IMG/VR virus record: IMGVR_UViG_3300020045_004733
Span: 1 to 32,287 of that record
Length of the DNA: 32,287 nucleotides
DNA from: a virus
Taxonomy: Duplodnaviria; Caudoviricetes
Reading direction: 5' to 3' (one strand)
The position numbers and the translations under genes were made by a program. The notes below the pieces were generated by a model. It was given only the letters and a program-made list of their open reading frames with translations. It was not told where the DNA came from and did no database searches. This document shows, piece by piece, positions 1-32,287 of this stretch. Within the stretch, counting starts at the first letter, position 1. Every line of letters starts with the position of its first letter.

Positions 1-230
1 AGAACGAAAGAGAGCCAGCGGTAAGACATATCATTGAATTTGAACAAATATTTGATGTCTCTTACGTGGCCTTTGCGGCTTACAACGACACGACGGTGGC
101 TCTTAGGAGTCTTGCCGAGCACAGAAAGAAAACCCCGCCTCCCGGCGGTAATGGTGCGGAGGACAGCAACCGAAACCTAGTCCTCCTGGGCGAAGAGGAC
201 GAAGCATATAAACAAACACTCGGAATTTAA
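1..230 (+). CDS. HK97-family prohead protease, C-terminal part (5' partial)
   Basis: Frame from position 3 reads ...VRHIIEFEQIFDVSYVAFAAYNDTTVALRS..., resembling the catalytic 'dVSxVxxPAY..T' motif. TAA at 228-230, directly upstream of the capsid gene. Not in the ORF track. Confidence 0.8.
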   Translation, partial: NEREPAVRHIIEFEQIFDVSYVAFAAYNDTTVALRSLAEHRKKTPPPGGNGAEDSNRNLVLLGEEDEAYKQTLGI

Positions 231-237
231 GGAGGAC

Positions 238-1620
238 ATGGCAATGAACGAATACCAGAAACGGATGGACGCGGCCTTCAAGAAAATGGAAGAGATCCGC
301 AAGAAGGCAGCGGCGGAAAAGAGGGATCTGACGGACGATGAGCTGACCCAGCGGACCGCTCTCAAGGCGGAAATCGACCTGGCGAAGCGTCAGTGGGATG
401 CTTTTAAGGAAGAGGAGGAGCTTCGTGGCGAGCTTTACGGGACCGGCGGCGGCGCCCTGACGGTGGCCGATGACGCGACGATCACGGCCCCGGATGCCCC
501 GATCTATCGCGGGTCGAACGCGACCGCCCTGGGGCAGCAGCTTGCGGATATCCGCATGATCTCCGATCCGTCGTTTGACGGTCAGGAAGTCAGGAGCGCC
601 AGAAGCCGTCTTGAGCAGAGCCAAAAGCGGTATGCCGAGCGGATGAATTCCCTTGCAGAGAAAGAGCAGCGGGAAAGCAGGGCAGCCGCAACCGGTGGCG
701 CGACGATTGGCGTTCCCTCTGACGGCGGTGTGTTCCTTCAGGGCGAGACGGTGGCCGACCTGATGACCAACGGTTTTAACAACTCCGAAATCCTCCCCCG
801 GATGGCAAAGCGGACCCTTACCGCTACGCAGTTCATCGAGATTATCGGGATCGATGAACAGTCCCGGAAGGATGGCTCCCGCGGCGGTGGGATCAGGGTT
901 TACACGGACAAGGAACTTGGTTCCGTCGATCCTTCCAAGACCCAGTTCAATAAGGTTCGTGTCGAACCCAATAAGTTGACCGGCCTTTTCTATGCCTCCG
1001 AAGAGTGGCAGAAAAACGTCACCTTCATGGGGCAGGAAGTCCGGCAGCTCTTCGGCGAAGAGTTCGCCTTCAAGTGCCAGAACATCGGTGTTCGTGGATC
1101 GGGAGTCGGTGAAGGCCTCGGCGCCCTCAATGCGAATTGCCTCGTGACGGTCCCGAAGGAAACCGGGCAGAAGGCGGGAACGATCCTGTCGAAGAACCTG
1201 TCAAACATGTGGGCGCGGTTCATCGGGAAGAACCCGGCTTGGTTCATCAACCGCGATTGTGGTCCCGAGCTGGATCAGCTTTCAATCGTCGCCGGAACCG
1301 CAGCCTTGGAGCCCCGCTTCGTCACCTACGACGCGCAGGGAATCATGAGAATCAAGGGCGCCCCGGTCATCCCGATCGAGCAGTGCGAAACGGTCGGGAC
1401 AGTCGGCGACATCCTGCTTGCCGATTGGAGCCAGGTGGTCGCGGCCGACAAAGGGGACATCAATGAGGCGATGTCGATTCATGTGAATTTCATCTACGGC
1501 CAGGGGACGTGGCGCTTCACCTACTATTTCGACTGCCGGCCGCGGTGGAAGACAGCAGTGATCCCGTTCAAGGGGTCCAACTCGGTGAGCCCGCTGGTGG
1601 CACTGGCGACCAGGGCGTAA
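238..1620 (+). CDS. major capsid protein, HK97 fold with N-terminal coiled-coil delta domain
   Basis: 460 aa, SD AGGAGG. Charged helical N-terminus (KRDLTDDE), SDGGVFL, G.GxGExLG, G.PV and GDILLADW motifs, and a C-terminal SPLVALATRA. Confidence 0.93.
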   Translation: MAMNEYQKRMDAAFKKMEEIRKKAAAEKRDLTDDELTQRTALKAEIDLAKRQWDAFKEEEELRGELYGTGGGALTVADDATITAPDAPIYRGSNATALGQQLADIRMISDPSFDGQEVRSARSRLEQSQKRYAERMNSLAEKEQRESRAAATGGATIGVPSDGGVFLQGETVADLMTNGFNNSEILPRMAKRTLTATQFIEIIGIDEQSRKDGSRGGGIRVYTDKELGSVDPSKTQFNKVRVEPNKLTGLFYASEEWQKNVTFMGQEVRQLFGEEFAFKCQNIGVRGSGVGEGLGALNANCLVTVPKETGQKAGTILSKNLSNMWARFIGKNPAWFINRDCGPELDQLSIVAGTAALEPRFVTYDAQGIMRIKGAPVIPIEQCETVGTVGDILLADWSQVVAADKGDINEAMSIHVNFIYGQGTWRFTYYFDCRPRWKTAVIPFKGSNSVSPLVALATRA

Positions 1621-1640
1621 ACGATAACCAATAACCGAAG

Positions 1641-1660
1641 GCCGGGGCTTCGGCCCCGGC
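1641..1660 (+). terminator. GC hairpin with cUUCGg tetraloop after the capsid gene (attenuator or mRNA stabiliser)
   Basis: Perfect 8-bp stem GCCGGGGC-TTCG-GCCCCGGC. No U-tract, so termination is uncertain. Confidence 0.55.
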
Positions 1661-1682
1661 ACAGGATAAGGAGGAAATTACA

Positions 1683-2342
1683 ATGTACGGAAAAGATTAT
1701 GTCAAAGTTCCCTTGACCTTTCCGACGGTCGATCAGACGAGCACCGTTTCGTCCGATATTTTCAGCATGAAAAACTTCGGCCATGCGGATCTCTGGATCA
1801 CGGTCGGGGCAATCGGGAAGGCGGCGGCCGTCACGCTGAATAAAAGCGCGGCAGTCGCGGCGGCAACGGTAGCCCTCGCATTCACCAGGTATTACAGCAC
1901 CGGGTTTGTCCTTGAATACGACGGCGCCTCGGTTGATGCACCGGCGGCGAAGGGCGAGACGGTGACAGGTGCCGGTGGCGGCGTCGGGCACGTCCACCAG
2001 GACCTCGGCGGAAAGCTGATCTGTTACGCCTTCAACGGAACCACCTTCGTGGACAATGAAGTCCTGACCTTCTCCGGCGGTAAGACGGCCGTGGCCAATG
2101 GCATCCAGAAAAACGAGGATATCATGGTCCCCCGGACGGCCGCGAGCAACACCTTTGACATCGCCGCCGTGGCAAACAAGCAGTATTGCATCCCTCTGGA
2201 AGGCTCCGACCTTGGAGACGGGTACGACTGCGCGCAGGTGGAAATTGCTGATTGCGACACGGCGACGCACCTTGCCATTGATGCGATCCTCAGCAAGGCC
2301 CATTACAGCGCAGAGATTCCCGAAACGGCGATTTACGACTAA
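1683..2342 (+). CDS. putative capsid cement/decoration protein
   Basis: 219 aa, SD AGGAGG, immediately after the capsid gene. Beta-rich Ala/Thr/Val/Gly composition, no signal peptide. Confidence 0.55.
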   Translation: MYGKDYVKVPLTFPTVDQTSTVSSDIFSMKNFGHADLWITVGAIGKAAAVTLNKSAAVAAATVALAFTRYYSTGFVLEYDGASVDAPAAKGETVTGAGGGVGHVHQDLGGKLICYAFNGTTFVDNEVLTFSGGKTAVANGIQKNEDIMVPRTAASNTFDIAAVANKQYCIPLEGSDLGDGYDCAQVEIADCDTATHLAIDAILSKAHYSAEIPETAIYD

Positions 2343-2400
2343 ACCCCTCCGGCGGGCGGCGCTTCTGCGGGCCGCCCATCATGAGGAAAAGGAGGATATC

Positions 2401-3066
2401 ATGAAAAGATTGTTTTTGATCGCCGTCATTATGATCGGGATTCTCATTCCCGGCCTTGGCTCGGCGTCTGAATTGAACAACGTCACGGCAAAAGGGGTTG
2501 ACGGGGATCTCGTTTTCTACGGGTCGGCCGGCACGGAGGTTTTTAGCATCGAGGCCGCGAATCGTCTCGTATCGTACCCTTCCGGGAGCGCTGTTGACAT
2601 TGAATCCGGCGCGTCCCTGAAACTGGCCGGAACTGCGATCACCGCCACCGCCGCCGAAATCAACCTTGCGGCTGATAACTCGGCAAACGTCGAAACCGTT
2701 ATTACCACCAACGTCATCACCGCGGCCGAAAGTGGGAAAACCTTCTTCCTCGATCTCGCTGGCGGGTTTGTTTCGACCCTTCCGGCTCCGGCCGCAGGGC
2801 TCCGGTTTACCTTCATCGTCAAGACGGCCCCGACGACCGGCAGCTATACGGTTGTCACGAACGGCACGACTCAGAAGGTTATGAAGGGTCTTGCCGTGAT
2901 CGCTGCTGATGCGGTCGGCGATGTTTCCGCCGGTGGAACCACCATCACCTTTGTTGCAAACAACGCTCTTCCCGGTGATCGCGCTGATGTGATCTGTGAC
3001 GGCACGATCTGGTACATGATCGGCTACGCTCAGGTCACGGCTGGTCTGACGATTACCGGCGAATAA
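2401..3066 (+). CDS. head-fibre/decoration-like protein with Sec signal peptide
   Basis: Start reassigned to ATG 2401 (SD AGGAGG). Leader MKRLFLIAVIMIGILIPGLGSA. Fibre-like motifs GTAITATAAEINL and TLPAPAAGLRFTF. Confidence 0.7.
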   Translation: MKRLFLIAVIMIGILIPGLGSASELNNVTAKGVDGDLVFYGSAGTEVFSIEAANRLVSYPSGSAVDIESGASLKLAGTAITATAAEINLAADNSANVETVITTNVITAAESGKTFFLDLAGGFVSTLPAPAAGLRFTFIVKTAPTTGSYTVVTNGTTQKVMKGLAVIAADAVGDVSAGGTTITFVANNALPGDRADVICDGTIWYMIGYAQVTAGLTITGE

Positions 3067-3127
3067 TTAACCCCTCCCCGGCGTGGCCGGTCCCAACGAC
3101 GGCCCGCCTTAACATGAGGATCGAATA

Positions 3128-3616
3128 ATGAAACGAATAATCTTTACCATCGCCCTGGCCCTGGCGCTTCTTCCATCCTCATTGTGGGCCGCAGCAGCTC
3201 CCGGAACATGTACGCAGGCCTTTTCCGAGGTCTACAGCGCCAGTGGTCCTACTCAGCTCGCCACCCTGACCTTCACCTGCACCGCTTCGGCGGATGATGC
3301 CTCTTTCCCCTCAACGGCAACATCCTCGACCATCACGGATCAGATTGCGGGCAGGAAAATCCTTGAAGTCCGCACCAACCCCGGTGCCACCGCCCCCCAA
3401 GCCCTCTACGACATCGTCCTGAACGACTCGGACGGGATCGACCTTATGGGCGGGACTCTGGCGGATCGGAGCGCGACAGCATCACAGCGGGCAATCCCCG
3501 CCCTTGCAACCGGAATCTACGGAGGGTCAGCAATCACCGGGGCCTTGACTCTGGCGATCACCAACAACAACGTCAACTCTGCCGTGACTGTGATCACGGT
3601 CATCTTGTCGAGGTAA
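3128..3616 (+). CDS. exported beta-rich protein with Sec signal peptide
   Basis: Leader MKRIIFTIALALALLPSSLWA. Thr/Ala-rich with two Cys. SD GAGGA. Confidence 0.7.
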   Translation: MKRIIFTIALALALLPSSLWAAAAPGTCTQAFSEVYSASGPTQLATLTFTCTASADDASFPSTATSSTITDQIAGRKILEVRTNPGATAPQALYDIVLNDSDGIDLMGGTLADRSATASQRAIPALATGIYGGSAITGALTLAITNNNVNSAVTVITVILSR

Positions 3617-3622
3617 GCGGCC

Positions 3623-4252
3623 ATGAAAAGGATCATACTTGCAATCTTCATTGTGCTGCTTTCCTCGACCGTGGCCGGTGCTCAGTTCTATTATGCGGGT
3701 GGCGGCGGTTCCACGACCGTCATCGACGCCCTAACATCCACCAGTACGACATCGGCCCTGAGCGCGAATCAGGGGAAGGTTTTGAAGGACTTGCATGATG
3801 GGCAGGCGGTGGATAACTATGACTCTGGCGGGGCGGGTGTGGTCTGTAAGGATGGGTCATACAACATCATCAAGTGTACGTCTATCGCCATCACCGGAAC
3901 CATTCAGGGCGGTGTCCTTGTTTCCTCCTACGCAAACGGCATGAGCGCGGCAGAAATGACCGCTGCTGGAGTCTATGGCACTCTGTTCATCGCCACGGGA
4001 GCAGGAACATGGACTCTTCCGGACGCGGCAGGGGGTGAAAGCCTTTGCCTTATGAGCAGTGGTGCGGCGGCTGATCTTATCCTTGACGTAACGGCAGGGT
4101 CAACCATTCGCCTCAAGGGAACAGAGCAGGCCGACGGTGTAGGCATCACTCAGGCGGCGGCAAAAGCAGCGGGTGATTTCGTCTGCGTCGTGGCTGTGGC
4201 TGCTCATAAATGGTCAACAATGGGCATCGGCGGAACGTGGGTTAGTCAATAA
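3623..4252 (+). CDS. fibre-like protein with Sec signal peptide
   Basis: Leader MKRIILAIFIVLLSSTVAGA. Phage fibre repeat DALTSTSTTSALSANQGKVLK. C-terminal TLPDAAGG domain resembles that of 2401..3066. Confidence 0.7.
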   Translation: MKRIILAIFIVLLSSTVAGAQFYYAGGGGSTTVIDALTSTSTTSALSANQGKVLKDLHDGQAVDNYDSGGAGVVCKDGSYNIIKCTSIAITGTIQGGVLVSSYANGMSAAEMTAAGVYGTLFIATGAGTWTLPDAAGGESLCLMSSGAAADLILDVTAGSTIRLKGTEQADGVGITQAAAKAAGDFVCVVAVAAHKWSTMGIGGTWVSQ

Positions 4253-4262
4253 CAGGAGGCGT

Positions 4263-4487
4263 ATGAAAAAGCTATTTTTATCACTCATTCTCTTACTGGT
4301 TTCCTCTCCGCTCTATGCCGCTGGTCCTGCGATGATGGTGGGGGCGGGAGCATGGAAGGATGATTCCGACGCAGACGCAGTTACCGCCATGAGTACGGAA
4401 CCTACAGTTGTATATTTCGGCTTCAACACGGTCACGGACGACGTATATATTGACGATGTGTTTATCTACTCTACGAGGGGGATATAA
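4263..4487 (+). CDS. small exported protein (74 aa), possibly internally deleted
   Basis: ATG 4263 with SD AGGAGG. Leader MKKLFLSLILLLVSSPLYA. Ends in LamG-like YIDDVFIY. Confidence 0.6.
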   Translation: MKKLFLSLILLLVSSPLYAAGPAMMVGAGAWKDDSDADAVTAMSTEPTVVYFGFNTVTDDVYIDDVFIYSTRGI

Positions 4488-4488
4488 C

Positions 4489-5934
4489 ATGAAAAAATAC
4501 TTGGCTTACGTTCCGATCCTTCTCGCTGTCCTCTGCGCGGTTGACGGCTTTGCCGCTTCCTTCAACGTGGCCGACTACGGCGACGGGATATGCACGAAGG
4601 CAAACTTTGAATCCGCCTACGCTGCGGCATCTGCGAATGATACCATAGTGTTCCCGTTAAGCGGAACTTGCACATGGACGGACTCAACGACAATCAGCAA
4701 ATCCCTGACAATTAATGGAAACGGAACAACCCTGACGGCGGGGAACCATCTGCATAACGGGTTTTTCTATATCACGAACTTCATCAGTACGGATATGATG
4801 CGGATCACCGGATTTGTGCTTAATGGAGTTGACCATACTGCGGAGGGGCATGGGATCAGAATAGGCAATACAATCGACCTAACGAAACTAAGGATTGACC
4901 ATAACACCTTCCATTTCTTCTATGAGGCGATTGACGTAGGCGGATCATTCGGCGTGATAGATAACAATCATTTTTACAATTCTCTCAAGGGGATTGCGTT
5001 TACAGCGGGAAGCACAGCACAGGCGGCTGCTTCGTGGGTTTCAATGGCGGCGGGAACCGCGAACGCATTGTTCATTGAGGATAACCACTTTATTGACGAT
5101 GCGAATTATCCAACTATCTACTGCCAGGAAAAGATAGGGACAGACAACGGTGGGAAAATAGTCGTTAGGTATAACGAGTTTGATTTCGATAATATTCCCG
5201 CTGCCACAAACCCTACCAATGGTACATCACAACCGTTCATGGCCCACGGAAGCGCGGCTGGCGGCGTAGCAAATGGCTATTGGCAAATAGGGACAGGAGC
5301 AAGGCGGGGGCAGTCAGTTATTGAGTTTTACGAAAACACGATGCACGCCGGAGGGAAAAAGATAAGTTATCTATATGTCTCTCGCGGCGGTGCGAACCTT
5401 GTTTATAACAACCATATTACAGGAACAGTCGCAAATGCCCCGCGTGTCTATTTTTACGAAGAAGAAACATATGTAACGTCAAACTGGCCCGTTTCCCGCT
5501 CCGCATGGCCTGCTGAGGATCAAGTTCACAATTCATTTATTTGGGGGAACACCTACAACGGGAGTGCGTATTTTAACCAATCTTCTCATGTGACATTGGG
5601 GCCGCAAAATTCTTATTGCACAGAGGCAGGCTTTATGGGTGCAACCGTAGCCTCATGTTGTACCGGAGCGGGGACGGGTAACTGTAATATAATCACAGAG
5701 AATCAGGAATACTTCCTCCACGCTCCAGCAGCAACCGGAGGTAAGGCATCATTCACCGGATTAAACGGAGGATCAGCGACGGCTCCAACTGACGGAACGA
5801 CATATCCGACGCTCGGAAATATGACGTTTTCAGAGGAGGGGCCAAACGCTTATTACGACTACACCCCATACCAGTACCCTCATCCATTACGAGGAATAAT
5901 AAAACGCGCACCATGGCGTATAGCGACACCATAG
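4489..5934 (+). CDS. exported right-handed beta-helix (pectin-lyase-like) protein, putative polysaccharide binding/depolymerase
   Basis: ATG 4489 with SD GAGGGG. Leader MKKYLAYVPILLAVLCAVDGFA. Asn-ladder repeats IDHNTF, IDNNHF, IEDNHF, VRYNEF, FYENTM, VYNNHI. C-terminal YTPYQYPHPL. Visibly more AT-rich than its flanks. Confidence 0.75.
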   Translation: MKKYLAYVPILLAVLCAVDGFAASFNVADYGDGICTKANFESAYAAASANDTIVFPLSGTCTWTDSTTISKSLTINGNGTTLTAGNHLHNGFFYITNFISTDMMRITGFVLNGVDHTAEGHGIRIGNTIDLTKLRIDHNTFHFFYEAIDVGGSFGVIDNNHFYNSLKGIAFTAGSTAQAAASWVSMAAGTANALFIEDNHFIDDANYPTIYCQEKIGTDNGGKIVVRYNEFDFDNIPAATNPTNGTSQPFMAHGSAAGGVANGYWQIGTGARRGQSVIEFYENTMHAGGKKISYLYVSRGGANLVYNNHITGTVANAPRVYFYEEETYVTSNWPVSRSAWPAEDQVHNSFIWGNTYNGSAYFNQSSHVTLGPQNSYCTEAGFMGATVASCCTGAGTGNCNIITENQEYFLHAPAATGGKASFTGLNGGSATAPTDGTTYPTLGNMTFSEEGPNAYYDYTPYQYPHPLRGIIKRAPWRIATP

Positions 5935-5964
5935 CAGCGGGAATAATAACAGGAGGCTGGGCCA

Positions 5965-6210
5965 ATGGACGGACGAACATTATCAGACGCAGACATAGAA
6001 GCGATCAGCGAGGCGGTAGCTGTGCGTCTCCCGGTGTGTTCGCTCGGTCTCAGTCCTGAGGATGCCACGATCATCAAGAACCATCTCGGGCTCTACAAGC
6101 GGGCGTGCAGCATCATCGGGAATGTCATTTTAACTGCGATTGCTCTTGTGCTGGTTGCAGTTGTCACGAAGGGGATATGGGCATCGTTGATTGAAGGGGT
6201 AAAAAAATAA
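5965..6210 (+). CDS. single-TM membrane protein, holin/antiholin candidate
   Basis: Hydrophobic IIGNVILTAIALVLVAVV and basic C-terminus. Abuts the endolysin gene. Confidence 0.55.
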   Translation: MDGRTLSDADIEAISEAVAVRLPVCSLGLSPEDATIIKNHLGLYKRACSIIGNVILTAIALVLVAVVTKGIWASLIEGVKK

Positions 6211-6654
6211 ATGAACGTCCGCGACCTCATAAAGCAGCATGAAGGCTACTCATCGACGGTCTATAAATGCCCGGCAGGGAAGCGCACTATCGGATGGGGC
6301 CATAACATCGAAACCCGCCCACTTCCCGCGGATATAGCAGGGCGGCTACACGCCAACGGGGTTATCCTCCCGGATGACGCTGAACGGATCCTTTCTGATG
6401 ACATCGCAACGGCGGTGCAGGACTGTCAACGGGTCTATTTCGGGTTCGATCAATTCAGCGAGGCGAGAAAGTCGGCTTTGACGGATTTCATGTTTAACGC
6501 GGGGATGACGACAGCGTTGAAGTTCGTGAACATGCGGAAGGCGATCATCGACGGCGACTGGAACCGGGCGGCGGATGAGATGTATTTCAGCCGATGGTTT
6601 GAACAGGTCGGAGACAGGGCCGAAGCGATCATCGGCATGGTGAGGCAGGGATGA
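6211..6654 (+). CDS. endolysin, GH24 (T4-like) lysozyme
   Basis: HEGYSSTVYKCPAGKRTIGWGH gives an E-x8-C-x5-T triad. Also DFMFNAG and AADEMYFSRWFEQVGDRA. Confidence 0.92.
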   Translation: MNVRDLIKQHEGYSSTVYKCPAGKRTIGWGHNIETRPLPADIAGRLHANGVILPDDAERILSDDIATAVQDCQRVYFGFDQFSEARKSALTDFMFNAGMTTALKFVNMRKAIIDGDWNRAADEMYFSRWFEQVGDRAEAIIGMVRQG

Positions 6655-6920
6655 AAACGACACAGGGCAGACGAATCTATCCAGACGCTGACGGCCACAT
6701 TCCAGGAATGGAGCCGGGAGACTATTTGCCATGGAAGGGGCAGTGGCTTCTTTGCCTGCCCACGGGAATCAGAGGAACCGTAAACGATAAGATTTGGAAG
6801 ATCACAGAGCATGAGGACGGGACCATAACCGCTTCGCCTTCTATCCTGACGACAAGCAAAGAATCCCCGGAACTGAACTGGCATGGGTATCTCGAAAAAG
6901 GAGTTTGGAGGGAGTGTTGA
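6651..6920 (+). CDS. hypothetical protein, DUF6527-like
   Basis: W..TEHEDGTITASPSIL...WHGYLEKGVW pattern. Translationally coupled (ATGA). Confidence 0.55.
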   Translation: MKTTQGRRIYPDADGHIPGMEPGDYLPWKGQWLLCLPTGIRGTVNDKIWKITEHEDGTITASPSILTTSKESPELNWHGYLEKGVWREC

Positions 6921-7129
6921 TGTATTGTGGATACTGCGGAAGCAACCTTCATACGATTACGAATTGCCCAAAGACGGCCAGCGGACAGGCGAACAGGCAC
7001 CTCCTTCGATGCACTTATTGCGGATCGCGTGAACACGATATTCAGGCGTGCCCGAAAACATGGGGCGGAAATGCAGCGAGGGCGTGGCACCATGAGACGG
7101 TAAAAGACCATTTTGTAAAGGATCGATGA
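6920..7129 (+). CDS. tandem CCHC zinc-knuckle protein (69 aa)
   Basis: ATG 6920 overlaps the upstream TGA. CGYCGSNLHTITNC and CTYCGSREHDIQAC are both exact CX2CX4HX4C. Confidence 0.8.
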   Translation: MYCGYCGSNLHTITNCPKTASGQANRHLLRCTYCGSREHDIQACPKTWGGNAARAWHHETVKDHFVKDR

Positions 7130-7362
7130 TGGGGAAATATGTTGATGTCCCGATAGATGCAGCAAAGCGGATCGCTGATGAATTTGGCAAGGATCAAGTC
7201 ATTATTGTTTGCTGGGATAAGATCCACGGAAGAACCCACGTCACGACCTACGGAAAGACCGTTGAAGAATGCGAACAGGCGGCAAAGGGCGGGAACTTTG
7301 TCAAGAAGGCGCTCGGATGGCCGGATAAAATGTGCCATGCCCAACCGGAGCGGAAGGCATGA
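7126..7362 (+). CDS. hypothetical protein
   Basis: 78 aa, ATGA-coupled at both ends, globular composition. Confidence 0.7.
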   Translation: MMGKYVDVPIDAAKRIADEFGKDQVIIVCWDKIHGRTHVTTYGKTVEECEQAAKGGNFVKKALGWPDKMCHAQPERKA

Positions 7363-7439
7363 AAACCGCACTGGTCGGCAAAATGAAACAGAAGGCCCTC
7401 ATCAAGAGGGCGAAACGGCGGAAGGGGAAGAGGAAATGA
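7359..7439 (+). CDS. 26-aa highly basic peptide
   Basis: MKTALVGKMKQKALIKRAKRRKGKRK. ATGA overlaps at both ends exactly bridge its neighbours. Not in the ORF track. Confidence 0.5.
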   Translation: MKTALVGKMKQKALIKRAKRRKGKRK

Positions 7440-7942
7440 AAGATCTGACCGCATATGAATCAGTCAAGGATGCCATGAAGACCGGCGACCTCCTGCAATG
7501 GCGGTCAAATTCCCTCATTGGCTCCCTGATCCGGTGGAGAACGAAGTCGAACGTCAACCACTCGTCTCTGGTCCTTCGGCTCTCTGAATACGAAGGCCTT
7601 GAGCGGCGGCGGTTCACTACCGAGGCTCTTGAACATGGAACGGTCCTGAACTACCTTTCCCGGCGCCTTGAGCAGTTCGACGGCGAGGTGTGGTGGTATC
7701 CCCTCAAGGACGAATGGAACGAGAAGCGGCAGGCCGTCGGTGAGTGCGCCCTATCTCTGATCGGCATCCCCTACGACTATCAGAGCATCATGCACCAGAT
7801 TTTCGGCAAGGTTTCGGCGGATGCGCGGTCCCTGTTTTGCTCGGAATACTGTTTCATCTGCTACGGGATGGACGGAAAGGCCCCGACGCCGGCCGACATG
7901 CCTGAACTGGGGATCTACAAGGAAGGGGTGAAAATATTATGA
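7436..7942 (+). CDS. permuted papain-like NlpC/P60 amidase (YiiX/YaeF-like)
   Basis: Start reassigned to ATG 7436. KTGDLL, NHSSLV (His), GIPYD and LFCSE (Cys) occur in permuted order. Confidence 0.85.
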   Translation: MKDLTAYESVKDAMKTGDLLQWRSNSLIGSLIRWRTKSNVNHSSLVLRLSEYEGLERRRFTTEALEHGTVLNYLSRRLEQFDGEVWWYPLKDEWNEKRQAVGECALSLIGIPYDYQSIMHQIFGKVSADARSLFCSEYCFICYGMDGKAPTPADMPELGIYKEGVKIL

Positions 7943-8109
7943 TCGACACGAACCAATTCCTTCTTGATTTCATCGGCTCCAACTGGATGGCCCTGATTAT
8001 CGTTTATGGGGTGTTCCGGGCCATGTTCCCCAACTCGAAGATATTGACGGCCCTCGGTGAAGGGTTCTCCGGGTTGTTTCCGCAGCTCAGAAAGAAGGAT
8101 CAGCCATGA
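7939..8109 (+). CDS. small membrane protein (56 aa), second holin candidate
   Basis: MIDTNQFLLDFIGSNWMALIIVYGVFRAMFPNSKILTALGEGFSGLFPQLRKKDQP. ATGA-coupled on both sides. Not in the ORF track. Confidence 0.55.
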   Translation: MIDTNQFLLDFIGSNWMALIIVYGVFRAMFPNSKILTALGEGFSGLFPQLRKKDQP

Positions 8110-9065
8110 ACGTGCAAATCGTCACGCCTCCGAGCATTGAGCCGATCACCATTCAGGATCTGGCCGATCAGGCGTATCTCGATCCCGACACCTTGTCGGA
8201 GAACCTGACGCCCTACGCCTGCACGCCTGCCGGTAGCCACCCGGTGACGACGGATTACACCCTTTTCGGCGCAGCGGTAGAGGTCATCGGCAAGAAGGCC
8301 CTCGTTTACCTGAGGCCGACGAACAACGGCACCGGGGCAACGGTTGATTGCAAGATCCAGGAGAGTGACGACGGGACGGCGTGGACCGATTGGAAGGTGA
8401 GCGGGGTTGTCCAGGCCTTCACTCAGGTCACGGAAGCGAACGACACCACCATCCAGGAGAAGGAATACACCGGAGCAAAACGGTATATCAGGACGGCCAG
8501 CAAGACGCTTGTCCTGACCTGTGAGTTCGGCACCGATGTGATCGTTAAAGAGGCGGTGAGTGCAGAAAGTACCCTCCTGACGGCGATCATCACGGCAGCC
8601 CGTGAGCATGTCGAGGACATCACGCGGCGGGCGCTCCTGACGCAGGAATGGGACTATTGCCTGAACGAATGGCCGGAAGGCGACGCAATCAAATTGCCCT
8701 TTGGAAATCTGACCACCGTGACAAGCGTCTCTTGGAAAGACACGGACGGGACGGAAACGATATTGACGGCCGGGACCGACTACATCGTTGAGACGAACGG
8801 CGAAGGTATCGGGCGTGTGGTTTTGCCGTATGGGGTGAGCTGGCCGTCGGGATGCCTTTACCCCTCGAATCCGATCAAGGTGCGCTTCGTTTGCGGTTGG
8901 ACGGCGGCGGCGAGTATCCCCCGCAAGATCAAGGTGGCGCTCCTGATGATCTGCAAAGGGCTTTATGACAACAGGGAGGATCAGACCTTCGGGAATTATC
9001 AGTATCAGGAAAACAGGGCGGTCAAGGCGCTTTTGGCCAGTTCGAGGTTGCATGATGAATTTTAA
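8106..9065 (+). CDS. head-tail connector (gp6/gp15-like, phiE125 gp8 family) with inserted beta-sandwich domain
   Basis: N-terminal VTPPSIEPIT, LITAAREHVEDITRRALLTQEW, and IPRKIKVALLMICKGLYDNRE. About 125 aa of extra internal sequence. Confidence 0.85.
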   Translation: MNVQIVTPPSIEPITIQDLADQAYLDPDTLSENLTPYACTPAGSHPVTTDYTLFGAAVEVIGKKALVYLRPTNNGTGATVDCKIQESDDGTAWTDWKVSGVVQAFTQVTEANDTTIQEKEYTGAKRYIRTASKTLVLTCEFGTDVIVKEAVSAESTLLTAIITAAREHVEDITRRALLTQEWDYCLNEWPEGDAIKLPFGNLTTVTSVSWKDTDGTETILTAGTDYIVETNGEGIGRVVLPYGVSWPSGCLYPSNPIKVRFVCGWTAAASIPRKIKVALLMICKGLYDNREDQTFGNYQYQENRAVKALLASSRLHDEF

Positions 9066-9390
9066 GCCAAACACCCGAATCAAGCTGCAATACAAGACCG
9101 TCGTCAAGGACAGCATGGGGACGCCGGTCGAGACTCCGGTGGATGCCCCCAGCGGATCGGCAGACGGAAAAGTGGCGGCACAGAAAACGACCCACCGGAG
9201 CGATGAGGCGGTTCAGGCCATGGCGACCACCGGGACAGCAACCCACAACTTCCGGATTCGCTACCGGCAGGACGCGAACAAGATATGGAGAATTCAAGAG
9301 GGCAACAAGTTCATGGCGATCATTGGGCCGCCTATTGAGGTTGAGCGGAGAAGGTTTCTGGATATCACCGTGCGGGAGGCCACAACGTGA
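9052..9390 (+). CDS. head closure protein (SPP1 gp16-like)
   Basis: RIKLQ...KDSMG...THNFRIRYR...WRI pattern, positioned after the connector. Start may be 9052 or 9055. Confidence 0.8.
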   Translation: MMNFKPNTRIKLQYKTVVKDSMGTPVETPVDAPSGSADGKVAAQKTTHRSDEAVQAMATTGTATHNFRIRYRQDANKIWRIQEGNKFMAIIGPPIEVERRRFLDITVREATT

Positions 9391-9800
9391 AAGCCCTTGA
9401 CGACGCCCTATTTACCAAGCTGACCGGCTCCCTTTTGGATTCTGATATCGGGAATCGGTTTTACAAGGGGCGCGGGCCTGATTCGCCGGAGTTCCCTTAT
9501 GTGGTGCATAGCGTCGTTTCGTCGGTCCCGGAAAAGACGTTCACGGAGCAATACGAGAATATCTTGATCCAGTTCGATCTCTTTTCCTTGGCCTCTGGAT
9601 CGGCTGAGGTTGAAAGCATGTATGACCACCTAAATGCGCTTTATGACGAGTGTTCATTGACCATCACCGGATCGACTCTTGTCTGGATGCGGAGAAATAA
9701 CGCGATCCTGATGGTTGAGGATTACCCCACGACCACGGAAGGGACACAGAAGGTTTGGCATTACGCCGTTGATTTTGAAATCTTGACGAGCCTGAATTAG
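9387..9800 (+). CDS. tail terminator/completion protein (DUF3168-like)
   Basis: FPYVV, IQFDLFS and WHYAVDFEI motifs, plus gene position. Confidence 0.75.
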   Translation: MKALDDALFTKLTGSLLDSDIGNRFYKGRGPDSPEFPYVVHSVVSSVPEKTFTEQYENILIQFDLFSLASGSAEVESMYDHLNALYDECSLTITGSTLVWMRRNNAILMVEDYPTTTEGTQKVWHYAVDFEILTSLN

Positions 9801-9816
9801 GCGGGAAGGAAAAAGA

Positions 9817-11103
9817 ATGTTTTCGATTATTATCCCCATTTTCAACCAGCACGACATGACCGAGGACTGCATCACAGCTATCCGCGAATGCACGCAGGAC
9901 TGTGAAATCATCATCATTGACAACGGATCAACGCCCCCCTTCAAGGCCCCCTTCACCGGGGATATTGAGACGCGGGTGATCCGGAACGAGGAAAACAGGG
10001 GCTTCCCGGTGGCAGTAAATCAGGGAATCCGGGCGGCGAAGGGCGAGACGATCATCCTTTTAAACAACGATGTGGTGGTGACTCCGGATTGGGCGGCCCG
10101 GCTCGAAAGCCATATCACCCCTCTTATCCTGACGCAGCAGGAAATAAAAGATGGGTTTCAGGTTGGCGGCGTTCCTTTGTCGATCGTCGGCCCGCTGACG
10201 AACTATGCCGCGGGCCTTCAACGGGCGCAGATCGCTGACTATCAAAACAAAGAGGAACTTTACAAAGAAGCCTCTGCCCTTTCCGAAGAGCAGGCCGGAG
10301 AAGCGGAAGAGGTCAACTTCGTCATCGGATTCTGCATGGCCTTCAAGCGGTCCCTCTATGACGAGATCGGCCCCTTTGACGAATCCCTGTGGCCATGCTC
10401 CGGGGAAGAGATTGACTTTTGCCTCCGGGCACGGGCGGCTGGCCATAGGATCGGGATTGCCCATGATGTCTATGTCCATCACGAGGGTTCGCAGACGTTC
10501 AAGATCATCGATGCCGACTATGACGCCATTGTGAAGCGAAACGACGCCCACCTTGCCGAGAAATGGGGCGCGGACTTCTGGCAACGTCAAGCGGTTGTGC
10601 CGGCCTGCGAAGGGGTGCGGCTCAACCTTGGGTGCGGTCCTTTTCCGATGCAGGGATTCACGAACGTCGACCAATTTCCAGAGGTCAACCCGGATCTCGT
10701 TTGCGACATAACGGCCCTGCCGTATGAGCCCGGAACGGTCAGTGAGATTTACGCCGGGCATGTCCTTGAACACTTCATGTTTGCGGACGGCCAGAAGGCC
10801 CTGCGCTACTGGCTGACCCTCTTGAAGCCGGGCGGATTGATTAGTGTCGTGGTTCCTGACTATGATTTTCTCGTGAAAGAGTACGTCAAGAACATGACCC
10901 CGGAAAAGCTGATCGAGTTCAACGACACCTATATTTACTCGGGGATTCAGCCGTCGCCGCACCTTTACGCATACAGCGCGGCCCTCCTTGAGAAGTGCAT
11001 GGCAGAGGCGGGCTTCGCAAACATTGAGCGGATGCCGGTCAACCATCCCTATTTCCCCTTTGCTGTCGATTGGCAATGCGGGTTTCAGGGGGTGCGGCCG
11101 TGA
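9817..11103 (+). CDS. GT2 glycosyltransferase fused to C-terminal class I SAM methyltransferase
   Basis: GT2: SIIIPIFN, IIIDNGS, NRGFPVAVNQG, LLNNDVV, EEIDFCLR, VHHEGS. MTase: LNLGCG, GFTNVD, HVLEHF, LKPGG. Confidence 0.93.
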   Translation: MFSIIIPIFNQHDMTEDCITAIRECTQDCEIIIIDNGSTPPFKAPFTGDIETRVIRNEENRGFPVAVNQGIRAAKGETIILLNNDVVVTPDWAARLESHITPLILTQQEIKDGFQVGGVPLSIVGPLTNYAAGLQRAQIADYQNKEELYKEASALSEEQAGEAEEVNFVIGFCMAFKRSLYDEIGPFDESLWPCSGEEIDFCLRARAAGHRIGIAHDVYVHHEGSQTFKIIDADYDAIVKRNDAHLAEKWGADFWQRQAVVPACEGVRLNLGCGPFPMQGFTNVDQFPEVNPDLVCDITALPYEPGTVSEIYAGHVLEHFMFADGQKALRYWLTLLKPGGLISVVVPDYDFLVKEYVKNMTPEKLIEFNDTYIYSGIQPSPHLYAYSAALLEKCMAEAGFANIERMPVNHPYFPFAVDWQCGFQGVRP

Positions 11104-11771
11104 AAATAAGCAATCAGAAACTGGCAATCGGCATCCCCTGCACGTTCCCGCTTATCCCGGATGGCTTCTTCTACTCCTACGCCCTAATGGAAAAGCCGGA
11201 GCATGTCTTTATCCATGCCGACAACGGGCCGATTGATACCTTGCGGAACGACATCGTTAAAAAGGCTCTGATGGCCGGGGCTACAAGATTGATCATGCTT
11301 GACGTGGATATGATCTATCATCCCCAGACAATCACGCGGCTCCTGTCTCACAAGTTGCCGGTGGTTGGTGGCCTGACCTTCCGCCGATATCCACCTTTTG
11401 ACGCCCTCATGCTCAAGGTAAAACCGATCAATGAGCATGTCAACGGCTATGAGAGTGTAGAGGAATGGGGGAAAAATGAACTGATCGAGGTGGACGCGAC
11501 CGGGGCCGGGTGCCTCATGTTCGACATGGAGATTTTCAAGAAGATGCCGCGCCCGTGGTTCCGGTTTCAGAAGCAAGAGGAAACGGGGTCCGTCATAGGC
11601 GAAGACATCGGATTTTGCCAGGAATTAAAGGCGGCAGGATATCGGATCTTCGTTGATACCTCCATCCCTTCGGACCATCTGACAAGGATTGCGGTAAATG
11701 AGGCGACGCACCGCCTTTATACGGCGTGCAAGAGCGCACAAGCGGCAAAGGCCGCCCTCGCGGGCGGGTAG
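11100..11771 (+). CDS. GT-A fold glycosyltransferase (GT2-like)
   Basis: GTG start overlaps the upstream TGA. RNDIVK, MLDVDM (DxD), VDATGAGCL, GEDIGFC, GYRIFVD. Confidence 0.85.
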   Translation: MKISNQKLAIGIPCTFPLIPDGFFYSYALMEKPEHVFIHADNGPIDTLRNDIVKKALMAGATRLIMLDVDMIYHPQTITRLLSHKLPVVGGLTFRRYPPFDALMLKVKPINEHVNGYESVEEWGKNELIEVDATGAGCLMFDMEIFKKMPRPWFRFQKQEETGSVIGEDIGFCQELKAAGYRIFVDTSIPSDHLTRIAVNEATHRLYTACKSAQAAKAALAGG

Positions 11772-11806
11772 AATAAAATACAACCGATAAGTAGGAGGAC
11801 AATATC

Positions 11807-12250
11807 ATGGGAACCACGAGAGCGGCAGTCCAGAACGGCAGTTTTCAGAAAGTGACACTGGGGGCTACGTCGAAGGTGTTGGGCGCTGGAACTTGGGAAA
11901 TCTCCGGCGGGGACAGAAAGACGGTCGATTCGTCCGAGTTCGGCGACGATCTAGATCAGTTCGAGTTCAGCACGGCAGACGGCGGGACCATATCCATTTC
12001 CGGCGTCAACCTCGATCCGACCGACCCCGAGCAGAACACCCTGCGGAATTGTGCACAGAACAAGGTCAAGCTGATCAATTCCGTCACGTCCGGGCCTCGT
12101 TTCTGGATCAATTCCACGTCCTATTACACCATCGGGACGAGCGGCGCGATCCTTATGACGAGCTGCGGCGCGGTAAAGGCTGACCGTAACAACCTGGCCA
12201 AGACGGACTTCAACGGGAAAGTCTCCGGGGCCTTCATGTACCTGATCTAA
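11807..12250 (+). CDS. major tail tube protein
   Basis: 147 aa, strong SD AGGAGG. W.ISG..KTVDSSEFGD...DGGTISISG pattern. Directly upstream of the chaperone and TMP genes. Confidence 0.75.
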   Translation: MGTTRAAVQNGSFQKVTLGATSKVLGAGTWEISGGDRKTVDSSEFGDDLDQFEFSTADGGTISISGVNLDPTDPEQNTLRNCAQNKVKLINSVTSGPRFWINSTSYYTIGTSGAILMTSCGAVKADRNNLAKTDFNGKVSGAFMYLI

Positions 12251-12279
12251 ACAAGCCGAGAGGCGGAAAGGTTTTGGAA

Positions 12280-12687
12280 ATGATTATCGATCTTGAAGAG
12301 AAAGAAGTGACGGGGACGTTTGAATTGGCGGGGGGCGGCAAGGTGCATCTTCGGCTTTTGAACAGTGTCGACCTGAAAGTCATGCGGAAGGAGTGCTTTA
12401 AAAAGCGCGTCGAGTATCCCCTCGTCGGAGAAGGTAAAGCCGCCCATTATCAGCGTTTTGAGTCGGAGGAATTTGACTCCGAGAAATTCCAGCGGATGGG
12501 ATGGGAGCGGAACATCACCGGATGGGATGATCTCTTTGACCGGGATGAAAAGCTGATCCCCGTCACGACAGAAAACAAGGCCCTCCTGATGGAACGGGTG
12601 CCTCAGATCAACGAGGCCGTCACGAAAGGAAACAAGATCCTCCAGGAGCAGGAAAAGGAGCGGGCCGAAGCCGCTGAAAAAAACTGA
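12280..12687 (+). CDS. tail assembly chaperone (lambda gpG-like)
   Basis: NITGWDDL...IPVTTENK pattern, ending in EKN at a slippery site. Start at 12280 (ATG) or 12274 (TTG). Confidence 0.8.
   Translation: MIIDLEEKEVTGTFELAGGGKVHLRLLNSVDLKVMRKECFKKRVEYPLVGEGKAAHYQRFESEEFDSEKFQRMGWERNITGWDDLFDRDEKLIPVTTENKALLMERVPQINEAVTKGNKILQEQEKERAEAAEKN
12678..12684 (+). other. -1 programmed ribosomal frameshift site A AAA AAC (G/GT)
   Basis: X XXY YYZ heptamer just before the TGA. The -1 frame is open from 12684 (LIEWVEFADFQAR...) into ORF 12744..13070. Confidence 0.8.
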
Positions 12688-13070
12688 TTGAGTGGGTCGA
12701 GTTTGCTGACTTTCAGGCTCGATCCACCTTTAAACTCGATGGCGTGGTCATGTCGGCCTGCGAAAAATGCCGCATGGACTACGCAGAAAGGAATCCGCCC
12801 GATCCGCCTTGCGAATCATGTCGGGTGGAACTGGTGGAAGAAAACGCCGACGCAGCAAAAGTCTACATGACCGTCCGTAGTCAAGTCCTGATGCGGACGA
12901 GGTTCACCGAACACGGGATGCCCTACAGCGAGCCCTACGATTTAAACCACCTCGCGATCTGGGCGGCGATCGACGGCTACGGGATCAGGGACCGGGCGGG
13001 AGTTTTTGAAAAGGTATGCCGGACATGGCACACGATCCAAAGGGAGAGGCGGGACGATGGGGGCGATTGA
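12684..13070 (+). CDS. tail chaperone gpT segment (frameshift extension)
   Basis: Open -1 frame containing CEKC...CESC and EENADAAKVY...DLNHLAI. Lies between gpG and the TMP. Confidence 0.7.
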   Translation: MIEWVEFADFQARSTFKLDGVVMSACEKCRMDYAERNPPDPPCESCRVELVEENADAAKVYMTVRSQVLMRTRFTEHGMPYSEPYDLNHLAIWAAIDGYGIRDRAGVFEKVCRTWHTIQRERRDDGGD

Positions 13071-13494
13071 TTTCAACCTGCAAAAGTTCGACGGCGAGTT
13101 CAAGGCGGCAGGGATGGCCCGCGTCGTTAAGGCCGCCGAAGCTATCCGCGACGCCGCTAAAGGCTTCTGTAGAGAGGGAACCGTCACCCGCATTCCCGGC
13201 CGAAAGACAATGGTTGTCAACGGCCGCAAGGTCGAATCGACATCGCCGCCGGAATGGATGGAGCGCACGCCCGGCGCAATGAAAAAGACCATCCGCGTCG
13301 TTAGGCTCAAGACGGAAAATCTCGACATGAGCAAGCCGGAAAACGTCCGGGTTTATGCAGGCAACAAGAAAACATGGTGGGCAACGCAAATGGAGTTCGG
13401 GTTCGGCGCATGGAAGGGCGGGGCGAAGCCTTTTTTGAGGCCCGGACTCCGCACGGCTGAAAGTAAAGCCAGGGCTATTATCGAGGGCAAATAA
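13057..13494 (+). CDS. HK97 gp10-like neck/tail-completion protein
   Basis: AAEAIRDAAK, TPGAMKKTI, WWATQMEFG and AKPFLRPGL motifs. Start reassigned to ATG 13057. Confidence 0.8.
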   Translation: MGAIDFNLQKFDGEFKAAGMARVVKAAEAIRDAAKGFCREGTVTRIPGRKTMVVNGRKVESTSPPEWMERTPGAMKKTIRVVRLKTENLDMSKPENVRVYAGNKKTWWATQMEFGFGAWKGGAKPFLRPGLRTAESKARAIIEGK

Positions 13495-16323
13495 ATGGCT
13501 GAGGGAAAACCAGTTGGGACAATGTTCGTGGAATTGTCGATGGACGCCACGAAATATACAAAGGCCCAAAAAGATATTCTTGCCGGTGCTGAGAAAAACA
13601 GCGCTGACATCAATAAGGTGTTCAAGACGGTCGGCACGCAGAGCGATCAGATGTACAACGCTATGCGGCAGAACATCCAGAACGCCTACAACGCCATCGC
13701 GAAATCCGCCACTTCTTCCGCCGACGAGATCCGCAGGGCGCACGAAGCATCGGCTGCGAAGATTTCCGCTATCGACAAGGCGCAATTCGGAGAAAAGACC
13801 TCCCTTATATCATCCCTAAAGTCCAACTGGATCTCCGCCGCAGCCGTAATAGGGACCGCGACAATGGCCGCCACGAAAGCATGGGACATGGCGAAAGTGG
13901 GGGCATCTTATGACGAGCAACGCGGCATCCTCGACAACCTCGGCCGAAAGTATAACCAGACCGCCGACGAGATCGTGCAGGCGATGGACCGGGCCGCAGA
14001 TAATCAGATAGCAAAATCTGACCTGATGAAGATCGCCCTCGGTGGGCTCGCCAAGGGCCTTGACCCGAAGCAGTTGACAGACCTTGCCGACGCCGCGCTG
14101 ATCCTCGGTGACGCGGTGGGGGTGGACGCAAAGACCGCCCTTGATGATCTGACGCAAGCCCTTGAATCCGGGAGAACGAAAGGCCTCAAGACCTACCTCG
14201 GCACCTCCCTTGACCTCGCCACGGCTTTCGGTGGCCTCGAAAGCAAGATGACCGCCGTCGAGAAAACGCAGGCCATGTATAACCTGACGATACAGGCGGC
14301 GGCGGGGTTGCAGGCGCAGCAGACAACAAAAGTCGATGGAGGGGCAGACGCCATCGACAGGATGGAAAAGAAATACAACGACGCCACTCTTGCCGTTTCC
14401 CGGTTTTTTAAGAGCATGGTTGTCGGGGCGATCGACGCCGCAAGCGCACCCCCTATCAAGTACAAGATCACCCGCGACGAAATGGGGCTGTATCATAAAA
14501 CGGTTATAACAGAGAACAAGTCCTCCGAAGAAGATGACGCCTATCTTGGGGCGGCCATGAAGGCGGCAAGGGCCAAGGCCGATAATGACGCTTTAAGGGC
14601 CTCTCTTGAAAAGCGGGAAGCAGAAAAGAAAGTAACCGAATTTGCCGCGAAGGATGCTATCGAGTCTATCAGAGACAAGCAAGAGGCAGAGGACTTATAT
14701 AATCGCAATGTTTATGAATGGACCGTTGACCGCCTGAGACTCGAAGAAAAGATGCGGAAGGACGGGGATGATATTGTCAAAGAATCCAACAAAAAGCGTG
14801 AAGAGTGGGAGAAGGACAGCCAAAAGAGGGTTACAGAGGGCGAAAAAATAGCGGCTGACTTTTACAAGGACAAGAAAAAAGAGGACGCGAAACGGGCAGA
14901 GGACCGCGTCAAAGCCGAGCGTGACATCTACACCGACATCCGGGGGTTCGAGACTGAGTCCTATGCCGCCTCAATCGCCCTGATTGAAGATCAGGCAAAA
15001 AAATATCGGGAGATGGGCGTTTCGGAGGTGGCCGTCGCCCGTTGGGTCGCCGAGGAAACGGAAAAGGCTGAGATCAAGAAGCTCAAGGCGTCGAAGGATT
15101 GGCGAGACGGCATAAAGGCCTACTACAAAGAGGCCGAGAAGGACGCGAAGCATTGGGGCGATTACTCCTATGACGTTGCGAAAGCATTCGGAACCGACTC
15201 CCGCAAGGCATTGTCATCAACTCTTTTCTCTACAATGAAGGGTGATTTCGAGAACATCGAGGATGCATGGCGCGGCCTCATGGACTCCATGCTGAAGAAG
15301 TTGGCCGATTCCGCCGCTGATATGGTTGTTTCATGGATGGAAACGAACGTGACCATGAACAGCATTTCGGCAACCTCCGGCTATGTCACTTCCGGCCTCT
15401 CCGCTTTGGGTAGTTACGCAATCGGGGCCGCGTCTGACTGGCTCGGTCTTGCCGTTGGTCAGTGGTCCGTCCCCGAAGATAAAATCTCTCTCTTGCATGA
15501 GGGGGAAATGGTTGTCCCCGCCGAATATGCGGCACTTGTGCGGAAGTTGATGGAGACATCGGGCGGCTCTCTTGAGCCAGGCCAGAACAGTTTTGCGGCG
15601 TCGCTGGCTGAAAGTAACGGATGGCGTGATAGTAACCCGTTTATGGCCGAACTGATGGACAACACGATGACCAGCAATATAGGCCATTCTGCCCTAAGCG
15701 GCGGGGTGAAGGGCGGTATTACTGGCGGGCTGGCTGGCGCGTTGGCGGGCGCTTTAGGCGGGGCGTTGCGGGGCGGTATTCTCGGGGCGCTCGAAAATAT
15801 AGGGAACTTTTATGGGTGGACATCCGCAGGGCGTGCAGCGTCATGGCTTGATGGTGCCCTTGCTGCCCCTGGCTTTTACAATGATTTTAATGCCGCTATT
15901 GCATGGAATAGCTATCAGGATCAAGCAAGTGGCATCGCTACAACCCAAGCGGAGGCAGTTGCTGACTCGTGGAATAGCTATCAGGACGCTGCAAGTGGTG
16001 TCGATGAAAGTGGCGGCAGCACATCGGACGGAAACCCCAACTCCGGCGGAAGCGGAGAGGAAGGATGGCGAAACGGCGGCATCTCATCCGGCCCCAATAC
16101 TGGATACATGGCCCTAATGCACGGGACAGAGGCCCACGTTCCCCTGCCGAACGGGAAATCCATTCCGGTTGAGATGAAGGGGGGAGCACAAGGGGTCGTG
16201 ATCCAGAACCTTCAACTCTTTATCGGCGGGAAAGAATTTGAGGGAGAAATGAAAGTCATTGCCGACGGTGTGGTGGTCGCCCGCAACCAGCGCAACGTGA
16301 ACCCCATGCAGAGGGTGTATTGA
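13495..16323 (+). CDS. tape measure protein
   Basis: 942 aa. N-terminal VGTMFVELSMD, Ala/Lys/Glu helical body, and C-terminal LHEGEMVVP and MHGTEAHVP motifs. Confidence 0.92.
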   Translation: MAEGKPVGTMFVELSMDATKYTKAQKDILAGAEKNSADINKVFKTVGTQSDQMYNAMRQNIQNAYNAIAKSATSSADEIRRAHEASAAKISAIDKAQFGEKTSLISSLKSNWISAAAVIGTATMAATKAWDMAKVGASYDEQRGILDNLGRKYNQTADEIVQAMDRAADNQIAKSDLMKIALGGLAKGLDPKQLTDLADAALILGDAVGVDAKTALDDLTQALESGRTKGLKTYLGTSLDLATAFGGLESKMTAVEKTQAMYNLTIQAAAGLQAQQTTKVDGGADAIDRMEKKYNDATLAVSRFFKSMVVGAIDAASAPPIKYKITRDEMGLYHKTVITENKSSEEDDAYLGAAMKAARAKADNDALRASLEKREAEKKVTEFAAKDAIESIRDKQEAEDLYNRNVYEWTVDRLRLEEKMRKDGDDIVKESNKKREEWEKDSQKRVTEGEKIAADFYKDKKKEDAKRAEDRVKAERDIYTDIRGFETESYAASIALIEDQAKKYREMGVSEVAVARWVAEETEKAEIKKLKASKDWRDGIKAYYKEAEKDAKHWGDYSYDVAKAFGTDSRKALSSTLFSTMKGDFENIEDAWRGLMDSMLKKLADSAADMVVSWMETNVTMNSISATSGYVTSGLSALGSYAIGAASDWLGLAVGQWSVPEDKISLLHEGEMVVPAEYAALVRKLMETSGGSLEPGQNSFAASLAESNGWRDSNPFMAELMDNTMTSNIGHSALSGGVKGGITGGLAGALAGALGGALRGGILGALENIGNFYGWTSAGRAASWLDGALAAPGFYNDFNAAIAWNSYQDQASGIATTQAEAVADSWNSYQDAASGVDESGGSTSDGNPNSGGSGEEGWRNGGISSGPNTGYMALMHGTEAHVPLPNGKSIPVEMKGGAQGVVIQNLQLFIGGKEFEGEMKVIADGVVVARNQRNVNPMQRVY

Positions 16324-17471
16324 TGCTACTCGTTGAAATAACAATAAATGGCGTTAAAAACTACGTCTCCATCGACGGCCACGGGCTGACGAACAACTGG
16401 AAGCCCCGGATCATTGGGTTTGATGCGCCGATGCTGGCCTTACCGTCCGATCACGGCGGATATGCCAGGCTTACATTTGGCAGCATTCAGTTCAACCCGC
16501 TCCTCTTTGCGGGAGATTACCCGCCCCCTGTTTCGTGTCCTATCGCCATTTATTACACGGACACAACAGAGGCGGCGCGGGAACTGATATTTGAGGGGAC
16601 GGCCCACCTCGCAAGTTTCGACCGTGAGAGCGTGTCTTATGAACTGCATGGACCGTCTTATGACGAGATGCTGACCATAAAAGGAGTTGGCCCGCTCGTG
16701 TCCGGCAGGGCATATAAAATTATTTCCTATGTTGCCGGGGACGACTTCACGAATGTAGGGGGGACGAACGTCACCGGGAATATCTTCACGGCAAGCGGGA
16801 CAACGCCGACCGTGTGGGCGAATTTTTCAAAGCTGGCTCCCATCTGGAACATGACACTGAACGCCACCATAACCGATATTCTGTCGAGGATACCGGAAAT
16901 AACATCCGTTGACACTGGATATGCCCGCGCCTCGTCCCCTGATGTGCTTTACACGCTGGCATCCGACCGACTGGCAATCAACACGGCCTCAGACATAGCG
17001 GCATTTTACAGCCACCTGATTTATATCATCGGTTCTACGGCCTATCTCGTGGACATGCTTCTGGATAACGGTGCCGATTGGGATCTCACGGAGTTCAAGT
17101 TTTTTGCAATGGCACAGTATAAAAACAAGACGCCTCTTGCGGCTATAACGTGTAGCTCCGGCGGCGTAGTGTATTCCGAAGTCTCCGCATACTCTTACGG
17201 GACCACGACAAGCGTTGAACCTTATCACTCGACACAGGCAAACATCGAGGCGGCATTGACGGATATTCTGGCCATCGAAAATTCACCCCGGATCAATATC
17301 AGCGTGCCAATGATCGCCGGAAACTTCCCGCGACTGGGACAGAAAATCACCATACCAGACACCTCCCATATTGCGGACCTGTCATCATGGATCAGAGCGC
17401 GGAAGCTGTCCTATGATTTCCTTAACGATTCAATCAACATTGAGGGCGAGGGGGCCATTGCAGCGGCATGA
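16320..17471 (+). CDS. tail tip / baseplate hub protein
   Basis: Follows the TMP, beta-rich, with hub-like C-terminal LGQKITI...INIEGEG. Start may be 16323. Confidence 0.6.
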   Translation: MMLLVEITINGVKNYVSIDGHGLTNNWKPRIIGFDAPMLALPSDHGGYARLTFGSIQFNPLLFAGDYPPPVSCPIAIYYTDTTEAARELIFEGTAHLASFDRESVSYELHGPSYDEMLTIKGVGPLVSGRAYKIISYVAGDDFTNVGGTNVTGNIFTASGTTPTVWANFSKLAPIWNMTLNATITDILSRIPEITSVDTGYARASSPDVLYTLASDRLAINTASDIAAFYSHLIYIIGSTAYLVDMLLDNGADWDLTEFKFFAMAQYKNKTPLAAITCSSGGVVYSEVSAYSYGTTTSVEPYHSTQANIEAALTDILAIENSPRINISVPMIAGNFPRLGQKITIPDTSHIADLSSWIRARKLSYDFLNDSINIEGEGAIAAA

Positions 17472-18247
17472 AAATCATAATTGATACCGCAACCGGGCTT
17501 GATAACGTGTCTGCAGTCGTCGCCTCCTCTGAGGACCCGAGCTTCCCGGTTGCGAACCTCCGGGACGACTTCACAACGAATTTGTGGAAAGCGACGACAA
17601 CCACGGCAACGCTGACGGTGCAGGTTGCGAAAGGGCAGGCGGTGGCACTGTTCAACACCAACGCGACAAGCGCGGTCATTACCGCGGGATCGGGTGAGAG
17701 TTACGCGAACGAATCAGGCTACCAGAATGAAAGCGGGTATTCCTATCCCTCTGACGAAGTTTCCGTGTCGGGCGTCTACAACCTGCCGGGGGTGCGTGGG
17801 AACCTGTGGGCCGACTATGCGCTTTTTGCGGGGGCGCACGAGGTCAGGATAGCACTGACGGCTACCGATCCTGTTTATGCAGGCATCGTCAGGGCGGGGA
17901 ATGTTGAAGAGTTCAAAGACCCTGCGGCCACGGGGTTCTCAGAGGGCTCGAAGGATTATTCCATCGAAAAGGAACTGAACAACGGGGCGGATTATTTCAG
18001 GAAGCGGAACATCGTCAAGACGTTTGATGGCCTTTCGCTTTTCGAGACTCGGGAGAATGCCTACAAATTCAAGCATGACATCTGGGACATGGTAGGCCCG
18101 AAGCCGCAGGCCATCTATCTTGTCTCTGACGCCATTCAGGAAAAGGAGTTTATTGGGTTCATGAAGCGGGAAGGATCTCCGGTGGTAAATTATTCTGGAA
18201 GCGGTGTTTTTTGTCCGGTAACTTTTGGATTGAAAGAGGTGATATAA
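17468..18247 (+). CDS. minor tail protein
   Basis: ASSEDPSFPVANL..D...WK motif typical of tail-tip proteins. ATGA-coupled. Confidence 0.6.
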   Translation: MKIIIDTATGLDNVSAVVASSEDPSFPVANLRDDFTTNLWKATTTTATLTVQVAKGQAVALFNTNATSAVITAGSGESYANESGYQNESGYSYPSDEVSVSGVYNLPGVRGNLWADYALFAGAHEVRIALTATDPVYAGIVRAGNVEEFKDPAATGFSEGSKDYSIEKELNNGADYFRKRNIVKTFDGLSLFETRENAYKFKHDIWDMVGPKPQAIYLVSDAIQEKEFIGFMKREGSPVVNYSGSGVFCPVTFGLKEVI

Positions 18248-19393
18248 ATGGGAAACGAGATTAAGTGGTCAAAGACGGGATTGATCGGCGGCGGCGGTTC
18301 AGATCTGGACGGCATCGACGGGGCGACCATTACGGCAGGAGATTACGCTTTTGTGGGTATCAACGGCTTGATGCATCTGTTTAAGGCGAACGGAGCATCA
18401 AGCGCGGCGACGAACTCACCGTTCAATATTGCGCCGGCCACGAACCCCGGAACGGTCAGGTGGGAGCTTCAACAGACTTTCCCCTTCGGGGCGAATGTCC
18501 ACAACCTCAAGCCTGTCGTCAATGCGGCCGTCAATAAGTTGGATATTTTCGCCAAGTCGTCCGGCCTGGCTCCGGCAGGAAATAATATCATCGGCGTTTC
18601 AATCCCTGACGGCAACGGAAACAGCTTCCGGACCCGAGGCGCGGCCTACCTCTCGGGTACGTCTCAGATCGTCATGGCTGACGCTGCTAATTATTGGAGC
18701 AAGGGCAGTCTCGATGCTGAGATAAAAACCGCATGGCTCTATGCCATTTGGGACGGCACAGGGATTGTCTGGGCGCTGGGTGGATATTCGGGATTCAATG
18801 TGGTTCCGACGACCACCACGGCGACGGATGATGACTATTTCCTCCTTGAAGATGGGTCCACCTACACCCGCAACTCCGCTCATTTCTGCGTGGCTGTGAC
18901 CAAAATTAGGTATCAATATGACACCGCAGACACACCCGACCATACCATCCAAGCTAGCGGGGGGAATGCGCCGATGGTAAAATGGAACCCTAAAAGCGAT
19001 TACGGGTATCAGAAAAATCTATCATCGGACATCACGTCCGCAGGCGACATGGCCGCATCGTCGATCCTGTCGTTGGTTGTTAAGCAGTCTGGCGTATATA
19101 ATATCATTATGGATATTACTGCAAACAATGGGACTCCTAACGCTTGGGCTGCTGCTGTGCTGTATATTAAAACCGGAAACGCGACATACGCGTCGGCAGT
19201 AGAGCGTAGGAAAGCAACTGGATCATCCGCCCGTGATGCGACAATCGGAGCAGTCGTTAATCTCAGCACATCGGTTAAATTATTTCTTGATGCTGGTGAT
19301 ACCATACACATGGGGGCGGGGGTTACATCCTCTGCAGGAACAAGAACAATTTCCGCGACAGATACGGGGTTCAATTTTACCAAGACAGATTAA
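18248..19393 (+). CDS. tail fibre / receptor-binding protein candidate
   Basis: Last gene of the late operon. N-terminal GLIGGGGSDLDGID...RW anchor and C1q-like C-terminus (SGVYNI...FLDAGDTIH). Confidence 0.65.
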   Translation: MGNEIKWSKTGLIGGGGSDLDGIDGATITAGDYAFVGINGLMHLFKANGASSAATNSPFNIAPATNPGTVRWELQQTFPFGANVHNLKPVVNAAVNKLDIFAKSSGLAPAGNNIIGVSIPDGNGNSFRTRGAAYLSGTSQIVMADAANYWSKGSLDAEIKTAWLYAIWDGTGIVWALGGYSGFNVVPTTTTATDDDYFLLEDGSTYTRNSAHFCVAVTKIRYQYDTADTPDHTIQASGGNAPMVKWNPKSDYGYQKNLSSDITSAGDMAASSILSLVVKQSGVYNIIMDITANNGTPNAWAAAVLYIKTGNATYASAVERRKATGSSARDATIGAVVNLSTSVKLFLDAGDTIHMGAGVTSSAGTRTISATDTGFNFTKTD

Positions 19394-20079
19394 TGAACAT
19401 ACTTCATTATTCCCCCCGCGATCTTCTGATACCCCTGCCGGTTCGGATGCACCCCGTCGTCGGTGTCGTCCGGGCCGAGCAGAGCGGGAGTGTTGACGTA
19501 GTTCGGGCAGAACAGCTTTATTTTGTCGTCAAACTCCTGAATCCTGGAGTTTTGCAGAGGCACCCCGGCCGGCCACCATCCATCTGATTTAGAGTGGTCC
19601 ATCAATGGAACGCCGACACAGATCACCCGCTTTGCCGGGAGAGCGAAATACAGGGCCTTGTACTCCGCGACAATCGAATCAATAGGAGCGGTCAAATCCT
19701 TTAAATTATTGAATCCCGCAAACAATACTACTGTGTCGGTCTGGCTGTGGTCGTAAATGCTGGTTATAAATGCCAGTTGTGCGCCGGATGCGCCCCGGAT
19801 GTCTGCTCCGGGAAACGCTTCTTGCCAGTCGTAAGCCGTGATTACCTTCTTATTGACCAGATCATAGGACAGCCCCGCCGCCATGCTGTCACCCTCGAAA
19901 CGTGGGGGGGAGGGATGTCTGTATGCTGGCGATAATATAGCCGCTGGCGGCAGAGGTGTGGTTGGGGCTGATTCTCCACCACCACCGCCGCAAGAGATCA
20001 GGAGTAGAGGTAATACGAGCAAGCGAAAAACGCAACGAGAGCCCCACTTATTTACGCACGGTGTGTCACCCTGTGTCAC
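19390..20079 (-). CDS. SGNH/GDSL hydrolase lipoprotein (moron)
   Basis: Lipobox LLLISC followed by a Gly/Pro linker. Blocks GDSM, GASGA, GFNN and DGVHPN. Start uncertain; GTG 20079 assumed. Confidence 0.8.
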   Translation of the reverse strand: MTQGDTPCVNKWGSRCVFRLLVLPLLLISCGGGGGESAPTTPLPPAAILSPAYRHPSPPRFEGDSMAAGLSYDLVNKKVITAYDWQEAFPGADIRGASGAQLAFITSIYDHSQTDTVVLFAGFNNLKDLTAPIDSIVAEYKALYFALPAKRVICVGVPLMDHSKSDGWWPAGVPLQNSRIQEFDDKIKLFCPNYVNTPALLGPDDTDDGVHPNRQGYQKIAGGIMKYVH

Positions 20080-20252
20080 AATGCGGCAAAAGCGCGGTGG
20101 GGTGTTTTTGTAAGTTGGCGGAAGCGCATGGGAATCGAACCCACCTGGGAGGGTACTAGCCCCCCACTCCGGATTTGAAGTCCGGCTTGCTTTGAGTATG
20201 AACATAATAATTTCACCTATTTAGTTTTATTTTTAGTGACACATGTGACACA
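20062..20252. repeat. putative integrase arm-type binding repeats flanking attP
   Basis: TGTGTCAC at 20062 and 20072. Inverted GTGACACA at 20236 and 20245. Confidence 0.7.
20116..20185 (-). tRNA. 3' fragment of tRNA-Sec (anticodon UCA), putative attP core
   Basis: Minus strand: CCGGA-CTTCAAA-TCCGG anticodon arm, long variable arm, GTGGG-TTCGATT-CCCAT T-arm, GCGCTTCCGCCA end. No 5' acceptor strand (GGAAGCG) or D-arm upstream. Confidence 0.88.
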
Positions 20253-21050
20253 CGCACTATCGTCCAGCAGCATAACGGCCTTATTTCTGTGAGACGGAGA
20301 AAGGTGAGCGTAACGAAGCGTCATGGTTATAGTTTTATGTCCAAGTAGCGATTGAAGCGTGGCAAGGTCAACCCCTTTCATGACGAGCCGCGAAGCGAAC
20401 GTGTGCCGCAGATCATGAAAATGAAAGTCCTTTATCCCCGCCCGGCGAAGCGCCGTTGTCCACGACGGCCCCTCAAGGTGTGTCTGAAAAACTTTTCCCC
20501 CGGTGATGTCCTCCGGGATAGACGACAAGGAGGCTTTTGCCGAATCGTTCAAGGGGATCTCCCGCCGCTCCCCGGACTTGGTATCCGATAAAAGGATGAG
20601 TCCGTTTCTCATGTCCACTTGTGACCAACGCAGGCCCAAAATCTCCCCCTGGCGCATTCCGGTATTCAGTGCGAGTGTGACTATGGGCAGAAGCTCAGAC
20701 GCTACGGAGGACCGGCGGCAGGCGTCCAGCAGGCGGGAAATTTCATCGTCCGAAAGATAGCGCAGCCGCTTGTTATTCTCTGGCAACTTTTTCGTTCTTC
20801 GTACCTCTTTCAGGGTTCTCTCGCTTATCCATCCCCACTCTTCGGCTTTGGTCATCATGTGCTTGATGGTTGAGATGTGGCGGTTGACGGTTGCGGGCGC
20901 CTTCCCAGCGGTAAGCATATCGCCCTGATACCCGTCGAGGACGATTGGACCGAAGGCGGAGAGAAACATCGAGCCGAACACCCCTTTGAGTTGATTGACG
21001 ACATACTCCTTGCTTTTAAAAGCCTTCTGCCGGACGCTCCGGGCGGCGTT
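20217..21050 (-). CDS. int: tyrosine integrase, N-terminally truncated (first start codon 20981)
   Basis: TGMRQGE (R), DTKSG (K), HDLRHTFAS (HxxR), LLGH, TLRYAH (Y). The frame stays open and integrase-like (RQKAFKSKEYVVNQLKGVFG) up to 21050. Confidence 0.9.
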   Translation of the reverse strand, partial: NAARSVRQKAFKSKEYVVNQLKGVFGSMFLSAFGPIVLDGYQGDMLTAGKAPATVNRHISTIKHMMTKAEEWGWISERTLKEVRRTKKLPENNKRLRYLSDDEISRLLDACRRSSVASELLPIVTLALNTGMRQGEILGLRWSQVDMRNGLILLSDTKSGERREIPLNDSAKASLSSIPEDITGGKVFQTHLEGPSWTTALRRAGIKDFHFHDLRHTFASRLVMKGVDLATLQSLLGHKTITMTLRYAHLSPSHRNKAVMLLDDSACVTCVTKNKTK

Positions 21051-21449
21051 CTAAAAGTCAACCTGTGACGGGTCCGGTATAAAAACTCCCATATCCGAAG
21101 CGGCCCACATGACTACTTGATTGGTGTACTGAATAAACTCGTCCGTGGTCAGCCTTGCCGTGGATCTGATCCGCACGAGGCCATTGTCATCCATACAGCG
21201 ATCCGATAAAAACTTGAGCTTTAGGGCGTCGTGCATCTCTTCCGGGGTGTATCCGCAATGGTCGGCGAGGAGCTTGACGACAACTCCCCAGTAATAACGG
21301 TTCTGGCCGTCGCTCCGCGTCTCCCGGTGCTGCTTTAACGACAGGTCAATCCGTTTTCCTTCAAGGCTGGACAGCCTCAAAAGATACTTTGTCGGGTCGT
21401 TAAGGATCAGCCGGCCCTTTTCGATGCGGCCCTGGAAGGTCGGATTCAT
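21051..21449 (-). CDS. NinB/Orf-like recombination accessory protein
   Basis: RSDGQNRYYWG, TPEEMHDALK and STARLTTDEFIQY motifs. Confidence 0.75.
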   Translation of the reverse strand: MNPTFQGRIEKGRLILNDPTKYLLRLSSLEGKRIDLSLKQHRETRSDGQNRYYWGVVVKLLADHCGYTPEEMHDALKLKFLSDRCMDDNGLVRIRSTARLTTDEFIQYTNQVVMWAASDMGVFIPDPSQVDF

Positions 21450-22060
21450 TTAATCGCCTTCAACTTCTGGACAGTCCGCATGAGATCCGCCGTGAAATCG
21501 TCAAGGGCCTTTGCCAGCCTGGAAATATATGCTTCATCCCTCTGGACTTCGAGCATGAGCGGGGGCAATCCGGCGTAGAAGCTCATGAAGTGCCACTTGG
21601 GACGCTCAGAGACGTAAAGGCTCATTTGGACCTGGCCGAAATAGTCAGAGGGCAGCTTCCCGTCAATCAGGTATTTGACATGGGTTTTCAGCATGGGACA
21701 TTTTATTTCAACCCCTGCGTCATCGCCCACAAGCCCATCCGGGGAGCAGTGGAAGGACCTGAGCTGGTCCTTATAGATGATGGCGACTTTCTTGACTTCA
21801 ATGTCGTGGACCATTTCAAAGAGTGAGCGGGCCGAATCTTCGCGCTCGTGTCCGTTCTTCATGGCGGGAGACTGAAATCCTTCCTCGCATCTCCCGGTGA
21901 TCTGTTCTCCGGCCAACTGATAAAGATAATCCTGGCGGGACTTGGAAAGCTCGCCGCTGTTTGTGATGATTTTAGAGATGGATGACGCCCCTGGATTCCC
22001 GGCCCTGCAAAGCATCCACTCCTCCGTTCCCTGGTCGATGGAATCAATTATGATCGGCAT
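21446..22060 (-). CDS. YqaJ / lambda-exonuclease family nuclease
   Basis: QGTEEW..R, GASS, MKNGHERE, CSPDGLV, EIKCP and YFGQVQ motifs. Confidence 0.92.
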   Translation of the reverse strand: MPIIIDSIDQGTEEWMLCRAGNPGASSISKIITNSGELSKSRQDYLYQLAGEQITGRCEEGFQSPAMKNGHEREDSARSLFEMVHDIEVKKVAIIYKDQLRSFHCSPDGLVGDDAGVEIKCPMLKTHVKYLIDGKLPSDYFGQVQMSLYVSERPKWHFMSFYAGLPPLMLEVQRDEAYISRLAKALDDFTADLMRTVQKLKAIK

Positions 22061-22791
22061 TAGGCAGCCGCCTTTCCTTTTGCGGCCTTGAGGCTTGCAA
22101 TGGCCTTATTGAAATCGGCTGCAAGGATTTTTTCTACCGTTTCACAGCCCATGTATTTGAGGAACTTAACCTGGTCAACACCCTTCTCGTTGATAAAATC
22201 AACGATGGTCGAAAGCTGCTTTTCAGTGACATATTCAGGCTCTTTCTCCGACCACTTTCCGTCGTCGTCCATGTCGTTCGTGGCAAGACCGGTAAGGGCA
22301 AGAATGGTGTAGCGTTGGAGGTAACTGATCGTTGATCCCAGTGCCTGGATTGCGTTCTTGCCGCCTGACGAATCATTGGCCGCGGTCAATGAGGTTGTTT
22401 CAAAATGGCCTTGGGTATGGGTGATCTTGCACGTTACTGTGACGCCCTTCTCGTTCTGATCGGTCGTCCATGCCGCCGAAAGTCCGTGCATCCCGAGGGC
22501 CGCGTTGATCTTCTGCGCCACATTTCCGAGGCTGGCATGGTCATATTTTGTCGTTCCTGAGGTCGTTTTGTATTCCACACGGCGATCCTTTTCGATCTCG
22601 GGGGGGTCTTTCTTAAAGGCGCTCATGGCCTCCGTGTATGCCTTCCGGGCCTCGTTCGCCTCATATCTCTCCTGAAGGTCAAGCATCTTTTCGAGGGTGG
22701 CTATGTCCATCCCTCCGGCTACGGCCTTCATCATGAGAGACGCCGGGGAATTTTCGGGCATTGCTCGCACTGCTAGTTGGGTCTGTTCCAT
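22060..22791 (-). CDS. ERF-family single-strand annealing protein
   Basis: QALGSTISYLQRYT..A..GL...DDDG signature. Confidence 0.92.
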   Translation of the reverse strand: MEQTQLAVRAMPENSPASLMMKAVAGGMDIATLEKMLDLQERYEANEARKAYTEAMSAFKKDPPEIEKDRRVEYKTTSGTTKYDHASLGNVAQKINAALGMHGLSAAWTTDQNEKGVTVTCKITHTQGHFETTSLTAANDSSGGKNAIQALGSTISYLQRYTILALTGLATNDMDDDGKWSEKEPEYVTEKQLSTIVDFINEKGVDQVKFLKYMGCETVEKILAADFNKAIASLKAAKGKAAA

Positions 22792-23933
22792 TATAATTCC
22801 TCCACTGCTTGGCGCATCAAATGGATTGCGGCGTCAAGATCATCTCTGAATCTGTTGTATATTGCCCGCCCTTCGTCAGTTGCCATTGTCGGGAACGGGA
22901 ACACTAGGGGGATCGAGTCGGCCAGTGCGATCAGTTTATCTTTGTCCGGAGCGCGCGCCGCCTTCGCCTCTACTTCTTCTTTCTCTTTACGTTCGGCCTC
23001 TTCTTTCTCAGCCGTTTCACGGTTGGCTTTTTCTTCCGCTTCAATCCGCGCCTTCTCCGCTGCATCCTTCCGGGCCTGTTCAAGTTCCTCCTGATGGCGT
23101 TTTTCGTCCTCGGCCCGTTTCTTCTCGTCTTCGATGGCCTTCAATCGGGCGGCCTCTTCATCGGCCAGACGTTTCTTTTCGGCTTCAAATGCCTCGCGCT
23201 CTTCCTGGAGCTTCTTTTCTTCGGCTTCGCGCTTCTCCTTGGCCTCCCGTTCAACCCGCTCCTGTTCGGACTTGATCCGCGCGGCTTCCTCCTCCTGCTT
23301 TCGGGCGATCTCTGCGAGGCGGGCGGCTTCGGCTTCCTGTTCGGCTTTTACCTTGGCAAGGAGTTCTTCCTCTGCTTTTCTCGCCGCCTCTTCCTGAGCC
23401 TTCTTTTCGTTGTCGGCATCGACAACCTTCTTGATTTCCGATACCATCCCACCGAATTGATCGTCATCCGCCGCCTTCAACATGGGCATGGGAATCTTGA
23501 GCGTTCCGTAAAAGTACCCCTGCCCGTCGAAATTGCACCCCAGCGCAATCAAAGAGGCGATCCGATCTTCCGCCCGCTTTTGCTCTTTTGCTTCTTCCTC
23601 GGCCTTGAGGCGGGCTTTTTCGGCGGTCACAATGTCCTCTTGGGATTGTAGATAGTCTTCAACCGGGGAAAGCTCGCCGACGATGAACTTTTCCGCCTCG
23701 TTGATCTTGCGGATGTCCTCCTCGATTTCGGCCTTCTTCTTCTTCCGAAGTTCGAGGCCCCGCTTTTCGACCTGGACGCGGGTCTTTTTGACGATCATCC
23801 GGGCGTCATGGACCTGGTCGAATCCCTTTGAATCTGAAACGCTTTCCACCTTCAGGGCCATGAACGAGCTTTTCATTTTCTCAAGGGCCGCCGTGGTTAA
23901 ATCGAAAACCTGTAATTCAGTACCTTCCATCAT
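22791..23933 (-). CDS. long Glu/Lys/Ala coiled-coil protein of the recombination module
   Basis: 380 aa, SD GGAGG, EEAARK/EAEKKR-type low-complexity helices. Coupled to ERF. Confidence 0.75.
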   Translation of the reverse strand: MMEGTELQVFDLTTAALEKMKSSFMALKVESVSDSKGFDQVHDARMIVKKTRVQVEKRGLELRKKKKAEIEEDIRKINEAEKFIVGELSPVEDYLQSQEDIVTAEKARLKAEEEAKEQKRAEDRIASLIALGCNFDGQGYFYGTLKIPMPMLKAADDDQFGGMVSEIKKVVDADNEKKAQEEAARKAEEELLAKVKAEQEAEAARLAEIARKQEEEAARIKSEQERVEREAKEKREAEEKKLQEEREAFEAEKKRLADEEAARLKAIEDEKKRAEDEKRHQEELEQARKDAAEKARIEAEEKANRETAEKEEAERKEKEEVEAKAARAPDKDKLIALADSIPLVFPFPTMATDEGRAIYNRFRDDLDAAIHLMRQAVEEL

Positions 23934-23957
23934 CTTCCTCCTAAAGTTTTTCCCTTC

Positions 23958-24206
23958 TCACTCGGTCGCCGCAATTCGGACAGGCTGCCCGTCTGCAATC
24001 TGACCGGAACCCGAACCACCCACAATCACAGGTGCATGGGTAGTCATCCACGAAGGCCGCCCGGTCACTTTCTGGACCTTCCCGCAGCAGTACGGGCAGC
24101 GCCTCGCTTTGTATTTCAGGAACGTCCCGCACTTCTGACACTGATGCTTCATGCATGATGGTTCTCCGTTTAATCGGTTGAATCGTTCTACTGTCATGGG
24201 GATCAT
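23958..24206 (-). CDS. small zinc-ribbon protein (possibly frameshifted into 23941..24051)
   Basis: ATG 24206 overlaps the upstream TGA. Contains CQKCG...CPYCCG. Confidence 0.5.
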   Translation of the reverse strand: MIPMTVERFNRLNGEPSCMKHQCQKCGTFLKYKARRCPYCCGKVQKVTGRPSWMTTHAPVIVGGSGSGQIADGQPVRIAATE

Positions 24207-24487
24207 CCTGCTAACCTGTATGTCACCTTTGCCCGGTTCGCCGGGTCCGGTGTCGCCTTGATGTCCATAAGGAAGGGCCGGAGTTTGACGCGCAAATCGG
24301 ACAAGCGGCCAGTATGGTTTCCAATACGGAGGGCGAAGAGGATTTCTCCATTGTCCACCGGCCCTGCAAGCAGCCTCTCGTAGAGCTTCCGGCACTGGCT
24401 GTCGTGCTTGAGGCCCAACTGATCCGGTGATGGTTTGTCGTACTGAAAAACGGTCTGCCGCGCCTGGTCCGCCTCTCTAAACGTCAT
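24203..24487 (-). CDS. winged-helix DNA-binding protein
   Basis: SQCRKLYERL..GPV..TGRLSDLR..VTYRL pattern. Start reassigned to ATG 24487 (ATGA coupling). Confidence 0.6.
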   Translation of the reverse strand: MTFREADQARQTVFQYDKPSPDQLGLKHDSQCRKLYERLLAGPVDNGEILFALRIGNHTGRLSDLRVKLRPFLMDIKATPDPANRAKVTYRLAG

Positions 24488-24948
24488 GGCTTTCCTCCGT
24501 TCTGCGCTGTGGTTAGTTTGTCGCATTCATCACAAAACCATGTTTCTTTATTTTTATTTCCCTCTGGCAATCCGCACTTGCAAACATTGATCGGCAACTC
24601 GTTAATGAATGTTATTCTCCCAAAAGGGACAGTAACTATTTCATTGGCTGTGCATTGGTTGGAATCAAGCCAAACGGCAACGCGTCTCTTGGCTGTAATC
24701 CGTGATATGGTCCCCTTGAAATCTCCCGCACTGTAGTGCTCATAATCTTCATCATATCCATTGTGGTACTCGTGAAGGTGGACACTAACCCTTGCACCGG
24801 GGCTATAGAGACGATCAAACCAATCACACTTAATCTCAGCCTTTAGGCTTTTAAGGCCATTCCAGCAGCATTCAAACGTCCACTTAATTGAATCGAAGCG
24901 CGGACAATGCTTTTTCAAAATGCACACTGAACAAGGTTTGCAGATCAT
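24484..24948 (-). CDS. Cys-rich hypothetical protein
   Basis: CKPCSVC, CKCG and CDEC. More AT-rich than neighbours. SD GGAGGG. Confidence 0.65.
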   Translation of the reverse strand: MICKPCSVCILKKHCPRFDSIKWTFECCWNGLKSLKAEIKCDWFDRLYSPGARVSVHLHEYHNGYDEDYEHYSAGDFKGTISRITAKRRVAVWLDSNQCTANEIVTVPFGRITFINELPINVCKCGLPEGNKNKETWFCDECDKLTTAQNGGKP

Positions 24949-25064
24949 TGTCCCTCCTTCGCCTCCTCCCTCGTCGGCTTCCTGGTGTCCCTGACGATTG
25001 GCTCACGGTCCTTCGGCGCCGGGTTGAAAAAGATGCCCTTGCCGGTGATGGTTGGATAAGTCAT
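24945..25064 (-). CDS. small hypothetical protein (39 aa)
   Basis: MTYPTITGKGIFFNPAPKDREPIVRDTRKPTREEAKEGQ. ATGA-coupled on both sides. Not in the ORF track. Confidence 0.5.
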   Translation of the reverse strand: MTYPTITGKGIFFNPAPKDREPIVRDTRKPTREEAKEGQ

Positions 25065-25168
25065 TGCGTCACCGCCAGATAGATGATGATTCCGATGATT
25101 CCCCAGCACGCAATCCCCACCAGTATCCCGTTAATCATGCCCCTTGCTGCGTTTAGGTCGCTGTTCAT
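25061..25168 (-). CDS. small membrane protein (35 aa)
   Basis: MNSDLNAARGMINGILVGIACWGIIGIIIYLAVTQ. SD AGGAGG, ATGA-coupled. Not in the ORF track. Confidence 0.6.
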   Translation of the reverse strand: MNSDLNAARGMINGILVGIACWGIIGIIIYLAVTQ

Positions 25169-25317
25169 GGCGCAATCCTCCTGATAGTCTGGTTGATCGG
25201 TTTAGCGAAAAGGAGCATAACGAGGCCGACAGCGATCAGAATCACGGTCAGACCAGCGAGAATGATGAAGTACCAGAGCAAGCCGTCGATGAAATATCCA
25301 GGGATGATGAAGTCCAT
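25165..25317 (-). CDS. small membrane protein (50 aa), first gene of leftward operon
   Basis: MDFIIPGYFIDGLLWYFIILAGLTVILIAVGLVMLLFAKPINQTIRRIAP. SD AAGGAG. Not in the ORF track. Confidence 0.6.
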   Translation of the reverse strand: MDFIIPGYFIDGLLWYFIILAGLTVILIAVGLVMLLFAKPINQTIRRIAP

Positions 25318-25329
25318 GACGCTCTCCTT

Positions 25330-25930
25330 TTAAGTTGGCCGGGGCGAGGTAGAAAACCCCGGCCAGCATACATACACAACCCCGGCGGTTTCGTTCGGAT
25401 GTGCCGCCAACCTGATTTTGCCGCTGCCGTCACTCCGGCTGTCACGGTCGCTGTTCAAGAAAGGAACCGTTAATACTTGGGCATGATGCGGCTTCCATTT
25501 GCCGTCTTTCGACCGATTGCCTGATTACAGGCTTTCGTCTGCGCGGAATATCCGCCGGTGTTCCCGGCGTACCGAGGGCCACAAACACCCCGAGCCGGTT
25601 ATGATGTGGACCTATCCTTGCCGTTTCCCCCTCCATCCCGCTAAAGGTTCGTTACTCTGGACTGCCACGCTGCCGCCTTGTTCATTCCCCGCCTGTCAGG
25701 ATTCCGACCGCCTACGCGGTCCCTGGTGCCGTTTACCCGATGGGCTGGTGGATTCTCTTTCCTGGGCGATCCTCGGAAGGATTCATCCCTGGCGATCATC
25801 CGCCCTGTCTAAGTTCATAGCTGCGGGGTCTATCGTCTCCCTGCTTCTCGGGACCGTCAGGCTATCCGAGGATTGGGGAGGTAACTGCTATTTGTCCAAA
25901 GAGCGCCCGGTTAAGGGCTGTCTAACTTGA
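25330..25930 (-). ncRNA. putative long structured 5' leader of leftward early transcript
   Basis: No convincing CDS. Multiple hairpins, a 9-bp long-range inverted pair and a boxA-like site. Confidence 0.4.
25892..25905 (-). promoter_or_regulatory. boxA-like antitermination site
   Basis: Minus strand CGCTCTTTGGACAA, similar to lambda/rrn boxA, about 25 nt downstream of the predicted leftward start. Confidence 0.55.
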
Positions 25931-25937
25931 CGGCTAC

Positions 25938-25965
25938 AGGATACCACCGTTATTTTTAATGTCAA
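25938..25965 (-). promoter_or_regulatory. leftward sigma70 promoter (PL-like)
   Basis: TTGACA-16 nt-TATCCT with extended -10 TG. Confidence 0.65.
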
Positions 25966-26019
25966 GAATTATTTTCTCATATTTTGAGCATCGGGCATTT
26001 TATTTCAAGAAAGTTCCTC

Positions 26020-26048
26020 TTGACTTTATAGAAACCGGGTGCAATAAT
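26020..26048 (+). promoter_or_regulatory. rightward sigma70 promoter (PR-like)
   Basis: TTGACT-17 nt-AATAAT with extended -10 TG, ending 8 nt before ATG 26057. Confidence 0.6.
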
Positions 26049-26056
26049 CCTCAACT

Positions 26057-26248
26057 ATGAAAATAAATACAATCAGACTGGAAAAAGAGCGCAAGCGCCG
26101 CAAGCTGACAAGGGAAAAGTTTTCCGTTCTTTTCTCTCTCCATCCAACAACTTACGGAAAAATCATTAAGACACAATCAACGACCTTTAAGCGGCTATCT
26201 CAAATAGCAGATAGTTTAAGGATCAATCCAAAGCTTTTAATCGAATAG
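26057..26248 (+). CDS. Cro/XRE-family HTH regulator
   Basis: 63 aa. LEKERKRRKLTREKFS...TTYGKI...LSQIADSLRINPKLL is a typical XRE pattern. Confidence 0.8.
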   Translation: MKINTIRLEKERKRRKLTREKFSVLFSLHPTTYGKIIKTQSTTFKRLSQIADSLRINPKLLIE

Positions 26249-26317
26249 ATATCTGATATAGGGGCTGGCTACCGGAAAAGACGCCCCTCAAATCATGTTG
26301 AAAAACAGGAACCGACC

Positions 26318-26836
26318 ATGAACAAGCCCACAAAGGAACAGATCCTGGAATCCATCGCCGCCGGAATGAACGTGAAAGAACAGGCGAAGCATTTCGGCAT
26401 CGGGCTGAGCGCCTTGATGTTGAGGCGGAAAAAGTTTGGCATTTCGGGGAAGGAAGGCAAGACGGGCAGGAAAGTGGGGTCAGCGACTATTGACTACACG
26501 ACGATTGACGCCATGCTTAAGGATCAAGACAAAACAATGCCGGACATAGCAAAGGAAGTTGGGTGCTCATGGATGTGCGTGCGGAATCGGTGGTTAAAAA
26601 CTCATCCGGGGACAAAATATAAGTGCCTGTCACGAGGGACCAACCACAACCGGATCACGCCGGTCAACCTCCTGGGGGCAATGGGATACAATTACGCCGA
26701 GGAGTTGGAAAAGGATTTTCACCGGCTTCACAGGGCGACGTTTCCGTGTGTCCCTTGGGACAAGTTCCGGGCGGCGATCCATGAACTTTGTGCGAGGGGG
26801 ATTAATCCGCTGGCGGGAAATGGGAGGGTGGCGTGA
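26318..26836 (+). CDS. double HTH DNA-binding protein
   Basis: GMNVKEQAKHFGIGLSAL and TMPDIAKEVGCSWMCV. Confidence 0.65.
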   Translation: MNKPTKEQILESIAAGMNVKEQAKHFGIGLSALMLRRKKFGISGKEGKTGRKVGSATIDYTTIDAMLKDQDKTMPDIAKEVGCSWMCVRNRWLKTHPGTKYKCLSRGTNHNRITPVNLLGAMGYNYAEELEKDFHRLHRATFPCVPWDKFRAAIHELCARGINPLAGNGRVA

Positions 26837-27969
26837 ATGAACTTAGCCTATTCACAGGCGCAGGCGGCGGCCTCCTCGGTTCCCTCCTTCTTGGACATAC
26901 CCCAATCGGATACTGTGAGTGGGACGATTACTGCCAGCGAGTCATTGCCGCCCGAATCCGTGACGGAATCCTGCCCGACGCCCCTATCTTCGGCGATATC
27001 AAAACATTCATCAGTGACGGGTACGCCGCAAGCTATGCGGGGCTGGTTGATGTCATTACCGCCGGTTTCCCTTGCCAGCCGTTCAGTGTCGCCGGAAAGC
27101 AAAAAGGAGCCGACGACGAGCGGAATATGTGGCCGGCAACGGCAGAGTGCATTGGAATTGTGCGCCCCCGATTCGTTTTGCTTGAAAACGTGCCGGGAGT
27201 CCGTACCTACCTGCCCGTGGTTGTTAGAGACTTGCGCCGACTTGGGTATGAAGTTTCAAGACCCCTCCTCCTTGGGGCTGACGATGTTGGGGCGCCGCAC
27301 CGAAGGAAACGGGTGTGGATACTTGCCAACAGCACAGCAGCGGGATTATCGGAGTCCAGACCTTCCGGGATCGGTGAATTACGAGCGGAAAGCGGCGAAG
27401 GGATGGACGATAGACCTGAACAGCAAGATTGCCTTACTACCAACCCCCCGGAAGTGCATGACGGGCGATATTTCGGAAGAGCGGAAGGCAGACAGGTTCA
27501 ACAATCTGGAAACGGTATTGAGCAGAGAATTACTTCCGACTCTGAGCGTTACCACGACAGGAGGACCGACGGGCCTTTGCGGAGGATCGGGGAACAGGAA
27601 GAAGTTCAACAGAATGTGGGGGCAACTCCCCACGCCCCGAGCCGAGAAGCATACCCCGCAGAGCCGGGCGGACTTCACGCCGAACCTTGCGGCGAGGATT
27701 CAGGAATTGGCCCCAACCCCTTCCGCCTCAATGGTGACAATGCAGGACTTCGTGCAGGCGAAATATCACAGTTCCAAAAGGCCGAAGTATTCGGAGGTGA
27801 TGCTGCCGACACCGAACATGATGGACGGAGGGAGCAAGGAGACGCACAGGGGCGAGGGAACGAGGCTGAAGCTGTTGGGAGCGGTCAGTGGACAGAGCCG
27901 TGGCCTGAAGTTGCAGCCCGCCTTTGTGGAATACATGATGAACTGGCCGGAGGGGTGGACGGCACTTGA
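26833..27969 (+). CDS. C5-cytosine DNA methyltransferase, alpha chain (motifs I-VIII)
   Basis: SLFTGAGG (I), GFPCQPFS (IV), ENV (VI), HRRKRVWI (VIII). Lacks motifs IX and X. Confidence 0.9.
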   Translation: MNELSLFTGAGGGLLGSLLLGHTPIGYCEWDDYCQRVIAARIRDGILPDAPIFGDIKTFISDGYAASYAGLVDVITAGFPCQPFSVAGKQKGADDERNMWPATAECIGIVRPRFVLLENVPGVRTYLPVVVRDLRRLGYEVSRPLLLGADDVGAPHRRKRVWILANSTAAGLSESRPSGIGELRAESGEGMDDRPEQQDCLTTNPPEVHDGRYFGRAEGRQVQQSGNGIEQRITSDSERYHDRRTDGPLRRIGEQEEVQQNVGATPHAPSREAYPAEPGGLHAEPCGEDSGIGPNPFRLNGDNAGLRAGEISQFQKAEVFGGDAADTEHDGRREQGDAQGRGNEAEAVGSGQWTEPWPEVAARLCGIHDELAGGVDGT

Positions 27970-28156
27970 ACCCCTCCCCCTGGAAAGCATGGAAAAATGG
28001 TTATCAGGAACGACATGGGATGAACCGTGGCCCGACGCAGCGCAGCGGTTGTGCCAAGCCGGAAACGTTTCGGATAGGGTGAATCGGCTGAAGGCGTTAG
28101 GGAACGGGCAGGTAAGCGTAGTGGTTGCAACAGCATGGAGGATTTTAACGCAATGA
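26837..28156 (+). CDS. C5-MTase beta chain in overlapping +1 frame (LPTP repeats, motifs IX and X)
   Basis: Six LPT(P)-type repeats, LQPAFVEYMMNWPEGWT (IX-like) and RLKALGNGQV (X). True start uncertain. Confidence 0.8.
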   Translation: MNLAYSQAQAAASSVPSFLDIPQSDTVSGTITASESLPPESVTESCPTPLSSAISKHSSVTGTPQAMRGWLMSLPPVSLASRSVSPESKKEPTTSGICGRQRQSALELCAPDSFCLKTCRESVPTCPWLLETCADLGMKFQDPSSLGLTMLGRRTEGNGCGYLPTAQQRDYRSPDLPGSVNYERKAAKGWTIDLNSKIALLPTPRKCMTGDISEERKADRFNNLETVLSRELLPTLSVTTTGGPTGLCGGSGNRKKFNRMWGQLPTPRAEKHTPQSRADFTPNLAARIQELAPTPSASMVTMQDFVQAKYHSSKRPKYSEVMLPTPNMMDGGSKETHRGEGTRLKLLGAVSGQSRGLKLQPAFVEYMMNWPEGWTALEPLPLESMEKWLSGTTWDEPWPDAAQRLCQAGNVSDRVNRLKALGNGQVSVVVATAWRILTQ

Positions 28157-28359
28157 CCATCCACCTCCTAGAAGCCCAACAAGTCCGCCGCGGCGACCTG
28201 CTGGAATGTTCCGACGGCATTTGGCGGCCGGTGGTCAATATCGATAAGGTGGTCGGCCGTATCTATTTTATCTTCGACCTCACCAGGGACACGCGTAGTG
28301 CTCTACTGGGGGAGGTTTTGGCGGTGGGGGTAGGGGACGGCAGAAGAGGAGGGGTATGA
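28153..28359 (+). CDS. hypothetical protein
   Basis: ATG 28153, coupled to the upstream TGA. AQQVRRGDLL small beta-barrel-like pattern. Confidence 0.55.
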   Translation: MTIHLLEAQQVRRGDLLECSDGIWRPVVNIDKVVGRIYFIFDLTRDTRSALLGEVLAVGVGDGRRGGV

Positions 28360-28520
28360 AAAACAGAAACAAGCGGCAACAGCGGTTAATTCCCGAGTCA
28401 TGCCCGAAATGTAAGAGTGTTTCAATCGTTCCTGATTGCTCAAGATATGGTGAAAACTTCGTACATGGCTGGCATTGTGTGAAATGCGGGTACAATTCAG
28501 ACAACGAGGCAACGAATTGA
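28356..28520 (+). CDS. zinc-ribbon protein (54 aa)
   Basis: MKNRNKRQQRLIPESCPKCKS...WHCVKCGY. SD GAGGAGG, ATGA-coupled. Not in the ORF track. Confidence 0.65.
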   Translation: MKNRNKRQQRLIPESCPKCKSVSIVPDCSRYGENFVHGWHCVKCGYNSDNEATN

Positions 28521-30718
28521 AAAACCAGCCGCTATTTCAAGACATCCCAGATATTGAGTATGAAAAAGGCGTTTACCATCCCGTCCTGACGGTCGTTGAA
28601 AACAGCAAAGGCGTTCTTGATGTTGATACCGTGAAGGGATGCACCTATGGGATGGCAGCATATCCAGACGGCGGGTGTTATGGTGAGTGCTACGCTGCAA
28701 AGACAGCCGCTCTGTACGGGATAGACTTCACCAAGAGTGTGAGCCGTAAGTTCATGGGGCGGGAACATTGCGCCACTATTCGGCGCGTCATGGGACATTA
28801 TGACACGGCATGGTACAGGGTTGGGACCGCTGGAGACCCTTCACATGATTGGGACAATACCATAACCGTTTGCAAGGCTCTATGGTGGAGTAAGAAGATT
28901 CCCGTTATCGTCACGAAACACTGGCTCACGCTTTCAGATGGTCAAATCGAATGGCTCCGAAAGCTCAAGGCGGTCGTGAATACCTCAACGAGTGGACTTG
29001 ACACAACCGCCGAAATAAAGCACCGCGTAGGGCAGCTTGAACGTCTCCGTGTGGCTGGTATAAAGAGCGTCAACCGTGTTGTCACCTGTCAGTTCGGATC
29101 GTCACAGTGGGCAAGGGAGCAGCAAGAAAAGCAAGATTATTTGTTATCGCTGACACCGATCATTGATAATCCACTCAGGGCAAGGAAAACCAATTCCCGC
29201 GTGGTTTGTGGCGATATCATCCTGACCAAAAAGAAAGAATCAATAGGGGGCGGCAAGAATGTATCATTGCATCGTCCTGGAGTATTCCTTGAAACGTGCG
29301 ATAAATGCCCGGACCAATGCGGCGTTGATCGCCTAGACATTCAGGCACAGAAAGAGAGGCGAAAAATGTTGCAGGTTCAAACATCGTTGTTAAGGCAAAG
29401 CGTGGAGTTTCTTTATGTCAAAAGCGTCATAGGTTCGGGGTACGAACAAGACGTGGCGAAGCTGGCTCTTGAGGACGGTATCGCTCAGAGGGCCGCAAGG
29501 AAGAACATGCAGATTCATTCAGCAATTATCCTTAAAATCAACGGCGAATTCAGCGGTTTTATGACATTCCAAGACAACCACGCTTGCAAAGAGTTTTGCC
29601 TTTTACAATCTGTAATCAGGCCATGTCATTATGATGACGATCTTTACCGGGATATGGTGCAGGCTGTCATTAACCAGAACACAAGCGGCTACCCGGCAAT
29701 AATCACGACCGACCCGAAAAGCAAGTTCGAGACGCCGAAGTTGTTTGAAAGTCTCGGATTCGTGACATACCTGAAAATGTCGGGCTTTCATTACATGGTC
29801 AATGGCGACGTTGCGGATGTGCGGCACAAGCTCCTAGCCCACATCACCATGACAAACGCCTGGGATACCGTCAAAGGCGATTGGTTGCGTCTCAAGCGAG
29901 AATGGAACGAGAAGATAAACGCCGCCGGAGCACTGAAAGGCGTACAGAATCCCATGTTCGCCTCGCGTGATGGCTGCTGGCAGGGTTCTAACGGTTTTGC
30001 CAATGTTGTCACAGGGCACTCGCACAACGGGAACGCATCTGTCCTTGACCCCGTGGCTTGTGAGGTCATTCTGAGGTTTTTCATGCCGAAAGCGGGGCGG
30101 CGGGTCTATAACCCTTTCGGCGGCGGGGTTCAGTTTGGGTTCATTTCCGGATCATACGGCTACGATTACACGGCCAGCGAGATTAGGCAGAATCAATGCG
30201 ACGCGAACAATCTGATTTGCGAAGGGCTGAACAGCGCGAAGTGGATCAAAAGCGATTCGTCCACCTATGAGCCGGAAGGGATGTTCGACCTTGTTTTTAC
30301 CTGTCCGCCCTACTACAAGGTGGAAAAATACATCGACTATGACGGGCAGCCGCCCGAAGGTGAAATTAATTCCTTTTCGACCTATGAGCAGTTCAGGGAC
30401 GCACTTTTCAGCGGCTATAAGATTGCAATGGCGCACCTTAACGACAACTGCTTCTTTGTGGTAATGACCGGTGATAGCAGAGACAAAGACGGCGCTTACT
30501 ACTGTTCAGAAGCAGAAACGGAAATGTTCCTGAAAGCGCAAGGATTAAGTATATATAACAAGATCGTTTACCTCGAATGTGAGTTCACGCGGCTTGCACA
30601 TGCAAAAAAAACATTAAACATGCGAAAGTTCCCAAAGCGCGAACAGAAGATCATTGTGGCTTACAAGGGGAGCATACCGGCAATTAAAGAGCTTTATGCG
30701 CCAGTAGGGAGGCTATAG
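28517..30718 (+). CDS. fusion of radical-SAM-like Fe-S domain, GNAT-like domain and N6A/N4C DNA methyltransferase
   Basis: TTG 28517 overlaps the upstream TGA. GC-x11-C-x3-CYA, GTAGDP, IVTK, CDKCPDQC; then GEFSGFM...LFESLGF; then NPFGGG and TCPPYY. Confidence 0.75.
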   Translation: MKNQPLFQDIPDIEYEKGVYHPVLTVVENSKGVLDVDTVKGCTYGMAAYPDGGCYGECYAAKTAALYGIDFTKSVSRKFMGREHCATIRRVMGHYDTAWYRVGTAGDPSHDWDNTITVCKALWWSKKIPVIVTKHWLTLSDGQIEWLRKLKAVVNTSTSGLDTTAEIKHRVGQLERLRVAGIKSVNRVVTCQFGSSQWAREQQEKQDYLLSLTPIIDNPLRARKTNSRVVCGDIILTKKKESIGGGKNVSLHRPGVFLETCDKCPDQCGVDRLDIQAQKERRKMLQVQTSLLRQSVEFLYVKSVIGSGYEQDVAKLALEDGIAQRAARKNMQIHSAIILKINGEFSGFMTFQDNHACKEFCLLQSVIRPCHYDDDLYRDMVQAVINQNTSGYPAIITTDPKSKFETPKLFESLGFVTYLKMSGFHYMVNGDVADVRHKLLAHITMTNAWDTVKGDWLRLKREWNEKINAAGALKGVQNPMFASRDGCWQGSNGFANVVTGHSHNGNASVLDPVACEVILRFFMPKAGRRVYNPFGGGVQFGFISGSYGYDYTASEIRQNQCDANNLICEGLNSAKWIKSDSSTYEPEGMFDLVFTCPPYYKVEKYIDYDGQPPEGEINSFSTYEQFRDALFSGYKIAMAHLNDNCFFVVMTGDSRDKDGAYYCSEAETEMFLKAQGLSIYNKIVYLECEFTRLAHAKKTLNMRKFPKREQKIIVAYKGSIPAIKELYAPVGRL

Positions 30719-30722
30719 CCCT

Positions 30723-31112
30723 ATGACCCTCCTCTCCCTCCTCAAACCAAAGCGGGTGAAGACCTCCCGGAAGGCCTCCCTCAAGAAGTCCCTGGACGCC
30801 ATCATTTCCCGGAAGGTCCGCGACCGTGACGGAAACCACTGTAAAAAGTGCGGCAGGACCCCCTGCTACCATCATCACATCTTCGGGAAGGCTGCACACC
30901 CTTCGACGCGTTGGGAGATCGACAACGGCGTTTCTGTCTGTTTTCGGTGCCACCGCGATGCTCACGCATCCCCGGAGGATTTTAGACGCTGGGTAATCTC
31001 CTGGATGGGTGAAGTAGAATATGAGGCTTTGTATGTAAAGGCGCAGATGAGGGCAAGTTTTAAGGTTTGCGATCTGGAATTGCTTTTGTGGGCGATGAGG
31101 AAAGCCGCATGA
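30723..31112 (+). CDS. NinG/Rap-like HNH nuclease
   Basis: VRDRDGNHCKKCG, HHIFGK, TRWEIDNG and CFRCH motifs. Confidence 0.85.
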   Translation: MTLLSLLKPKRVKTSRKASLKKSLDAIISRKVRDRDGNHCKKCGRTPCYHHHIFGKAAHPSTRWEIDNGVSVCFRCHRDAHASPEDFRRWVISWMGEVEYEALYVKAQMRASFKVCDLELLLWAMRKAA

Positions 31113-31321
31113 CCAGACCCACAAAGCTATCCATCCTCGCCGCGGTGATTATGGCCGCGTATATGGCGATCATATGGTGGGCGATCCTGCCGGAACAGGT
31201 GGAGATCCAGCCCGTTAAGCACCATGGAGCGGATGCGATCACGGTGAAGTGGAACGGTGAGGTCACGGCTTGGAAGTGGGACGGGAAACGGTATCGGGTT
31301 ATGTGGAAGAGGGGGGTTTAG
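31109..31321 (+). CDS. small protein with N-terminal membrane anchor
   Basis: ATG 31109, coupled. Hydrophobic LSILAAVIMAAYMAIIWWAIL. Confidence 0.55.
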   Translation: MTRPTKLSILAAVIMAAYMAIIWWAILPEQVEIQPVKHHGADAITVKWNGEVTAWKWDGKRYRVMWKRGV

Positions 31322-31477
31322 ATGGACGGATTTCAAGGTGATAGCCTGTTCCTCGGCGAAGATGATGAATATGAACGCTGGCAGGAGTACGAGAGGCGCA
31401 AGAGGGAGTTGGTTGATCTCCCTCCGAAGGAATATGACAAGGCGATAAAGGCCATTTGCCGGGAATTGAACCTATGA
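31322..31477 (+). CDS. small hypothetical protein (51 aa)
   Basis: MDGFQGDSLFLGEDDEYERWQEYERRKRELVDLPPKEYDKAIKAICRELNL. SD GAGGGGG, coupled to dnaB. Not in the ORF track. Confidence 0.6.
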   Translation: MDGFQGDSLFLGEDDEYERWQEYERRKRELVDLPPKEYDKAIKAICRELNL

Positions 31478-32287
31478 GCAAGCCAATTAAAGACCCTTGG
31501 AGCGAAGAGGCCGAGAAAGCCGTCCTTGGTGCCGTCCTGATCGACTCAGAGGCAATAAAGACAGTTAGGCCGATGCTTGAGCCGTCCGACTTCTATCTTG
31601 ACCGCCACGGGGAGATTTACGGCGGTATGGCGGTGTTGTCCGCAAAAGGGATAACCATCGACCTCGTTACATTGATAAATCACCTTAAAGAGATTGACCG
31701 GCTTGAATCAATTGGAGGCGGGGCCTACCTATCGGAACTCTGTGACGGCGTATCATCGGCGGCAAACGTCCTCCATTACGTCAAGATCGTAAAAGAGAAA
31801 TCAACCCGCCGGAGCATCATCAAGCAGGCCCGTGGGATTGCGGTTCAGGCACAAGGGCAAGACTCCCTCGAAGAGATCCCGACAAGACTCTCCATAGAGA
31901 CAAGCCATGCGGTCGAGATTAACCAGGTCGAATCGACAATAAAGCAGCTCAACGCGAATATAAAAAACGGTTATCCAGGGTTTTCGCCATGCTATGACAT
32001 CCTGAAAAAGACGATTAGAAAGATAACTCCTGGACATCTATGGGTTATTGGAGGATATACTTCCACAGGTAAGTCGGCGGTTCTGGTTGACCTGATCTGC
32101 CGCCTTTATCGTCACGGGATAGACAATCCAGGAATCGCTATATTTTCCACCGAGATGTCGTCTGAACAATACCTTTTGCGGATGCTTTCAAACGACACGA
32201 CAATTCCCACCTGGGCGATTACAGAAAACAAGCTGCGCGATGTCCAGCATCAACCGCTCGTAAACGCTCAATGTTTCTATGCTTCCC
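31474..32287 (+). CDS. dnaB: DnaB-like replicative helicase (3' partial)
   Basis: EAEKAVLGAVL, DFYLDRHGEIY, IDLVTL, GGGAYLSEL, Walker A GYTSTGKS and FSTEMS. Runs off the window end. Not in the ORF track. Confidence 0.92.
   Translation, partial: MSKPIKDPWSEEAEKAVLGAVLIDSEAIKTVRPMLEPSDFYLDRHGEIYGGMAVLSAKGITIDLVTLINHLKEIDRLESIGGGAYLSELCDGVSSAANVLHYVKIVKEKSTRRSIIKQARGIAVQAQGQDSLEEIPTRLSIETSHAVEINQVESTIKQLNANIKNGYPGFSPCYDILKKTIRKITPGHLWVIGGYTSTGKSAVLVDLICRLYRHGIDNPGIAIFSTEMSSEQYLLRMLSNDTTIPTWAITENKLRDVQHQPLVNAQCFYAS

Follow-up and report, generated by a model that had tools for sequence, protein, structure and literature searches.

Five consecutive genes for predicted Sec-exported proteins, some of virion-appendage type, beside the capsid gene of a tailed phage

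Introduction

In the textbook view, the particles of tailed phages are assembled entirely in the cytoplasm. Capsid decorations such as T4 Hoc and Soc, lambda gpD and T5 pb10 attach spontaneously to mature capsids, and the branching domains of T4 gp9 and gp10 and of CBA120 TSP4 dock other fibres. Virion proteins with cleaved leaders are known from filamentous phages, whose coat proteins pIII and pVIII are of this kind, the former bearing disulfides. The capsid spike of Pa223 is described as a trimer in which the N-terminal 41 residues anchor on the capsid (10.1101/2025.06.11.659172), and the head spike of RcGTA as a jelly-roll base, Rcc01079, carrying a fibre, Rcc01080, the spike binding capsule polysaccharide (PMC7296036). 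The phage-like MAT fibres of Bdellovibrio are reported to share a conserved domain of about 130 aa following the leader in all of them (PMC10769870). A literature search over titles and the openings of abstracts, with subscription journals and supplements outside its scope, returned no paper on Sec-exported virion appendages of tailed phages.

Here we analyse a stretch of 32,287 nucleotides from a tailed phage (the window), in which the genes for a capsid protein and a cement-like protein are followed by five leader-bearing ORFs, A to E. A preliminary description had proposed that the five products are exported, matured in the periplasm and added to virions at lysis or, alternatively, that they form an appendage of the cell surface.

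Results

Leaders were called with a Sec/SPI rule of our own, a heuristic distinct from SignalP, that combines a basic n-region, an uncharged 9-mer with a mean KD of at least 2.2, and small residues at −1 and −3. Exactly five of the 51 window ORFs are positive, and they are consecutive; their starts at 2401, 3128, 3623, 4263 and 4489 are all ATG codons with SD-like sites, as first described. The Sec-type leaders reported on all five are likewise borne out by the rule and by its shuffle controls: positives numbered 27 among 5800 shuffled versions of the 29 late ORFs and 60 among 5000 shuffled versions of the A–E proteins, a false-positive rate of 0.5–1.2%, and the probability that five positives among 29 are consecutive by chance is 2e-4. 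Canonical small residues occupy −3 and −1 in all five. The cleavage sites are predictions from the rule and from comparison with leaderless homologues, which begin at the predicted cleavage site of the leader-bearing forms. At the level of sequence, export of A–E is well supported.

The cassette lies in a late operon, on the plus strand like all the features given here. The HK97-type major capsid protein (244..1620; PF05065, E 1.8e-19; phrog_10) is leaderless and 66% identical to the capsid protein of L136, a prophage in a Syntrophorhabdus MAG; the hosts of the window phage are likely to be anaerobic syntrophic bacteria. The next gene (1683..2342) encodes a leaderless cement- or decoration-like protein with an inserted domain, so classed from its slot, conserved across all close relatives, and from its ESM Atlas neighbours. 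These are Uroviricota clusters without a name; Bbp16 makes up 13% of the members of one of them, below the threshold for naming. The cement-like protein is the likely, putative docking partner of ORF A. Immediately 3' of the cassette (5965..6654) come a small membrane protein (5965–6210, the membrane segment being judged from sequence) and a lysozyme (6211–6654; PF00959, E 8.2e-16); we recognised no spanin pair among the genes of the window. Late-operon glycosyltransferases were considered as cassette members and ruled out, being leaderless and also present in L003, L009 and L010, where A has no leader. The last gene of the tail module (18248..19393) is leaderless too, and its N-terminal domain reappears behind a leader in C-family fibres of other phages. 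It matches P0246 (39% identity, E 2e-14), P0255 (E 2e-8) and a fibre of L147 (43%, E 3e-12), the last being leader-bearing, headed by a domain of this type and encoded three genes past the tape measure gene.

ORF A (2401..3066; 221 aa), head-spike-like, consists of a leader (residues 1–22), a putative N-terminal anchor domain, a short helix and a knob. In the predicted structure (pLDDT 92.7) this distal knob has the gp9/gp10 fold and matches the solved Pa223 capsid spike (PDB 9NY6) with E 9.5e-5, Z 11.0 and an rmsd of 2.2 over 98 residues. Against residues 1–48, Bdellovibrio MAT entries reach a Z of only about 3. Following the cement gene, the N-terminal domain is retained with six different, unrelated C-termini, a pattern suggestive of capsid anchoring by a putative trimer. 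There are 1088 homologues, with a leader in 11 of the 119 best others; the collection of cultured phages held no match to A. The virion-fibre motifs noticed earlier are borne out: A contains GTAITATAAEINL and TLPAPAAG, and C contains DALTSTSTTSALSANQGKVLK and TLPDAAG.

ORF B (3128..3616; 162 aa), a putative spike base, has a Sec-type leader and a single jelly roll with C28 and C51 (pLDDT 97). Its fold matches are tied at Z 6–7.8 and include capsid chains of Pam1, KHP40 and GP4; with a top Z of 7.8 and cement chains tied with non-viral domains, these are generic fold matches (Z < 8), and RcGTA 6TB9 and 6TBA are absent from the matches listed. The best BFVD matches are unnamed viral proteins (E 1.5e-10). 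There are 728 homologues, and the single match among cultured phages comes from Methanosarcina virus MetMV, whose protein is leaderless. In profile searches of sampled genomes, 3 of 151 and 9 of 301 contained B, and a GTDB pattern scan gave no match; the 12 loci with B homologues that were read from bacterial genomes are all prophage-like, as judged from flanking ORFs. The mature domains look to be of virion-appendage rather than host-surface type: the A knob matches a capsid spike, the B loci are prophage-like, and close relatives have leaderless versions in these gene slots.

ORF C (3623..4252; 209 aa) is a short fibre, with a leader, a Gly linker, a tail-fibre repeat and a C-terminal knob. 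The shaft repeat, which contains DALTSTSTTSALSANQGKVLK, matches PF22337 (E 1e-11; 44.7 bits against a cut-off of 27), and the protein matches phrog_25379, a tail protein. The knob family has 20 matches, 11 of them leader-bearing, and two invariant cysteines. We dropped the C knob as a proven homologue of the A knob: the two have one short motif in common and no profile similarity (hhalign probabilities of 3.4% and 0.75%). A, B, D and E have no Pfam or PHROGs match, and sequence searches of the PDB, run with profiles of A, B and C, returned no meaningful match.

ORF D (4263..4487; 74 aa) has a Sec-type leader and a mature chain of 55 aa. Its N-terminus resembles those of partners in L035 (193 aa; blastp E 1.2e-5 over residues 1–30) and L147 (185 aa) and its C-terminus, by eye, the ends of the L151 and L132 partners, so that D is likely to be an adhesin shortened internally. 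ORF E (4489..5934; 481 aa), for which the ORF lister gives a longer TTG start at 4408 that overlaps D, has a leader, seven cysteines and a right-handed parallel beta-helix, assigned through an ESM Atlas feature and structure neighbours. The Atlas clusters closest to E consist largely of bacterial beta-helix proteins, and leader-bearing homologues occur in L099 (E 5.9e-10) and L149 (E 2e-10); the search found no viral loci and no anchor domain was identified. E is predicted, as the likely role, to bind or cut glycans.

Among nine phages with capsids 63–82% identical, the A-slot gene is leader-bearing in four (the window, L002, L136 and L031) and leaderless in the other five (L003, L122, L131, L135 and L173). 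The A protein of L003 starts M-ELCNV behind its own GGAGG site and aligns with the predicted mature S-ELNNV of the window, and the L173 prophage has an A-slot gene, a Cys-free B and a beta-helix gene, all of them leaderless and all after a 63%-identical capsid. The preliminary description had asked whether homologues follow the capsid gene with or without leaders; capsid-adjacent slots hold both forms, and the leader is a switchable add-on. In sipho-like and podo-like phages alike, leader-bearing A, B or their neighbours lie among genes for terminase, portal, capsid and adaptor. Whether the gene that follows has a leader is not significantly predicted by a leader on A (p 0.23); the corresponding p for B is 0.03. 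With leaders on the window proteins and leaderless twins in the same slots of close relatives, these outer parts are likely folded outside the cytoplasm.

The paired cysteines reported for several of the proteins hold for B (two) and C (four) and fail for mature A (one, found in leaderless homologues too), D (none) and E (seven). Among B homologues, 99 of the 112 with a leader have the pair, as do 2 of the 31 that lack one; these counts were made with a profile seeded with four leader-bearing proteins, and the link is not significant after correction for kinship (five independent pairs, median p 0.25). The bias of leader-bearing ORFs towards even cysteine numbers is weak (36/59 vs 465/1046, p 0.015; 25/44 with B excluded). 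The host MAG of L136 encodes VKOR and a DsbA-like protein; VKOR is present in one of the two host MAGs and DsbB in neither. Given the B pair and these oxidation genes in one MAG, disulfide formation in the exported chains is plausible.

Discussion

We favour the reading that A–E are exported, folded in the periplasm and then docked on heads at lysis, with a probability of about 0.55. The chains would leave through Sec, lose their signals to cleavage, fold in the periplasm and dock onto finished heads once lysis breaks the inner membrane; as capsid decorations bind mature capsids spontaneously, joining at this stage needs no added machinery. A would be a trimeric head spike whose N-terminal domain anchors on the capsid or cement, and B a base gripping fibre C via the short N-terminal peptide of C, which signal peptidase may release. 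B and C would acquire disulfides via host VKOR and DsbA, and D and E would be distal glycan-binding or glycan-cutting parts, D being probably degenerate in the window. We see roughly even odds that this extends to a wide range of tailed phages whose hosts are diderm environmental bacteria, with virions finished outside the cytoplasm, disulfide-bonded Sec appendages clipped onto heads and tails at lysis and leaders switching gene by gene.

The earlier reading is partly supported: its assignment of parts to virion-appendage types and their export are backed by sequence, and its cell-envelope alternative retains some probability. As the main alternative, we consider it possible, if on the unlikely side, that the proteins are former virion appendages now acting in the host envelope and never on the particle, either masking or cutting receptors or serving as a surface adhesin; hitting the phage's own glycan receptor could block superinfection or free progeny from cell debris. 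Sec export keeps the proteins apart from the assembling heads, the cassette adjoins the lysis genes (directly before them in the window, after them in L174) and E is similar to secreted bacterial glycan lyases. Bdellovibrio is described as displaying phage-like fibres with signal peptides (PMC10769870), and signal-peptide genes of P. gingivalis phages have been interpreted as envelope modifiers (PMC10367356). On the other hand, leader-bearing forms retain putative virion anchor domains, both the A N-terminal domain and that of the tail gene, and substitute for leaderless ones slot for slot; by our rule, A–E have no lipobox or second membrane helix, and with 6 promoter sites against 4.9 expected, there is no excess to separate the cassette from the late operon.

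It is rather improbable that the leaders stay uncleaved by signal peptidase before lysis, as temporary inner-membrane tethers or bypassed by internal starts, the appendages being retained or synthesised in the cytoplasm with no periplasmic folding. Met codons lie right behind the predicted cleavage site in D (two) and within the h-region in A (one), and removal of signal-like capsid-protein leaders by a prohead protease has been suggested (PMC10367356), but the −3/−1 residues are canonical throughout, no Met lies close to that site in B, C or E, and the Cys pair of B follows its leader. Chance hydrophobic N-termini or miscalled starts, conceivable for calls from a heuristic of our own, are a very remote explanation given the shuffle rates, the run of five, the SD sites and the leader kept in 112 B homologues.

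If periplasmic maturation with docking at lysis is correct, Caudoviricetes have an unrecognised maturation step that yields disulfide-bonded adhesins, and many phage genes regarded as secreted and host-modifying, and "secreted CAZymes" of prophages, are virion parts. Natural pairs with and without leaders (the window vs L003, L122 and L173) make the question directly testable.

Filamentous pIII and pVIII differ from A–E in being membrane-anchored and assembled on extrusion without lysis, as against the HK97 head, tail and lysozyme of the window phage. The branching domains of T4 gp9/gp10 and CBA120 TSP4 (1QEX, 9F4A, 7REJ) share the knob fold with A (Z 9–11) but belong to baseplate components of the tail that are assembled in the cytoplasm, while A is leader-bearing and encoded beside the capsid gene. 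MAT fibres, as described, are phage-like and have signal peptides, as A–E do, but are chromosomal cell-surface adhesins outside a phage morphogenesis operon (PMC10769870). The RcGTA spike, in whose main description the term "signal peptide" does not occur (main text of PMC7296036), pairs a small jelly-roll base with a fibre that a short N-terminal peptide keeps in place, the layout proposed for B and C. Pa223 gp52 differs from A, at 13% identity, in its long triple beta-helix, absent from A, and in a deposited model that runs from residue 2, so that no leader has been removed; what it shares with A is the C-terminal knob fold and the layout of an N-terminal anchor, putative in A, with a distal knob.

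A leader-bearing cassette in virion gene slots

Behind the capsid gene and the leaderless cement-like gene (1683-2342) of the window stand five ORFs with predicted Sec-type leaders, A (2401-3066), B (3128-3616), C (3623-4252), D (4263-4487) and E (4489-5934), all present where the preliminary description placed them and each opening with an ATG and an SD-like site. The leader-bearing cassette is real and widespread, and it occupies virion gene slots: among the loci compared (L-numbers), leader-bearing A or B and their neighbours sit among terminase, portal, capsid and adaptor genes in sipho-like (L002, L099, L101, L122, L130, L132, L136) and podo-like phages (L024, L067, L116, L123), and the order of base, fibre, small partner and beta-helix recurs, whole or in part, in L035, L132, L149, L151 and L174. 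All 12 B loci from bacterial genomes look like phage DNA, judged by the flanking ORFs in 3-kb views. Three genes past the tape measure gene, L147 has a leader-bearing fibre with the knob of ORF C; its N-terminal domain shares 43% identity with the start of the leaderless window tail gene at 18248, and L154 and L156 have this shared domain without a leader. At L148 537-8384 lies a leader-bearing fibre of 2615 aa with the C knob domain at its end, and podo-like phages have more genes with leaders, located between portal and scaffold or capsid genes (L024 3398-3847, L123 1737-2315, L098 8488-9411, L103 6907-7779). In L031, a membrane-anchored TPR protein (6270-6941) is inserted between B and the leader-bearing gene in the position of A (the A-slot).

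The structure model of A (pLDDT 92.7) matches, over residues 68-189, the knob of the Pa223 capsid spike (gp52, PDB 9NY6; E 9.5e-5; Z 11.0, rmsd 2.2 over 98), with which a gp10-type baseplate chain ties in the fold ranking (10.9), CBA120 TSP4 coming lower (9.6). As its authors report, the Pa223 spike is a trimer anchored to the capsid via its first 41 residues (10.1101/2025.06.11.659172). In L122, L131, L135, L101, L132 and L099, the post-cement gene keeps the first ~60 residues of A in front of unrelated C-termini; such a pattern is what an anchor would give, and from the sequences we therefore infer a putative anchor domain. B is modelled as a single jelly roll (pLDDT 97); it is no more than a putative spike base, because its fold matches, tied at Z 6-7.8, include both capsid cement chains and non-viral domains. 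C combines the tail-fibre repeat PF22337 with a C-terminal knob carrying two invariant cysteines and having no profile similarity to the A knob. The ends of D resemble, partly by eye, those of the partners of 185-290 aa encoded behind C-like fibres in L035, L147, L151 and L132, so D is probably an internally shortened version; E forms a right-handed beta-helix, and its homologues in L099 and L149 also have leaders.

We favour, at a probability of roughly 0.55, the reading in which the five proteins would be made late, exported by Sec and cleaved, would fold in the periplasm and would attach to completed heads once the inner membrane is breached at lysis; that the exported proteins reach the virion is a step that we infer. 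T4, lambda and T5 have decoration proteins that attach unaided to mature heads. The main rival, possible and clearly the less probable of the two, has the proteins working in the envelope of the host, where they would mask receptors, act as release enzymes or serve as adhesins, a role likened to that of the Bdellovibrio MAT fibres (PMC10769870) and to that proposed for P. gingivalis phage genes (PMC10367356).

Paired cysteines had been ascribed to several of the proteins; this holds for B and C (two and four in the mature chains) and fails for A, D and E (one, none and seven). Both B cysteines are found in 99 of the 112 homologues that have a leader and in 2 of the 31 that lack one; against an association count the search profile, built from four leader-bearing proteins, and a kinship-aware analysis with only five independent pairs on strong branches (sign test, median p 0.25). 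Across loci, cysteine counts are even in 36/59 leader-bearing ORFs vs 465/1046 others (p 0.015), and in 25/44 of the leader-bearing ORFs when B is set aside. The MAG hosting L136 encodes VKOR and a weak DsbA-like match, with no match to DsbB.

Leader-bearing and leaderless forms

Leaders are switchable add-ons. In a set of nine phages whose capsids are 63-82% identical (that of L003 partial), the A-slot gene carries a leader in four (the window, L002, L136, L031) and is leaderless in five (L003, L122, L131, L135, L173); of the 119 best A homologues besides the window protein itself, from a total of 1088, 11 carry one. The L003 product opens with M-ELCNV and has a GGAGG site of its own, 48 bases past the preceding stop, and the predicted mature N-terminus of window A is S-ELNNV. 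For B, which has 728 homologues, leader state was assigned to 151 distinct sequences, 112 with leader, 31 without and eight unclear and excluded from the leader counts; the leaderless ones begin MAGT at the predicted cleavage site, and leader state switches at least 13 times on the tree. Prophage L173 (genome G233) carries the capsid and cement types of the window and, behind them, three leaderless genes, which encode the A-slot protein, a B without cysteines (45% identical) and a protein that by eye is a beta-helix. Leaders occur in 11 of 20 matches to the C knob; the other nine start mid-protein and are probably fragments. At ~6940-7420 of L135, a leader-bearing B homologue is broken by an in-frame stop, as a pseudogene or an assembly error.

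That the leaders are uncleaved tethers, or are bypassed through internal starts, is unlikely, and it ranks, as does an artefact, below both the export and the envelope readings. The heuristic Sec/SPI rule called A-E only, 5 of 51 window ORFs, against 27/5800 and 60/5000 positives on shuffled sequences, with p 2e-4 for five consecutive positives among 29 late ORFs, and artefactual leaders are very improbable. The major capsid ORFs at L112 2259-3830 and L113 4329-5906 have a signal-peptide-like leader from the called start, which may be miscalled.

Genome and host

The linear record (32,287 bases, 88% complete) has genes for an HK97 capsid (PF05065), lysozyme, head-tail adaptor, head closure, tail terminator and two glycosyltransferases; the 942-aa gene after them is taken, from position and length, to be the tape measure. 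Its nearest named relative is prophage L136 in a Syntrophorhabdus MAG (capsid 66%, cement-like protein 83%), which points to a diderm syntrophic anaerobe as the likely host. The glycosyltransferase genes (9817-11771, +), leaderless and between tail terminator and tail tube, encode a fusion of GT2 with a methyltransferase-like domain and a further GT, with similar genes in L003, L009 and L010; virion glycosylation independent of leaders is possible. The adaptor (8106-9065, +) has an inserted ~90-aa domain (phrog_5707), kept in close relatives, that may be another appendage docking site. The lysis region includes a permuted papain-like amidase (7436-7942, +; weak PF05708 match; L174 homologue 46% identical). 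The SGNH/GDSL hydrolase at 19390-20205 (-), which adjoins an integrase-like gene, contains an internal lipobox-like stretch (LLISC) and is likely a lysogenic-conversion lipoprotein with a later start codon. Two long frames overlap at 26833-28156 (+), 26833-27969 and 26837-28156; the former resembles, by eye, a DNA cytosine methyltransferase, and the pair resembles two-part overlapping methylase genes.

Comparison with known systems

Our searches of openly available literature turned up no description of the export of such appendages in a tailed phage. The window contributes naturally occurring pairs of close relatives that differ in having leaders, together with a sister cassette that lacks them altogether, a fold match to a capsid spike and a likely group of hosts. 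The parts of the cassette are of known kinds. Fibres following a leader-bearing B frequently have a short Pro-rich peptide right behind the leader (L002, L035, L132, L151, L163, L166, L167, L168), a layout reminiscent of the RcGTA head fibre, in which residues 2-10 bind a jelly-roll base pentamer (PMC7296036); window C differs from these fibres in its aromatic, Gly-rich start.

Follow-up and report, generated by a model that had tools for sequence, protein, structure and literature searches.

In a temperate phage, a single DNA cytosine methyltransferase is likely encoded as two halves by two overlapping reading frames. The window, meaning the whole stretch of DNA analysed, is the entire 32,287-base contig of this phage and contains recognisable capsid, lysozyme, integrase, ERF, YqaJ, NinB, NinG and DnaB genes. 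The methyltransferase gene belongs to a rightward operon that also includes NinG, DnaB and an HTH gene. Apart from a NinG/HNH-like gene at 30723, none of the 29 ORFs scanned was recognisable as a restriction nuclease. At 25938-26251, divergent sigma-70-like promoter matches lie ahead of a 63-aa ORF that we take to resemble a Cro-type repressor. A 747-aa ORF at 28475-30718 matches phrog_498 DNA methyltransferase with its C-terminal third (E 8e-32) and no Pfam model; its N-terminal part contains a cysteine cluster, presumably radical-SAM-like, and two or three genes may be fused in this ORF. Among the structural genes, positions 9817-11771 hold a glycosyltransferase-methyltransferase fusion and a second glycosyltransferase-like gene. 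Some 4-mers are depleted in the phage (CTAG 0.33), and no tie between this depletion and the methyltransferase was found.

The two frames, A and B, overlap by 1,133 nt, and frame B extends 187 nt beyond the stop of frame A (Table 1). The TGA of the upstream gene (26834-26836) overlaps the GTG of frame A and abuts the ATG of frame B. The sequence suggests that either of these starts may be used, and frame B has further in-frame ATGs which, counted in codons from the PC motif, lie at -12, -7 and +59. The chance of such openness was estimated by synonymous recoding with the codon usage of the same phage. Given the protein of frame A, frame B would be open with a probability of 6e-4 (0.018 for the portion up to motif VIII), and given the protein of frame B, the tail of frame A would be open with a probability of 3e-5. 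Off-frame open stretches in 13 other long genes of the phage do not exceed 117 codons. The original prediction, in which two frames stay open across a 1.1-kb overlap and divide the methyltransferase motifs, with I-VIII in frame A and six LPT(P) repeats plus IX and X in frame B, is borne out by these figures and by the features found, the labels IX and X being based on weak profile matches.

Table 1. Features of the overlapping methyltransferase frames in the window.
Feature	Position	Strand	Description
Shine-Dalgarno-like GGAGG	26823-26827	+	5 nt before frame-A GTG, 9 nt before frame-B ATG
Frame A (alpha chain)	26833-27969	+	GTG to TGA, 378 aa; catalytic core and ~210-codon tail
Frame B (beta chain, +1)	26837-28156	+	ATG to TGA, 439 aa if the first ATG is used
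Alpha core, motifs I-VIII	26833-27330	+	FTGAGG 26851-26868, PC 27070-27075, ENV 27184-27192, RKRVW 27304-27318
Conserved beta N-terminal block	27145-27255	+	overlaps alpha motifs VI-VII; alpha fourfold third positions skewed to fixed beta residues
Six beta modules	27320-27890	+	starts 27320, 27434, 27530, 27623, 27707, 27800
Copy 1, frame A, pre-X WTEPWPEVAARLC	27889-27969	+	13 codons intact, then degenerate
Probable motif IX, frame B (LQPAFVEYMMNWPEGWT)	27911-27961	+	same bases as copy 1; weak profile match
Beta linker helix (LEPL...W)	27962-28015	+	register shared with the C-terminus of X-on-A beta chains
Copy 2, frame B, pre-X WDEPWPDAAQRLC...VSDRVN	28016-28084	+	third codon positions saturated versus copy 1 and donors
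Probable motif X, frame B (RLKALGNGQV...AWRIL)	28085-28147	+	weak profile match
Putative native 3' end	28120-28152	+	32/33 nt identical to displaced gene end in L091

The match of frame A to PF00145 (E 1.8e-31) is confined to residues 2-177, and the frame aligns with M.HhaI residues 15-170. It possesses the PF00145 C5-cytosine methyltransferase hallmarks in motifs I, IV (PC), VI (ENV) and VIII. Residues P80, C81 and E118 are invariant across 89 aligned rows and the catalytic residues of the window gene are all intact. Frame B matches phrog_1008 'DNA methyltransferase' (E 4.7e-13) and no Pfam or NCBIfam model, so chains of this kind are overlooked by annotation. Motifs IX and X were assigned to it from position, order, weak profile matches and the published HHpred result for gp6 of mycobacteriophage Corndog. 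Compared with 58 ordinary methyltransferases, both align weakly with the right motif in the right order, IX with E 0.008-0.04, above 20/20 shuffles, and X with E 0.01-0.2. Beta profiles gave no match to PDB sequences and no relevant Pfam family. Beta residues 99-439, modelled alone with AlphaFold, reached a pLDDT of 54, and a Foldseek search with this model found nothing. The C-terminal 103 residues alone reached 77, and Foldseek and VIA searches with that model gave nothing above Z 2.4; a fragment modelled partnerless may lose its fold. Motif IX contains MNWP (27938-27949) in the window gene and in two other loci with long alpha tails and X in the beta frame, L045 and L174; elsewhere it is mostly MGWP, with the N variant in 21 of 122 stored proteins.

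The six modules of the beta chain open with YLPT, LLPTP, LLPTL, QLPTP, LAPTP and MLPTP at a spacing of 28-38 residues, in the places where six LPT(P) repeats had been predicted. The proposal that these repeats are modular is supported by units common to several phages and by related sequences in which whole units are absent in frame. Module 1 is 62-71% identical to units in five homologous loci (L001-L005), module 2 is 45-48% identical to units in L028, L029, L040 and L093, module 3 has a match in L019, and module 5, judged by eye, resembles units in L174 and the beta protein P0102. In sequencing run X1, two contigs of related genes lack 114 nt and a net 210 nt with both frames kept; the missing stretches are exactly unit 1 and units 1-2, in sequences of 85% likeness and hence from relatives. 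By analogy, the modules may be target-recognition units, as suggested by their position between motifs VIII and IX and by the precedent of Bacillus-phage enzymes. No match to known target-recognition domains was found by profile comparison with PDB sequences or by Foldseek. In the beta frames of L019 and L023, module-like inserts occur between IX and X, a position open only where X lies in frame B. The IX-linker block is repeated in P0022, and many modules are present in P0095, a beta chain of 958 aa.

A two-frame layout characterises a whole viral gene family and is not an error. We compared the best 80 of 599 confirmed viral loci, near-duplicates included, from a scan covering about half of the collection, and classified their layouts by motif profiles built from clear members. 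Motif IX lies in the +1 frame and X in frame A in 66 loci (X-on-A), both lie in the +1 frame in 10 (X-on-B), and four are unresolved; a single-chain layout or IX in frame A occurs in none of the 80. Dual-frame conservation in homologs, proposed as a check, is seen clearly: from PC-35 to PC+88 the +1 frame is open in 73 of the 80, near-duplicates included, against 5.4 expected, and the +2 frame in none. The same +1 openness is found in 8 of 80 C5-methyltransferase loci from bacterial genomes, four of the eight being members of this family. A search with the C-terminal 103 residues of beta gave 1,431 clusters at E <= 0.001; among 151 stored proteins, 120 have IX and X without catalytic motifs, 27 have X by pattern only, three lack X by pattern and one has catalytic motifs. 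The C-terminal part of this last protein, P0090, a singleton from one contig, is almost identical to the two-frame beta chain P0102. P0090 thus reads as an indel version, and a natural single-chain class was rejected.

The core of the window gene belongs with genes of the opposite layout. In a quick maximum-likelihood tree of 92 alpha cores (SH-aLRT support only; Corndog and the four unresolved loci excluded), the 12 X-on-B rows require 8 label changes, at least 5 of them forced by well-supported branches, and these changes may be new origins or transfers. The window core nests with six X-on-A rows (98% SH-aLRT), its nearest neighbour being L010 at 87%, and it is 86-88% identical to the cores of the X-on-A loci L010 and L091. 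The alpha chain of another X-on-A locus, L047, matches M.HhaI in motifs IV-VIII only. Across nine truncated X-on-B relatives, the 827 old-frame codons contain 41 stops; frame A of the window gene has none in 190 (P about 8e-5), and L045 has none in 151. The tail of frame A is likely a vestigial linker.

Two copies of the pre-X/X segment lie in opposite frames of the window gene, where a diverged duplicate had been predicted. WTEPWPEVAARLC (27889-27927, frame A) and WDEPWPDAAQRLC (28016-28054, frame B) are identical at 9 of 13 residues and 127 nt apart (42 codons plus 1); none of 20,000 shuffles reached the score of the pair. Copy 1 hits a stop at the point where relatives continue into motif X. 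In L213, L214/L215 and L216, which we found by pattern search, the copy-1 segment does continue into an intact motif X in frame A, with the pattern W..(P/D)WPEVAARLC-RV.DG common to this source group. Copy 1 matches L214 at 12 of 13 residues and 36 of 39 nucleotides. Copy 2 shares 9 of 13 residues with each of copy 1, L214 and L216, with 9-11 of 13 third positions changed. The closeness of copy 1 to L214 and the equal distance of copy 2 from all three indicate recombination, and the window gene is probably a recombinant rather than the product of a fresh duplication. A recent duplication in cis had at first been considered from the score of the pair (63, against at most 44 in 555 frames) and was dropped after closer donors were found. 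The original prediction that X moved from the alpha to the beta frame by duplication therefore stands in part. The gene does contain, for a second time, a segment found in frame A of relatives, and because this extra copy must have arisen at some time, duplication holds in kind; as a recent event in this gene it does not, the copies not being sisters (L214, 36/39 nt).

Copy 2 may have branched off earlier and escaped dual coding, and copy 1 may owe its first half to recent input from the X-on-A pool. The gene would then be a mosaic of a native core, imported modules with an IX-linker-preX cassette, and a native end; the +1 reading of 28120-28152 still gives the X-on-A beta C-terminus, WLQQHGGF-stop. 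The broken X copy in frame A and the intact copy in frame B probably represent a snapshot of a segment changing chains. In L091 (1417-1978), an ORF that is HNH-like by its motifs follows the methyltransferase, with the displaced 3'-end remnant behind it; this ORF appears to be a mobile nuclease that took the place of the end of the gene.

We consider it reasonably probable that the gene encodes a two-chain phage C5-methyltransferase in which beta carries motif X and the tail of alpha is vestigial. Frame A would supply the catalytic core with motifs I-VIII, and frame B would supply six exchangeable modules and the probable motifs IX and X. By analogy with the small chain of M.AquI, beta would complete the SAM-binding fold by giving the motif X helix in trans. 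The early-operon position and the lack of a visible partner nuclease suggest that the enzyme may protect phage DNA from host restriction. A core from the X-on-A lineage would recently have gained a 3' cassette, probably by recombination, consisting of the second pre-X/X copy placed after motif IX in frame B. The modules and the first half of motif IX may have been refreshed from X-on-A genes, where both frames must remain open, and this would explain why frame A is free of stops until just past motif IX. Expression of both chains, their binding and activity, the function of the modules and the order of events we infer from the nucleotide sequence and its relatives.

Heterodimer and +1 frameshift product had been left side by side in the original prediction, and the sequence now makes two separately started chains likelier. 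A programmed +1 frameshift near RVWIL/YLPT (~27320), where YLPT is the +1 reading of WILAN, would fuse alpha core, modules, IX and X into one chain of normal motif order, and the first module does start exactly at the end of motif VIII. At this site, however, no slippery heptamer, stop-dependent site or homopolymer was found and the bases vary across homologs, frame B is open and under constraint at 25-55 codons upstream, and the shifted product of the 66 X-on-A homologs would be without motif X. The constraint is visible in the skew of alpha fourfold sites 108-138 towards fixed beta residues: in rows uncorrected for kinship, site 135 is C in 70/74 (beta P), and sites 138 and 121 are G in 68/87 (beta G) and A in 61/84 (beta Q). 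Mean fourfold entropy, likewise uncorrected for kinship, is 1.54 bits at sites 105-170 versus 1.74-1.79 before them, and synonymous divergence of alpha dips over the beta block in only two of four pairwise comparisons. Third-base entropy at four motif IV-V sites is the same in the family and in controls, and, stop avoidance aside, selection at the protein level is not seen in the first ~100 codons of beta. An open frame with selected residues upstream and no slippery site argue for separate starts, and Corndog gp6, which keeps the beta block, together with the skewed fourfold sites favours a chain started upstream. A universal beta start was not found, which would suit a frameshift: 28 of the 76 loci scored have an ATG at +4 in an open frame, and the positions of other ATGs vary. 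An ATG at the Asp codon before motif IV was rejected as evidence for a beta start, as its GAT bias is also present in controls. The Corndog authors were, in the passage on these genes, unable to exclude a frameshift (PMC4351075). On balance we regard one as very unlikely here.

The gene could also be a non-working or decaying recombinant, in which an L010-like core and a foreign cassette give chains that no longer form an active enzyme. The mosaic structure is compatible with this, as are a beta block diverged from the consensus (ETCADLG in the window clade versus ETWP.SG) and the lack of any close homolog of the whole beta chain, the best full-size matches being 47-49% identical over the C-terminal region. 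Against decay, the catalytic residues and both frames are unbroken, copy 2 keeps 11 of 14 residues of the L216 motif X region despite saturated third positions, and three sequencing runs contain this 3' segment at 99-100% identity; we hold this explanation to be unlikely. There is even less reason to think that a two-chain enzyme still needs the long A tail and copy 1, with the frame kept open by selection. Copy 1 does keep its frame-A sense at sites silent for frame B, and three of the 12 X-on-B loci (window, L045, L174) have long tails, but alpha ends within about 25 codons past motif VIII in the other nine and in Corndog. The pattern is also accounted for by recent import from X-on-A genes, and the last module of L045 has an X-on-A twin in L091. 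Least probable of all is an assembly artefact in which an indel or chimeric join made the layout. The gene comes from a single metagenomic contig and the beta protein forms a one-member cluster; no single read runs the length of the gene, and none in runs X1-X4 covers 28026-28078, which leaves the contig as the sole support for the join into copy 2. These four runs contain 5% of the window's words and represent relatives of the phage, not the phage itself, so they carry no information on its expression or habitat; no RNA run was among those listed. Three 151-letter records from runs X2-X4 match parts of 27897-28025 with 0-1 differences and have different upstream sequence. Two of them (X2 and X4, from two studies) bridge the alpha stop without gaps, contrary to the earlier caution that an indel error might merge the frames. 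A 15-nt pattern at this stop has 27 viral matches, none in a methyltransferase context, and a 23-nt pattern has none in the genome_contigs collection. Moreover, two open frames of 1.1 kb are beyond the reach of one indel, the layout recurs in 10 of the 80 homologs (best 80 of 599) and in 120 of the 151 proteins, and the copies are too diverged for a mis-assembled repeat.

Taking the two-chain enzyme with a vestigial tail as the best explanation, a wider reading is plausible, though somewhat less likely than not. A very large phage family would share a pool of ~30-residue specificity cassettes on beta and would repeatedly have handed motif X from alpha to beta, with the window gene caught mid-transfer. 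If so, the handover frees the cassettes from dual coding, and here the new X is in, the old X is broken and the frame is still open. The gene would then encode a heterodimeric methyltransferase that is multispecific and programmable by cassettes, and it would illustrate how overlapping genes separate, along a route in which the shared segment is copied, one function moves and the old frame decays. If the modules are target-recognition units, phages could vary their methylation range through exchange of ~100-nt cassettes compatible with both frames, and engineering would benefit from having specificity confined to its own small chain. The window gene and L010, with an 87% identical core and opposite layout, form a natural pair for a direct test. 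A literature search, with most subscription journals outside its reach, found nothing on a change of frame of motif X within a family or on module exchange.

The elements of this arrangement are already in print: the two-frame design in M.EcoHK31I, the partition in M.AquI and an overlapping phage example in Corndog. In the passages describing it, M.EcoHK31I (E. coli, YGGCCR) consists of two chains from one DNA stretch read in two frames, with motif IX on the alternative-frame chain (PMC2836561, PMC3404938). As far as those passages go, its partition, with IX in the alternative frame and X on alpha, is that of 66 of the 80 best homologs of the window gene, its beta lies wholly inside alpha, and X and the predicted target-recognition domain are on alpha. 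The window gene likewise has a second chain with IX in the other frame, whereas its beta is not nested, running 187 nt past the alpha stop and bearing X and six modules. No partner nuclease is seen in the window, unlike M.EcoHK31I.

Given the weak IX and X labels, the partition of the window gene equals that described for M.AquI, to which it is likened by partition alone. M.AquI (target CYCGRG) is encoded by two adjacent genes of a restriction-modification system and not by a 1.1-kb dual-coded overlap. Its large chain holds motifs I-VIII plus some of the variable region and its small chain the distal variable region and IX-X, in a passage that describes no module array, in contrast to the six modules here (PMC3404938).

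Corndog gp7/gp6 (Cluster O) belong to the same family, gp6 matching the beta profile at 99.3% in hhalign. As in the window gene, the second ORF is in the +1 frame, carries IX and X, overlaps upstream of motif VIII and keeps the beta block. In the published account, the last 53 residues of gp6 strongly match, by HHpred, the three C-terminal helices of M.HaeIII, similar arrangements are noted in other phages, two chains versus frameshift is left open, and the gp6/7 products are absent from mass spectrometry (PMC4351075). The layout is not unique but common in phages. Corndog gp7 ends right after motif VIII with an overlap of about 200 nt, whereas frame A of the window gene continues for about 210 codons, and Corndog has a single clear module, with neither a linker nor a dead copy of X between IX and X.

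The Bacillus-phage multispecific C5-methyltransferases M.SPR, M.H2I and M.phiBssHII are single chains with proven specificities. The passage on them places tandem units between motifs VIII and IX (PMC8936443). The units of the window gene are likewise tandem, and they lie on a second-frame chain instead of a single one; they are shared between phages and, as whole units, present or absent in related sequences. Special to the window gene are a core among X-on-A relatives, a stop-free 190-codon A tail and a broken pre-X/X copy. M.EcoHK31I, M.AquI and Corndog gp6/7 would thereby be joined in one phage family that switches between two partitions, and although its layout is common, the window gene would record the switch between them.

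Follow-up and report, generated by a model that had tools for sequence, protein, structure and literature searches.

A phage protein joining radical-SAM-like, GNAT-fold, and CPPY-transferase domains: a candidate route to DNA hypermodification through the amino-acid arm of SAM

What does a phage protein do when it resembles the known set of radical SAM enzyme, GNAT, and amino-methylase, yet lacks one defining motif of each? The window in which it is encoded—the whole stretch of DNA that was analysed, 32,287 bases in length—is an entire virus record (88% complete) from a tailed, temperate phage; its genes include those for capsid, integrase, YqaJ/ERF recombination, a C5-methylase, NinG, and DnaB. 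The gene lies in the rightward early/replication block, on the plus strand at 28517–30718, and forms a single open frame of 733 codons with a TTG start, although an alternative TTG upstream, at 28475, is possible; a scan for promoters and terminators gave a result at chance level. The original prediction was of a DNA-modifying enzyme that methylates a base, activates the methyl group by radical chemistry, and acylates it. Hypermodification of phage DNA in some form is probably the role of this trio of domains, as their coupling, clamp-like motifs, and gene neighbours indicate, whereas methylation as the first step and acylation from acetyl-CoA are both doubtful.

The open frame and every motif named for it are present in the sequence: C42-x11-C54-x3-C58-YA, GTAGDP (residues 103–108), IVTK (131–134), C261DKC264PDQC268, GEFSGFM, CLLQSVI, LFESLGF, NPFGGG (532–537), and TCPPY (595–599). 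The AlphaFold model of the 733-aa protein (mean pLDDT 87.4, pTM 0.60) has a low-confidence linker at residues 286–292, and structure and profile matches bear out all three domain calls. The homologue search gave 2059 matches among 8000 scored candidates, many of them probably to a single domain. The 119 best non-self homologues share 67%–86% identity with the protein and match across 88%–100% of it, which rules out an assembly artefact as the source of the fusion; 118 of the 120 listed were taken for the alignment of full-length homologues, with two shorter ones omitted. In a comparison with five relatives, pN/pS was 0.09–0.32 in each of the three domains (uncorrected, with pS near saturation). 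Together with the conservation of six cysteines in 59/59 N-terminal domains and of CPPY in 118/118 homologues, this argues that the motifs are not due to chance. Sequence searches of the PDB yielded nothing useful, their matches to scorpion-toxin and PPR entries being chance.

The N-terminal domain (residues about 20–272; plus strand, 28574–29332) is predicted to be radical-SAM-like, of the SPL/PA0069 type, on the strength of Atlas models and weak profile matches. A structure search against the Atlas matched it to Radical_SAM/SPL clusters with TM scores of 0.65–0.73 over 219–241 residues, and its profile aligned in hhalign with that of canonical CX3CX2C enzymes at E 2e-5 (probability 77%, 206 columns), or with canonical phage radical-SAM proteins at E 1.5e-4 when three sequences were used. 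Both results point to homology and to a partial version of the anticipated TIM barrel. Two of eight divergent relatives matched TIGR04470 weakly (E 3e-4 and 2e-3, below the model cut-off), and for the window's own protein neither Pfam nor NCBIfam gave a radical-SAM match. Searches against solved structures used the full protein and the GNAT domain as queries, and the lack of a radical-SAM entry among their results is therefore uninformative. Instead of the CX3CX2C motif of the superfamily, the domain has CX9–12CX3C. Its non-canonical triad, C42-x11-C54-x3-C58 (plus strand, 28640–28690), is a predicted [4Fe-4S] site whose first spacing, among 59 N-terminal domains, is x11 in 45, x10 in nine, x9 in three, x12 in one, and unread in one. 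The second cluster, C261-x2-C264-x3-C268 (plus strand, 29297–29320), is a predicted auxiliary metal or Fe-S site, and both clusters are invariant (59/59).

The middle domain (residues 295–431; plus strand, 29399–29809) has the GNAT fold assigned to it at the outset: its model aligns with NatC (7l1k; Z 15.8, rmsd 2.3, 132 residues aligned), and Foldseek matched the fold at E 2e-6. In GNAT enzymes, motif A carries the acetyl-CoA loop, with the consensus R/QxxGxG/A. This is missing in 64/64 GNAT sequences of the family, in which the loop holds no glycine at all, and the absence of the usual CoA-binding loop is what makes acylation with acetyl-CoA doubtful. A basic block, RAARKNMQxHSA (29489–29524), and the EFCLLQS motif are invariant. 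By fold, the domain lies closest to generic and N-terminal acetyltransferases, whose substrates are proteins or small molecules, and an HTH-type insert like that of phage Mu Mom is missing from the 160-aa GNAT model; the suggested affinity with Mom accordingly finds no backing here. Mom was not among the fold matches listed, an absence that does not exclude structural nearness. A tblastn search of 50,697 phage records, likely including Mu, gave no match to the domain, and in cultured phages neither it nor the radical-SAM-like domain was found. A stand-alone GNAT family was considered and rejected, as the 120 best of 208 short matches come for the most part from short contigs and resemble fragments.

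The C-terminal domain (residues about 445–720; plus strand, 29849–30715) is, by its fold and by PHROG 12517 and 498, a class-I SAM-dependent alkyltransferase domain of the CPPY clade. It carries, on the plus strand, the motifs NPFGGGVQFG (30110–30139) and TCPPY (30299–30313), and CPPY with an NPFGGG-type motif recurs in 118/118 full-length homologues. Its nearest solved folds are aTrm11, Trm14, and TrmN (Z 17.2–16.1; for aTrm11 5e72, Z 17.2, rmsd 2.5, 178 residues aligned), and the closest are methyltransferases of exocyclic amines on nucleic acids. Amino-methyltransferases of DNA combine a class-I SAM fold and motif I FxGxG, both found here, with a motif IV of the form [DNS]PP[YFW], in place of which the family has CPPY (118/118); the Pfam model N6_N4_Mtase scored 18.1 bits, under its cut-off of 26.7. 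Nor does the family look like an aminopropyltransferase, which would pair the acidic residue of GGG(D/E) with a neighbouring AdoMetDC: motif I reads FGGGVQ[F/M]G, with glycine at the position of the aminopropyltransferase Asp in 80/80, and an AdoMetDC or PALP gene adjoins the trio in 0/66 viral and 0/68 metagenome clusters.

How firmly the three domains belong together was read from their neighbourhoods. In the viral survey, the best 80 of 263 loci formed 66 clusters at 95%, of which 36 are fused, 14 are split in the same order, eight have the radical-SAM-like gene moved downstream, two are fused but cut by a contig end, one is frameshifted, and five lack the family's N-terminal domain. Among those five, three are followed directly by a canonical CX3CX2C enzyme, one starts at a contig edge, and one has none nearby; at least three clusters (L015, L505, and L528), with at least 1.9 kb of flank, are without a radical-SAM partner. 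The canonical replacement enzymes keep CX3CX2C in 65/65. A metagenome set queried with GNAT (best 80 of 570, 68 clusters; contigs partly shared with the viral set) had the radical-SAM-like domain in 63/68 clusters, 39 of them fused, and the SAM domain in the same ORF as GNAT in 65/66. With the non-canonical radical-SAM-like domain as query, GNAT-CPPY was adjacent in 62/67 clusters, and two more were cut by a contig end; with the canonical radical SAM enzyme as query, it lay directly upstream in 14/57, three of these being the seeds. Coupling was recovered from the radical-SAM-like domain (62/67) and from GNAT (63/68), and the trio is an old, widespread, and tightly coupled unit, whether fused, split, or swapped in order.

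The same surveys speak against a partnership with the neighbouring C5-methylase, as one lies within 8 kb in only 7/66 viral clusters and within 3 kb in 0/68 metagenome clusters. No other fixed neighbours beyond generic phage genes were found in the 66 viral clusters. A small 84-aa gene recurs in six of these.

Ahead of the GNAT domain lies an internal Shine–Dalgarno (SD) sequence, GAGAGG (29354–29359), 6 nt from an in-frame ATG at 29366 and with an anti-SD duplex of −7.8 kcal/mol; the element (plus strand, 29354–29368) probably initiates a GNAT-CPPY product of 450 aa. The linker ATG is kept in 33/37 fused loci, and split genes begin at the same position. Among 55 linker ATGs, 58% have a strong SD ahead of them, a share that falls to 19% among the 575 ATGs found in frame elsewhere (p 2.5e-10); this enrichment is possibly inflated by the purine-rich Lys/Glu linker. 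This conservation suggests that two products, of old origin, are likely made from the fused gene. The internal start had first been read as a sign of either two products or a recent fusion; the former idea stands, but the latter does not, given an internal start that has been kept and fusion in 36/66 viral and 39/68 metagenome clusters.

An internal start that lets GNAT-CPPY act alone would also suit a plainer account, in which the transferase is an ordinary orphan methylase producing m6A, m4C, or m2G, the GNAT domain binds DNA without catalysis, and the radical-SAM protein has a separate, repair-type job. The GNAT domain, with its invariant basic block and no CoA loop, is consistent with this, as are the repair of DNA by SPL-type enzymes and the few loci without a radical-SAM partner. 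A partner, however, persists where genes have fused, split, or changed order, and elsewhere another radical-SAM family stands in for it; such retention, which far exceeds what an unrelated job needs, makes this account improbable.

Directly before the GNAT domain is QTSLL (plus strand, 29378–29392), a predicted peptide of the QxxLF type that was likened to the beta-clamp-binding consensus. Peptides of this type precede the GNAT domain in 52/66 clusters against 2/1160 control windows (and 2.8% of shuffles), and precede the radical-SAM-like domain in 20/51; the pattern was defined after the data had been seen and later held in the metagenome set (56/67 clusters). Three radical-SAM-family genes without GNAT-CPPY sit amid ParB, PAPS-reductase, TAGT glycosyltransferase, and Vut_1 genes near terminase, and such genes are typical neighbours in phage DNA-modification loci. 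Both observations, together with the ParB fusion of sister enzymes, point to DNA and speak against the suggestion that the target is instead a tRNA, a protein of host or phage, or a small molecule of the polyamine type. The top folds, being tRNA G-N2 methylases and protein N-acetyltransferases, would fit such a target; phage GNATs that acetylate RNA polymerase have been described (PMC7824862), and phages encode polyamine enzymes (PMC9992855). By inspection only, the model holds no RNA-binding THUMP-like region, and a target other than DNA is held to be unlikely. DNA as the substrate is suggested by the folds, the clamp-like motifs, the neighbours of the radical-SAM family, and the precedent of M6 gp53 (see below).

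What the transferase might place on DNA is best judged from its sister clade. In cultured phages, the only relatives of the CPPY domain are ParB-linked 'methylases' of about 30% identity (29 records). Twelve of their neighbourhoods were read: AdoMetDC adjoins two (ZRG1 and P2559S), a PALP gene or fusion is found in two (Vincenzo and Pam4), and eight have neither. The usual role of decarboxylated SAM, the product of AdoMetDC, is aminopropyl donation. In a wider survey (best 80 of 596 viral and best 80 of 360 genome loci), an AdoMetDC-like gene lies beside the sister CPPY gene in 50/70 viral and 43/76 genome clusters; the total of 93/146 is inflated and not phylogenetically independent because the set consists of the best 80 matches to an AdoMetDC-linked first sequence. 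Controls seeded with a ParB-DPPY methylase had such a neighbour in 0/65 (DPPY visible in 49). The ESH motif is kept in 103/104 AdoMetDC matches, and the AdoMetDC beside the CPPY gene of P2559S is a proven one (PMC9992855); some phage homologues act on ornithine or arginine in its place (PMC10407285).

Motif I covaries with the decarboxylase. Asp occurs in 89 members with AdoMetDC and is missing from none of them; without AdoMetDC, 20 have it and 32 do not, after one short row was left out and four proved unreadable. These counts are not independent of one another. FAG-D is present in every readable AdoMetDC-linked member (89), and its Asp matches the aminopropyltransferase motif GGG(D/E) (PMC11107197). 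A quick tree of 117 rows has one large Gly clade, along with two cases, nested among the AdoMetDC-linked members, that have lost both Asp and the decarboxylase. From this adjacency and the covarying, aminopropyltransferase-like Asp, it is very likely that part of the sister clade uses decarboxylated SAM. In Vincenzo, Pam4, and L401, the Gly-type member stands next to, or is fused with, a PALP (ACC-deaminase-like) gene. By profiles, 31/32 of the Gly-type members have no tailoring partner, which fits plain methylation, and 30/32 have an Arg that is missing from the trio family. In the same tree, the trio family's domain sits on a long branch (3.52), and this, with the identity of about 30% to the sister clade, means that its chemistry may differ.

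The AdoMetDC and PALP partners of the CPPY clade act on the amino-acid arm of SAM, and it is this that renders doubtful the order first proposed, in which base methylation by the CPPY domain is followed by radical-SAM activation of the methyl group and by GNAT addition of an acyl or aminoacyl group, with an Elp3- or Mom-like outcome. That order has the closest solved folds—exocyclic-amine methyltransferases—on its side, as well as a glycine at motif-I position 4 compatible with intact SAM, the obligate coupling of the trio, and Mom itself, a GNAT able to modify DNA with Gly-tRNA (PMC13219725). It leaves unexplained the AdoMetDC and PALP ties of the CPPY clade and the Cys at the D/N/S position (118/118), and the Mom HTH-type insert is missing; it is rather unlikely, albeit not negligible.

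The preferred reading, at a probability of roughly 0.4, has the CPPY domain transferring SAM's 3-amino-3-carboxypropyl (acp) arm to a DNA base, with the other two domains tailoring this arm. Clamp-like peptides would hold the trio proteins at the replication fork, on newly replicated DNA. There, the CPPY domain would alkylate an exocyclic nitrogen of a base (A-N6, C-N4, and G-N2 being candidates) with the acp arm in place of a methyl group, and methylthioadenosine would be released. The GNAT domain may then acylate the free amine of the arm, probably not with ordinary acetyl-CoA, and the Fe-S domain might take hydrogen from the arm, leading to decarboxylation, deamination, or rearrangement. 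The Fe-S domain would thereby fill the role held, beside sister enzymes, by a SAM decarboxylase or an ACC-deaminase-like enzyme. With its glycine and no AdoMetDC or PALP gene, the trio family appears to use intact SAM, and for the same reason GNAT and radical SAM could fill the slot of the tailoring partner. The resulting bulky base would presumably blunt host nucleases. A broader form of the proposal is offered more tentatively: CPPY 'phage DNA methylases' would be DNA aminoalkyl-transferases, with the trio branch adding acp at the fork, a cap by a GNAT without the CoA loop, and radical-SAM remodelling to yield a new base in hundreds of uncultured phages. Explanations other than those weighed here are very improbable.

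Several observations count against arm transfer. The trio motif lacks both the Asp seen with AdoMetDC and the Arg that most decarboxylase-free members carry, the nearest solved folds of the CPPY domain are true methyltransferases, the GNAT domain has no CoA loop, identity to the sister clade is only about 30%, and some phage AdoMetDC homologues have other substrates. If the reading is correct, common phage genes annotated as DNA methylases install amino-acid-derived side chains, and the trio offers a new DNA base as well as a second route by which a radical SAM enzyme, here one whose Fe-S motif is unusual, acts on the bases of DNA; site-specific placing of amine handles on DNA might become possible. 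In the literature searched, the descriptions of this SAM-arm chemistry that came up concern RNA and small molecules, with none for DNA, and neither the trio, nor CPPY transferases, nor the attachment of acp or aminopropyl groups to phage DNA is the subject of any paper found. Iyer and colleagues (2013, NAR) reportedly surveyed phage DNA-modification operons and may have predicted parts of the trio. PMC10853773, PMC13444090, and PMC8256090 yielded nothing specific to it.

Among known systems, the tRNA m2G methyltransferases Trm11, Trm14, and TrmN offer the closest solved fold (Z 16–17) at 12%–18% identity. Their motif is of the [DN]PPY type, whereas the trio has CPPY, no evident THUMP domain, and a phage context. 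Tyw2, MccD/MccE, and spermidine synthase are methyltransferase folds that move SAM's arm, with class-I transfer of acp by Tyw2 and MccD and, for MccD, an accompanying decarboxylase (PMC10491745). None of the acp/aminopropyl transferases examined acts on DNA, and they are absent from the top 50 fold matches of the CPPY domain; it is the sister clade, not the trio family, that shares their GGG(D/E)-like acid (PMC11107197). Mom is proposed to act on DNA through a GNAT fold without the standard acetyl-CoA reaction (PMC13219725); it works alone and requires an HTH-like insert, about 35 residues long. The GNAT domain of the trio, in contrast, is about 140 aa long, has no insert, and is always joined to a SAM domain.

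Pseudomonas phage M6 gp53 is an SPL-like radical-SAM glycinyl-thymine isomerase with a possible second Fe-S cluster, and together with the acetyltransferase PaMx11 gp48 it tailors an amino-acid adduct on phage DNA (PMC8989533). The cysteine spacing of the trio is non-canonical, unlike that of M6 gp53, and the M6/PaMx11 route requires 5-hmdU, a kinase, and an amino-acid:DNA transferase; the trio has no recurring neighbour of any of these kinds. The nearest relatives remain the ParB-linked CPPY 'methylases' (P2559S_66 with the AdoMetDC P2559S_67 of Croceibacter phage, ZRG1, Vincenzo gp1 with gp2, Listeria B054 gp77, and PHROG 498/12517), for which no paper testing the transferases was found. These have a homologous SAM domain with CPPY and the same motif order; in the trio, the N terminus of the transferase is GNAT rather than ParB, the motif is FGGGVQFG, and the partner is a radical SAM protein in place of AdoMetDC or PALP.

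The CPPY domain also occurs in a two-gene unit that pairs ParB-CPPY with a SAM decarboxylase (AdoMetDC) and carries the FAG-D form of motif I. This unit spans several phyla, being present in surveyed loci L239 (4441–4830 in that locus) and L240 (4294–4614) and in 93 clusters among L249–L408. It represents a candidate DNA aminopropylation system, to which the cultured phages P2559S and ZRG1 give access.

Further CPPY branches have other partners. A Bacteroidota-linked sub-branch (L287, 4002–5177; L294, L298, L300, L367, and L380) retains the Asp and has lost AdoMetDC; a PP-loop-like gene with an SGGKD motif lies immediately 3′ of its CPPY gene. PALP (ACC-deaminase-like) genes adjoin, or are fused to, Gly-type CPPY genes in L242 (1406–2275), L238 (1512–4001), and L401 (3963–4670), and Pam4_70 is a single protein with ParB-like, PALP, and methylase-type parts.

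The non-canonical radical-SAM-like family of the module is also present in other loci that are probably modification loci: L231 (124–3859), L233 (3170–6406), and L234 (951–4768). Its companions are, in one combination, Vut_1 and ParB together with a C-N hydrolase and a putative TGT-like gene; in another, PAPS reductase and two ParB genes; and in a further one, TAGT alongside a radical SAM gene of the canonical type. A canonical SPL-type radical-SAM family of phages lies near terminase in 43 clusters (L100–L163), accompanied by ParB or ParB-DPPY methylase genes in 25, Vut_1 in six, and a DSGAHS-motif protein in six.

Within 1.5 kb of the module, 6 of the 66 viral clusters (best 80 of 263 loci) encode a small 84-aa protein with an SxHExYAVIxEExDELW-type motif (L007 4157–4411; L073 2523–2810; L079 1358–1639), which may be MazG-like. 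Interspersed with the head-tail genes of the window are two glycosyltransferase-like genes (9817–11771, + strand), one fused to a methyltransferase domain.

The C5-methylase of the window is split between overlapping + strand frames (26833–27969 and 26837–28156), one with the N-terminal motifs and the other with the C-terminal PHROG matches. L075 likewise has two overlapping frames (6937–7761 and 6941–7723). This layout resembles that of two-polypeptide methylases such as M.EcoHK31I.
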